NCBI GenBank assembly: GCA_951406725.2 | Contig: OX597821.1 | Span: forward strand, 92,504,001 to 92,568,000 | Origin: Octopus vulgaris | Taxonomy: Eukaryota | DNA: 64,000 nucleotides | Reading direction: 5' to 3' | Shown here: piece after piece, positions 1 to 64,000 of the stretch | Position numbering within the stretch: position 1 is the first letter of the stretch | Layout: each line of letters opens with the position of its first letter | Translations under genes and position numbers: made by a program | Notes under the pieces: model-generated | The model's input: the letters and a program-made list of their open reading frames with translations, nothing else | The model's database searches: none | Told to the model about the DNA's origin: nothing

Positions 1-1103
1 AAATTGATAGCAATATTAATAGAAATTATTTCCTTTATTTGCTTGAAGGACATTGGATGAAGAAGACATTATAAAAATAGGTTATATATCATATGGGTGT
101 TTACATAAAATCTGTCAAAGAAATTTTAAGTAGCATTGAGATAAAGAGAATATGTAATATACAAATATATCAAAACATGGATGACAGTGTCAGTTTTTCA
201 GATACAGGCAGAACTTAATAAGGAGTAATCAGTAAACTTTTCACAGATCCAAGTTCACTAATATAACTAAGGGCTAGTGCCTCATTCTAACATTTGTCTG
301 GCAACATATATGTGTATCTTGTCCAAGTGTTTGTACTATAGTGGCAGACCTGAAGAATTCACAAGAAGAATGCACTTCTCTCAGAAGCTTCTCAAATTCT
401 TGTTCAAAAGAAAATTGAAAAAGACAAGAAGGACTTGAATAATGATAATAACAACCGTAAACTTGGGCAGAAGGTTTTAAATTTAGCAGAGTGCTTTACT
501 ATATTATATTTTTGCTACTACTTTGTTTCATCAGCCCCCAGAGAGATAAAAAGCAAAGCTGACATCAGCAGTATTTGAACTCAAAACATAAAGACCCAGT
601 ATATATATACCACAAGGCATATTGTCTTACTATGAATTATTCTACCAATTCACCAATTTCCTACATCTTTTAAAAGACTTAGTCAGAATGGTAAGGGCTT
701 TCCCATGATATTTTTTAGATTGATGAAATGGGGAAGTTAATTTTCGACTAGTGACCTGATACAGTTAACTGCAACAGACTATAATCAACTCATGATAACC
801 AAAGTGTCAGGTAGAAGTGTCAAAATGAATATGCAATTTTTAGAATGATTGGCACTGTCAGTGCTATCAACCCTGGTATTTTACTGGTACTTATTTTGCA
901 TTGAATCCGGAAAGATAAAACCAAACGTTAAATCTGATGGGATTTGAACAGATAATGTAAAAATGCGTAATGGGATGCAACACAGAATTTTCTTCAGTCA
1001 TTTGCTGATTCTGTCACATCATCACCCACATCGTCATCATCATCATCATCACCATCATCATGAAAAGAACACTGAAAATGATGATGATGATGATGACGAC
1101 GAC

Positions 1104-1138
<35 letters not shown>

Positions 1139-1404
1139 CGACGACAATGATGATGATGATGATAAAGACAATAATAATAACGACCATTGCATTCCTAATA
1201 ATAGCCGTATCAGTTATAGAAGAAGCGGCTACACAGTTAATGAAGTGTAAACTCTTTAGCAATCAGAGATAAAAGAAAGACGATGACTCACGACAAGAAA
1301 CATTATGAAAATCACCAAATATGATTGGCTAGAGTGACCAACTGAGGTGAGAATAATATCATCGAATATGTTTGAAAAAAATATAGCTGGATATATGACT
1401 ACCT

Positions 1405-1440
<36 letters not shown>

Positions 1441-1952
1441 CATATATATATATATACACACTAACATACATTCATACATATATGCATACATACACACACG
1501 TGTATATCACATATATATAAAGATATATGCATATTCATACATATATATATAAAAATATACACATGTATATATGTATGCATACATACATATAAATATATAT
1601 ATATATATATGAATATACATGTATGTACATATACATACATATATACATATATATATATACACATGTATATACATATACATAAATACATATATATATATAT
1701 ACATGCATATATATATACATAAATAAATACATATATATATATACACGCACATACATGTATATACATATAAATACATATATACACACATATATAAACATAC
1801 ATATATACATATTTTTATGTATATATATATGTGATATATATATGTATATGCATATATATTTACATTTATATGCACATATATATCTATATATATACCTGTC
1901 TATCTACATATCTGTCTATCTATCTATCTATCTATCTATCTGTCTATCCATG

Positions 1953-2034
<82 letters not shown>

Positions 2035-2043
2035 GCTAGCTAG

Positions 2044-2094
<51 letters not shown>

Positions 2095-2128
2095 GCTATG
2101 TATGTATCTATGTATGTATGTATCTATC

Positions 2129-2201
<73 letters not shown>

Positions 2202-2214
2202 GCTAGCTAGCTAG

Positions 2215-2264
<50 letters not shown>

Positions 2265-2748
2265 CTATCTAACAATCTCTCTCAATATAAATACATATAT
2301 AGTCCTCAACCCCGATATCATCATCGTCTTCATCATCATCATCATCATCATCATCACCATCGAGACCATAATCATGCTTGTTTTTCATGTCTGCTTTTTC
2401 CATGGTAGCATGTATGTATGAATTTATATATGCACTCTGGTCTGATGCAGCAATTATACATTTCATATAGACACAGATAAAAATTCATACACACATACAT
2501 GCAAAGGCTGATGCACACACACACACACCTATAGCCATACATACATATTATTAATCGCAAATGCATGTACAAATTTCACAAATGCAGATTTTCATCTCTC
2601 AGGAATCAAATATGTTAGTGAAAACTGCAGCTGAGACTTGCAGTAAATTCTACAAACCTGTGATTAAAACCCAAGTAATGGCAGCAAATATTCTTGCATA
2701 TATGTGTAGGTATATATTTGTTTCTTCATGCTTACATACATACATATA

Positions 2749-2796
<48 letters not shown>

Positions 2797-2804
2797 GAGA
2801 GAGG

Positions 2805-2863
<59 letters not shown>

Positions 2864-3752
2864 TACATAGAGATGAAGAAAAAAGAAGAAACGTGTATGC
2901 AGGCATGTGTGTGTGTGTGTATGTCTATGTGTGTACATGCATGTGCATATGTGTGTATATGTCTGCATGCATACGTGCATACGCATGTGCACATGTATAT
3001 GCATGTGTGAGTGCGTGTGTGTGTTCATATTTGTGTGTGTGTGTGTGCATTTGTGTGTACGTGTGTGTGCATGTATACATGCATGTGTACATGTGTGAGT
3101 GCATGCCTGCATGCATATGTGTATATGCATATGCACGTGTGTATGCATGTGTATGTGCATATGCATGCATATGTGTGCATATGCATGTATATGTGTGTGC
3201 ATGTGTGTGTGTGTCTGCATGTGTGTGCACGTGTGTGTGTGTGTGTCTGCATGTGTGTGCGTGTTTGTGTGTGTGTGTGTGTAGAGTCATCCTCTGTGTT
3301 ACTGAAGCATTGCATTCCTGAAAGTTTTGTTGTAATGTAAAATTCTATAATGAGAAACACAGATCCCATTGATTTCAATGATCGTTATGTTTCATTTAAT
3401 ATGGAAATCAATGTAAAATATGTTTTACATTACAGACTTGCATATTATGACACGATTTCTAGGAATGCAATGTTACCATAGGCATATATATGAATACATA
3501 TCTTTTATCTTTTATTGGATTCAGTCATCTGGCTATGGCCATGCTTGGGCACCACCTTGAAGGATTTTAGTCAAACAAATTGACCCCGGGACTTTATTAT
3601 CTTTTGAAGCCTAGTATTTATTCTATCAGTCTATTTTGTCAAACTGCTAAGTTATGAAGTTATAGGGACATAAACACCCCACCACCAGGTGTCAAGTGGT
3701 GGTGGAAGACAAACATAGACAAAGAGACACACACATATAGATATATACACAC

Positions 3753-3785
<33 letters not shown>

Positions 3786-3904
3786 CGATGAGCTTCTTAC
3801 AGTTTCCATGTACCAAATACACTCACAAGGCTTTGGTCGGCAAATACATATATATGTGTGAATGTGTACACATATATATATATATACACACACACTTTTG
3901 TGTA

Positions 3905-4545
3905 TACAGTGTGCAGCAGGTAACTGAAGGTATTTAATTATCAGTATATTATCTACTTCAAACTAATTAAAGGGTCTTTATTTCTTCCAGATCCTCCATG
4001 GTAGATAAAATGCCAACACTAGAAATGAAAAGACATGCAGTCATTGTTGCCAAATGCGAAGAACAGAGCAATTTCGAAATTGCCAACTTTCTAAATGTTG
4101 CCATATCATTTGCAGAAAATGTTCATATGGAATTGTAATGGTTCAGTTGTATCAAAGAGAAACGAAACAATCTGAACTTTTTGGTCAGTATAAGGACACC
4201 ATTAAGGTAGCAATCTGGCAGAATCATTAGCATGCCTGGCCAAATGCTTAGCAGCATTTCATCTGTCGTTACGTTCTGAGTTCAATTTCTGCTGAAGTCG
4301 ACTTTGCCTTAATAAAATAAGTACCAGTTGAGCACAGGAGTCAATATAATTAATTTACCCCACTTCCCCTGAAATTACTGGCTTTGTGACAAAATTTGAA
4401 ACCAGTGTAAGGACACCACAATTCAGCTAACAGATCCAAATCATTGTTGGTGATGATCCCAGAGAGTCAATGAGGTCTATCACAAGAACTGTGTTGCACA
4501 TCAACATTCAATACAAGACATTTGTGCAGAGGAGAGTTTAATTCA
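3905..4545 (+). mobile_element. Degenerate 5' part of a maT/DD37D-like Tc1-mariner transposase, interrupted by a SINE at ~4206-4405
   Basis: Hand translation gives EMKRHAVIVAKCEEQSNFEIANFLNVAISFAENVHMEL (~4022-4137) and IQIIVGDDPRESMRSITR (~4434-4488), resembling the N-terminal HTH region of mariner-like transposases. Begins TA-CAG. Confidence 0.6.
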
Positions 4546-4720
4546 TGTCTCCATGAATGTGTGTGTGTGTATATATACATATATATATGTGTGTGTGTAT
4601 ACATATATTTGTATGTATGTGTATATATATACACACACGCACATATATATATATGTATGTATATACATATATTTATGTATATATATATGCATGTATATAC
4701 GTATATATATATTTACATAC

Positions 4721-4904
4721 CATAAGGGACTAAAGCCATCTGAATATGGCTAGGGACAGGGCAGGGTGGTGGGGGTGTTACTGTTGCATTTAGCCCCAGG
4801 CGAACATCGACGTCACCAGAAAGGCTCGACAGAAAATGCAACAGTAACACCCCCACCACCCTGCCCTGTCCCTAGCCATATTCAGATGGCTTTAGTCCCT
4901 TATG
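4721..4904. repeat. Perfect 71-bp inverted repeat with 42-bp spacer, in a TA-microsatellite context
   Basis: 4721-4791 is the exact reverse complement of 4834-4904 (checked base by base). Confidence 0.95.
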
Positions 4905-4969
4905 TTATCGAGCAGTTACTGTCTATAACCCTTTTAGAGAATTATTATTGCTATATTTACATATATATA

Positions 4970-5005
<36 letters not shown>

Positions 5006-5023
5006 TGTATGTACGTATGTATG

Positions 5024-5057
<34 letters not shown>

Positions 5058-5149
5058 TCAACATGAAACTCAAAGAAATCATGTCTGCAATGTAAGCCAT
5101 ATGCTACAAGTTTGTTCCTGAATGAAAGGTTACTGCAAATAAGGACAAA

Positions 5150-5785
5150 ATTTCCAAAGAGAGGGTAAGTTCTCTCTTTGGATAGAACTTACAAACAAAG
5201 ACTGTAAACTACATAAATGCAGAACTCAAAGGCAGTGAAAAATCCTGCCTGGAAACAACATTGCTGGAGACTGAGAAACATCTGAAACACTCCCATGAAT
5301 AAGAAAGAGCAGACAAAGAAGCGTGGGTTATAGAAAATTATAAAATCAGACCCTAAAACCCATTTTAAGTATGCAAAAGAAACTGACTCTGAGCATTACA
5401 GTGTAGGACAAAAAGATGGTTCCTTCACAGGAAACCCAATGAGGATAATTAAAACACTGAATGAATATTGCTAAAGTGTTTTCACCCACCCTTACAGCAC
5501 ATGCAACTGTAGAGTTCTTTACCACTACAGATGTAAAAAAGAAGAAGGCTGTAACAATTGATTACATCACATCAAAGATGTAATACTGGTCATAGATTAG
5601 GTAGATGCAAACTCAGTTGCTGGCCTTGATTGATTCCCAGCAATCCACAAATCATACAAATGAGCTCTTGCAAAAGCACTGTATCTACTATTTCAGAGCC
5701 TGCTTGCAAATGGAAAGCTCCCATGCAAATTTAAGTAGGGAATGATATACCCTATCCCTAAAGGAGGAAATAGAGCAGATGAGGC
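5150..5785 (+). mobile_element. Degenerate APE-type (CR1/Jockey-like) LINE ORF2 fragment, linker and RT start
   Basis: IKSDPKTHFKYAK, DANSVAGLD*FPAI and KLPCKFK*GMIYPIPKGGNRAD resemble the 'GPD..P' and 'W...I.PI.KGG' motifs that precede LINE RT domain 1; stops present. Confidence 0.6.
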
Positions 5786-5939
5786 AGCCACATCAAACAA
5801 TCTCATTAACCTAATGCCACAGATCAGAGAAGGTTTCAACTAGTGAGTATGTGGCAAAGCTAACAGCAGTGCTCCAGCAAGGCCACAGCTCTGGAGTTGA
5901 AACTAATAAAAGAAAAATACAAGAAAAAAATATATATAT

Positions 5940-6335
5940 CTGTGTGGTAAGTAGCTTGTCTACCAGCCACATGGTTCCGGGTTCAGTCCTACTGCGTGGC
6001 ACCATGGGCAAGTGTCTTCTACTATAGTCTCGGGCCGACCAAAGCCTTGTGAGTGGATTTGGTAGATGGAAACTGAAAGAAGCCTGTCATATATATGTAT
6101 ATATACATAAGTGTGTGTGTATATGTTTGTGTGTCTGTGTTTGTCCCCCCAGCATTGCTTGACAACCGATGCTGGTGTGTTTACGTCCCTGTCACTTAGC
6201 AGTTCAGCAAAAGACACTAATAGAATAAGTACTGGGCTTACAAAGAATAAGTCCCGGGGTCGATTTGCTCGACTAAAGGCGGTGCTCCAGCATGGCCACA
6301 GTTAAATGACTGAAACAAGTAAAAGAGAAAAAGAG
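5940..6335 (+). mobile_element. SINE family B (tRNA-like head, CCTTGGGCAAGT-type core, internal TA/TG microsatellite, GTAAAAGA tail)
   Basis: A/B-box-like head TGTGTGGTAAG...CCGGGTTCAGTCC; near-identical copies at 7010(-), 17290(+) and 27460(+). Confidence 0.85.
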
Positions 6336-7009
6336 TATATATCTACATATATATATTTAATATATTTAGCATATAAACTCATCTCTAGATGTATGCATGA
6401 CTGTATTTGCATAAGTATGTATGTATATGTTATCAAGTGACTTTGCGAAATGTCTGTATATCAAATGGAACATGAAACAGATACTGCAAATTGTAAATTA
6501 CTTTTCAGTTGAAATATTTAATGAATTGAAGCTGATTTGAAATTAATTATCATGAAATACCGACTTTGATAACTAATGGTCATGTTATCATATTAATACT
6601 GCTATTCCTCTGTGGAGAAGTTATAAAATATAAATATTTCTGACATAAGTACAAAGCTACACAGTTTGATGAATGCTATAATGAATTATATTTGATGTAG
6701 ATAGATGTGAATTTTCTACAGGGATTTCAATTTGTTATTTTACTGTCTTCTGTTATCCACACATTTTAATAATATCAGAAATAATAAAAATGATTATGGC
6801 AAACTTTAAGACAACACCATTATTTTTAGGTAGAAAGGGTTGTCTGATTACATCAATCCCAGTGATTAACTTGCACTTTCTTTTTAATCACCTTAAAATG
6901 ATGAAAGGCAAATGTGACATGGCAGAATTTGAACTCATAACATAAAGAGCCTAAAAACAAAACCATTTTATGTTTTCTTTTTTCCCTCCTGCTTCTTTAA
7001 TTTTTCTAT

Positions 7010-7415
7010 TACTCTTTACTCTTTTACTTGTTTCAGTCATTTGACTGTGGACATGCTGGAGCACCGCCTTTAGTCGAGCAAATCGACCCTGGGACTTATT
7101 CTTTGTAAGCCCAGTACTTATTCTATCGGTCTCTTTTGCCGAACTGCAAAGTGATGGGGATGTAAACACACCAGCATCGGTTGTCAAGCAATGCTAGGGG
7201 GACAAACACAGACACACAAACACACAGACGCATATATATATATACATATATACGACGGGCTTCTTTCAGTTTCCGTCTACGAAATCCACTCACAAGGCTT
7301 TGGTCGGCCCGAGGCTATACTAGAAGATACTTGCCCAAGGTGCCATGCAGTGGGGCTGAACTCGGAACCATGTGGTTGGTAAACAAGCTACTTACCACAC
7401 AGCCACTCCTGTGCC
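7010..7415 (-). mobile_element. SINE family B
   Basis: Reverse complement matches 5940-6335 and 17290-17705. Confidence 0.85.
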
Positions 7416-7532
7416 TATATTGTTTTTTTTTCTAATATTTCTATTTATCTTTCTTCTCTTTTGCTAGTTACTTCAAACCAGTGGTTTGTTTTGTTTGTAT
7501 GCATGACTATCTGCATATATGTATGTGATGTG

Positions 7533-8016
7533 TGAAGGCACAATGGCCCAGTGGTTAGGGCCATGGACTTACGGTCGTCGGATCGCGATTTCAATTCCCA
7601 GACTGAGTATTGTGAGTGTTTATTGAGTAAAAACGCCTAAAGCTCCACGAGGCTCCGGCAAGGGGTGGTGGTGAACCCTGCTGTACTCTTTCACCACAAC
7701 TTTCTATCACTCTTTCTTCCTATTTTTCTTGTACCTGTATTTCAAAGGGTCAGCCTTGTCATACTCTGTGTCATGCTGAATCTCCCCAAAGAACTACGTT
7801 AAGGGTACATGTGTCTATTAATAAATGAGCTGCGTCATCACTGGTGCCAAGCTGTATCAACCTTTGCCTTTCCCTTGGGTAACACTGGTGGCGTGGAGAG
7901 GGGAGGCTGGTATGCATGGGCGACTGCTGGTCTTCCATAAACAACCTTGCCTGGACTTGTGCCTTGAGGGTAACCTCCTAGGTGCAATCCCATGGTCATT
8001 CATGACCGAAGGGAGT
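7533..8016 (+). mobile_element. SINE family A variant with a different 3' module
   Basis: Head and body match family A to ~7815, then diverge into a different tail ending ...CATGACCGAAGGGAGTC. Confidence 0.75.
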
Positions 8017-8246
8017 CACAACAACAATGTATGTTGTGTGTTTCTGTAACTGTACATATGCTTGTATGTATATATATAAATACTTGGCATGTGGAAAGCA
8101 CCTTTTGAGTGTTGGGCCTCACAGAGGCAATGATGAAGGACTGAGACCTTTGGCATTATTCCAGGCTTGAAAAGAAGACCCATCAAGCCAATTAAAATTG
8201 TAATCATGGCAGATATATATATATATACATATACAAATATATACAC

Positions 8247-8277
<31 letters not shown>

Positions 8278-8288
8278 TACATATCTAT

Positions 8289-8329
<41 letters not shown>

Positions 8330-8765
8330 TTATAAGTAGAGTCGACAAAAAAAAATACTTCATTCATACATATGACTCCAAAGAACTGCAAAAGTTTTGA
8401 GAGGTGGTCCTTACATTTGATTTCATGATATTAAGAGACAAATTTCTATACGTAAATTCCATACATTAATTTATAAATCAAACAAGCGTATTTTGAAAAC
8501 CTGCTTATTCACAGAAGTGTACATGTAGAAGCATGCATGCATACATACGCACATACATATAAGCATGTGTGTCTGTTTGTGAGTATGTGTGTAGATACAC
8601 AAGTATATATTTATAAATACATATGTATGCATGTGTGTATATGTCAATATAGGCAGTATATACATGATATGCATATTCTGCTACTGTGAATATCGAAGAA
8701 AGTTTAAACTTTTGACTATTTAAAATGACTGTTTCGTTTTAGAAAAGAAAATACATTGCAAAGTT

Positions 8766-8807
<42 letters not shown>

Positions 8808-9169
8808 GCTCTGTGATCATGGTTCACGGTTGATGTTTCTGTCTGTTGGCAATGTTGTCACCTTGAATATCTAGAATAATGATTATGTTCATGCATAAAA
8901 GCCAAACGAAAAATAAAATTAAAATTTTAAAAATATATATATATATATATATATATAAATGTATATATGAAAGAGCATACTCCAAAACCATCATGTTGCT
9001 TAAAATAACTTTGTACAAGACAGCATATCAAGTCATAATGAGAAAGACAGAGAGGGAAGGATGGGGGGGGGGGGGTTAAGACATCATGGAGCATTTCAGC
9101 ATGAATAGTTATACTTTTATTTACTGCTGTCAATATGTTTCAGATGTTATTCGTTTATGCAGATGATAA

Positions 9170-9211
<42 letters not shown>

Positions 9212-9212
9212 G

Positions 9213-9257
<45 letters not shown>

Positions 9258-9411
9258 GTATAAATAATTGGCCAAATAAGATAAGTGAGAGTGAGCTCGT
9301 GTGATTGACTCTTTGAATCAGTATTCTTGTTCTCAATCAATCTCTATACCTCTTCCCTCTCTCTCTCTCTCCTCTCCTCTCCTCTCCTCTCTCTCTCTCT
9401 CAATATATATA

Positions 9412-9828
9412 TATTTCTTTACTGCCCACAAGGGGCTAAACATAGAGGGGACAAACAAGGACAGACAAAGGGATTAAGTCGATTACATCGACCCCAGTGC
9501 GAAACTGGTACTTTATTTATCGACCCCGAGAGGATGAAAGGCAAAGTCGACCTCGGCGGAATTTGAACTCAGAACGCAATGACTGACGAAATACCTATTT
9601 CTTTATTACCCACAAGGGGCTAAATACAGAGGGGACAAACAGGGACAGACAAAGGGATTAAGTCGATTACATCGACCCCAGTGCGAAACTGGTACTTTAT
9701 TTATCGACCCCGAAAGGATAAAAGACAAAGTCGACCTCGGCGGAATTTGAACTCAGAACGTAACGACAGACGAAATACCGCTAAGCATTTCGCCCGGCGC
9801 GTTAACGTGTCTGCCAGCTCGCCGCCTT
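9412..9828 (-). mobile_element. SINE family C (Meta-domain-like core), partial tandem of ~1.7 copies
   Basis: Minus strand reads GGCGGCGAGCTGGCAGA...GTTCTGAGTTCAAATTCCGCCGAGGTCGACTTTG..TCCTTTCGGGGTCGATAAA..GTACCAG; the body is repeated. Confidence 0.85.
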
Positions 9829-10323
9829 ACATATATATCCCAGTGTTCGGGTTAAGTTTGATGATGTTCTATGTCTTCTTTTCCTTTTCAGGAATAGCTC
9901 AATGTGTGAGGAATAGTCAGCAGTGTTGTAGAGCACAAATATCAAGATTGTAGCTGAGAAAAAGTTAGCGGACATGGAGGACTGGAAGCAATCTGAATAT
10001 TGGAAAAAAATTACCTGTATCAAGATGATCCATGCCAGGTGTCAAAATGCCTACATCGTGGCTGCTATTCAATGATCTAGGAACATTATAAGGGCTCTAA
10101 GACAAGACAGAGAGTTATAACTTAGACTAGGAAGCTGTGGCTTGTAGGAAGGGAAACAGCAGTGATGGTGAATTCATGCCACCCCCTGCATCTTTGAACA
10201 GAGCCTTAGATTCAATTCAGATATGTAGCTGAACTGAACTGAAATGAAATGATAAGAAATAAAAATAATCTCAGTTGGTGAATAATTTTGACTAAACCTT
10301 TGGTTGGACAGCAAAAAGTGTAG

Positions 10324-10392
<69 letters not shown>

Positions 10393-10402
<10 letters not shown>

Positions 10403-10926
10403 CATATTATATAAAATCCGTTCTGTCTGTTTGTGTGTCTTCTAGGATCTCGGGCATCCTCCATCCAATTGTGCTCATATTTGATATGCAGATACCGACG
10501 GTATCAGGGCGTGTATAAGTCTTGAAATAATTACAAAAATCGATTCCAGGTGAGAATGCGATCGATAAAACCGTTTTTGTCCTGCTTTTCTTCCGTCAAC
10601 CTGTACATAACTGCACCTTTCTTTTTTTTTTTTTGTTTTTGTTCTGCTTAAAGGCACGTTTCTTTCCTGCCAAGCTTACTATTTAAACCATGTTTGTGTT
10701 CTCCCAGTCAACAGCCTTATCACTACTGGTACTTTAAACTATACGGTTGTATATTTGTGTGAATAAAATCGTTTTTCTTTGGAACAGAAAAAAGTCTATC
10801 TTTATTTCTTCTTTTGCTGGTGTCTCAAATTTAAGTTAAATCAGTGTATCGCAAAGGGGAAGCCTATAGGACTGTCGGACAAGTTGTTTTGAGAAAATTT
10901 GGTTTAAATGTTTGACAACTCAGCAC
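10393..10926 (+). mobile_element. Non-autonomous Helitron/DINE-1-like element, 3' truncated
   Basis: Shares its 5' ~170 bp and the GGTTTAAATGTTTGACAACTCAGCA segment with 33510-33870; has a CTGT microsatellite near the 5' end; absent from the paralogous empty site at ~12835. Confidence 0.6.
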
Positions 10927-11126
10927 AAATAAGTTTCATCATTCTAATTCATCTTTTACATTCTTACGCTATGAAGCACATCATAAAGGAAAATAAGCAA
11001 TATCTTGCAAATTCATTTCGTTTATATTTGAAAGTACAATTTTGATTAAATGGCAGGATTTCAAAAGATTTTTATGAACTTCCTCGTTTGTGTTCAAACT
11101 AATAACACAATGTTCTCTCAAAGAGA

Positions 11127-11624
11127 AGCTGCTGGAAACTGTGGTCAAACCCTAGCTGTAGAAGACTGCTGGTGGTGGTAGGCCACATGTGTGGCAGCAG
11201 AGTTCGGCTTCTTGCCATACTTCTGGAAACAGTCTGAAGTGATTGTCAGAGAATTTCTACAACTTCATAATCCCCAATGTCTAGCTGCCTAATCCCTCCA
11301 CCCCGATTGTAATCCCATGGATTTCTACGTGTGAGACACACTTGAGAAAGACACCAACTGCTCTATATGCAACACCATGGCAGCCAAGATCAAGGAGGTA
11401 TTCGAAGACCTTCCCAGTGACACAGTATGGAATGCATGCACTAGGTTCTGGAGCTGTCTTGAGATATGATGGAAGATGTGGGTGACTACTTTTGAGCAAG
11501 CTGTCATTTCCCAGTCATAATCTACTTGACATTTTTAATCTTTTAAAATACTTTTCTTTTTGGATGGAATATTGTGTTTTCGTTTCTTTTTATGCAAACT
11601 CTTGAATTTATCTTAAACACCTGG
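11127..11624 (+). mobile_element. Degenerate 3' half of a maT/DD37D-like transposase
   Basis: RPHVWQQSSASCHTSGNSLK*LSENFYNF...PDCNPMDFYV resembles the 'WQQDSAPCHT...SPDCNPMDY' catalytic region; ends with a TIR-like ...AAACACCTGGTA. Confidence 0.7.
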
Positions 11625-11859
11625 TATGTAGTAAACACAAGTAGATTTGATAGGTTAAGTTGTGTGATAAACTCTAATAATAATTTGCCTGAATTAGTCT
11701 TTGATACTTTAGGTAGAGGTAATTCCAAATGTAAAATTGATACCTTTAAGATAACACTTAGCAATAATATTGATTATAATACTGATAATAATCTTGGTTT
11801 AACACCTAATTCTGAGAGCTGAATTAGTAAATTTCCTTTAACCAAGAGTGCTACATATG

Positions 11860-12280
11860 AGTGAATAAGCACCTCTGTAATTTCAAGGACAAAAATGTGT
11901 CCTTTAGAAAATCATTCTTTAAGGAAGACTATAGTATATAACTGTAGGATAATTGCAGGGGATAGTACTATTATTTCATAGGTTCTTTTGCTACAATTTG
12001 GAAATTCAGATTACACAACCATCTTTCTACATTTAAATTTAGAAAATGTAATTCTGCGAATCTCAGAAAATTCCTTTGGGATTTCAAAGACAGGGACAAT
12101 AACTACGATCTAAAGTGATCCAGTATTAGTTATGCTCCGTCGTACAATACTGGTAATTTTTAATGTGATCTTTGCCTAGAGAAATGTTATTTTTTAATTA
12201 CTTCAAAATTAAGATTATTAAATTGTAGAAACAATCGTACATTGAAATATTCCCATAAATTAAGAAAAGCATTTACATAT
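11860..12280 (+). mobile_element. Penelope-like element GIY-YIG endonuclease relic
   Basis: With frameshifts: CNFKDK..CPLENHSLRKTIVYNCRI...IGSFATIWKFRLHNHLSTFKFRKCNSANLRKFLWDFKDRDNNYDLK*S...PSYNTGNF*CDLCLEK, matching the PLE pattern C.C..CPL..(V)IY..YIG..R..NH..L..W..Y..W..C.LCL.E. Confidence 0.75.
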
Positions 12281-13679
12281 TTCAATAACAAAAACGGCTT
12301 CATTGGTCAGGGAGAGAGTCTATATTATTCTGTATTTGTGTGTTAAAATTGCAGACTCAGGCGAAATGTTTAACACTATGAAACAATGTCATGATGATCT
12401 ATAAATTTATGATTGTAAAGGTATACAAAGAGATGTAGATGTTACACATTTACCATTCATGTGTTCCAGACCAAAAGCTGTAGCCATAACGGGATACCAC
12501 CATTACTCATCTATTTTTGTTGGTTGGTTTAAATACTTATTGATATTATTAGGGTAGACAGATGCAGAAGGGAATGCAGATATGGTATCTAATTAGATAG
12601 ACAGACAGACAGACGGACGGGTGGACGGACGGACAAATAGAGAGACAAACAAATAGATAGACACATAGATAAGTAAATCTACAGATATGTAAATAGGGGT
12701 ATATTAATACATATGCAAGTAGATATGTAGCTGAACTGAAATGAAATGAAATGAAGAAATAAAAATAATCTCAAGTGGTAAATAATTTTGACTAAGCCTC
12801 GGTGGTGGTTGGACAAGCAAATAGTGTAGTTATATATATATACGAATAAGTTTCATCATTCTAATTCATCTTTTACATCCTTACACTATGAAGCACATCA
12901 TAAAGGAAAATAAGCAATATCTTGCAAATTCATTTCGTTTATATTTGAAAGTACAAATTTGATTAAATGGCAGGATTTCAAAAGATTTTTATGAAATTCC
13001 TCGTTTGAGTTCAAACTAATAACAGAATGTTCTCTCAAATATGCTGACTTACGCTGGAATTTCCACAGGATCTGCTAGTAAGCATAATTTTTCTAAATTC
13101 TTTTTAGCATATATTAATAGCTAGATAACTAAATGTCGTGACAGAGAATTTGTATATTTACTTATTATTCTTTTGTTATCTGCTGACGTCATCATAAGTT
13201 TAAATAACGAACTGTCTTTTCTTAGACTATTATGTTTCTTCTTAACATTCATTTCGTATACGTACATATATTAGAGATATTATCGCAGTTCACTTAGAAT
13301 TTAACGTTTTCGTTGTTACCTTGATAACAATTTGTTAGCATAAATTTTCAGTTAAATTCATTTGTACCTTACTTCTATGTCTAAATATGCTGGCAGAATA
13401 GAAACAATGATCGGCAATGTATGCTGTAATCATCAACTGAATAGATCACCAAATACATCGCCTCTGCTAGCAATATAAAAATGCGTGCTTTTATGCACCA
13501 TGCATGCATATGTGAGGTTTTCTCAAGGTAGATACTGCTGTATTCGGGGTGCTAAGAATACTTCCATGTTAAATTGAATATAAAAATTGCCTTATATACA
13601 TATATACATAAACAAATAAATGTGCCCTTTTTTAAAGCCTAGCCAGGCTCATGGGCCCAGTTTAATAATTATATATATA

Positions 13680-13872
13680 TAGACGCCATGATAGATCGTT
13701 AGCCACTACACACATTTTTTCTCTTCTTGTTTTCTGTGTCCCTTTCTGTAGAAGAGCGTAGGCTCGAAACGTAAAATACTTTTTTCTATTCCTGAGCGTT
13801 ATACTAATATATCTGTTTGTTTTGTACACCACCTGTCTTCGTCTTTTGTTGTTTTTTGCGTAAACTTTCCCT
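13680..13872 (+). mobile_element. Short non-autonomous PLE-like element (family H1) in (TA)n, carrying an HHR-like motif
   Basis: Inverted copy at 15241-15430 and further copies at 49505-49755. Confidence 0.75.
13742..13777 (+). ncRNA. Minimal type I hammerhead-like motif with CUGUAGA core
   Basis: cttt-CTGTAGA-a-gagc[gtag]gctc-GAAAC-GTA-aaat; other copies have aaag, which completes stem I. Confidence 0.65.
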
Positions 13873-13917
13873 ATATATATAGAGAGAGGGGGAGAGAGGG
13901 AGAGAGAGAGAGGAAGC

Positions 13918-13997
<80 letters not shown>

Positions 13998-14420
13998 TGG
14001 TGTGTGTGAGTGTGTGTGTGTGGAAAGGACCCAATAGGCTTACATATACATATATGTATGAACGTGTGCAATTACTAGAAGAAACAACCTTTAACGCTCC
14101 AGATTAAAGTACCACTTCACCAAAGAAAGCAAACAGAATGAGACAAAAGAAAAGAAAGATAAAAAAAAAGAAAGGTAGAAAAGTTACTTGTTGTCTAAAC
14201 TGCACTTTCTACTACCTCTCGTATTTATGCGCATGGCTGTGTGTGTGTGGTTCGTGAGAATTGGCGACACATAAGTATGTTAATAAAAGCATTTGTACAT
14301 ATAAATCACGTATCAGAGATAGCTTGTATGTTTATACATATAGATGTGTGTGCCTTTGTGCATGAGCGTGTGTATGAACGGATGAATGGATGAACACAGC
14401 TATATAGACAAACAGACAGA

Positions 14421-14467
<47 letters not shown>

Positions 14468-15177
14468 TATATATATATATATACAGAAGTTTGAAAACGT
14501 CACTATATAAGATGAATTTTTATTTTCAAAGTTAAGTGTAAAAAAATAGTTCGTAATTGTTTCTTACTAGTCACAACAGAGTCCACGTGGTGGTTTTTGT
14601 TGGGGAGAGCATAATAGCTGCCTTGTGTGTTGACTAAAGTTGGGGAATATATATATATATATATACATATACACACACATATATACGTTCAAACGTACGC
14701 TAATGCACACGCACACATGTATTTGAATGGGGAGACGTATCTGTGTTTATACATGTACATGTGAAAAGGAGAGGAGAAGAATACATACATGCATACATGC
14801 ATACATTTGGAAGTACAAACATAAGAAACAGTACTCAATAGGCAAAGGTAGAGCAAATATTCTTCTTCTGTTTCTCTGTTAAGTTTAGTAAATGACTCAA
14901 GAATCTAGAGCTTCGTATAGTACACTTTTCAAAGTAATGTATAAATTATTAACTTTATTTTTATGCACAAGAATATATAAATCTTTCTTGACAATTTTAT
15001 CAAGATACATTAACAAGCAGCTTTTACAAAATATGCTAGTTAAATAAAAAATATGACTAAATAAAATAAAGTACAATATAGATTGCATACACACACACAT
15101 TATATAGATAGATAGATAGATATAGATATACATATAGATATATCCATGCTAGCATGGAAGGCGGACGTCAAACGATG

Positions 15178-15216
<39 letters not shown>

Positions 15217-15240
15217 TATATATATATATTTATATATATA

Positions 15241-15497
15241 GGGAGAGTTTACGAAAAAAACAAAAGAAGAAGACAGGTGGTGTACAAAACAAACTGATGT
15301 ATTAGTATAACGCTCAGGAATAGAAAAAGTCTTTTACGTTTCGAACCTATGCTCTTCTACAGAAAGGGACACAGAAAAAACAAGGAGAGAAAAAATGTGT
15401 GTAGTGGCTAACGATCTATCATGGCGACTAGTGCCGGACAGAAGGGTCAAACACAGGAAGGAAAGTAAGGGATATAACAAGGTAAAGATGACCCCCA
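15241..15497 (-). mobile_element. Family H1 copy with HHR-like motif at 15331-15366
   Basis: Minus strand: cttt-CTGTAGA-a-gagc[atag]gttc-GAAAC-GTA-aaag; stem II is retained through a G-U pair. Confidence 0.75.
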
Positions 15498-15578
<81 letters not shown>

Positions 15579-15779
15579 CACATATACGCACACATATATA
15601 TGTCCCAACGTACACTAATGCACACGCACACATGTACATGAATGGGGAGACGTATCTGTGTGTGTGTACATGTGAAGAGGAGAGGAGAAGAATAGGGAAG
15701 AGAAAACCAGAAAGGATGAAGAACAAGTGAGGGAGAGAAATAGACAGAGAAAACAAAGTAAAGGTAGAAGAGTGCGCAT

Positions 15780-16290
15780 TGTAATAATTCTTCTCCTCTC
15801 CTCTTCACCGTTCCCTCTCTCTCACTCCTCCTCCTCGACTCTCTCGTCGCTGACACGTGACGAAAGATAATCTGTCTTTCTACACACAACCTTCGAAAAG
15901 AAAGGACGAGCTTATACTGTCTCCTTCATAAGCTCGTCGTCCTCGCGTTCAGAATATTTTTTTCTATCGTCTCGGCTTAACAACCCTTACCGTTTGTTTT
16001 TACTCTTTTGTTCTCACTGTCCTGTTCTTGTTAACAATTTCACCCCCCGCAAAAAATTCCAAATTTTATTTAATTTGCTTTGCGGGAAGGATTGTTTCAT
16101 CGAAGTCGCGTCTTGTCCTTGCCTTCGGAACATGGAGTAGATGAAACAGGGACAACTGAAGAAGGGGAATATCCTTTTTGTTTTTTCTCGTTGTTCGAAA
16201 AAAGTTCGTTTCTATGTTTTTGTTTTTATGTTTTCGTTTCTCATTTTATTCAACGTTTTTTGTTGTTGTTGTCCTGTACCCATATATTCA
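15780..16290 (+). mobile_element. Non-coding repeat-like element (family P2) carrying a permuted hammerhead-like motif at 16086-16162
   Basis: Pyrimidine tract, CACGTGAC (15854-61), hairpin 16046-16086, then the A/C/III/I pairings described under findings; same module order as the 32424-33462 element. Confidence 0.55.
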
Positions 16291-16361
16291 TGTGTATATA
16301 TACATATATATGTAGGTATGTACATATTTGTATGTATATATGCATATATTCAAATATTATT

Positions 16362-16422
<61 letters not shown>

Positions 16423-16638
16423 TATATGCATGAATGTATGTATGTATTATGTATTAGTGTTTAATTTCATGTGAAGTCATATAAAAACAATTTAACCTTA
16501 AACTAAGGGTGTACTCAATGCTATTCAACTACAATATATATATCATTTGCATATAGAAAAGGTTTTGACACATGCAGTCATACATGCACATATGCATGTA
16601 TATACACACATATACGTATGCATACATATACACACACC

Positions 16639-16692
<54 letters not shown>

Positions 16693-17289
16693 TACATACA
16701 CACACACACACACGCACACACATATATATATATATATACATATAGCCATACATATATTTATATTTGTACATAGACAAATCCCTATTTCGGTATCAGTACG
16801 GTGTTTTCCAATGTATTATATGATGTAATGGTTTGCTCCATAAATAAGCATGCGAAGTAGTTCATTATATAGCAGATAACCGAATCTTGGATACATTTCT
16901 AACAGATAATTAGCGTGACGTAGTGTATGACAAGGCTCACCCACTGAGTCACTTATTTGATCGGTTACCAAACATTTTTTCTGTTCACTGCTTCATAATT
17001 ACCACATTCACAAAACTATAGTCGACTTCAGTCTATATAGCAAAAGACATTTATACAAAATGTCATGCAGCTGGCTAGATCGGACGTCAGACGATGGCGA
17101 TGTGGAGCAAAGTTCTGATCCACTCGGTCACGCGTACTTATAAAGAAACTTAAATAACTCACGCATAGTCGTATGCACAAATCCAACACTCATCCATATA
17201 GATAGATAGATAGATAGATACATAATACATACATACATACATACATACATACATACATACATACATACATACATACATACATAAATACA

Positions 17290-17705
17290 TAGGCGCAGGA
17301 GTGGCTGTGTTGTAAGTAGCTTGTTTACCAACCACATGGTTCCGGGTTCAGTCCCACAGCGTGGCATCTTGGGCAAGTGTCTTCTACTATAGCCTCGGTC
17401 CGACCAAAGCCTTGTGAGTGGATTTGGTAGACGGAAACTGAAAGAAGCCCGTCGTATATATGTATATATATATATATATATACGTGTGTGTGTTTGTGTG
17501 AGTGTGTTTGTCCCCCTAGCATTGCTTGACAACCGATGCTGGTGTGTTTATGTCCCCGTTACTTAGCGGTTCGGCAAAAGAGACCGATAGAATAAGTACT
17601 GGGCTTACAAAAGAATAAGTCCCGGGGTCGAGTTGCTCGATTAAAGGCGGTGCTCCTGCATGGTCGCAGTCAAATGACTGAAAAAAGTAAAAGAGTAAAA
17701 GAGAT
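17290..17705 (+). mobile_element. SINE family B, full length
   Basis: Complete head AGGCGCAGGAGTGGCTGTG through the GTAAAAGA tail. Confidence 0.9.
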
Positions 17706-17973
17706 ACATATATATATATATATATATATATGCACATACATACATATGTATGTATGCATGCATGTGTATGTATGTTCATATATACTTGTCTACATACACT
17801 CATAGAAACATACGTTGGCACCATCAATATCAGATGCGCAGGGATTGCGCATTCGATACATATATGTGCCTGATTTACAGAAGCATTTTCTTATACAAAT
17901 ATGTAAAACCATGGTTTAACACAGAAATCATAACAAAGATTTGAAATCATAATTTGAAACAGAAATCATAATA

Positions 17974-18160
17974 AAGGCGACGAGCTAGCAGAAACGATAG
18001 TACGCCAGTGAAATGCTTAGCAGTATTTCGTCTGTCATTACGTTCTGAGTTCAAATTCCGCCGAGATCGACATTGCCTTTCATCATTTCGGGGTCAATAA
18101 ATTAAGTAGCAGTTATGCACTGGGTCGATGTAATCGACTTAATCTGTTTGTCTGTCCTTG
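17974..18160 (+). mobile_element. SINE family C
   Basis: Matches 50879-51114. Confidence 0.8.
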
Positions 18161-18702
18161 AGATATATTCATCTTTAAATTTTTCCAAATATGCTTTGAG
18201 AGTGTAGGTGTTCATCTATTTTTATGTCGGAATGAATAAGGGCGTTGGTTGTATCTAAATTTAAGTGTTGCTGTGTAGCCTATATAAGATTTTTACTATC
18301 ACTGATAGTGGCAGTGGCTTTAGATCTGTAGAGTATAAGTTAAATTGAGTGAACTTTCATTTACGTTTGTCATGTAAGCTATCTCACCAAACTATGATTG
18401 AAAAGTTATTTTTCTGGGGAGGAATATTAGTCGGCGGCAAAGTAATATTATAAATTAAATCAAGTATGATCATATTAACGTTAACTATTAGATTTTTAAA
18501 AGCCATTCTCAGATGCAGCAGAACAATTACATTTATATTCTTTTCAAGGAATACAGGTAGTTCGAAAAGTTAGGTATTTTACTAGCATGCAGAAAATTGA
18601 ACACCTGAATATTCATCGTTGATATCGACGGAAGAATTTCTTTCTGTGTGTCTGCGCACGCACACAGATATGCATGTAGATTCCTCTGCATACATATATT
18701 CG

Positions 18703-18810
<108 letters not shown>

Positions 18811-19127
18811 CACATATATATACATGTATACACATACCTACATATATATATATACATACATATATATACATAATACATATATATATACATATATATACCT
18901 ACATATATATATATAAATACATGCACCAAATGGCAGTTGCTAAAAAGCATTCGTGAGGTAAAATCATGTAGCAAACCAAATGGCGGTGCCCCAGCATGGC
19001 CACAGCTCATTAGCTGAAACTGGAAAAATCAAAATCAAAATCATATACATATATATATATATATATACATACATTCATGTATACATATACATACATATAT
19101 ATATACATATGTAAATATATATATATG

Positions 19128-19370
19128 TGGAGGCGCAATGGCCCAGTGGTTAGGGCAGCGGACTTGCGGTCGGAGGATCGCGGTTTCGATTCCCAGACCG
19201 GGCGTTGTGTGTGTTTATTGAGCGAAAACACCTAAAAGCTCCACGAGGCTCCGGCAGGGGATGGTGGTGATCCCTGCTGTACTCTTTCACCACTCTAAAA
19301 GGCGGTGCTCCAGCATGGCCGCAGTCAAATGACTGAAACAAGTACAAAAAAAAAAAAAAAAAAAAAAAAA
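19128..19370 (+). mobile_element. Chimeric SINE: family A head and body joined to family B tail plus poly(A)
   Basis: Family A sequence to ~19293, then AAAGGCGGTGCTCCAGCATGGCCGCAGTCAAATGACTGAAACAAGT and an A-run. Confidence 0.75.
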
Positions 19371-19775
19371 TGCACGCACGCGTGTGTGTTTAGGCATGCG
19401 CACATTTATTTGTATAGACGTGTGCGTATCTATTTACGTCGGTGCTTATATAAATATCTGCTTATGTATGTGAAGGCGCATTATATGATCTTCGTGGCCT
19501 TGGTTTGTTTAGAATTTGACTGGCTTTGCTTCCTTTGGCTTTGTAATTAATATCAAATGCTTATGTACATGCATACTTGTCCATTTATAGCAATGTGTAT
19601 GGTTATATGTATGTTATGCAGGTGTGTTTATATGCACGTATATGCGCAGGTATGTATATGGAAGCATATATTTGGTTACATATTTACGTATTTGTGATTG
19701 TGCGCATGTGCATGTATAGATACATACATACATATATTTATATGTGTTAGTGTATGTATATATATATATATGCGC

Positions 19776-19807
<32 letters not shown>

Positions 19808-20344
19808 GTGTGTGTGTATCTAGGCACTGCAGATGTACTTTCGCATATATTGTTTGTACGTACGTATGTACCTGTGTGCGAATTTACATTTATATCTACC
19901 TGTGTCCTTATGAGGTTCAATTAATCTTTAGCCCGACTTAACACTCCCACACAGTCCTTGAGTGCATTGAACAGGTATTTGGGTTATAGGTCTCTGCTTT
20001 GATCATAACTTCTCTTCCTCCCACCAATCTGAGGAGGCTCTAGAGAAGTACGGAGACTTGTGGGCTGCTCTTCCCTCTGCTTACACTGTAAATAAAATCT
20101 CTTTTATGTTCTTTGAAGTTTTATATTTTGTCATGTCCCTCATGTCTCTCTGTTCATGAACGATATATATATATAACGGGTATTGTTGTTGAGCCTCCAG
20201 CTCAGCACTGGACGACGATTCTCTATAATCAAAGGCATTCCATTTGTGATCATTTCATCACTGTTTCAATTTTCAATTATAGCGTATTTCTGAACAACAT
20301 TATTCAATATAATATTATTCAGTATATTCAGTGATCTCAATTAT

Positions 20345-21135
20345 GGCACAAGGCCAGCAGTTTCGACCCCAGTGCTCAACTGGTACTTGATTTATCGAAC
20401 CCGAAAGGAAGTAAGGTAAAGACGACCTCGGTGGAATTTGAACTCACGACGTAAAGATAGTCGAAATGCTGCAAGGCCTTTTACCGGTGTGGTAACGATT
20501 CTGCCAGGTCCCCGCCTTATTCAATGTATAATATTGCTTTCAACTTTCGAACAATTTCGGAGTGGAGAGTAAGTCGATTACATCGACCTCAGGGCTTAAT
20601 TGCTATTTATTTTATCGACCCGAAGTTAAAGATCGGCGGAATTTGAACTCAAAAGGTAAGGACGGATGACATGCCGCTAAGCATTTTGCCAGGTGTGGTA
20701 ACGATTCTGCCAGCTCACCGCTTTTATTCAATGAATGATATTAAAGCGCTAAGAAGGCGGCGAGATGGCAGAAGTGTTAGCACACCGGACGAAATGCTTA
20801 GCGGTATCTCGTCTGCCGCTACGTTCTGAGTTCAAATTCCACCGAGGTCGATTTTGCCGTTCATCCTTTCGGGGTCGATTAAATAAGTAGCAGTTACGCA
20901 CTGGGGTCGATATAATCGACTTAATCCGTTTGTTTGTGTTTAGGCCCTTGTGGGTAGTGATGAAATAGGTATTTCGTCTGTCTTTACGTTTTGAGTTCAA
21001 ATTCCGCCGAGGTCGACTTTGCTTTTCATCCTTTTAAGGTCGATAAATTAAGTACCAGTTGCGTACTAGGGTCTATCTAATCGACTGACCCCCTCCCCCA
21101 AAATGTTGGGCCTTGTGCCTAGAGCAGAAAAGAAT
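20345..21135. mobile_element. Cluster of family C SINEs (two on minus, then a tandem pair on plus)
   Basis: Repeated GGAATTTGAACTC and GAGTTCAAATTCC cores. Confidence 0.8.
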
Positions 21136-21850
21136 ATTAAAACGATAAGGTATGATTCATGAAGGTACGAAGCCTATTGGTTCAGTATCGATTCTCAGAC
21201 CAGGTGGCGGATTATGTTCTTGAGCAAGCCACTTCATTTCATGTTGCTTTTGTACACCCAGCTGAAAAGGAGTATCAGTACAAGATTGACGTCCTGTTCA
21301 AACAGATTGACGTCCTGTTCAGTCGGGAATTTTAGACACCTGTATGTTTAAGGCTGAGTTCAGTAAAGAAATTATCTAAAGATTTGTCTACTATTTCTAG
21401 CAAGTTGAGTGACTTGTGTAGAGGCTATGACATTGGTTGGCGAAACAATTTGTAACGTAACGTAATCTATGTAGACGTGGTGTGTGACTCGGTCATTCAT
21501 GAAGAGAGAATGTTTTTAAACATTCCTAATTAAATATTTTAAATCAGTTGTGTTTACATGAACAATTAGATGTCTTTATATGAACAAGTAATTATGCAAA
21601 GTATACACAATATTTGCTTCGCAACATTTTACCAACAAATTGTTTTATTAGTTTTAATTTTCTTATATATTTTCGCAATGTAAATTAAGCTACGAAAAAA
21701 AAAAAAGTACACATCTAAATATAATGGTGAAATATTCTCACAAATTGTACCAAATTATGTTAAGAAATAATTTAGAATTTCTAGAAATTTGTTTTGTTTC
21801 CAAATTTTGCTTCAGTAGAATTTGGATATGTGTGTGCGTTTGTGCGCCTC

Positions 21851-21936
<86 letters not shown>

Positions 21937-22458
21937 TGTGTTTGTATGTGTGTGCTTTTATGCCTGTGTGATATAATGGTTTAATGGAACTGTAAAAGAA
22001 ACACATTTACATCTAATCATACAAACTTAATATTCGTATGATTGGATGTATGTTTGTGTAGAAGTGTTTGATTTTTATCATGAAGCAACATCCATAGATA
22101 TTCTATTATATATGGATGCACATAAGTCTGTGTTTCCCGCGATGTGCTTGTGTGTGTCACCATTATCATCATTGTCATCATCGGTTTACGAACTTGCATA
22201 GGTGAGACAAAATTTGTTTTTACTATGAACCGGATACCTTTCCTGTCGCCAACTCACACCTGTTTCCAAGTAAGATCATTACCCCTCCTTTCAATGACTA
22301 GATATAATTTGGCAAATAATTTTTAGCAAGCGGCACCGTTTAAAAGATGGTGGCCTGTTTAAAATTAGCGCGCACAAAACAAATAGAGAGTACAGAAACA
22401 CATACACGGTACTCATACACACACGCATATATACACGCGCATACACATACATACACAC

Positions 22459-22497
<39 letters not shown>

Positions 22498-22571
22498 GCA
22501 ATAAAGGGTTTGGCAACGAATTGCCTTACCACATACCGAATTTAGAAATAGCAATATATATATATATATAT

Positions 22572-22961
22572 ATATTATATTATATTAAATTAGAGACAAA
22601 ACCACTATTATGCAAATCAAACAAAGAAAGACTTAAGCCAATACATAAAATAATTTATATAAATTTAGAAATTTAACAATTATAAATAACACGCCAAGAA
22701 GGTTTTGAAACCACCTGAAGAATGTCTCAAAGATGTGCTGAAATAAGACATGAAACGATCGTAGTGGTTATTTATAATTGTTAAATTTTTAAATTTATAT
22801 AAATTATTTTATGTATTGGCTTAATTCTTTCTTTGTTTGATTTGCATAATAGTGGTTTTGTCTCTAATTTAATATAATATATTTTACTATAAAATTGGAT
22901 TCAATCCTAAATCTGATTTTTCCCTGTAAATTTGGATTTATTCCCTAATATTTATTATTAA

Positions 22962-22965
<4 letters not shown>
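22572..22965 (+). mobile_element. Fold-back PLE-like element in (TA)n: ~118-bp inverted arms, with the HHR at the start of the long arm
   Basis: 22572-22691 is nearly the reverse complement of 22766-22882; flanked by TA repeats. Confidence 0.85.
22709..22769 (+). ncRNA. Canonical type I hammerhead ribozyme
   Basis: aaccac-CTGAAGA-atgtct[18 nt]agacat-GAAAC-gatc-GTA-gtggtt: 6-bp stem I, 6-bp stem II, palindromic stem III ACGATCGT, intact core. Confidence 0.9.
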
Positions 22966-23029
<64 letters not shown>

Positions 23030-23062
23030 GTGGAGGCGCAATGGCACAGTGGTTAGGGCAGT

Positions 23063-24440
23063 TAATTGGAAGCTTCTAGAACGTATGAGAATTTTTGAGA
23101 AGGTCGAGGGAGATTAATTTTGTTAGATCCCTTTTTCATTTTGCTTTCCTGCTTGATCGCCAGGGGCCACTACGTAAGTATATTACGTGCCTACTAAAAA
23201 GTGAGAGCAACAACCACTTTAGAGTAGAGGAAGAATTCCTGAGTAGGTACTCTGTGTGTATAGCTGTCTCACTTGATCCAAAGGAAACTGAATCGACTCA
23301 TCTAAATGGAAGTCTGAAGGAGAAGCACTCTTCATAACAGCAATAAGCAATTCATGGGTACATATTCCGCAATAAGGAAACAGGAGAACAAAGACGCCAC
23401 CCTTGTGATAGAAAATGTTGGGTATTCTATAGAAGTGCAGAGGATATCGCCCACATCATCGGTGGCAGTTCCAAAATGTCTACGAAATACTTCCTACCCT
23501 TGAGATATTATGTATTTGTAATAACTATTGACAATATTATCCGCAGGAAGAATTGCCCTAACGAGTACATCAAAGACATTTTAGAACCAGAAAGCCTTTC
23601 CACCTTTAAAAAATAAGGCATATTCGTGAAATATTCCAATAAAAAAACAGGCCTAACATTGATCTGTGGGACAGAGAACAAGATCATGGACACTTGTATG
23701 GCTCAGCTATCCAACGGATGTAAATGTACCATCACAAATTCACGTAAAAGAGATCGTACATGTTGAACTAATGCGGAAATTACAGCTCTTGTCCCCAGGC
23801 TATAAATTTTCATCTGTACCCGTCATCATAGATGTGTAGTATGTGAAGTCGGCACACTGGTTGGGTGCCTCACATTTCCTTACATTGTTGTAGAAAGGAA
23901 AAATAGCGGGAACAAGAATCTCCAAACAAATAACAATAATAATTTATTTTCGCCGAAATAAGTATTTCATCTCTGGACATCGGTAGCCTGGACGCCGGGT
24001 GGGGGGTGGGGGCGGGCACAGCAGAGTTGGTTTAAATCACAATTGTTGAGGGCAGTCTTCACAGCTCGCCAAGTCGTATTCGCCTTCACACGGAGCTTGT
24101 CTGGTTGTGTCTGGTTATGTCGGCAGCAGGAAGCAAAAAAGGGATGATAGCGGTAAAACCTAGCTGCTGCTGATGACTGTGCATGCGTATAAGGGACTTC
24201 CAGCAGGCCTTCCGGAAGACTAATCCTTGCGCAAGCGCAGATGAAAATCCCAAAATGGCGTCTGGAACCTGGCGTCACTACAGACGCATTAGGTTATGTA
24301 ACTACAAATTTGCAAAAAAAAAAGTAACACTAGAACTTTCCAAGAAAGAGCCAAAGAAACTGGCGCAGTTCTCCCAAATCCAGTCTACTAATGACACAGT
24401 AACAATTAGTAAGACATTCCAAAGACTCTCCATTCGAGAT
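23063..24440 (+). mobile_element. Degenerate R4/Dong-type (RLE) LINE 3' part, split by a solo LTR
   Basis: CDRKCWVFYRSAEDIAHIIGGSSKMSTKYFLPLRY (decayed CCHC knuckle); VPVIIDALGYVT is rejoined across the LTR; QIQSTNDTVTISKTFQ C-terminus. Confidence 0.75.
23835..24282 (-). mobile_element. Solo LTR, 448 bp (Gypsy-like termini)
   Basis: Termini TGTAGT...ACTACA; 4-bp TSD GATG/GACG (CpG decay); removing it restores the host LINE frame; AATAAA on minus at ~23944-49. Confidence 0.85.
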
Positions 24441-25299
24441 TCTTTAAATGATTATATGCACACATTTAGTTGTGTATTAATCTTCAAGGAAATACACGTG
24501 AAAAAAGTAATAAAGCACACACACACACATGCACAAACACCTAAGCACTAAAGAAAAATGTTTACACAGACCAATTTATGCTGGCACATCTACAGATATG
24601 CACAGGTCAACTCAACCACATGCTTACAATCCCCTGGAACTCTTTTAACTCAAAAAGTTTTGTCGCTTTGTTCTCAATCAGTTTCGACACCATTAAGTAG
24701 AACTTAGATATATTTCATAGCAAAACATACATACACCTTTCTTTGCTCAGAAAATGGCTGTCGTAGATAACAATCAATATTGTGGTTCCCCTGATGCTAG
24801 TCAAAAACTGACATTGAGACCGATAAGAATGTAAACAAACTGACACCACCAACTCCACCCTCACTCTGTCGGATCAGTATTTTCGTATACTCACCTGACA
24901 TAACGACTGAAGAATATATGTAACTGAAAAGCATTTTACAACCACAGTGTGAAAAGAATTTATCAGCTTCCTCAATCTATCATTATGTAACAAGTCATTT
25001 TTGGCGAGAATGGGGAGAAAATCAACCCCTCTCAAGATAAATTTTATTGCTTGTATCACTGGAGACTTTTTTTTTTACAAAAAAAAAAAAAAAACGCGAA
25101 AACCTGTGCTGGAATATCGATACCTGTCAGTATCCTGTTACTGTTACTCTGAAGAAATGTCTGAGAGATATGTGTTAAGCAATCCGTCATAAGCAACCCC
25201 GGTGAGTAAGATATCGCAAAAAAAAAAAAAATTACAAAGAATTTATACTGTAGAATACTGTAGTTAAATGCCATTATAAAGTGTAAAGCGAATGAAAAT

Positions 25300-27627
25300 T
25301 TTACAACAGAGCGACCATAGCTTCTGAGAAAACTAATAAAATGTCGCAGAACGCTACTGAAAATCTTGAGGAAATATTGATAACTTTGAACCACAAACTC
25401 CTGATTCAGAGTGGAAAACTACGTTACCGAAAGGAACTCTTTACTAAGAATCTCTTCACCTGTATACAGAAGGAAAAGGAGGGAGGTATTGTGATAAAAA
25501 GGATCTCTTTCCAGAAAGATGTGAGATCACTTTGGTGTACGATCTGTAAGGAAAGCAAGGATTTTATTCGTAATGCAACATGACTAAACACGATAAATCA
25601 AGAATACTTCACCAACTATCGAAATTAAAGCTATCACTAATGTTGTGGAAAAGCTACATAAAGGCCGAGCACCTAGAAGAAACTTCGTATTTGGCTATTG
25701 GCACAAGACATTGACTTTTTATACTGAACTGGCTTCCCATAGCACGAGCAAACCTTTGTTCCCAAGAAGTAAACGTACGAATTATAGGCGGGCTGCCTGA
25801 AATAATTCCTCCAAAATCATTGGATGGTTTAAAGATATAATTAGGGGCGTTCAACTAAGTGGAAAGAATGGAATATGAGAGTGCATTGATCAACTTCTGG
25901 TAACTAAAGCTGTAGTGTGTAGTGTAAGAAAACATCACAGAATGTTAGTGACAGAATGGTTTCATTAAAGAAAGGCATTCAACTCAATTTCCCTCACATA
26001 GCAACTGAAGCGACCAGTGTTGCCTAAGTACCTGCTGTCTTAGTTGTTGACATCGAAAAACTCATGAAGATCTGATCACAGGCCTTACACTTGTAATTGC
26101 AAATTGAGCAACTGTCTCTGATGTTATAAATGGTTCAAAAGAAATATTCCCAAGCAACAGTCTAGCTATACTTCTGTTTATTATGGATCAAAATCCACTG
26201 TAATTGCTTCTACGAAAATTAGCTGGCTCTGAGACTTTAATATTATTCCTAATTTCTTCATGGATGATCTAACGGTCGATTTATACCTGAAATGTTTACA
26301 ATACCGCAAAACAGGCAGAATTGAACACAACTTTTCCCGCTGATACTGGAATAGAGTTTGACCAAAAGAAATGTTTGTTGTTAATAAATAAACGCCAGAA
26401 AACTGTTCTCCATATCCAAAATTTCGCATCACTGGTTTCTATGTCTCCCCTCTTCTACAAAACGAGTGCTACAAATATATCATATAAAGTTACTATGCAC
26501 AAAGAATAACCAAGGAATATTGCGTCAGACTTAAAAACGATATGATATTCAGAACTCTCCTCTTATAACATGATAATGTCCAATAATACATTTTCGGTAT
26601 CTATATTGATACCAACATTTGGGATACTTGATTGGTGTATAGAAGAAGCCCGCTCTATAGACATTCAAGATTCTGACACTAGCCGCAAATTTCGTAGAAA
26701 CAGCGATATTGGTTTCAAACCAGTATCAATTTCTCAAAGGAAAAGAGAGAGAAAGAGGCTTAAGATCAGTAAACAGACTTCTAGTATGATATCACTCAGA
26801 TATCATCTGTTTAACAACAGCAGCGAAAATAAATAGATCATGCAAGGATTCAAAAATGAAGTGAATAAGCACCATACAGGCTGGTGAGCTCCACAAGACA
26901 TCCATTTCCTGATGACCGCATGTGTGAATCCAGAAGTGCATGGCTCACATACCTCGACAAAGAACTAGAAGGGAAACACTCTACATACCAAAAATGTTGG
27001 TTCTGCGTGCGTAGGTTTCCCATAAACTTGAAGAGGGTCATAATGTTACTATGAAGTGTAACCTTACTTGGACACACGGCTACTACATCATATCACATCC
27101 GAAAACTACGCTTTTGCAAGCCAAGATTAGAAGATTGCGAGAAAATATATCATGAACAAACGGGACAGCGAAGCCCTTAAAATCACAGGATGCAACAGTA
27201 AAAGTCGATTATATCTTCATTCTGTGGAGGACATTACTCTTAATTAGCAACCGATTAAAGATGTCATTGAGGTACTAATTCCCAGTGCGACGTGATGTTG
27301 TTGGCAAATCAATATACAATGTCGTCCGGAGAAAATAAGACCGCTCTGAGATAAATATAAACAATGACTCTGTTATGGAATGCACTCATAAATTTTTGCT
27401 CAAGGAATATTTGTGGAACATTCCCATCAAAATGTCTATCAAGTGGATGTGTAGTAAGTATAGGCGTAGAAGTGGATGTGTGGTAAGTAGCTTGCTTACC
27501 AGCCACATGGTTCCGGGTTCAGTCTCACTGCGTGGCAATTTGGGCAAGTGTCTTCTACTATAGCCTCGGGCCGACCAAAGCTTTGTGAGTGGATTTGGTA
27601 GAAGGAAATTGAAAAAAACCCGTTGTA

Positions 27628-27714
<87 letters not shown>

Positions 27715-28270
27715 GTATATATATGTATGTATGTATGTGTGTGTATATGTTTGTGTGTCTGTGTTTGTCCCCCACCCCATCATCGCTTGACAACCGATGC
27801 TGGTGTGTTTACATCCCTGTAACCTAGCGGTTCGGCAAAAGAGACCGATAGAATAAGTACTAGGCTTACAAAGAATAAGTCCTGGGGTCGATTTGCTCGA
27901 CTAAAGGTAGTGCTCCAGCATGGCCACAGTCAAATGACTGAAACAAGTAAAAGAGTAAAAGAGTATAACAGACCAAGCAATTATATGGGAGAGAAAAGAA
28001 AAGTCGCGGACATTCATAGATCTTAACCGCTCTGCAGACGTGAACGTCTCTTCCAAAATCAACGAGATCTATAAAGAGCTGTTTTGAAACCAGCAGCTCT
28101 GCTTTCTTGGTTATAAATTTACATTGATCCCAATATTCGTTGATACACTTATCTGTGTTAGTGAATGTCTAAATAAATCTGAAAAAAAGACTAGGATTTT
28201 CAAGCAAAGAAAGAGAACAACAAACACGTACTTTACCGAAACTATCCCTAAAAGACTGAAACAGCAAAAA
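25300..28270 (+). mobile_element. Heavily degenerate R4/Dong-type LINE (RT to RLE), interrupted by a SINE
   Basis: IFPSNSLAILLFIMDQNPL (~GIFQGDSLS), NFFMDDL (~YxDD), TGIEFDQKKC and NNTFSVSILIPTFGILDWCIEEARSIDI, homologous in pattern to the 42018 element. Confidence 0.7.
27460..27965 (+). mobile_element. SINE family B with expanded internal (TA)n
   Basis: Matches 17290-17705. Confidence 0.85.
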
Positions 28271-28524
28271 TATGCATAACATCCTTATTCTATTATTTGC
28301 TTCGCTCATTAGACTGCGGCCATGCTGGGGCACCACCATAAAATTCAATATGCAACGATCATTGATGGTGCTGCGTATCTAAATTTCAGTGACGGAGCTT
28401 TGGTTTCATTGTTAGAAACAAGCTCCCTACTTCTAGAAAGAATACTAATAAATGGTATACATGTAAGCACGCATACACATACATACTGTTTATCAAATTT
28501 TACTCATAAAACATTGATCAATCA

Positions 28525-28907
28525 TGTGGAAGCACTCCGTCGGTTACGACGACGAGGATTCCGGTTGATCCAATCGATGGAACAGCCTGCTCGTGAAATT
28601 AACGTGTAAGTGGCTGAGCACTCCACAGACACGTGTACCCTTAACGTAGTTCTCGGGGATATTCAGCGTGACACAGAGAGTGACAAGGCCGGCCCTTTGA
28701 AATACAGGTACAACAGAAACAGGAAGTAAGAGTGAGAGAAAGTTGTGGTGAAAGAGTACAGCAGGGATCACCACCATCCCTGCCGGAGCCTCATGGAGCT
28801 GTAGGTGTTTTCGCTCAATAAACACTCACAACGCCCGGTCTGGGAATCGAAACCGCGATCCTATGACCGCGAGTCCGCTGCCCTAACCACTGGGCCATTG
28901 CGCCTCC
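28525..28907 (-). mobile_element. SINE family A, full length, 14-bp TSD
   Basis: tRNA-like head GGAGGCGCAATGGCCCAGTGGTTAGG...GGTTTCGATTCC; TSD ACATTGATCAATCA at 28511-24 and 28908-21. Confidence 0.92.
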
Positions 28908-30035
28908 ACATTGATCAATCAATGACTATATAAAACAGAAAGACAGACAAATAGACAGACAGACTAACGGACAAACAGACAGATAAAACATAGTATCATA
29001 CATTTATACTATATGCGTATTTGTGTACATATGCATCCGTTCATAGTTTGTGTGTATACATTAGTTTATAGTTTTATTTGATAATATTCCAGTTTGATAA
29101 AGATTCCGTGTTTTATATCTTTCGATTATATGTTATCCCATTTCACTTATTTTCTTTTCGAAAGTATTTCCAATACATGGATAAATTTAAAGTAAAACTT
29201 CCAAATCATTAAAACCTATTTCAAAATATTTTGATATCAAAAAATTCTTCGGGAATTTCAAAGATAAATATTGATGTTATTGGTGAAAATGTGTAGCTAG
29301 ATGGGATACAATAGTTATTATTGTTGTTGTTTTTTTTAGTTTTTTGTTTTAACAGTCTCTTGGATTTGTAGAATCGGTACAGTCTCATCCAAAATCTCTT
29401 TCAATAATTAGGTGCGGTCTTTTGTATTCTGCGTTCAAATTCGCCAAGGACAATTTTAACTTTGATACATCTTAAAACGGATGGTCTAAAGTCTCTCTTG
29501 GTTTTACAAAGGAATCCTGCATACCACGGAATAATAAATGTTACGCGTTCACTCGTGGATATATAAGAAATGAACTTTAAAAGTAGCAGTGAGACTTTAT
29601 TGCTCCATTATGAAGTACAGTAGATTAAGTAAAACATTACAAATTCTGGTGGTTGTATAATTCATCTATTGTTTGGGTAATACAGCTCGATTCGTCGTTG
29701 GTTACATGTGCTCCGTTATGTTAAATTTATTCTGGTGAATAACGGCAGGAAAACAACATGACTCGCCTTCATGAAAATTTCTCAGCCCTCTGGATTCAAT
29801 AAAAATGCAACATGAATTTATAGAAAGAAGGTAGGCTTCAGAAAACACCGATTTGGGGAACGATTATGTGCAACGTGATTGGATTTTCGATCCAAATCTC
29901 GCTCAATACTCAACCAATCAAAACACAGGACTCAACCAATATTCAAAACTCACATGATAGATAAAGTGACCAATGATTACAGATTAAAACGCTGAGCCTA
30001 AATCAGTTTAATGTATTCAATATACCATGATAGAA

Positions 30036-30419
30036 GAAGGAAGCACTCCGTCGGTTCCGACGACGAGGGTTCCGGTTGATCCGATCAACGGAACAGCCTG
30101 CTCGTGAAATTAACGTGTAAGTGGCTGAGCACTCCACAGACACGTGTACTCTTAACGTAGTTCTCGGGGATATTCAGCGTGACACAGAGAGTGACAAGGC
30201 CGGCCTTTTGAAATACAGGTACAACAGAAACAGGAAGTAAGAGTGAGAGAAAGTTGTGGTGAAAGAGTACAGCAGGGATCACCACCATCCCCTGCCGGAG
30301 CCTCGTGGAGCTTTAGGTGTTTTCGCTCAATAAAAACTCAAAACGCCCGGTCTGGGAATCGAAACCGCAATCCTATGACCGCGAGTCCGCTGCCCTAACC
30401 ACTGGGCCATTGCATCTCC
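30036..30419 (-). mobile_element. SINE family A, 12-bp TSD
   Basis: TSD ACCATGATAGAA at 30024-35 and 30420-31. Confidence 0.92.
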
Positions 30420-30674
30420 ACCATGATAGAAATTGGTCCGCTACACATCCAATCTTTATAAAATAATCTACTTATTTATTTTCTGGAGTGGAGTTCAAGG
30501 ACTGTACTCTTCGCCCATCAAATTTGTGATCTTGGGGCTGTGTTCAAAATCACTCATTGCCAGCCTTTATCGTACGTCAGTGCAAACTTCATTAGTTTTA
30601 GTGATGCCAACGTTTTAACGTCTCAACGTCCACTTTCTCATGCTTGTATTATCAAACAGAATTGGTTGAAATAG

Positions 30675-31059
30675 GTGGAGGCGCAATGGCCCAGTGGTTA
30701 GGGCAGCGGACTCACGGTCGTAGGATCGCGGTTTCGATTCCCAGACCGGGCGTTGTGAGTGTTTATTGAGCGAAAACACCTAAAGCTCCACGAGGCTCTG
30801 GCAGGGGATGGTGGTGATCCCTGCTGTACTCTTTCACCGCAACTTTCTCTCACTCTTACTTCCTGTTTCTGTTGTACCTGTATTTCAAGGGGCCTTGTCA
30901 CTCTCTGTGTCACGCTGAATATCCCCGAGAACTACGTTAAGGGTACACGTGTCTGTGGAGTTCTCAGCCACTTACACGTTAATTTCACGAGCAGGCTGTT
31001 CCGTTGATTCGGATCAACCGGAACCCTCATCGTCGTAACTGACGGAGTGCTTCCAAAAA
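30675..31059 (+). mobile_element. SINE family A, 11-bp TSD
   Basis: TSD GGTTGAAATAG at 30664-74 and 31060-70. Confidence 0.92.
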
Positions 31060-31463
31060 GGTTGAAATAGATTTTTCTACAATAGGATAACATTTCTGTC
31101 ACCAGCCCTCATTTGTTTCCAAGCAAAGTAATATCCCCCTGGGAACGATTGGCATTGTATGATGATGACACACATTTAGCGTATGAAACTATCACGTGAT
31201 GCCAAGACAAGTTGGCTCATCCCCGCCTTGCACGTACGCACACACATCACACACACAAACTTTCACGCATATGTAACTATGTATGTTTAGTGAATAAGCA
31301 CTAAAACAATATTTGACTTTTTTTTAAATTTTAAAGCTTGTTCAAGACTGGATCATTTTTTAGCAAAAAAGGGTCCTACAAAATATGTCGGTGTGTAGCA
31401 GTGATAGAATACCTCGTAATGCAATAATAGACAACGTTCAGAAGGCTTAATAGAACATAGTAA

Positions 31464-31763
31464 TCTTTATAAAGAAAAGAGAGGTTGTGTGCTGTCTGTC
31501 TCCTACGATTTAGATTCCTAACTACTCCCACATTTTGCGGTGCAGTCTAACTAAAACCGGGTATCTTATAGTCGTGATTCATATCGAGCCCTTCTGGGTA
31601 TTAGCGCGCGTCTACGATGAGTCTACGATTTAAAAAAAAAATTACCATAATTTTTTTCATTTTAATGCATTTTTTCCCTATTATATAAGGAAAGTAACTC
31701 TCTAAAAATGCTTATATAGTTATTTCCCTTACAAATCCGAGCAACGCCGGGCGATACTGCTAG
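31464..31763 (+). mobile_element. Non-autonomous Helitron
   Basis: A|TC 5' end, subterminal GC hairpin CCGAGCAACGCCGG, CTAG|T 3' end, no TSD; longer copy at 60139-60648(-). Confidence 0.85.
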
Positions 31764-32236
31764 TTTATCATAAGAGCAAATGACGATAGCATTAAATCAA
31801 GGCTTGCTTGCAGCATACAGTGTATAACATTCAGAGGTATGGTATAACAGTGTCCTAAGTGAACAAAAGAATAATTCGAGCTGCTTCTTATAGGGTCACA
31901 AATCCAGAAGAAGGTGTATGCTGCATAATAAACATGTAACGCCTACTGTTACTGTATAATGTAAAATGTGAACTGGATAAATGTTCGAACAGCCCCAAAA
32001 TAATTATTAAGTTTTAAATTGTTTTTCGATTAGGTATTTTCCACGTAAGGTTTAGTTGAGACAGAAACATGACAATATGTCTTTCTCGTTTGGATGCCTG
32101 GCTCGAACTGACTAAGAATTTCCTGCGACTTAGTGACAGGCGGCAACGTGCATTTATTTGTGATGACACACAGTTTAGCGTATGAAACTATCACGGATAA
32201 CAGATGCCAAGACAAGTGCCCCTACATATACATGTG

Positions 32237-32286
<50 letters not shown>

Positions 32287-32287
32287 C

Positions 32288-32349
<62 letters not shown>

Positions 32350-32366
32350 GTCTATCTATCTATCTA

Positions 32367-32423
<57 letters not shown>

Positions 32424-32430
<7 letters not shown>

Positions 32431-33459
32431 TAAACAGTAAAAATAATTACAGACATGGACAAGAACATGAAACACCACAGAGACGACACAAGAACCACAG
32501 GACGGGACATTCGAAGCCCTCAGTCATTAGTCAAGAACCAGATCATCTTAGCAATTTCGGCTGATTAATCTTGAGATTGCTCCGATATGGGCAGCCCGCC
32601 AAGGGAAATCTAAGCCAAGCGCATTAGATCCCCTGGAAGAAAGCTTCGAATGTATACAACACGAGGACGGAAAACGAACGAAGTACACGAACAAAAATAC
32701 AGAATACGTGACACCAATAAGAATACAAAAACGTAAAAACAATAACGGTAAAAATAAAAAATAAACAACAAAACAAAACCAGGACGTAGGACAAGGGTCT
32801 TTCGACAGGACGAGTTGAGTATGGGGCTGGCTTATGAAGTTGTGCCTAATGGCCGCAGGGAGACGAACAAATACGTGTTGCTTCGGCGACTGCTGGAACG
32901 AAAAGAGCGCTCAACAGCGGCTAGCGGTCACGTGAGAACAAAAGACAGGAGAAAGGGACAGATGAAAAGAGAGAGAAGGTGGACGAGGGAGGAGAAGAAA
33001 GAGACAGATCGAGGGGGCTGGAGGTGAGAGAGATAGAGAAACGTAGAAGGGGGGGGGAAGACGGATGGAGAGGGAAAGAAAGGAAGGGGAATAAGGGAGG
33101 AGAGAGAGAGAGAGAAAGAGACAGATTAAGAGTCGTATCAATGCTAGAGAAAAAATATACTTATCGTATAAGGACAATTGTGGATACGTAGCCGCCGATT
33201 ATATAGGTAAACAGTAAAAATAATTACAGACATGGACAAGAACATGAAACACCACAGAGACGACACAAGAACCACAGGACGGGACATTCGAAGCCCTCAG
33301 TCATCAGTCAAGAACCAGATCATCTTAGCAATTTCGGCTGATTAATCTTGAGATTGCTCCGATATGGGCAGCCCGCCAAGGGAAATCTAAGCCAAGCGCA
33401 TTAGATCCCCTGGAAGAAAGCTTCGAATGTATACAACACGAGGACGGAAAACGAACGAA

Positions 33460-33462
<3 letters not shown>
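32424..33462 (-). mobile_element. Retrozyme-like non-coding element (family P1): ~260-bp direct repeats 777 bp apart, flanked by (TA)n
   Basis: 32424-32685 and 33201-33462 are nearly identical; no TG..CA ends and no coding capacity; each repeat holds the permuted hammerhead-like motif. Confidence 0.85.
33301..33373 (-). ncRNA. Candidate permuted/pseudoknotted hammerhead ribozyme (intact core)
   Basis: Minus strand: ggctg-c-ccatatc-gg-agcaaTC-tcaaga-ttaat-cagcc-GAAA-ttgct-aagat-gatctgg-t-tcttga-CTGATGA. Confidence 0.6.
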
Positions 33463-33509
<47 letters not shown>

Positions 33510-33514
<5 letters not shown>

Positions 33515-33868
33515 ATCCGTTCTGTCTGTGTGTGTGTCTTCTAGGATCTCGGGCATCCTCCATCCGATTGCGCTCAAATTTGATATGTAGATACCGAAGG
33601 TATCAGGGCGTGTATAAGTTTTGAAAAAATTACAAAAATTTATTCCAGGTGAGAATGCGATCGATAAAGCCGTGGGAACGTGCATTTGTACGCGCAAGTA
33701 CATCAGCTGTTGCGATCGATACTACGCCTACGTGAGAAAAATGCACGTGCAGTTTGCGCAAAAAAAGCCGGCTGGCTTGAAATAATGCCACAAAATGGAA
33801 CGGTCGGACAATTCGGTTTAAATGTTTGACAACTCAGCAGCGTCCATTGGACGGGGGGCATTTTGCTC

Positions 33869-33870
<2 letters not shown>
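33510..33870 (+). mobile_element. Non-autonomous Helitron/DINE-1-like element in (TA)n
   Basis: Homologous to 10393-10926; 3' hairpin CGTCCATTGGACG followed by ...GCTCGT. Confidence 0.65.
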
Positions 33871-33930
<60 letters not shown>

Positions 33931-33934
<4 letters not shown>

Positions 33935-34286
33935 ATTATTATATTTCGGAATGGTCATTTTGCCAGTTTAGCCAATAAAAACACACGCACTATATATTTG
34001 GTGTTACTTTGCTTCAGTGTTATTTATTTTTTACATTAATCTTAATCTTATTTCGGCCAGAGTTCTTTCGTCACACTCCTGTGACCGCATCAATGGTCCC
34101 TTGTTTTCTTCTTTCTTATTAGTGTCTCTCCTTACTAACCGTCAGCCATTTTGTATTTCTATTGTATGTCTTCTTTTGAGCATGCTTATATCTCTATGTG
34201 CGTGTGTTTTTATTTGGCTAAACTGGCAAAATGACCATTCCGAAATATAATAATATCTGTTTCAACACACGACTTCACATAAAAAA
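33931..34286 (-). mobile_element. Fold-back PLE-like element (family H2), ~55-bp inverted ends, HHR-like motif at 34055-34099
   Basis: 33935-33990 is the inverse of 34197-34255; same family as 48277-49322. Confidence 0.75.
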
Positions 34287-34785
34287 TCTTGCACAACAAA
34301 TATATAAACGTATGTATATATATATATATACATACACGTGTGTGTCTATGTGTGTGCGTATGCTTACGTTTTCGTGGATGCTTGTATGAGCGAGTGCACA
34401 CACGCCAGGCAGCTTGCGATGGGGACGTTTATGCACCCATATTTGTGAATGGTTATTTTAGATATTTTTCTCATGGTATTGCGGGTTCGTTTCTTTTTTT
34501 CCATCTGTGATTTTTACTTTTGATCTTCTATGTAAATGAAGATATTTCCTTCGTTTTGCTGCTTTCCTTTCTACGAAATGAGAAGATACATTGCGGAACT
34601 GTTATTTTAATAAGTTATGTCTATATATCATCCGATGAGACACATCTGCGCCGCTTGATGCCCCTGAACCAATCGTTGAGTGTCTTCCCCCACATGGCGG
34701 GTCGAAGCTAGATTTATTGGCACAATAGTCGTGATTAATAATAAATTCTGGTATATTCCATATTCTGTCTTTCATTTGCAATATA

Positions 34786-35346
34786 TAAGGTTATTCAAAA
34801 AGAAAGAGCAGCTTTTTAATTTATTTTAAAATCAAACGGTAAGAAACACAAACATATTCTACATATTTCTTGATAGGAGAAGGTTTATAGTTTATTTTAA
34901 GGTAGTATACGCTCAACATGAGCACCGTGTGTTGCTCGACAAACATCGAAAGATCGAAACCTTTTTCTGTAAAATTTTTATGCCATTCATAAATTTGCTT
35001 GTGATGAGGTGGATTTTTATTAAATTGGCGGCGAAATTCACGTTGCACTTGCAAAATCTATTCGCATTTCTCAAACTGCAGCACACAAAAAGACTTTTCT
35101 TGTGGCGTCGCCATTTTCTGAGGGATTACACAAAGGGAAATTATACTACTTTAAATAAAATGAACAAAATGAAACTGTAAAATAAAATTAAAATATTATT
35201 TTATTTAAGGCCTAATTCAATTGATCATGTTCAGCTATAAACTATAAGTCTTCCTCTATCAAGAAATATGTAAAATGTGTTTGTGTCTCTTGCCGTTTAT
35301 TTCTAAAATAAATTTGAAATCTGCTCTTTCTTTTCGAATAACCCTG
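34786..35346 (-). mobile_element. Internally deleted mariner-like element (DUF4817-type HTH, DD41D-like)
   Basis: TIRs (T)AAGGTTATTCAAAAAGAAAGAGCAG / CTGCTCTTTCTTTTCGAATAACCCTG with TA flanks; minus strand MATPQEKSFCVLQFEKCE*ILQVQREFRRQFNKNPPHHKQIYEWHKNFTEKG. Confidence 0.8.
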
Positions 35347-36640
35347 TATACACACACACACACACATACACATACACACACATACACACATACATATATG
35401 CAGCGTGAGAGAGACATCTGCATATCATACTTAATGCACATTCTCTATATCATTTTACACATAATTCTTATCGAAGGTGACAGTCACTGGTCTAGTAATT
35501 CTTGTAAACTTCACATCCACACCAATAATGATTTGCTGTTTAACATTTTCAGGGTCAGCAACATAGGTATCATGATATATTATAAGTATGATGGAGTGCT
35601 CTTGTTAAAATGTTTCAACAGTTGTTCTCACAAAAATAGAAAACATTTATTCCTTTCAACAATTTTGTGACCTCAGTAGATTTTGAGATCCTAAATTATA
35701 GCTTGTCTAACTTATATCTAGATTTGGCACTGTTTATATTTTGAAAAGTAAATACCAGTGTCGACTTGAAAAGCTAAAACTCTTTACGATGGTGTCCCAA
35801 CATGGCTGTAGTCCAATGACTGAAACAAGTAAAATAATATAAACATAAGTTTCTCGCAAGAAAATGAAGAAGTTGGCAGCATGGAAGGTGGGAGAGGGGA
35901 TTAATAATGTGAATAGAACAAGACAGAAATATTATGTGTAGAAATTCTTTTAAAAATTCCAGCTCATTAGTTTAACAGTTAAGACAGGAAGAAACTGCCA
36001 ATAAATAAATCGTGTGACCCAACCGATTGGCTGTCAAAGAATTTTATTCTTTTGTCAGTGACCAGCTGTTGCTCTCTGTTGGAGAAACTTAGAACAACAA
36101 GCAAAGAAAACTTACACATATAAACATGTATACATACATACGTCCACATACATATACATACGCATATATAACATCTACACATACACCGAGATCAATATGT
36201 ATTTTATCCTATTCAGATGTTTGAAAACTAAATTATTTAGACCTTTCAAAATTAGTGGTATTCATCAATGGGAGATTACCATGTTAACTTTGAAGGTAGA
36301 AGAAAGTTGAGGTAGTAGCATTCATCACTTACTTTATGTTTCACTTTACTCTGCTGTTTTACCCTCTGAGTTCAAATCCCATTGAGGTCAACTTTTACTT
36401 CCACCCTTCTTGGATCGATAAAATAAGGTAACAATCCTGTACTGCGATCGATGGTATCATTTAACTTTACCTTTCAGAACTGCTGGCCTTGTGCAGAAAT
36501 CAAAATCAATGATTTAGGGCGATGGACTAGCAAATTCTTTATACGTTGGAAAAAGTGCTTAGCGGTATTTGTTCCGGTATTTCACATTCTAAATTCAAAT
36601 ATAAACCTTCCGAATAGCATTAACTTCAAAAGTCAAATAT

Positions 36641-36871
36641 ATATTTCTTTATTGCCCACAAGGGGTTAAACATAAAGGGGACAAACAAGGACAGACAAAG
36701 GGATTAAGTCGATTACATCGATCCCAGTGCGTAACTGGTACTTAATTTATCGACCCCGAAAGGATGAAAGGCAAAGTCGACTTCGGCGGAATTTGAACTC
36801 ACGACGTAACGACAGACGAAATACGGCTACGCATTTCGCCCGGCCTGCTAACGTTTCTGCCAGCTCGCCGC
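36641..36871 (-). mobile_element. SINE family C
   Basis: Reverse complement of the family C consensus seen at 50879. Confidence 0.85.
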
Positions 36872-37115
36872 ATAGATATGCTTCCTTATATTCTCACTGT
36901 GTGTCAAGCTAAGAGTCACACCATGTTTTCACATTTTATTCTGTTATAGCCTCCATAAGGATACACACACACACACATATATATATATATACATATAAAA
37001 ACAGATGAGTGGTACAACAAGGCACCAATATTTACTGGAAAATAGCAATCGATACAAATACGACGCTATTGTAAAGCTTCACTGCGTATATACTGGCAAA
37101 GACGTGTGTGTGCAA

Positions 37116-37380
37116 CATCATCATCATCATCATTATCATCGTTTAACGTCCGTTCTCCATGCTAGCATGGGTTGGACAGTTCGACCGGGGATCTGGGAAG
37201 CCAGAAGGCTGCACCAGGCTCCAGTCTGATCTGGCAGTGTTTCTACAGCTGGATGCCCTTCATAACGCCAACCACTCCGTGAGTGTAGTGGGTGCTTCTT
37301 ACGTGCCACCCGCACAGGTGCCAGGCGAGGCTGGCAACGGCCACGATCGGATTGGTGCTTTTTACGCGTCACCGGCACGG
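37116..37380 (-). mobile_element. Retroposon 3' part with an RTE-like (GAT)n tail
   Basis: Minus strand ends CCATGCTAGCATGGAGAACGGACGTTAAACGATGAT...; short tail fragment also at 15143-15179. Confidence 0.65.
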
Positions 37381-37560
37381 ATAAGCATGAAAAAATTGTC
37401 TTACCTCTAGGAAGAACATTCGATAAATAGACAACCCAGAATAAGGTAACAATCCTGTACTGCGTTCGATGGTATCATTTAACTTTACCTTTCAAAACTG
37501 CTGGCCTTGTGCAGAAACCAGAATCAATGATTTAGGGCGATGGACTGGCAAATTCTTTAT

Positions 37561-38200
37561 ATTAGAGGAATATGACAACAAAAACCAAGGCAGGATGAGT
37601 ACCTTAGGTCATTTATAATATTTGATTTGAGTAAGTTGAATTTGAAGTAATTAATTAATTAGTAAATAAATAAATTAATTATTATTGGAAGTCTTACAGC
37701 CGTTTCTGAGATATCCCAAGTGATAGGTTAGCATCTCCATACACTGTGTATTCCGACATCAGAGACAAGGTGAGTATGTATGAAAGTTCTAGACAGAGAA
37801 TTCACAGTTTATAAAGGAATAAAATAGTAGATAGAAGAATAAAGAGCAAACAGTAGATAGAAGAATACAGACCAGAGAATAGAGTTCACAGCTCATATTC
37901 TTCCAGAGGGTATGGAGGTTGGTCCGTACTTCCGTGAAGGTATAGATCTTTAAATATAATCCCAGGTAAATCTTGGCAGTATTAATTTACTAGAACTTTT
38001 ATACATACTGACCTTGTCTCTGATGATGGAATACCCAGTAAATGGAGATGCTTACCTATCACTTGAGATATCCCAGAAACGGCTGCAAGACTTCCAATAA
38101 TTAATTAATTACTTCGAATTCACCTTACTCTAATTAAATATTCTAAATGACTTGTAATACTTGTCCTGCCTTGGTTTTTGTTGTCCTTTTCCTTTAATAT
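37561..38200. mobile_element. Fold-back PLE-like element with ~210-230-bp inverted arms, each containing an HHR
   Basis: 37561-37792 is approximately the inverse of 37990-38198. Confidence 0.85.
38016..38091 (+). ncRNA. Type I hammerhead, GUA>GCA in this arm (mirror copy 37691-37766 -)
   Basis: gtct-CTGATGA-tgg..cca-GAAAC-ggct-GCA-agac; the mirror copy has GTA but CTGATGT. Confidence 0.75.
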
Positions 38201-38372
38201 ATACCTGCTAACTCAAAAGCCTACTACGGATTCTTCACTTCAGCCTCAGCTGTGAACGGGTGACCAATTATAGCAATTAGACAGCGTACCTATTCGTTTA
38301 GATCACCAGTGAACAAAACCCCTCACATTCTATATATATATACATTCTTACATACACGCACACACATACATA

Positions 38373-39644
38373 CAGGAGTTGGACAAAATACTGGAAATAC
38401 CTATCATCATAGCATCATGATATTGAAATATCTATAAAACCGTCAAAAGCTTGTTTATTTTTATGTTTTTTTTTTATCTATTATTAGTGTTGCTTAATAT
38501 GTTTTGCTAAAATTGCTCTCTCTTTTCAGATATCATCAGAAAAAGGTAATTAAGATAAATGAAGGCTCTGTCGGACTTTCAAACAGGTCAAATTGTTGGT
38601 GCTCGTATGGCAGGCGCTAGCGTAATGAAAACAAACGTAATGAACTGTTTGGTGTATCAAGAAGTACTGTCTCGAAAGTAATGACAGCCTTTGAGAAAGA
38701 GGGAAAAATCTCCTCATCGAAACAAAACTCCGGAAAAAAAACTTTCAGAAAGGAACTGTCGGAATAATACGCGAATTGTTCGAAAGGATCACAAAAGTAA
38801 AGCTCCAAAAATTACTGCAGGGCTTTATGACCATCTCGAGAACTCAGTTTCTACAAAAAAAATGTTCGCCGGGAACAGCACAAAACCGGATTTCACGAGA
38901 GGGCTGCAATCAGAAAACCACTACTTACAAAAACAAACGTTGCAAAGAGTTTAGAGTGGAATAAAAACCCACAGAATTGGTCCCTAGAGCAGTGGAAGAA
39001 TGTTATTTACTCGGACGAGTCATCCTTTAGTTTATTTCTTACTACCGGCTGAGTATACGCGTAGAGACACCCAAAAGAAGCATTTAACCCAGACTGCATT
39101 CTTCCAACTGTTAAACATGGAGGAGAATCTGTGATGATCTCGGGGGCTATATTTTGGAAGACCACTGGCCCAATGGTTTCCCTTCTTGGCAGAATTAATA
39201 GTCAAGACTATTTAAGCATTTTGTCTGATCAAATTCATCCCATGATTGCGGAACTGTTTCCGAAGGGAAACGCAGTCTTTCAGGATGATAATGCACCAAT
39301 TCACACAGCTAAAATTGTTACTGAATGGCACGAGGGACATTCTAGTGAAGTTGAACATTTTATCTGGCCACCACGGTCCCTAGATTTCAATATTATTGAA
39401 CATTTATGGTGTATTTTAGAAAAACAAGTAAGGAGTCGATATCCTTCACCATCATCACTACAAGAACTGGAGACTGTTTTAACTGATGAATGGAAAAACA
39501 TTCCTTTGGAAACAATTCAAACTTTGTACGAGTCCATATCTCGTAGAATTCAAGCTGTAATTACTTCTAAAGGCGGTCCTACCCCATATTAAAATAAATT
39601 TGTTTGAAATTTTAAGGTGTTTCCATTATTTTGTCCAACCCCTG
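38373..39644 (+). mobile_element. Near-full-length Tc1 transposon with DD36E spacing (Incomer-like); transposase 38559-39592 disrupted
   Basis: TA-flanked TIRs CAGGAGTTGGACAAAATACTGGAAATACCT / AGGTGTTTCCATTATTTTGTCCAACCCCTG; MKALSDFQTGQIVGARMAGAS, YSDESSF, FQDDNAPIH and DFNIIEHLW; 36 residues between the second D and E; frameshifts and stops present. Confidence 0.92.
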
Positions 39645-39751
39645 TATATATATATATATATACAAAGAGACAGAGAGACAGATAGAGATGGATGGATATA
39701 TATATATATACATACACACACACACACATGCATATACATATATATATATAT

Positions 39752-40029
<278 letters not shown>

Positions 40030-40198
40030 GTGTGAGTTAGAGGTTGAGAAACCAAGTAAGGGGTAGTACTTACATCCTCATGCTTGTTCTTATTCTTAGC
40101 CCTATTCTTTTTCTACTCTATTTTTTAAAATGACAAACACACTGTAGCTATTATTAACTGTTTTAACATGTATTAATCCCCGCCACAACCACTTGGAC

Positions 40199-40321
40199 CC
40201 TCTGAAGAAGCCTAAAGGCACATTCATTATCCAAGCCTTACCTGCTCATCCCTACATAACACTGAAGAGATGGAAATAACCTGGAATATTTCGTTGCCTC
40301 TTAGCAGAAACGGCCGTAAGG
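40199..40321 (+). ncRNA. Type I hammerhead with long stem II, inside a ~570-bp PLE-like segment (~40030-40600)
   Basis: cct-CTGAAGA-agcctaaaggca...tgcctcttagca-GAAAC-ggcc-GTA-agg; palindromic stem III ACGGCCGT. Confidence 0.75.
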
Positions 40322-40807
40322 AACTAGCACCTAAAAACCCATTCGGCTTTACTGGCAATTTGTTTGTTTACTCAATTTGCTCATTTGCTCATTTATTCAA
40401 TTAATCACCTGTTTCTATATGATTATATGCTTCCACACACTTGTTCTTGCAATTACCAATTCTTTCTATTTGATATTCTGTACTACTAGTAAATGTGTAT
40501 GTATTCATCTAATACATTGGAATAAATAGACATACTAGAATGTTTACCAGCTGATGTCTGTCGACTTTGTATCCTTCCACTTACTTACTTTCTCATATAT
40601 ATAGTTGAAGTGCATTCCATTAAATTACGTGTTAGAGTTCAAAATAGAGTTCGTTCACCCTTAGAATTACCAGATGTACCGGCAGTATTATGGTATACTA
40701 CCAATTCTAGGTTTAGGCATTCTTCGTGTGTGAAAAATAAAAAAGAAAGAACAAATAGCGTCAAAAGTAAGATGGAGTACTCCATCTTACTTTGATTCTA
40801 TTTATTC

Positions 40808-40859
<52 letters not shown>

Positions 40860-40949
40860 TTGTATGCATGTATATGTGTGTGTGTATTTATGTATATATG
40901 TACATGTGTATATATCTGTTTTTATATACACACACACATGCATATATAC

Positions 40950-40980
<31 letters not shown>

Positions 40981-41347
40981 TGTATGTATGTATGTATGTA
41001 TGTATGTATGTATGTATATATATATGTATGTACGTATGTATGTACGTATGTATGTACGTATGTATGTAGCCAGTACCAATCTGGAAATTCTAGAGTAAAT
41101 ATTGCATAAATTACAGTCCAACTCTTATCATTGATTCTTTGGGTTTCCTGTTAGTGGAGTTGGATAACTGATATCCTTTCAGCCCGCCAGCTGATTGGCT
41201 GAAAGCCAAAACAAAGATAAGCAAAACAGGTGACTAAAGCCAAGGTCTGTGTACGATGGGATGCTAAAATTGTGATCTCGTTCCATGACAATTTAATTAA
41301 CAAAGTTCAGAGGAAGCGAATATTCGTTGATAATGAAAACAACAATG

Positions 41348-41348
<1 letters not shown>

Positions 41349-41408
<60 letters not shown>

Positions 41409-41448
41409 TAATAATAATAACAATAATAACAACAACAACAACAACAAC

Positions 41449-41511
<63 letters not shown>

Positions 41512-41667
41512 GCCAACATTTTTTTAGACATCCACCAGTACAACACAAAAAACAACCAAATATATGGCACACTAGGCATAACAACGTGAACTTCCAACCT
41601 GTTGTCTCTTGAGGTCTCCGGGTGAGACTTGGAGCCAACTTGTACAAATATAAAGCAAAAGACAAAC

Positions 41668-41746
<79 letters not shown>

Positions 41747-41752
41747 AAGAAG

Positions 41753-41781
<29 letters not shown>
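41349..41781. repeat. (TAA)n/(CAA)n/(GAA)n arrays with an embedded probable R4/Dong 3' UTR (41511-41668)
   Basis: Direct reading; the unique insert ends in a TAA tail. Confidence 0.8.
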
Positions 41782-41784
<3 letters not shown>

Positions 41785-43863
41785 TCAGCACTCAATTACC
41801 AACATGGGTGAAAAAGATTGGTGCAAGTGTGAAGGTAGAACACCTAGAAAAATCAGCATTGCTTGGAACTGCAAGAATTCTTCACAGGGTTTTTGAAGCA
41901 CGACCAGTAAGCAAGTGTCACTTTAGTCTGCTGGCTCTCGACAGCTGACACTTTCCATCACACCCAGCAAAATAGCTGTGAGTGTTCATATAATAATAAT
42001 AATACTTTCTACTGGAATGTTATAATAAAGGAATGTTATAGGAGAGTTCGTGCAGTCCTGAAATCTGAACTAAATGCACGTAACAAGGTGTTAGCTATAA
42101 ATTCCTTAGCAGTTCCAGTTGTTACTTATAGCTACAATGTGTTGAACTGGAATATGAGTGAAGTAAAGAATATAGATAGGAAAATACGCAAGCTGCTGAG
42201 TTGTAATAGGATGCATCACCCAAAGGCAGACGTAGATCGCCTTTACCTTCCCAGAGCCCAAGGAGGTCGAGGCCTGATCCAATTTGAACTAGCTTACAAA
42301 ACAACCACAATTGGACTGGCCAAATATCTCGAAATATCGAATGACTGGATGCTAAAGCTCGTGGAAAATCACGAGAGACGAAAGAAGCTTCATTCTATCA
42401 TAAAGGAAAGCAAAACATTTGCTATTGATCTCGTGCAGGATACCCAAACTGAACAACCTGAGGGAAGTACGGCAACTATTGTTGCAAAGAAGGTGAAAAT
42501 GATGGCAATGAAAAAAGCGCACGAGCAATTGGCTGATAGGTGGGAGGAGAAACCTCTGCACGGCAAATATGTGACCCGCAGCAAACAAGCTGATGTTGAC
42601 CAGAAGCAAACCCATCAGTGGCTACGGAGCTCAGGGCTAAAAGCAGAGAGCGAAGGTTTCATCCTGGCTGCTCAAGATCAAAGCCTATTAACCCGTAACT
42701 ACCAGGCCAATGTGATGAAAAATGGAGCAGACCCAAAATGCCGATTCTGCAACGACATGATTGAAACAGTGGACCACCTAATCTCTGGATGTAAAGTCTT
42801 AGCACCAGTGGAGTATAAATTAAGACATGACAGAGTTGGCCAATATCTCCACTGGTTAATAAGTCGGCATTACAATATCAAAACTGCCGACAAGTGGTAT
42901 AATCACCACCCTGAGGCTGTAACTGAAGGAGAAAATGTAACCATTCTGTGGGACTTTCCAGTACATACAGACCGAACCATCAAGGCCAATAAACCAGATA
43001 TTGTTGTGAAAGACCAAAACAATAAAGTTTGCTTATTGATCGACATGAGCATCCCCTGTGATCATAATATCTCAGCGAAAGAGTTTGACAAGCTCAGAAA
43101 ATATAAATACCTACTCATTGAAATTGAGAAAATGTGGCATCTCAAGGCGGTTACAATACCAGTGATCGTAGGAACACTATGAATGATCAAGAAGGGAACC
43201 GAAAATTATATGAGAATGATCCCTGGCTTACCATCCCTGCAAGAAGTGCAAAAGATTGTCTTAACTGGTACATCACACGTATTGAGAAGAGCATTTAAAT
43301 GAACGAACTACTGAGTTTGGTTTAATGGCCTACCAATGTATACTATGAGTTTCTTTGCCCTATGAGTCGGGAAGACACTCGGCAAGAAATGGAAGCAAAT
43401 TTGAAAGAAGAAAAAAAAAGCAATAATAATAATAATAAATGGATTATACAATACCGTTAAAACAAATTGTTTAGAACCGCACATGTTTCATCCTTTCGGG
43501 GTCGACAAATTAAGTACCAGTGAAACAATGGGGTCGATACAATCAACTAGTCTCCTAGTGGGAAATACGAAGGTTGTGGTCAATGAAGAGAATTGACCTG
43601 ATACCAAGAGTAATTGACGCACTTAGAAGTATCAGCACTCAATTACCAACATGGGTGAAAAAGATTGGTGCAAGTGTGAAGGTAGAACACCTAGAAAAAT
43701 CAGCATTGCTTGGAACTGCAAGAATTCTTCACAGGGTTTTTGAAGCACGACCAGTAAGCAAGTGTCACTTTAGTCTGCTGGCTCTCGACAGCTGACACTT
43801 TCCATCACACCCAGCAAAATAGCTGTGAGTGTTCATATAATAATAATAATACTTTCTACTGGA
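41778..43863 (+). repeat. Identical 239-bp direct repeats (41778-42016 and 43625-43863), the 3' end of a second R4/Dong family
   Basis: Both translate ...SISTQLPTWVKKIGASVKVEHLEKSALLGTARILHRVFEA, then 3' UTR, TAA and ACTTTCTACTGGA. Confidence 0.9.
42018..43440 (+). mobile_element. Young 5'-truncated R4/Dong-clade non-LTR retrotransposon (RT C-terminus, CCHC knuckle, PD-(D/E)xK endonuclease)
   Basis: ORF 42088-43182 has RLYLPRAQGGRGL, CRFC..ETVDHLISGC, RHD and KPDIVV..LIDMSIP..K..KY; one premature TGA at 43180, frame continues to 43302; TAA tail. Confidence 0.93.
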
Positions 43864-44577
43864 GATACAAGGCCTCAAATTTGTGGGGGGGGGACTAGCT
43901 GATTATATCGACCCCAGTGTTTCACTGGTACTTAATTTATCGACCCCGAAAGGATGAAAGGCAATGTTGATCTAGGTGGAATTTGAACTCAGAACGTAGC
44001 GGCGAGCGAAATACCGCTACGCATTTCGCCCACCAGACTAACGATTTTGCCAGCTCGCCACCTTAATAATACTAACAATAATAATGATAGTAGTAGTAGT
44101 AGTAGTATTAGTAGTAGTAGTAGTAGTAGTAGCAGTAGTAGTAGTAGTAGTAAATTTTTTTCTACTCTAGGTACAAGGCCCTAAATTTGCGGGGAGGATG
44201 CCAGTCGATTAGATCGACTCCAATACGCAACTGGTACTTAATTTATCGACCCCGAGGGGATGAAAGTCAAAGTCGACCTCAGCGGAATTTGGACTCAGAA
44301 CGTGACGGCAGACGAGATACTGCTAAGCATTTGGCCCAGCGTGCTAATGATTATTTTCTGTTCTTTTCTACTCTAGACACAAGTTCCGAAATTTTGGGGA
44401 ACGGGGTCAGTCGATTAGATCGACTCCAGTACGCGTCTGGTACTTAATTTATCGACTCTGAAAGGATGAAAAACAAAGTCGGCCTCGGCGAAATGTGAAT
44501 TCTGAACGTAAAGACAGACGAAATACTGCTAAGCATTTAGCCCTGCGTGCTAACATTCCTGCCAGCTCGCCACCTTA
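43852..44577 (-). mobile_element. Tandem family C SINEs with a (TAG)n tract between them
   Basis: Three family C cores on the minus strand. Confidence 0.8.
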
Positions 44578-44596
44578 ATAATATTAACAATAATAA

Positions 44597-44599
44597 TGA

Positions 44600-44646
<47 letters not shown>

Positions 44647-44910
44647 AGAAGAAGGAAGGAGGAGGAGGAGGAGGTAGAAGAAGAAGAAGAAGAAGAAGAA
44701 GAAGAAGAAGAAGAAGAAGAAGAAGAAGAAGAAGAAGAAGAAGAAGAAGAAGAGGAGGAGGAGGAGGAGGAGGTGAAGAAGAAGAAGAAGAAGAAGAAGA
44801 AGAAGAGGAGGAGGAGGAGGAGGAGGAGGAGGAGGTGAAGAAGAAGAAGAAGAAGAAGAAGAAGAAGAAGAAGAAGAAGAAGAAGAAGAAGAAGAAGATG
44901 TAGAAGAAGG
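44597..44910. repeat. ~310-bp almost pure polypurine (GAA)n/(GGA)n tract
   Basis: Direct reading. Confidence 0.95.
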
Positions 44911-45505
44911 ATGATGATGGTGATGATGATGATAAAATTGTGTCTTGAAACGACCATTATTTTAACTTCTTTTGCAGGGGGGTCCTGTGATTTAGTCAGC
45001 CATGTTTTTTTACCTTTCTCTATCCTGGCCTACAGACAAACTGCTGAATGACTGTAAGAATGTCAAGAGACCAAATCTACTGGCAAGAAACCTAAGTTAT
45101 TGGCGATAAGAGTTTGATTATAATTTAAGGAGTGTATGGTGTTTGTGTATGAAAAAGGTATTTCACTCCGGGACTGTTTGTTGTACAGTTGTACAGTTGT
45201 ACACATCAACGAATTGGAAATAATATCTTTTTGTTTCTAGCTTGCAAATGTGTATGGACGATGGAGCGGTTAAATAGAATGCGAATGTGGTTTGGATTTG
45301 TTTTCCTTGGTTATCACACAAACACAAATAAAGACATACAAGATTCTATACGCTACCAACACAATGTTATATTGAGCACTTTTATATTTCACTAGCTTAA
45401 AAGCTGCACTCCGTGCAAACTTTTAAGCAGGCTCCTGCAGAGGGCTAATTGGCCCTGCAGCCCAAAACTAAAGAGAGATAAATAGCATGACTATAATACG
45501 TATAT

Positions 45506-45894
45506 GTGGAGGCGCAATGGCCTTGTGGTTAGGGCAGTGGACTCGCGGTCGCAGGATCGCGGTTTCGATTCCCAGACCGGGCGTTGTGTGTGTTTATTGA
45601 GCGAAAACACCTAAAGCTCCACGAGGCTCCGGCAGGGAATGGTGGTGATCCCTGCTGTACTCTTTCACCACAACTTTCTCTCACTCTTACTTCCTGTTTC
45701 TGTTGTACCTGTATTTCAAAGGGCCGGCCTTGTCACTCTCTGTGTCACGCTGAATATCCCCAAGAACTACGTTAAGGGTACACGTGTCTGTGGAGTGCTC
45801 AGCCACTTACACGTTAATTTCACGAGCAGGCTGTTCCGTTGATTCGGATCAACCGGAACCCTCGTCGTCGTAACCGACGGAGTGCTTCTCTCTC
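45506..45894 (+). mobile_element. SINE family A, 13-bp TSD, (TC)n tail
   Basis: TSD ATAATACGTATAT at 45493-505 and 45895-907. Confidence 0.92.
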
Positions 45895-46735
45895 ATAATA
45901 CGTATATAATTACTATATGCTCCGGTGGTGCGTGATCAGAGGTTAAGGACGGATGAGAATTAATTCTGTAATGCAATCATTTTATTGCTCTTGTCCCAAG
46001 TTGAATTCCACCTGTTGGCCAGTTTGTCTCAAAGTTCTTATCTCTACGTAAAATTAACGAAGCAAATGTCATTTATCTCCCCGTTGATCTTTGACCTCAT
46101 CTGACAAACGCCAACCACGATGGCGTGAATAAGCCAAGTTGTACTTGCTAGAAGTAGAAACCCAAATGCTTTTAAATCAGAGCCCAGCGCTGGATGTTTC
46201 CGGAACCAAATGAAGGGCAGATTTTCAATTCCAGGATCATCCTGATTCCTCCCCCCCCCCCAAAAAAAAGGTATAATATGGTGAGAGAAAATGTAGACTG
46301 CGATGCTGGGGTCCAAGACGGACAGACAGGATTTCGCTTTTATTATTACAAAAAAAAAAAGAAACTAGAAATGCACACATACGTACATACATACACACAC
46401 ATTCATTCATCCATCGATCTGTCCATCCATCCATCCATTCATCGATCCATCCATCCATACATACATACATACATACATACACACACACATTCATTCATCC
46501 ATCGATCTGTCCATTCATCCATCCATCCAGCCATCCAGCCAGCCAACCAGCCAGCCAGCTATCCATCCATCCATACATACATACATACATACATACACAT
46601 ACATTCATTCATCCATCGATCTGTCCATCCATCCATCCATTCATCCATCCATCCATCCCTCCATCCATCCATCCATCCATCCATACATACATACATACAT
46701 ACATACATACATACATACATACATACATACATACA

Positions 46736-47051
46736 TTATGGCTGCCCCCTCGTTAACGAGTATGGCCATTGCACGAAGCTTAACCGTTACTGGTGCTGTG
46801 ATCGAATGTGACTTTTTAGCCCAGCTAAAGATCTACGATGTCTTGTACAGAATTGGCAACTAAAACCTTTACTGGTAATAGCCGGCTGTAGTTGTAACTG
46901 GGCTTCATGTACCTTTGCATATCGTTTAAGTCCTCCTGCGGAATTACACTCTCTTCTACATGCCCGACAGATATGATTAGTATGGTGTGTTACACCACCA
47001 CCAGTGGCCAGGTTGTCACTCATCTGTCTCGCTTTATGACTTTTACTCGCT

Positions 47052-47055
<4 letters not shown>
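46736..47055 (-). mobile_element. RTE-clade LINE 3' end (two C2H2-like fingers) flanked by (ATGT)n
   Basis: CRACRRECNSAGGLKRYAKVH and [22 protein letters not shown], short 3' UTR, tetranucleotide tail. Confidence 0.75.
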
Positions 47056-47083
<28 letters not shown>

Positions 47084-47762
47084 CATACATACATACATAC
47101 ATACATACATACATACATACATACATACATACATACATGCATACAATATTGGTGACAGACGCAGTGTTAATGATGAGAGGTAATATTTATCTTAACCTGT
47201 GTATGTTCTGTCAGAACAAATTATACTGTGGAAGATACTACGAGAGAAGTTCTCATATAGGCTTTTGGCACAAAATGTACCCTTGTTTATATCCAGCACT
47301 GAGACCATCAGTTCACGTGATTTCGACCTTTTTTTATCTGGTCAACGATAGAAACTCGACCACTGGAGATAACAGCAACTCATCTCCCCCACTAGTGATA
47401 TATAGAAAAACGGTGACAGAACAGATATTCTTCTTCTCTGGCAAGAATTCACAACGACCTCGAACAAACAAGAATAAATAAGAGAGACAGAGACAGGCAG
47501 AAAAAAGGAAAATGCCCCTTGTATTTGAATGTTAAGCAAATATTCTTTTAAAAAACTTTTCATTTAATTTTTCCAAAATTAATTGTTTTCTATATTTAGA
47601 GTTTAAAAAGTCTCAATGACTGAAACCGGTACTAAAATGTTTTTTATGATGAAATTATTTTAGCATTTTCTACCTTGGCTTTTTTCCTTATACATATTAT
47701 CAACACGTGTTTCTTTTCAATCTTCTACATATATATATATGACTTAACCATCCTCTTACACC

Positions 47763-47814
47763 GTCTCCGATGAAGGGATATAATTAATAAATATCCTAGA
47801 AATAGCTGTAAGAC
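47763..47814 (+). ncRNA. Type I hammerhead-like motif (CCGAUGA core) in a ~140-bp insert between TA tracts
   Basis: gtct-CCGATGA-a-gggatat[aattaataa]atatcct-a-GAAAT-agct-GTA-agac. Confidence 0.65.
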
Positions 47815-47881
47815 CTTCTATCTATAAATGCTCTAATATCTACACAGCCTTGGTTTGTTATCTTATTACGCAAAAAATTCT

Positions 47882-47944
<63 letters not shown>

Positions 47945-47949
<5 letters not shown>

Positions 47950-48260
47950 TGTACATTTAAACACATAAGAGGCACTAATCATAGGATTCTTTGCACGCTA
48001 GAGAGAACAGTTAAATTCCAAACAACTATTTGGGATAAAATTTCGAAGAGAATGAAATTTTGTCCCTAATAGTGGTTTGGAATTTAACTGTTCTCTCTAG
48101 CGTGCAAGGAGTCCTATGATGGATGCCTCTTATATGTTTAAATGTAGAGTGTATTTATATGAATAATATATAATCTATTGACTAAATTTTTTACACACGC
48201 TAGGCCACTGGTAATGGAAATTTCTAATATTTCTGATTATCCTTTGATGTTATTAAATAT
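47945..48260. repeat. Fold-back element between (TA)n tracts: ~100-bp imperfect inverted arms with a ~10-bp loop
   Basis: 47951-48043 is approximately the inverse of 48053-48146. Confidence 0.85.
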
Positions 48261-48276
48261 ATATATATATATACGT

Positions 48277-48813
48277 TTAAATATTTGTTGTGCAAGATTT
48301 TTTTATGTGAAGTCGTGTGTTGAAACAGATATTGTTATATTTCGGAATGGTCATATTGCCAGTTTAGCCAATAAAAACACACGCACTATATATTTGGTGT
48401 TATTTTGCTTCAGTGATATTTATTTTTTACATTAATCTTAATCTTATTTCGGCCAAAGTTCTTTCGTCACACTCCTGTGACCGCATCAGTGGTCCTTTGT
48501 TTTCTTCTCACTTACTTGTGTCTCTCCTTACTAACCGTCAGCCATTTTGTATTTCTATTGTATGTCTTCATCTGCGCATGCTTATATCTCTATGTGCGTC
48601 TATGTTTATTTAGTGTGTGTGTGGGGGGGATGCCTGTAATATTTGTATCTTCTGGTTATATACATTCTTGTAATTTGTATTTTGTTTTTGTTGTTGTTGC
48701 TTTTGTTCTAATTTTGTTCATGTGTTTACATCCACCCATTATTATCATTACATATGCTTGTATGTATGTATAACAACAATATTAGTAATAATAATAATAA
48801 ATCTAATTGAAAA

Positions 48814-48901
<88 letters not shown>

Positions 48902-49100
48902 TATACACATATACACACACATATACACATATACATACACATATACATATATATAGTTATTCATTTCTATTTCTTTAATTATCTGTGTATTTATTATGTT
49001 TGCAGGATTTATTATTATTATCACTGAAGCAAAATAACACCAAATATATAGTGCGTGTGTTTTTATTGGCTAAACTGGCAATATGACCATTCCGAAATAT

Positions 49101-49153
<53 letters not shown>

Positions 49154-49322
49154 AAATAAGAAAATGGAGAAATACATCTAAATAAACATAGACGCACATA
49201 GAGATATAAGCATGCGCAGATGAAGACATACAATAGAAATACAAAATGGCTGACGGTTAGTAAGGAGAGACACTAATAAGAAAGAAGAAAACAAAGGACC
49301 ACTGATGCGGTCACAGGAGTGG
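48277..49322. mobile_element. Family H2 complex: one long copy plus two inverted segments (49021-49106, 49165-49322); HHR-like motif at 48451-48495 (-)
   Basis: Direct homology to 33931-34286. Confidence 0.8.
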
Positions 49323-49393
49323 GTACTTCACTAGCAGTATATTGGATATATGTTATCTCATGGAGGGTTGAATTTGCAACCCCTATCTCAATT

Positions 49394-49502
<109 letters not shown>

Positions 49503-49504
49503 AG

Positions 49505-49755
49505 AGAGTTTACGAAAAAAAACAAATGACGAAGACAGGCGGTGTACAAAACGCACAGATATATTAGTATAACGCTCGGGAATAGAAAAGTCTTTTACGT
49601 TTCGAGCCTACGCTCTTCTACAGAAAGGGACACAGAAAAAAAACAAGGAGAGAAACAAGGAGGAAAAAAATAGAAAAAGTCTTTTACGTTTCGAGCCTAC
49701 GCTCTTCTACAGAAAGGGACACAGAAAAAAAAACAAGGAGAGAAACAAGGAGGGG
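49505..49755 (-). mobile_element. Family H1 copy with a tandem 89-bp duplication giving two HHR-like motifs (49592-49627, 49681-49716)
   Basis: Both read cttt-CTGTAGA-a-gagc[gtag]gctc-GAAAC-GTA-aaag on minus. Confidence 0.8.
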
Positions 49756-50100
49756 AAAAAAAGAAGAGAAAATGCTAGCACAAGTGCTATTGCTCTTCGT
49801 AGTTGTCAACATCGTCGTAATTGTCGTTTTAACGTACATTTCCATACTTTCATGACCCGGACTCAGTTAATCGAGACTGATTTTCTCCGACCAGATTCCT
49901 TTTCTGTTCCTTGCAAGGATGTTACTATTCCTCCGTGGACGTACGTATTTTTTCCGAGTTCTGGAAATGAAAGATACGATCAGTTTGACGTTGACACTCG
50001 ACTCTCCCTCGATGCCGACACAAACACAAATACACAAACAGACACGCATACCCACATATACACACATATGCGCACACACTCACACACACATATATACATA

Positions 50101-50326
50101 CGAGCTGGCAGACACGTTAGCGCGCCGGGCGAAATGCTTAGCGGTATTTCGTCTGTCGTTACGTTCTGAGTTCAAATTCCGCCGAGGTCAACTTTGCCTT
50201 TCATCCTTTCGCGGTCGATAAATAAAGTACCAGTTTCGCACTGGAGGTCGATATAATCGACTCAATCCCTTCGTCTGTCCTTGTTTGTCCCCTCTATGTT
50301 TAGCCCCTTGTGGGCAGTAAAGAAAT
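50101..50326 (+). mobile_element. SINE family C
   Basis: Matches 50879-51114. Confidence 0.85.
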
Positions 50327-50878
50327 ATATATACATACGTATACAGCGGGCTTCTTTTAGTTTCCACCTATCAAATACACTTACAAGACATTAGTCAACC
50401 TGGGACTATTATAAAGGGCTCTAGTCTGAATCGCATCGCAACGGGACTGAACCCAAAACCAAAGGGTCAGGAAGAAATCTTGTTAACTACACAGTTACGT
50501 CTGGTCTTTAAGTTAATTGCTTTTACATCTGGATAGTGTTCGTTACCAGGTATTGATAATCTTAGTGAAATGTAATGTTACAATAAGTCTCTCTTCAATT
50601 CACAAACATGGAGCCGCTGCAATGGACGGCTGATTTGCTAGAAATAGTAACTAAATCTTTCTGCAATCACAATCTAATATCTTAATAAAATGATGGACAC
50701 ATTTGATAAAGCAGTACTTGGGGTATATAGACTGGCTTTAAAAGAAAAGACAAGCGTCACGAGAAGGCTTTCGGTTATTTTCCCTGCCGATCAGGGCTGA
50801 ACTGAATTTAAGCGCAATAATACAATGATGATAAGGAATACATCGATGACGAGAATGAGAGTTATGGTGGCGGTAGAC

Positions 50879-51114
50879 AAGGGCGGCGAGCTGGCAGAAA
50901 CGTTAGCACGCCGGGCGAAATGCTTAGCGGTATTTCGTCTGCCGCTACGTTCTGAGTTCAAATTCCGCCGAGGTCGACTTTGCCTTTCATCCTTTCGGGG
51001 TCGATAAATAAAGTACCAGTTTCGCACTGGGGTCGATGTAATCGACTTAATACCTATGTCTGTCCTTGTTTGTCCCCTCTGTGTTTAGCCCCTTGTGGGT
51101 AATAAAGAAATAGG
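50879..51114 (+). mobile_element. SINE family C, full length
   Basis: Complete head, B-box-like GAGTTCAAATTCC, Meta-like core and tail. Confidence 0.88.
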
Positions 51115-51888
51115 TAAGAATAGCATGGACAACGAATGGTCTCGTTACAATGGAACCACAACATAGACGATTGACTTGCTAGAAATAACAACTAAATCTC
51201 TCCAATATCATAATCTTAATAAAATGAAGGGCACATTTGATAAAGTAATGCTCGGTACAATCATCACAAGAAAGCCTTTGGTTTTTCTTCTCTTTTACCT
51301 TCCAGGCAAACAACAATAATAAAGCTATGATTGATGATCATTGTCATGACAACGACGACGACCATGTGGGTGATGGTGACGGTGGGGACGTTGGCGATAG
51401 CGAGGACAACGATGATGACAATACAAAAAACCAACTAATGGTATAGCGGCATAGTAGATATATGTAACAGAAAGAAACTAAAATAGCTGCGTACAAAAAC
51501 CATGTCTGGGTCGCAGACTCGGGTCAATTGACGCCCATCTCTATAGGTTTCTGGCAGTTACCACATGTCCGAAATACACAGATTATAAGTTCTTGACAGA
51601 GTCTATATCATAACAATAGAAGCTTGTCGATTTGTTGGAGACCAGCATTAACAATGGTGAATGGAGAAAATATCAGATATAAATAATGACGATAATGTGT
51701 ATTACTTAACTATTTCATTGCTGTCAAATTTGTACCAGACTTACAATAACAGAACAAAACAACAAAACTGTTGCCACTCTGTAACTGTCCAGAATCTTAT
51801 GTAAAACACTATTGGAATAAACAGGCGACTGTTCATATACATACAATCATACATATATATATACATACATATACATACATATACATAC

Positions 51889-51919
<31 letters not shown>

Positions 51920-51922
51920 CAT

Positions 51923-51978
<56 letters not shown>

Positions 51979-52007
51979 GTATACACACACATGTATATAT
52001 GCACATA

Positions 52008-52058
<51 letters not shown>

Positions 52059-52095
52059 ATGTGTGTGTGTCTATATATATATGTACATATGTATA

Positions 52096-52128
<33 letters not shown>

Positions 52129-52175
52129 ATATATATATGTGTATGTATGTATGTATATATGTGTATGTATATGTA

Positions 52176-52247
<72 letters not shown>

Positions 52248-52462
52248 AATGTACGTACATATGTATCTGATCTATGAATGAATATATGTATATGTGTATA
52301 CATATGCAAATGTATATGAATATCCAAACATAAACATACTGATATATTGTCTATATGTGTATACACACATAAGATATGTATATAGAAAAAAACACTTAAA
52401 TTACATATGTTCTCACCTCTATGTCAATACATATAGATATATATGTACACACAGACACACAG

Positions 52463-52542
<80 letters not shown>

Positions 52543-52777
52543 GAGTAAATTACACATGAATATTTTCATGTACATATATATTATATACATACATATGAAT
52601 ATACATATGTAATATATATGCATGTGTGTGTGCGTGTATAGCCATATGTACAGCATACACATACACACACTTTTGTAAATCAATATTTACATATATTAGA
52701 GGGAGGAATATATGTAAATACGTGTCTGTGTACATATGTGTGCATGACTCTCTCTATATATATATGTATGTATGTAC

Positions 52778-52856
<79 letters not shown>

Positions 52857-53280
52857 CATACATACACACACACACACATACATATACACACATACACACA
52901 TATATACGTACATTCATGTACATATATAAACATTCTCTACATTAGACTCATAAAATATATGTACATATATCATAATTATGATTAAATACACTACAAATAT
53001 ACATATGTAGGAGCCATCAAAAATTCACACACACACACATACATACACACACTCGCACGCACGCACACACAAACATATTTATATATATATATATACACAT
53101 TTATATGAATTCCTGCTTGCATCAGTAAGTGCATATACATATATGCATAGCCTAGATGTATGTGTATGCTCATTTATGCATATACTCATATATACACATG
53201 CACTCATATATCATACTTATTTTTCTGCATACAAACATAACTACACACACATATATATGTATACATACATACATACATAC

Positions 53281-53361
<81 letters not shown>

Positions 53362-54356
53362 TTATCGCCATACTAATATATAGAGAGACTTAGTAATTTT
53401 AATATTTCTATATATATATATATATATATATTATATACGCACAAACATACATATAAACAACCATCCATACATACAACCACACGCACGTGCATACATATTC
53501 ATGTTGTTTAATACAAACCTATTCATATATGAATTATGTTGTGGTTAGTGAATACTTTATATGAAAATATACATACAAACACACACACACACACACACAC
53601 ACATTTATATATATACACACTTAAATTTTATAAAGCCATCTATTTATTACCACCTCCACCACCGTCGTGACCACCATCACCACAGGTATTATCAGCAACA
53701 ACTATATAGACATCATCGACATAATTTCCTCAGATACAAACTCTAGTGACACCGACACCAATTTACTGAAAATTACTATGTGTACCACTACCACTATCAC
53801 CACCACTACCACAACTACCACCACCACCACCACCACCACCACCAATGCCATCTTTCGTATCAACACCAATGATATCAACATTATCTCATTTCTAACATGG
53901 TTCACATTTACATCACCAACACTATCACAGCCAAAAGTCTCATCCTAAACCCCACAGCCACCACCACCAACATCACCACAACCATAACCACCACCACCAT
54001 CACCATAATCGTCATAATATATTTATATAAAACCATTCAACTTATATAGGGGAAAGGAAAATAAAGAAATATATCCCCACAAATGCAAAGAAAATCTGGA
54101 AACCTCTCCATATTTATCCGAAGAACGCCATTTATTGGCATGTCTCAAGAAATTCTTTGACATTCAGCTCTAGTAAAGCCTTTGCACATTGCTTTTTTTT
54201 TATGTTTCAGCAATAGAGGGCAATGATAGATCAATAGCATCATACTTAGATTTTTGTAATCTCTTTACGTATCATACTCACATGCCTATGAACACATCGG
54301 CTTGCACACATGAATGCTCACGTACAAAAATATATGCATGTGTATACATACATACA

Positions 54357-54391
<35 letters not shown>

Positions 54392-54406
54392 GTATATATC
54401 TATACA

Positions 54407-54467
<61 letters not shown>

Positions 54468-54595
54468 GTATATATGCAGGTGGTACCCCAGCCTGGTCAC
54501 AACCTTAGGGCTGAAATGTATAAAATAATATATGTATATATACCCACATGCGTGCACATAATATATATAAATACATATATACATGCATCTGTGTC

Positions 54596-54688
<93 letters not shown>

Positions 54689-55390
54689 AACAGAAATATT
54701 TCATGTATGAAGAATTTAGATAAAAAAACGTCTATGAACAAGGCAAAATATATTATCTGGTTTAGAGTATCGATATATTAAATATCTTGTACTTAAATCA
54801 AATTATCACAGTAATATACTAGTTTGCTTATGAATACTAACATACAGATAAACAGATATTTGCCTATATATATTTTGACATATAGTGAGCATTTCATATA
54901 CTAAATACATGCTTAGTTAGTATAGTAGTGTCTCATATATGTGATATGATGAGTTGTAAATTTTCAGTCAAATGAAATTATTCGAGCAATTATTAGGAAA
55001 ATTTTTCTCGGGATATTGAATATGTAACATCAAACAAGGGAAATAACTGAAACCGAATCTGTTGATTAAAAGGTTTTGACGCCACAGACAATGCTTATTA
55101 AAGTGAAAAATCGTCTTTAAAATCAGATGATGTAAAAAACGAACATGTGTTCTCATGAGATAACTAATCTGGAAAAATTGATGGTGATCAATGTATGTAG
55201 AAATAGAGGAAATCTGTTGATGCTGATTATGAATGCGTACAATATGGCAGTTGAGGAAAATACTCTGGAGAAGTGTTCTGTATGCTAGATACAAGCACAA
55301 TACAAGCGCATGTAATATGATGAGTTTAAAAAATGCTATCATCTGAGATTAATCAAGCAAATATTTGACAAGTTTCTCTCTAAGAATGCC

Positions 55391-55447
<57 letters not shown>

Positions 55448-55513
55448 TACTATGAACAGAGTGGTGGCTGCAAGAGTTACAAAATAGCCCTGTAGGACAA
55501 ACAGCAGTATGGC

Positions 55514-55554
<41 letters not shown>

Positions 55555-55574
55555 GTATGTATATATATTTATAT

Positions 55575-55737
55575 ATATTCTGTATTTAAGAGATGAAGAA
55601 TTATGCACATATTTATATTATTAACTTTGTTTCGGCTGATATACCCTATGTACAGCCTTCATCAGGTGTCTTGGAGAAATTTCGAACCTGGGTTCTCATT
55701 CCTAAGGTATTTTTCGATGTTGTTGTTGTTGTTGCTG

Positions 55738-55833
<96 letters not shown>

Positions 55834-55922
55834 TCACTGCCTGGAATCGAACTCGGAATCTTGGGGTTAGTAGCTCACGCTCATAACCCCAAGATTCGGA
55901 CTTCGATTCCAGGCAGTGACCG

Positions 55923-56001
<79 letters not shown>

Positions 56002-56230
56002 AAGAAGAAGAAGAAGAAGAAGATGAAGAAGATGAACAACAACAACAACAACAACAACAGCAACAACAACAACATCGAAAGATACCTTAAGAATGAGAAC
56101 CCAGGTTCGAAATTTTCCCAAGACACCTGATGAAGGCTGGAGGATATATTAGCCGAAATGTTGTGTTAGCAACAAACAAGATGAGGACAAATATCCGTCA
56201 ATTGTAAATAATGCAAATAATATTTACATA
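55575..56230. mobile_element. Head-to-head fold-back element with tRNA-like head, internal triplet microsatellite and HHR
   Basis: Arms ~55629-55869 and 55884-56158 are inverted; flanked by TA repeats. Confidence 0.85.
56122..56167 (+). ncRNA. Minimal type I hammerhead (mirror partial copy 55621-55670 -)
   Basis: gacac-CTGATGA-a-ggctg..tagcc-GAAA-t-GTT-gtgtt; the mirror copy has GAAAC and a perfect ggctg/cagcc stem II. Confidence 0.8.
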
Positions 56231-58779
56231 TATATATATTTTGTGCTCTTTGCTTCTCTCGAGAGGAACAACACGCAGAAAGTGATAGTGATAGATCATC
56301 GCTAGGAGAGCTACGTGCAAGGATTTCCAAGAGTGTGAAGCGATAATCATTTCTTTCAGATGAATAAACAGATACCGACACATAGCAACAGAAATACATT
56401 CCTGAATATTGAAGACATTTGTGGCAAGTTGTGCACAGACCACAATGGCTTGACGATCCACCTCACTAAAAAGAAATACATTAAGACGGTGTATGCAATT
56501 CAGTAAAAACAACAAGAACACAATCTCTGGCTACTAATTTCTAAATACATATGCTGTTAATAATAAATGTCTTGAAGAATCTGATAATTTATTTTCTCCA
56601 TCGCAGTCAAATCTAATTTTCGTCCTAATGGTACCGATTATACATTTTTAACTGCAACTCTATTCAAAATTAAATATTATCATCATAATTATACTTTCAG
56701 AAATTGGAAGAAATTGGACACCATACTGATCACTTATATATCCTATCTAAAAACTAAGAACTCAACCAAAATATTTCTTGTGCCAATAAATTATTTTGTC
56801 GTTTATGCGTACTCGAGAAACTTTTTCTGCTAATACACTGCACTAACACATTGAAGAAACAGAGAATTATTATCTCATTGCTTGCAGAGATGCTGTTATC
56901 TTCTAAAATACAACGGCGACATGTCTCATACTACATTATTATCATTTGCAAAAATAATGAGATCTTTTCCCCTTTTATCATATCTCTCACATTTTTAAGA
57001 AACATATATCGGCATATTAACAGATTTACACATACACTGAACCGACGAATACCCCTATATGCATATTTTATAGTTTGACATTATTCTTCTACTAATTAAT
57101 AATACTGAATGATCACAAATTTACAATATCGTACAGCAATTTAAACCGTAATTTTTAACAGTAAATTATAATGTCACACTAAACTGATGAATACTCATAA
57201 ATTTTTTTCTACATTACCTGGTTTGTCACAGAATGGCAAAACCCCAAGTTGTAATGTTATAGTGTAATCATTAGTTAATAATCAACATACACACAAACAC
57301 AAACATACCACACACACACATTGCATGCTTCTAGTAATGCTTTTTATACACACAAATGTGTGTGTATGCAAAGCATGGTTAGAAGAATGCAATAGTTAAC
57401 ACACATGAGAAAAACACAGTCTCACAAAATGATACTTCCAGGAATAATATACTGGATAACGACTCGAGATCAAACTAATCAAAATGGATAATAGTAATCT
57501 TCACTTCCATACACTATAATATATTCGATCCAATAGAAAAGGATATGACTGCTGGACCAATGGAGATATTGAAACAGGCAGTAATTATCAAAAAGTATAT
57601 TGTTATTCTGCTTACAATTTGTGGACGCATATTATACTTCAAAGGAAATCAAAATTGAAAATATTTCCCTTCGCATATAAAGTATATGCCTGGGTGATAT
57701 GATAGTTTTATTCATTTTCTAATATAAAGGACGCTAGGATCTAATACCTTTAAATAATTGTTCAAATCCTTTATTTATTACAAATAAGAAACAGATTTAA
57801 TATCTTTCAATGAGTGTTTAAGTCCTAGATTAAGAAATGCACGACACGACGTAAACTCGATTAAATAGAAATCTAATTGTGTACGATGCGCATCACTGTT
57901 CCCTTTGGTTTCTTCCTTTCATTTCTCTCTCTCTTTTTTTTCCCTCAATTCTACAGCGAATCAACATACTATTTACATTGGATGCATACATTATCTAGCC
58001 ACCATTCTGCTGTCCACAATTTATTTTACTATTATTGTTGAATACTTTCATTGCTTCTTATTTTTTGTTGATTTTCTGGGAAAACATTTTCACTCTTTTG
58101 CAAAAGAAAAATGCTTTCACCTTCACTTTTTGCAAAGTAAACACTTTATTTTCATGAGGCAGCAGATAGTAATCAGAAAGGAAGGCATTACCGTTTTTTT
58201 TTCTTTTTTCTTTTATTCTTTTTGTTTGTTATCTTTTATCTTTGTAAACTTTTGAAAATTTTCGGCACTCCAAGTTTTATTCTCATTTTACACATTTTTT
58301 TTCCTACATTTCTTCAAAGTTTGCTCGATAAATTTTATTCTCACTTCACATTTAAATAAATTTTAGTTTGAAACGAAATTAAAGACTTGAATACTTGAAA
58401 CGATAAGAGAAGAAAAATGAGATGATACAGGCAAAGGATGAGAAAAAAGAAACAAAGACAGGAAATAAATGTTATAAGACTAAACCAACGGATAAGAAGA
58501 GCCAACATGACTGAGCTGAAATGTGCAAGATACCTAAGGTGTCAAAGAAAAAGTCAACAGATATGATGAGAAAAGATGGACGATGAAAAGCTGAGAGAGT
58601 GGAAAGCAATGAAATGATATGAACGAAGAACAGTGGGCAGAATATCAGGAAAACTTTGAGAAAGGAATCGAACACAACAGAAAAACACAAACAAAGAATG
58701 TTTAAGAAATTTTTCAAGCAAAAAGATAATGTCAGAGATGGTATGGCGTATTTATGATATGACCTTAGAATGAAGAAGT

Positions 58780-59380
58780 GGTAGTTGAGACACACAACAT
58801 CAGAGAAATGGGCAAAACTTGTCCTCATTATAACGCTAGGATTCAGAAATAGTGATAAAGTGCGATTTTCTCTTCAGCAGCCTTATCCTGATGAACTCCA
58901 GTTGATATTTGATGGGAATAATGAAGAAGCTAATAAATTCAAGAAAATATCTGAAATAATTATAGCCGAGCAGTTTATTTAGTGCTTCATTTATTACATC
59001 TGAAGAGAAAGGCTTTATTAATTTACGATTCAAGGGGAGACAAACTACCTTTATTCTGCACCTGATAATGATTGCAAACTTTACATTATTGAAGCTAATG
59101 AAGGTTTACTATAACAAATAGAAGCACTTCAATGTTCAGAATGTTTGCCCGATGTGGTGACTATAATGAAATAAATTATGATGCTTTAGAACTTATACAA
59201 TGAGTGAACAGATCTCGAAGAACAGGAAAATATTGCTTCCCGAAAATATGAACTATGCTTCAGAGGAAAACTTAACATAAGATGGCACAATTTTCCAACG
59301 AGCGATGAAATTGCCTCTGCGTTTATCAGTGAAAATGCTACTCCTCCAGAAATAATACAGTCTTAATACATTCAAGGATC
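58780..59380 (+). mobile_element. Degenerate Helitron Rep/helicase N-terminal region
   Basis: NSDKVRFSLQQPYPDELQLIFDGNNEEANKFKK and RWHNFPTSDEIASAFISENATPP resemble the Helitron 'GKV.L..P.EL..L....F..IR.YN' and 'RRYN.PT..EIAA' motifs. Confidence 0.6.
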
Positions 59381-59535
59381 TTGTATTTATCTTGCCATCT
59401 CGATCCATTGTGTTACTGCCTTTGATTTTCCTATAGGTGTTTTAGCTGGCACGGTGATAAGCAATATATTGAAGAACGATGAACCTGTCTTCGAAATAAG
59501 GCGACTACGAAAGTGCTCTACGGTTACCCTTCTGG

Positions 59536-59567
<32 letters not shown>

Positions 59568-59630
59568 ATGTATATATATAGTAATAATAATAATAATGAT
59601 AGTAGTAGTAGTGGTAGCAGCAGAAGCAGC

Positions 59631-59665
<35 letters not shown>

Positions 59666-59744
59666 GGAATATAATTCCAAACTTACAGGGAAAAATTCAA
59701 TCAAGCAATTCTAAATCAAATTTCTCAATATATAATATATGTTT

Positions 59745-59845
59745 ATAATTAAGAGAAATAACCTCTATTAAGTAATTCAATAGTGAAAGACATTATCCAT
59801 ATTATATAGAATTACTTAATAGAGGTTATTCCTCTTAATTATATA
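59745..59845. repeat. Short fold-back (~37-bp arms) ending in TA repeat, PLE-tail-like
   Basis: ATAATTAAGAGAAATAACCTCTATTAAGTAATTC / GAATTACTTAATAGAGGTTATTCCTCTTAATTAT. Confidence 0.8.
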
Positions 59846-60138
59846 TATATACAAATGTAATAACTTACTGTGGTCAAAGAGAGAGAGGGGGAGAAAAAAT
59901 ATGAGAAAGACAGAAAGCGAATTGGCATCTATAAGGGAAGTAACTCTCTAAAAATGCTTATATAGTTATTTCCCTTACAAACCCGAGCAACGCCGGGCGA
60001 TACTGCTAGTTGTATATAAATATAAGAACTTACTGTGCAGTCGTTGGGGATATCCTGTACTTAATGTGTTTTTTTTATTTATTTATAATTGAACGCTACG
60101 CAGCCTTGTCAACAGTAAGTTCTTGCATTTATATACAA

Positions 60139-60648
60139 CTAGCAGTATCGCCCGGCGTTGCTCGGGTTTGTAAGGGAAATAACTATATAAGCATTTTTAG
60201 AGAGTTACTTCCCTTATAGATGCCAATTCGGGCTTTCTTAGCCATTTCTGTTTTGGTGTCTTCAAGCCATGAAGTCGTTGTTCTAAAAGAACGCTGGTCT
60301 CCTTGACAACGCATTACGACGTTGATTTCTTTACACTCCCTTCCCCACAGCTTCACGGGGTAGGGAAGGGGGAGAAGCAAACAGGTGCAGCTGTGAGCGT
60401 GGACGCCAACTCCGCCGCCATCGACACACGAAAAATTATGCATTAAAATGGAATAAAAAATGATGTTAAATTATTTTTAAAATCGTAGACTCATCGTTGA
60501 CGCGCGCTAATAGCCAGACGGGCTCGATATGAATCACGACTATAAGATACCCGAATTTGGTTAAACTGCACCGCAAAATGTGGGAGGAGTTAGGAATCTA
60601 AATCGAAGGGGACAGACACTCACACAACTAGAGTTTTATATATAGAGA
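60139..60648 (-). mobile_element. Non-autonomous Helitron, full length (same family as 31464)
   Basis: TC start, hairpin, CTAG end on minus; 3' end duplicated in inversion at 59912-60009. Confidence 0.88.
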
Positions 60649-61709
60649 TTTCTGAGACTCCACACCCTGTTTTCTTTCTTTCTCTCTATCCTTCTATAAG
60701 CCTCTATATTTTCCTTTTCTCCTCCTCCCTCTTTGTCTTTCTCTTCCACTTATTCTATATTCTTTTAAAATTTCTCCAAGGCGTTACCCGTTACAATTTG
60801 GCTTGGCCTAACGGCCCTTAATGTTTCTCTTGGTCGGTTGTTTACTCTGTACGTCCACACTTGTTTGCTCGTTCGAAGCCCTAACTCTCCACAAATTTTA
60901 TATTTTAAACATTTCTGGTTGCTGCTGTCTTATGAAGTATTCCTATCTTGTCGTTAAAAGCACGAAATGGGTAGTAATGAATAGTCGACAACTGATGAGC
61001 GAGTTATCTTTTTTTTAGTATTTTGCCCTGTACTTACACTCGTGTGTTGACATATTTTTCACTCGTTGGCGATGTCCTGTACTTAATGTGTATACACATG
61101 CACACATGCACACACACATATTTTTTCTGCGTTTATGGATCATACATTGAAGGGAACAGAATTATGGGATTTATATTTACAGCCATTATGGAATACCGCA
61201 GACGATTTTACCACGGATATATATTATTCTTTCAAAAAATAATTTTAGAACAAGATTGTACCAACGCATATCTATACCAGTAACTTTTTTTTTAAATATA
61301 CTTAAACAACATCTTTTTCATATATTTTTCGTATATTTTTAAACAGCATTCAATTGACTACACAGAAATTCATCCTCTTTGTCTCTGACAAGTGGAATTA
61401 TTACCTAATAATGATTATCAATTATAGATTTCATTTCGAAGGGTAATATATTCATGAAACGATCATAAGATATTTTAAACATCTAAACTTCTTAAATAAT
61501 CACACTTTATATATTTATACATCTATTAATACAATATTATTTTTGACGTATATCTTCTGTGATGATTTTTGATGTAATTTTCCTGCTCTTATTTTATAAT
61601 ATAATATATAATCGCTCTTATCAAATGTCTAAATACCTTTAATATTTTAGACATTTCTCTACCAAGAGCACTTATCAGAAATTCAGTATATTGTATTCTC
61701 ATTGAATAT

Positions 61710-62190
61710 ACCTCCATCCACTACAAACACACCGACTCACACTCATACCTCAACTTCTCCTCCTCCCACCCTAACCATACCAAGCTCTTCATCCCCTACT
61801 TCCAATTCCTCCGTCTTTGCAGGCTCTGCAGTGCCAACCATGACTTTGAGACTTAGTCTCAACTCATGGCTCGCCATTTCATCCTTCATGGACATCCCCT
61901 CACCACTATCCACACCGCCCTTGCCAGACACGTTTCGTGGACCGTGCATCTGCTCTCTCTCCCCACACCCTCCCCGCCGTTACCCACCACACATCACCAC
62001 ACCACACCACCACATCACACCACCCTGCACACACCAGCACTGACCACTTCCCAGCACCTACACCATCATCCACACACCAACACATGCACACATCCACACG
62101 TCAAGGTCACCAGCCCCAACGAATCTAGTCAACGCACAAGACAGCTATTATGCTCCCCACCACAACACAGCACCACGTGGACTCTGTTGA
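61710..62190 (+). mobile_element. Penelope-like element RT C-terminal (thumb) relic
   Basis: TSIHYKHTDSHSYLNFSSSHPNHTKLFIPYFQFLRLCRLCSANHDFET*SQLMARHFILHGHPLTTIHTALAR matches the PLE pattern 'YxKPT...YL...S.HP...K..IPYSQF.R..R.CS...F...F..RGYP'. Confidence 0.85.
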
Positions 62191-63199
62191 GACTAGTAAA
62201 AACAATTATGAACTTTTTTATTACACTTAGCTTTTAAAAATATTTTTGATAAGGTTCGTTTTTTTCAAGAAGAATCGAAACATGTAAAATCTCTCAGAAA
62301 ATTAAAATTTATCTTATATAGTGGCGTTTTCAAACTTCTTATATATATATATATGATATTACAAAAACTGTTGCATTTAACAAGACTACTAAGTGAGTAA
62401 ATATATATCGCCTTGAATTATTATATATTTGCCTGCCTGGGTGAAAATCACATGCTCTTCTCCCACTAAACTAGTTGAATAAAATAACCAGTATTTGAGA
62501 ACAAAGTTCAGACAAATAACCAATCATTGAATGACTACTATAAGTGACATGTTCAAACCACAGATAAAAATCGTGAAACGATGGAAACTTTTCGTGAGAA
62601 GTTATCCTACTCTCATTTTTAGCATACACATACAGAATACCTGGGCGTTTGAAACCAAAGTACATAATGTCTGAAAGGAAAAATTTACCGCAGTTACCGT
62701 ATTATTTGCTGTAGTTATGAGAATTAATAATCAATCATTCTTATTTTCATTTTAAACAAAACGCTTCAACTATATTTTACTCTATCCTACTTCTTCTAGA
62801 AAACGATGTAACACAATTTTAATGAAAGCATATAATCTAATCTAAAAGAAATTAATTGTGATATAATTAATTATCTATTACTTTGCGTTAGTGAGACACG
62901 TTACGCTGAAGCAATCTGCAGATAACGATAATTAAATATAGAGAAAAAATATGTATTTCCTTTAATTATATTTATTTAAATAAAAAAATATGGCTTTCAA
63001 GGTTATTTTCTCCAACACTAGATGAACGAATGTGTGTATATGTGTGCATATGTGTGTATGTGTGTACCTAGAATCTTGATAATCCAAAGAGTTTTGTTAT
63101 TTCCTAATTTAAATTTTCAGCTTACGAATGATAAGTAACACGCCCCTATAAATTCTTAACATTTTCTCTAAATCATTTCATCATTTTATCTTCATATAT

Positions 63200-63800
63200 A
63201 AAACAGAGTTTGCTTTTACGTGTACGCATATGTTCATTATGGATTCGAAAACTGACTTGCCGATTTTAACGTAGGGGGTATGAAAAGGTTCAATAATCTT
63301 TCGGCTACCAAATAAAGTATGTTTTTTTGCGCAACTCTTAATTACAACAAAAATAACCTCACAAACGAGGTTGGGTTGCACAATTTTGAGGTTTTTAGCT
63401 AAAGGAGGCAACTCTACCTGAACAATATGCCTTAGAGCATAATGAGAAAATGTTTAAAATACATGGAGTTTAACCAGTGAATGAAACTTCGAAGATATAT
63501 CGTCAACTTTATTAGTTTTATTTAGTAGATAGTCTTTTAATGTGAAGTATGTTTGTCTGTGTTTTATGTAGCCCAGAGTTTTCTCTGATATAGCAGATCC
63601 ATTGCATAATTTTGGGGGTTTTGTTCCCTGAAATACTGTAAATCTGCGTCTTTCTTTTGATGAAAAAGTGTATTTTAGGAGAGATTTGATTGCTATTTGT
63701 AGTCTGTGTGTGTGAGAGTGTGTATGTGTGTGCGTGTTTTGCAGTGGAAAAAATATTTTTCTCAGAATATTTTGCACAATGATTTTTAAAGAAATCTGGA
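63200..63800 (-). mobile_element. Possible highly decayed Helitron PIF1-helicase fragment
   Basis: Only the PPKLCNG motif is convincing. Confidence 0.3.
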
Positions 63801-64000
63801 CATCTTTCTTACTGCTAGCCATTCATCTTCAAATTACAATTTTTAGTTGTTGGAAGTCAAGTAGACTGAGATGTACATATAGTGTCATTGTATAGAATGG
63901 ACGTTCTATACGAAGTTTTGAACTTATTATCTTGTGGTTTTAAGCACTATTTTACTGGGTTTAGTTTTTCGACTGTCGTCATGATGGGGTATCACCTTCA

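Follow-up and report, generated by a model that had tools for sequence, protein, structure and literature searches.

Does a motif on the minus strand of the Octopus vulgaris genome, in which every element of the hammerhead core can be found but is wired in an unfamiliar order, encode a working ribozyme, and what carries it? The motif occupies 33284..33430 of the window, by which we mean the 64,000-nt stretch analysed (contig OX597821.1, positions 92,504,001 to 92,568,000). A first-pass annotation had proposed a hammerhead with reversed order of the core blocks, a stem II completed by an upstream strand, and a distal helix replacing the usual contact between loops I and II. From sequence comparison we conclude, with a probability of about 0.84, that the motif is a working, cis-folding, non-circular hammerhead of a young non-autonomous Penelope-like element (PLE; a retrozyme) of Naiad-related design. 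The predicted ribozyme spans 147 nt.

A base-by-base check located all named strands at their minus-strand coordinates (Table 1). Read 5' to 3', the minus strand carries the outer stem, a hairpin, stem II, helix C, stem III with the AUC triplet, and stem I, and continues with a 5-nt linker, the 3' strand of stem II, GAAA, stem III, helix C, stem I, CUGAUGA, and the outer stem. The hammerhead core nucleotides (CUGANGA, GAAA, and NUH) are all present, stems I, II, and III abut the core, and the G10.1-C11.1 and A15.1-U16.1 pairs are in place; a third family has the same arrangement in different letters. The reversed block order, the upstream completion of stem II, and the distal helix are together supported by three lines of evidence, namely between-family covariation, an unrelated family with the same wiring, and a step in genomic 5' ends.

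Several details of the initial proposal were revised. The outer stem exists, with 15 bp including G-U pairs (33430-16 / 33298-84) rather than 11. Stem III pairs through GCAAU; its sixth, outermost pair (A33358-U33327) is unpaired in 12 of the 15 aligned copies, and a kink-turn accounts for these bases better. A 38-nt hairpin (33413-33376) absent from the annotation completes a four-way junction, and helix C pairs with one U·C mismatch in the window subfamily. It was the follow-up that brought out this junction and the kink-turn, as well as the retroelement context and the connection with Naiads.

Table 1. Features of the split-core hammerhead and its host insertion, in window coordinates.
Feature	Position	Strand	Basis
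Complete insertion between two (TA)n tracts; 5'-truncated; 1,040 nt, or 1.34 units of the non-coding 778-nt repeat	32423..33462	-	sequence
Second ribozyme copy within this insertion; presumably inactive, with a private G5A change at 32528 (CUAAUGA)	32507..32653	-	sequence
Outer stem, 5' strand; 15 bp with G-U	33416..33430	-	pair probabilities 0.72-1.0; 89% of cells paired; 2 pairs changed on both sides
Hairpin closing the A9|G10.1 gap with the outer stem as a four-way junction	33376..33413	-	constrained flank fold; zero-linker junction in families 2 and 3 (family 3 by eye)
Stem II, 5' strand GGCTG (A), from upstream; G10.1 = 33373	33369..33373	-	sequence, alignment
Helix C, 5' strand CCATATC (I-II interaction helix; kink-turn NC helix)	33361..33367	-	terminal pair C-G / U-A / U-G across subfamilies
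Kink-turn, non-bulged strand: G3n 33360, G2n 33359, A1n 33358	33358..33360	-	consensus from PMC5061560
Stem III, 5' strand GCAAU, and C17	33352..33357	-	sequence; predicted AUC cut 33352/33351; step in genomic 5' ends
AGCAATC as named in the first-pass annotation	33358-52	-	sequence
Stem I, 3'-product strand TCAAGA (D)	33346..33351	-	two compensatory pairs (A-U>G-C, A-U>U-A)
Linker, 5 nt	33345-41	-	between stem I and the 3' strand of stem II
Stem II, 3' strand CAGCC (A')	33336..33340	-	sequence, alignment
G12-A13-A14-A15.1 (GAAA 33335-32) and stem III, 3' strand (TTGCT)	33328..33335	-	sequence
Kink-turn, bulged strand: 3-nt bulge 33327-25, G1b 33324, A2b 33323, U3b 33322	33322..33327	-	L1/L3 vary; 1b/2b/3b in 43/43 of families 1/2; recurs in family 3
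Helix C, 3' strand GATCTGG (C')	33315..33321	-	sequence, alignment
Stem I, 5' strand TCTTGA (D', 33313-08), and CUGAUGA (33307-01)	33301..33313	-	N7 any letter (A20, G14, T8, C1 of 43)
Outer stem, 3' strand	33284..33298	-	sequence, pair probabilities, alignment
Family 2 copy, 5'-truncated; starts immediately ahead of GAAA, a few nucleotides past the cut	39750..39908	-	3' end approximate

On its own, the heptamer CTGATGA occurs at about chance frequency in the window (12 observed versus 10.2 expected). The full split descriptor matched once in the window, at the motif itself, and once in 150 first-order Markov resamplings of the window with both strands searched. A scan of the window against Rfam at gathering thresholds gave no match, and a repeat search over the whole window was dominated by microsatellites. 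The nested minimum-free-energy fold of the region differs from the ribozyme fold, with helix pair probabilities of 0.24 (II), 0.19 (III), 0.09 (I), and 0.0 (C); we gave nested folding little weight either way because a nested model cannot represent a pseudoknot. Matches to a loop-nucleotide pattern at 48 loci in metagenome contigs were considered as relatives and rejected, as they act like chance matches: stem I occurred in 0 of the 33 that were re-parsed, versus 24 of 27 in the octopus genome.

The block order, S-G-C, is none of those of types I, II, and III (CGS, GSC, and SCG). Eckert et al. 2023 (PMC10085705) have already reported and validated non-circularly permuted hammerheads of types SGC, CSG, and GCS, and the reversed order is therefore not new. 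The split form is cyclically equivalent to these types and shares their reversed cyclic order, the short I'-II' linker, the helix joining strands of stems I and II, and all core nucleotides. Where it departs from the published types is the CUGAnGA/stem II junction. The passages of that paper used here assume at most 1-2 inserted nucleotides between CUGAnGA and stem II and do not contain such a break, whereas the stem II strand lies upstream in all three of our families; since the assumed contiguity of block C fails, the split form falls outside the six types. Unlike in SGC/CSG, block C is broken at A9|G10.1 with the gap closed by a four-way junction, and stem III and the I-II helix are connected by both strands, via a kink-turn. 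The split form also occurs in thousands of copies in an animal genome, whereas SGC and CSG came from metatranscriptome sequences near hairpin ribozymes. Judged on its sequence, the split-core form is a non-circular pseudoknotted hammerhead whose core is opened between A9 and G10.1. The six-permutation scheme takes the three blocks as unbreakable, and a natural form that breaks one would change the inventory of hammerhead topologies.

An ordinary type-SGC hammerhead would draw stem II from the bases that follow CUGAUGA and leave the upstream GGCUG incidental. Family 1, that of the window motif, offers some material for such a contiguous block C, as the CUGA that follows the core might pair with the UCAG ahead of CC-GAAA, with GGCU another 5 nt along. 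These bases are not kept, however: family 2 has AAGAAA and family 3 UGGAGG at this place, and both stretches pair within the outer stem. In every one of the three families the upstream strand complements II', and a general descriptor finds no contiguous stem II in family 3. We consider an ordinary SGC fold exceedingly improbable and retain the split core.

Among retroelement ribozymes, metazoan non-LTR retrozymes (PMC7229834; Li et al. 2026, bioRxiv 10.64898/2026.07.22.740005) are likewise non-coding and arranged head-to-tail with one hammerhead per unit, and are presumed to be mobilised by PLEs via circles. Their hammerheads are type I and their units span ~150-450 bp, whereas the window unit has 778 nt, is dispersed, and carries a non-circular split core; the parts of Li et al. 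on retrozymes and PLEs that we drew on contain type I motifs only. The minimal PLE hammerheads of Cervera and de la Peña 2014 (PMC4209133) have no stable helix III, and show a one-nucleotide bulge as against two whole helices here. Our search of the literature, which covered few subscription papers and the supplement of Eckert et al. as text only, turned up no account of the split form and none of permuted hammerheads in Naiads; the figures and alignments of that supplement may bear on novelty. Neither was there one in the consulted parts of PMC3088659, PMC10162972, PMC13725137, and bioRxiv 10.64898/2026.09.16.752053.

The pairings are established by comparison among three families, and the three-dimensional fold is a prediction from them. 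A diverged fragment at window 39908-39813 led to family 2; the copy there adjoins a 175-aa frame (39065-39592, plus strand) that resembles a fragment of a Tc1/mariner transposase. Fifteen copies chosen from families 1 and 2 were aligned. In this alignment 91.2% of the cells are paired and 15 cells carry a two-sided change; none of 500 shuffles reached either value, and slid controls stayed at or below 47% paired, although related sequences can beat shuffles and within-family conservation largely reflects descent. Compensatory pairs within these families number two in stem I, one in helix C, and two in the outer stem, and family 2 covaries in stem I and the I-II helix. The covariation across copies that the first-pass annotation had proposed as a check was found in stem I, helix C, and the outer stem, and stems II and III show no two-sided change in the 15 copies. 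For these two stems, covariation is seen only when family 3 and the published Naiads, whose sequences do not align with families 1 and 2, are compared by hand.

Family 3 (570 pattern matches versus 7 in the control) has stems I, II, III, and C in different letters, in the same order and with the same kink-turn. This comparison is stronger support for the predicted fold than the alignment of families 1 and 2. In families 2 and 3, the outer stem begins directly after A9 and the hairpin stops directly before G10.1 (by eye in family 3), and family 1 has a few slack bases at this point. Since the outer stem and hairpin abut A9 and G10.1, the break would be closed by a four-way junction. A further subfamily, at C1:154910854 and C3:83517535, has an AUA triplet and changes in stem III that keep pairing via G-U. 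An old, decayed fourth family (L126:4480-4570; 6 genome matches) retains the core, the outer stem, and the hairpin around an interior that resisted parsing.

Where stem III meets helix C, the sequence conforms to the standard kink-turn as defined by Huang and Lilley 2016 (PMC5061560), with a 3-nt bulge followed by G33324·A33358, A33323·G33359, and U33322·G33360, leading from a canonical to a non-canonical helix. Bulge positions L1 and L3 vary across 43 copies of families 1 and 2, whereas 1b, 2b, and 3b are invariant; these families also have the C·G pair at -1b,-1n and the G at 3n. The pattern recurs with unrelated stems in 28 copies of family 3. No kink-turn inside any hammerhead came to light in the literature searched. 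Eckert et al. 2023 (PMC10085705), in the part used here, left the connection from stem III to the I-II helix geometrically unexplained, and a kink-turn suggests a way to tie the two together. Its presumably kinked geometry would supply the sharp bend that a monomer fold needs.

No such bend would be needed if the same pairings formed between two RNA molecules, in a domain-swapped dimer where the loop of each arm pairs with its partner's base strands. Dimeric action is common among the hammerheads of PLEs and amphibians (PMC4209133, PMC7229834), and Eckert et al. 2023 (PMC10085705) note that, in the crystal structure, stem III and the I-II helix have distal ends that lie far from each other. 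Yet a consensus kink-turn sits exactly at the joint in two unrelated families, and non-octopus Naiads, read by eye, have asymmetric loops or junctions there with no clear kink-turn; both features are needless in a dimer. Naiads also carry a single copy near the 3' end. These points make the dimer improbable, and favour folding in cis. In the octopus lineage, the built-in kink-turn might further make folding, and with it cutting, depend on a host L7Ae-family protein (15.5K/Snu13) that gates cut templates versus circles; this idea, taken together with the wider Naiad architecture, we regard as rather doubtful.

The ribozyme resides in a 778-nt repeat without coding capacity (no stop-free stretch longer than 95 aa). 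In the 2.8-Gb genome, all 40 scored matches among 2,488 candidates were identical over 176 nt, and the core pattern occurred 3,841 times versus 0 in a reversed control. Copies share a common 3' end followed by (TA)n, have variable 5' ends, and vary in length from well under one unit up to 2.16 units; the insertions in 18 extended regions around pattern matches are mostly short 3' remnants. A fixed 3' end with (TA)n and variable 5' ends is the pattern described for PLEs (PMC8557442). Together with the partial tandems, the microsatellite targets, one ribozyme per unit, and the lack of coding capacity, these features mark the repeat as a probable non-autonomous PLE derivative or retrozyme. Units of one insertion share subfamily alleles in 5 of 10 multi-unit insertions, and one allele is private (L020); this sharing fits rolling-circle copying and also a homogeneous tandem master. 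In L073/L074 and L081/L082, two copies lie inverted relative to each other at a distance of some hundred bases, an arrangement described for PLE insertions. The window also contains, at 41911-43182 on the plus strand, a 423-aa frame resembling the C-terminal region of non-LTR retrotransposons that carry a restriction-like endonuclease.

Hammerhead cleavage uses G12 as general base and G8 as general acid, and leaves 2',3'-cyclic phosphate and 5'-OH ends. A reverse transcriptase copying a template cut at the AUC would reach its end there, and insertions from such templates therefore cannot start upstream of the cut. We examined genomic 5' ends, leaving out copies L001-L030, which had been selected to span the cut. 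Distinct 5' ends abutting (AT)n within 30 nt of GAAA lay at +1 to +16 in 25 of 27 cases, and upstream in 2. Genome-wide, 692 ends fell in +1 to +15; among 100 of them that were listed, 17 were exactly at +1 and 43 at an ATC microhomology at +10. An upstream window of equal size returned 247 rows, and a hand tally of 100 listed rows gave 29 truly upstream ends and 5 on the ATC boundary; the other 66 were downstream starts that carried additional bases, ~26 of them at +1. By extrapolation, ~72-84 upstream ends stand against at least 692 downstream, an approximately tenfold step at the predicted cut. Extrapolating likewise from listed rows, the same ATC microhomology served for ~300 ends at +10 versus ~12 at -3.

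This step appears to be fossil evidence of in vivo cleavage at the predicted site, and the pile-up would be rare evidence that a PLE ribozyme acts on the reverse-transcribed template. An internal transcription start at the same base may be an alternative source of the step. Such a start, or a stall of the reverse transcriptase, belongs to a reading in which the structure is real and serves as a replication or packaging signal without cutting. In keeping with that reading, most cDNAs pass the site, as the abundance of intact-pattern matches indicates; the largest single pile of ends is at the +10 microhomology rather than at +1; and family 3, where the cut coincides with a TA microhomology, has 10 downstream and 5 upstream ends (n=15). 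However, cDNAs that pass the site are also expected from a cleaving element, because circles or uncut multimers can serve as templates. The catalytic nucleotides are kept while N7 is free, the step sits on the very nucleotide predicted by hammerhead geometry, and a stall should find no helix left at +1 once the downstream strands have been copied. A non-cutting signal accordingly seems hardly likely to us, and self-cleavage is the preferred reading. Two deep contigs from the X3 run end near the cut; being contigs only, given without strand, end, or level, they were not counted as evidence.

In the mechanism that we propose, the long arm formed by helix C, the kink-turn, and stem III would bend back onto its own base strands, so placing its terminal loop (I', II', and GAAA) to pair with the upstream stem II strand and with the downstream stem I strand and CUGAUGA. 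The outer stem and the hairpin stacked on it would hold the A9 and G10.1 ends together as a four-way junction. A transcript longer than one unit, cut twice at the AUC, would yield the 778-nt monomer, and part of the monomers might be ligated into circles, as proposed for PLEs and retrozymes (PMC4209133, PMC7229834). At (TA)n targets, a PLE reverse transcriptase/endonuclease acting in trans would then prime at a point ~152 nt downstream of the cut. Linear templates that have been cut would produce copies whose 5' end is at or just past the cut, and circles or uncut multimers would produce the partial tandems.

The Naiads are a PLE group for which Craig et al. 2021 (PMC8557442), in the parts considered here, report no canonical hammerheads, alongside 'HHR_core' and 'half_core' flags that are left unexplained. 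Their File S5 gives 54 Naiad 3' ends, of which we read 39 by eye (~500-650 nt each), assigning consensus names by the order of entries in File S1. In 7 of the 39 we recognised the split form complete with its outer stem and hairpin (Bfor, 3_Chem, Amil, 2_Movir, Plae, Ovul, and Obim), which belong to a ctenophore, a hydrozoan, a coral, a cubozoan, an acanthocephalan, and two octopuses, and hence to Ctenophora, Cnidaria, Rotifera (Acanthocephala), and Mollusca. An intact type CSG with a I-II interaction helix was seen by eye in another 6 (Hcon, Hpol, 1/2/3_Nbra, and Smim, the last with one extra U between A9 and G10.1). By the same reading, type CSG is partly visible in Parc, three ends (Lpol, Ppla, and Ptep) are SGC-like but irregular, and 22 of the 39 showed no recognisable hammerhead in the displayed ~500-650 nt.

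The split ribozyme thus appears to be the ribozyme that Naiads were reported to lack. We think it likely that Naiads across at least four animal phyla carry a hammerhead architecture that had gone unrecognised, in which A9|G10.1 is a fourth point of opening and a four-way junction closes the gap. Naiads had been thought to thrive without hammerheads, a stated puzzle to which the complete non-circular hammerheads seen by eye in 13 of 39 consensi may be an answer; their supposed absence had served the argument that hammerheads may be mere passengers of PLEs. Type CSG would, in addition, go from two published sequences to a feature of nematode and spider retroelements.

The window element shares with Naiads (Craig et al. 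2021, PMC8557442) the (TA)n targets, the 5' truncation, and the partial tandems; the Naiad motif lies in sense orientation to the ORF near the 3' end, and 7 consensi contain the same split ribozyme. An autonomous Naiad encodes an ORF with an N-terminal GIY-YIG domain and a C-terminal reverse transcriptase (RT). Unlike the Naiads of PMC8557442, the window element has no ORF, and outside the ribozyme architecture no homology to Naiad DNA was detected: in BLAST comparisons of family 1 and 2 units with Naiad and other PLE loci, the only similarity was to embedded copies of the units themselves. Family 3 closely matches the published octopus Naiad 3' ends and lies in sense, downstream of the Naiad RT, at 8 of the 30 best-scoring RT loci and at 4 of 20 with weaker scores. 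A decayed Naiad copy (L172) combines endonuclease, RT, and ribozyme, with family 3 at its end; RVT_1 in L186 and GIY-YIG in L171 both scored below the Pfam cut-off. No intact Naiad ORF was found among 139 RT matches (150 of 245 candidates scored); all the Naiad RT matches examined are decayed, the longest open frame being 292 aa.

A search with GIY-YIG led instead to PLEs with a C-terminal endonuclease, 16 of 150 rows having a 781-aa open frame. The locus L173:3245-5587 (C16) contains an intact 781-aa PLE ORF of a kind present in many copies, with the RT followed by a C-terminal GIY-YIG, a 359-aa frame upstream, and a 3' end beside (TA)n; its flanks contain no CUGANGA, and it has no similarity to the 778-nt unit. 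As family 1 is young, its mobiliser would be either an unseen young Naiad or such an intact 781-aa PLE, and we regard the C-terminal-endonuclease PLE as a candidate trans partner.

Some features of other Naiad 3' ends are also of note. The arthropod Naiads Lpol, Ppla, Ptep, 1_Dst, and 3_Dst tentatively have CCCC-CUGACGA-like cores in common; Ppla looks SGC-like with a long insert, and Ptep seems to have two separate helices in place of stem II. Among Naiads with no visible hammerhead, two other conserved, structured-looking 3' motifs occur, one in CGi, Olur, and 1_Pfla (oysters and a hemichordate) and one in Scon and Mmer (clams), and both are candidates for other self-cleaving RNAs.
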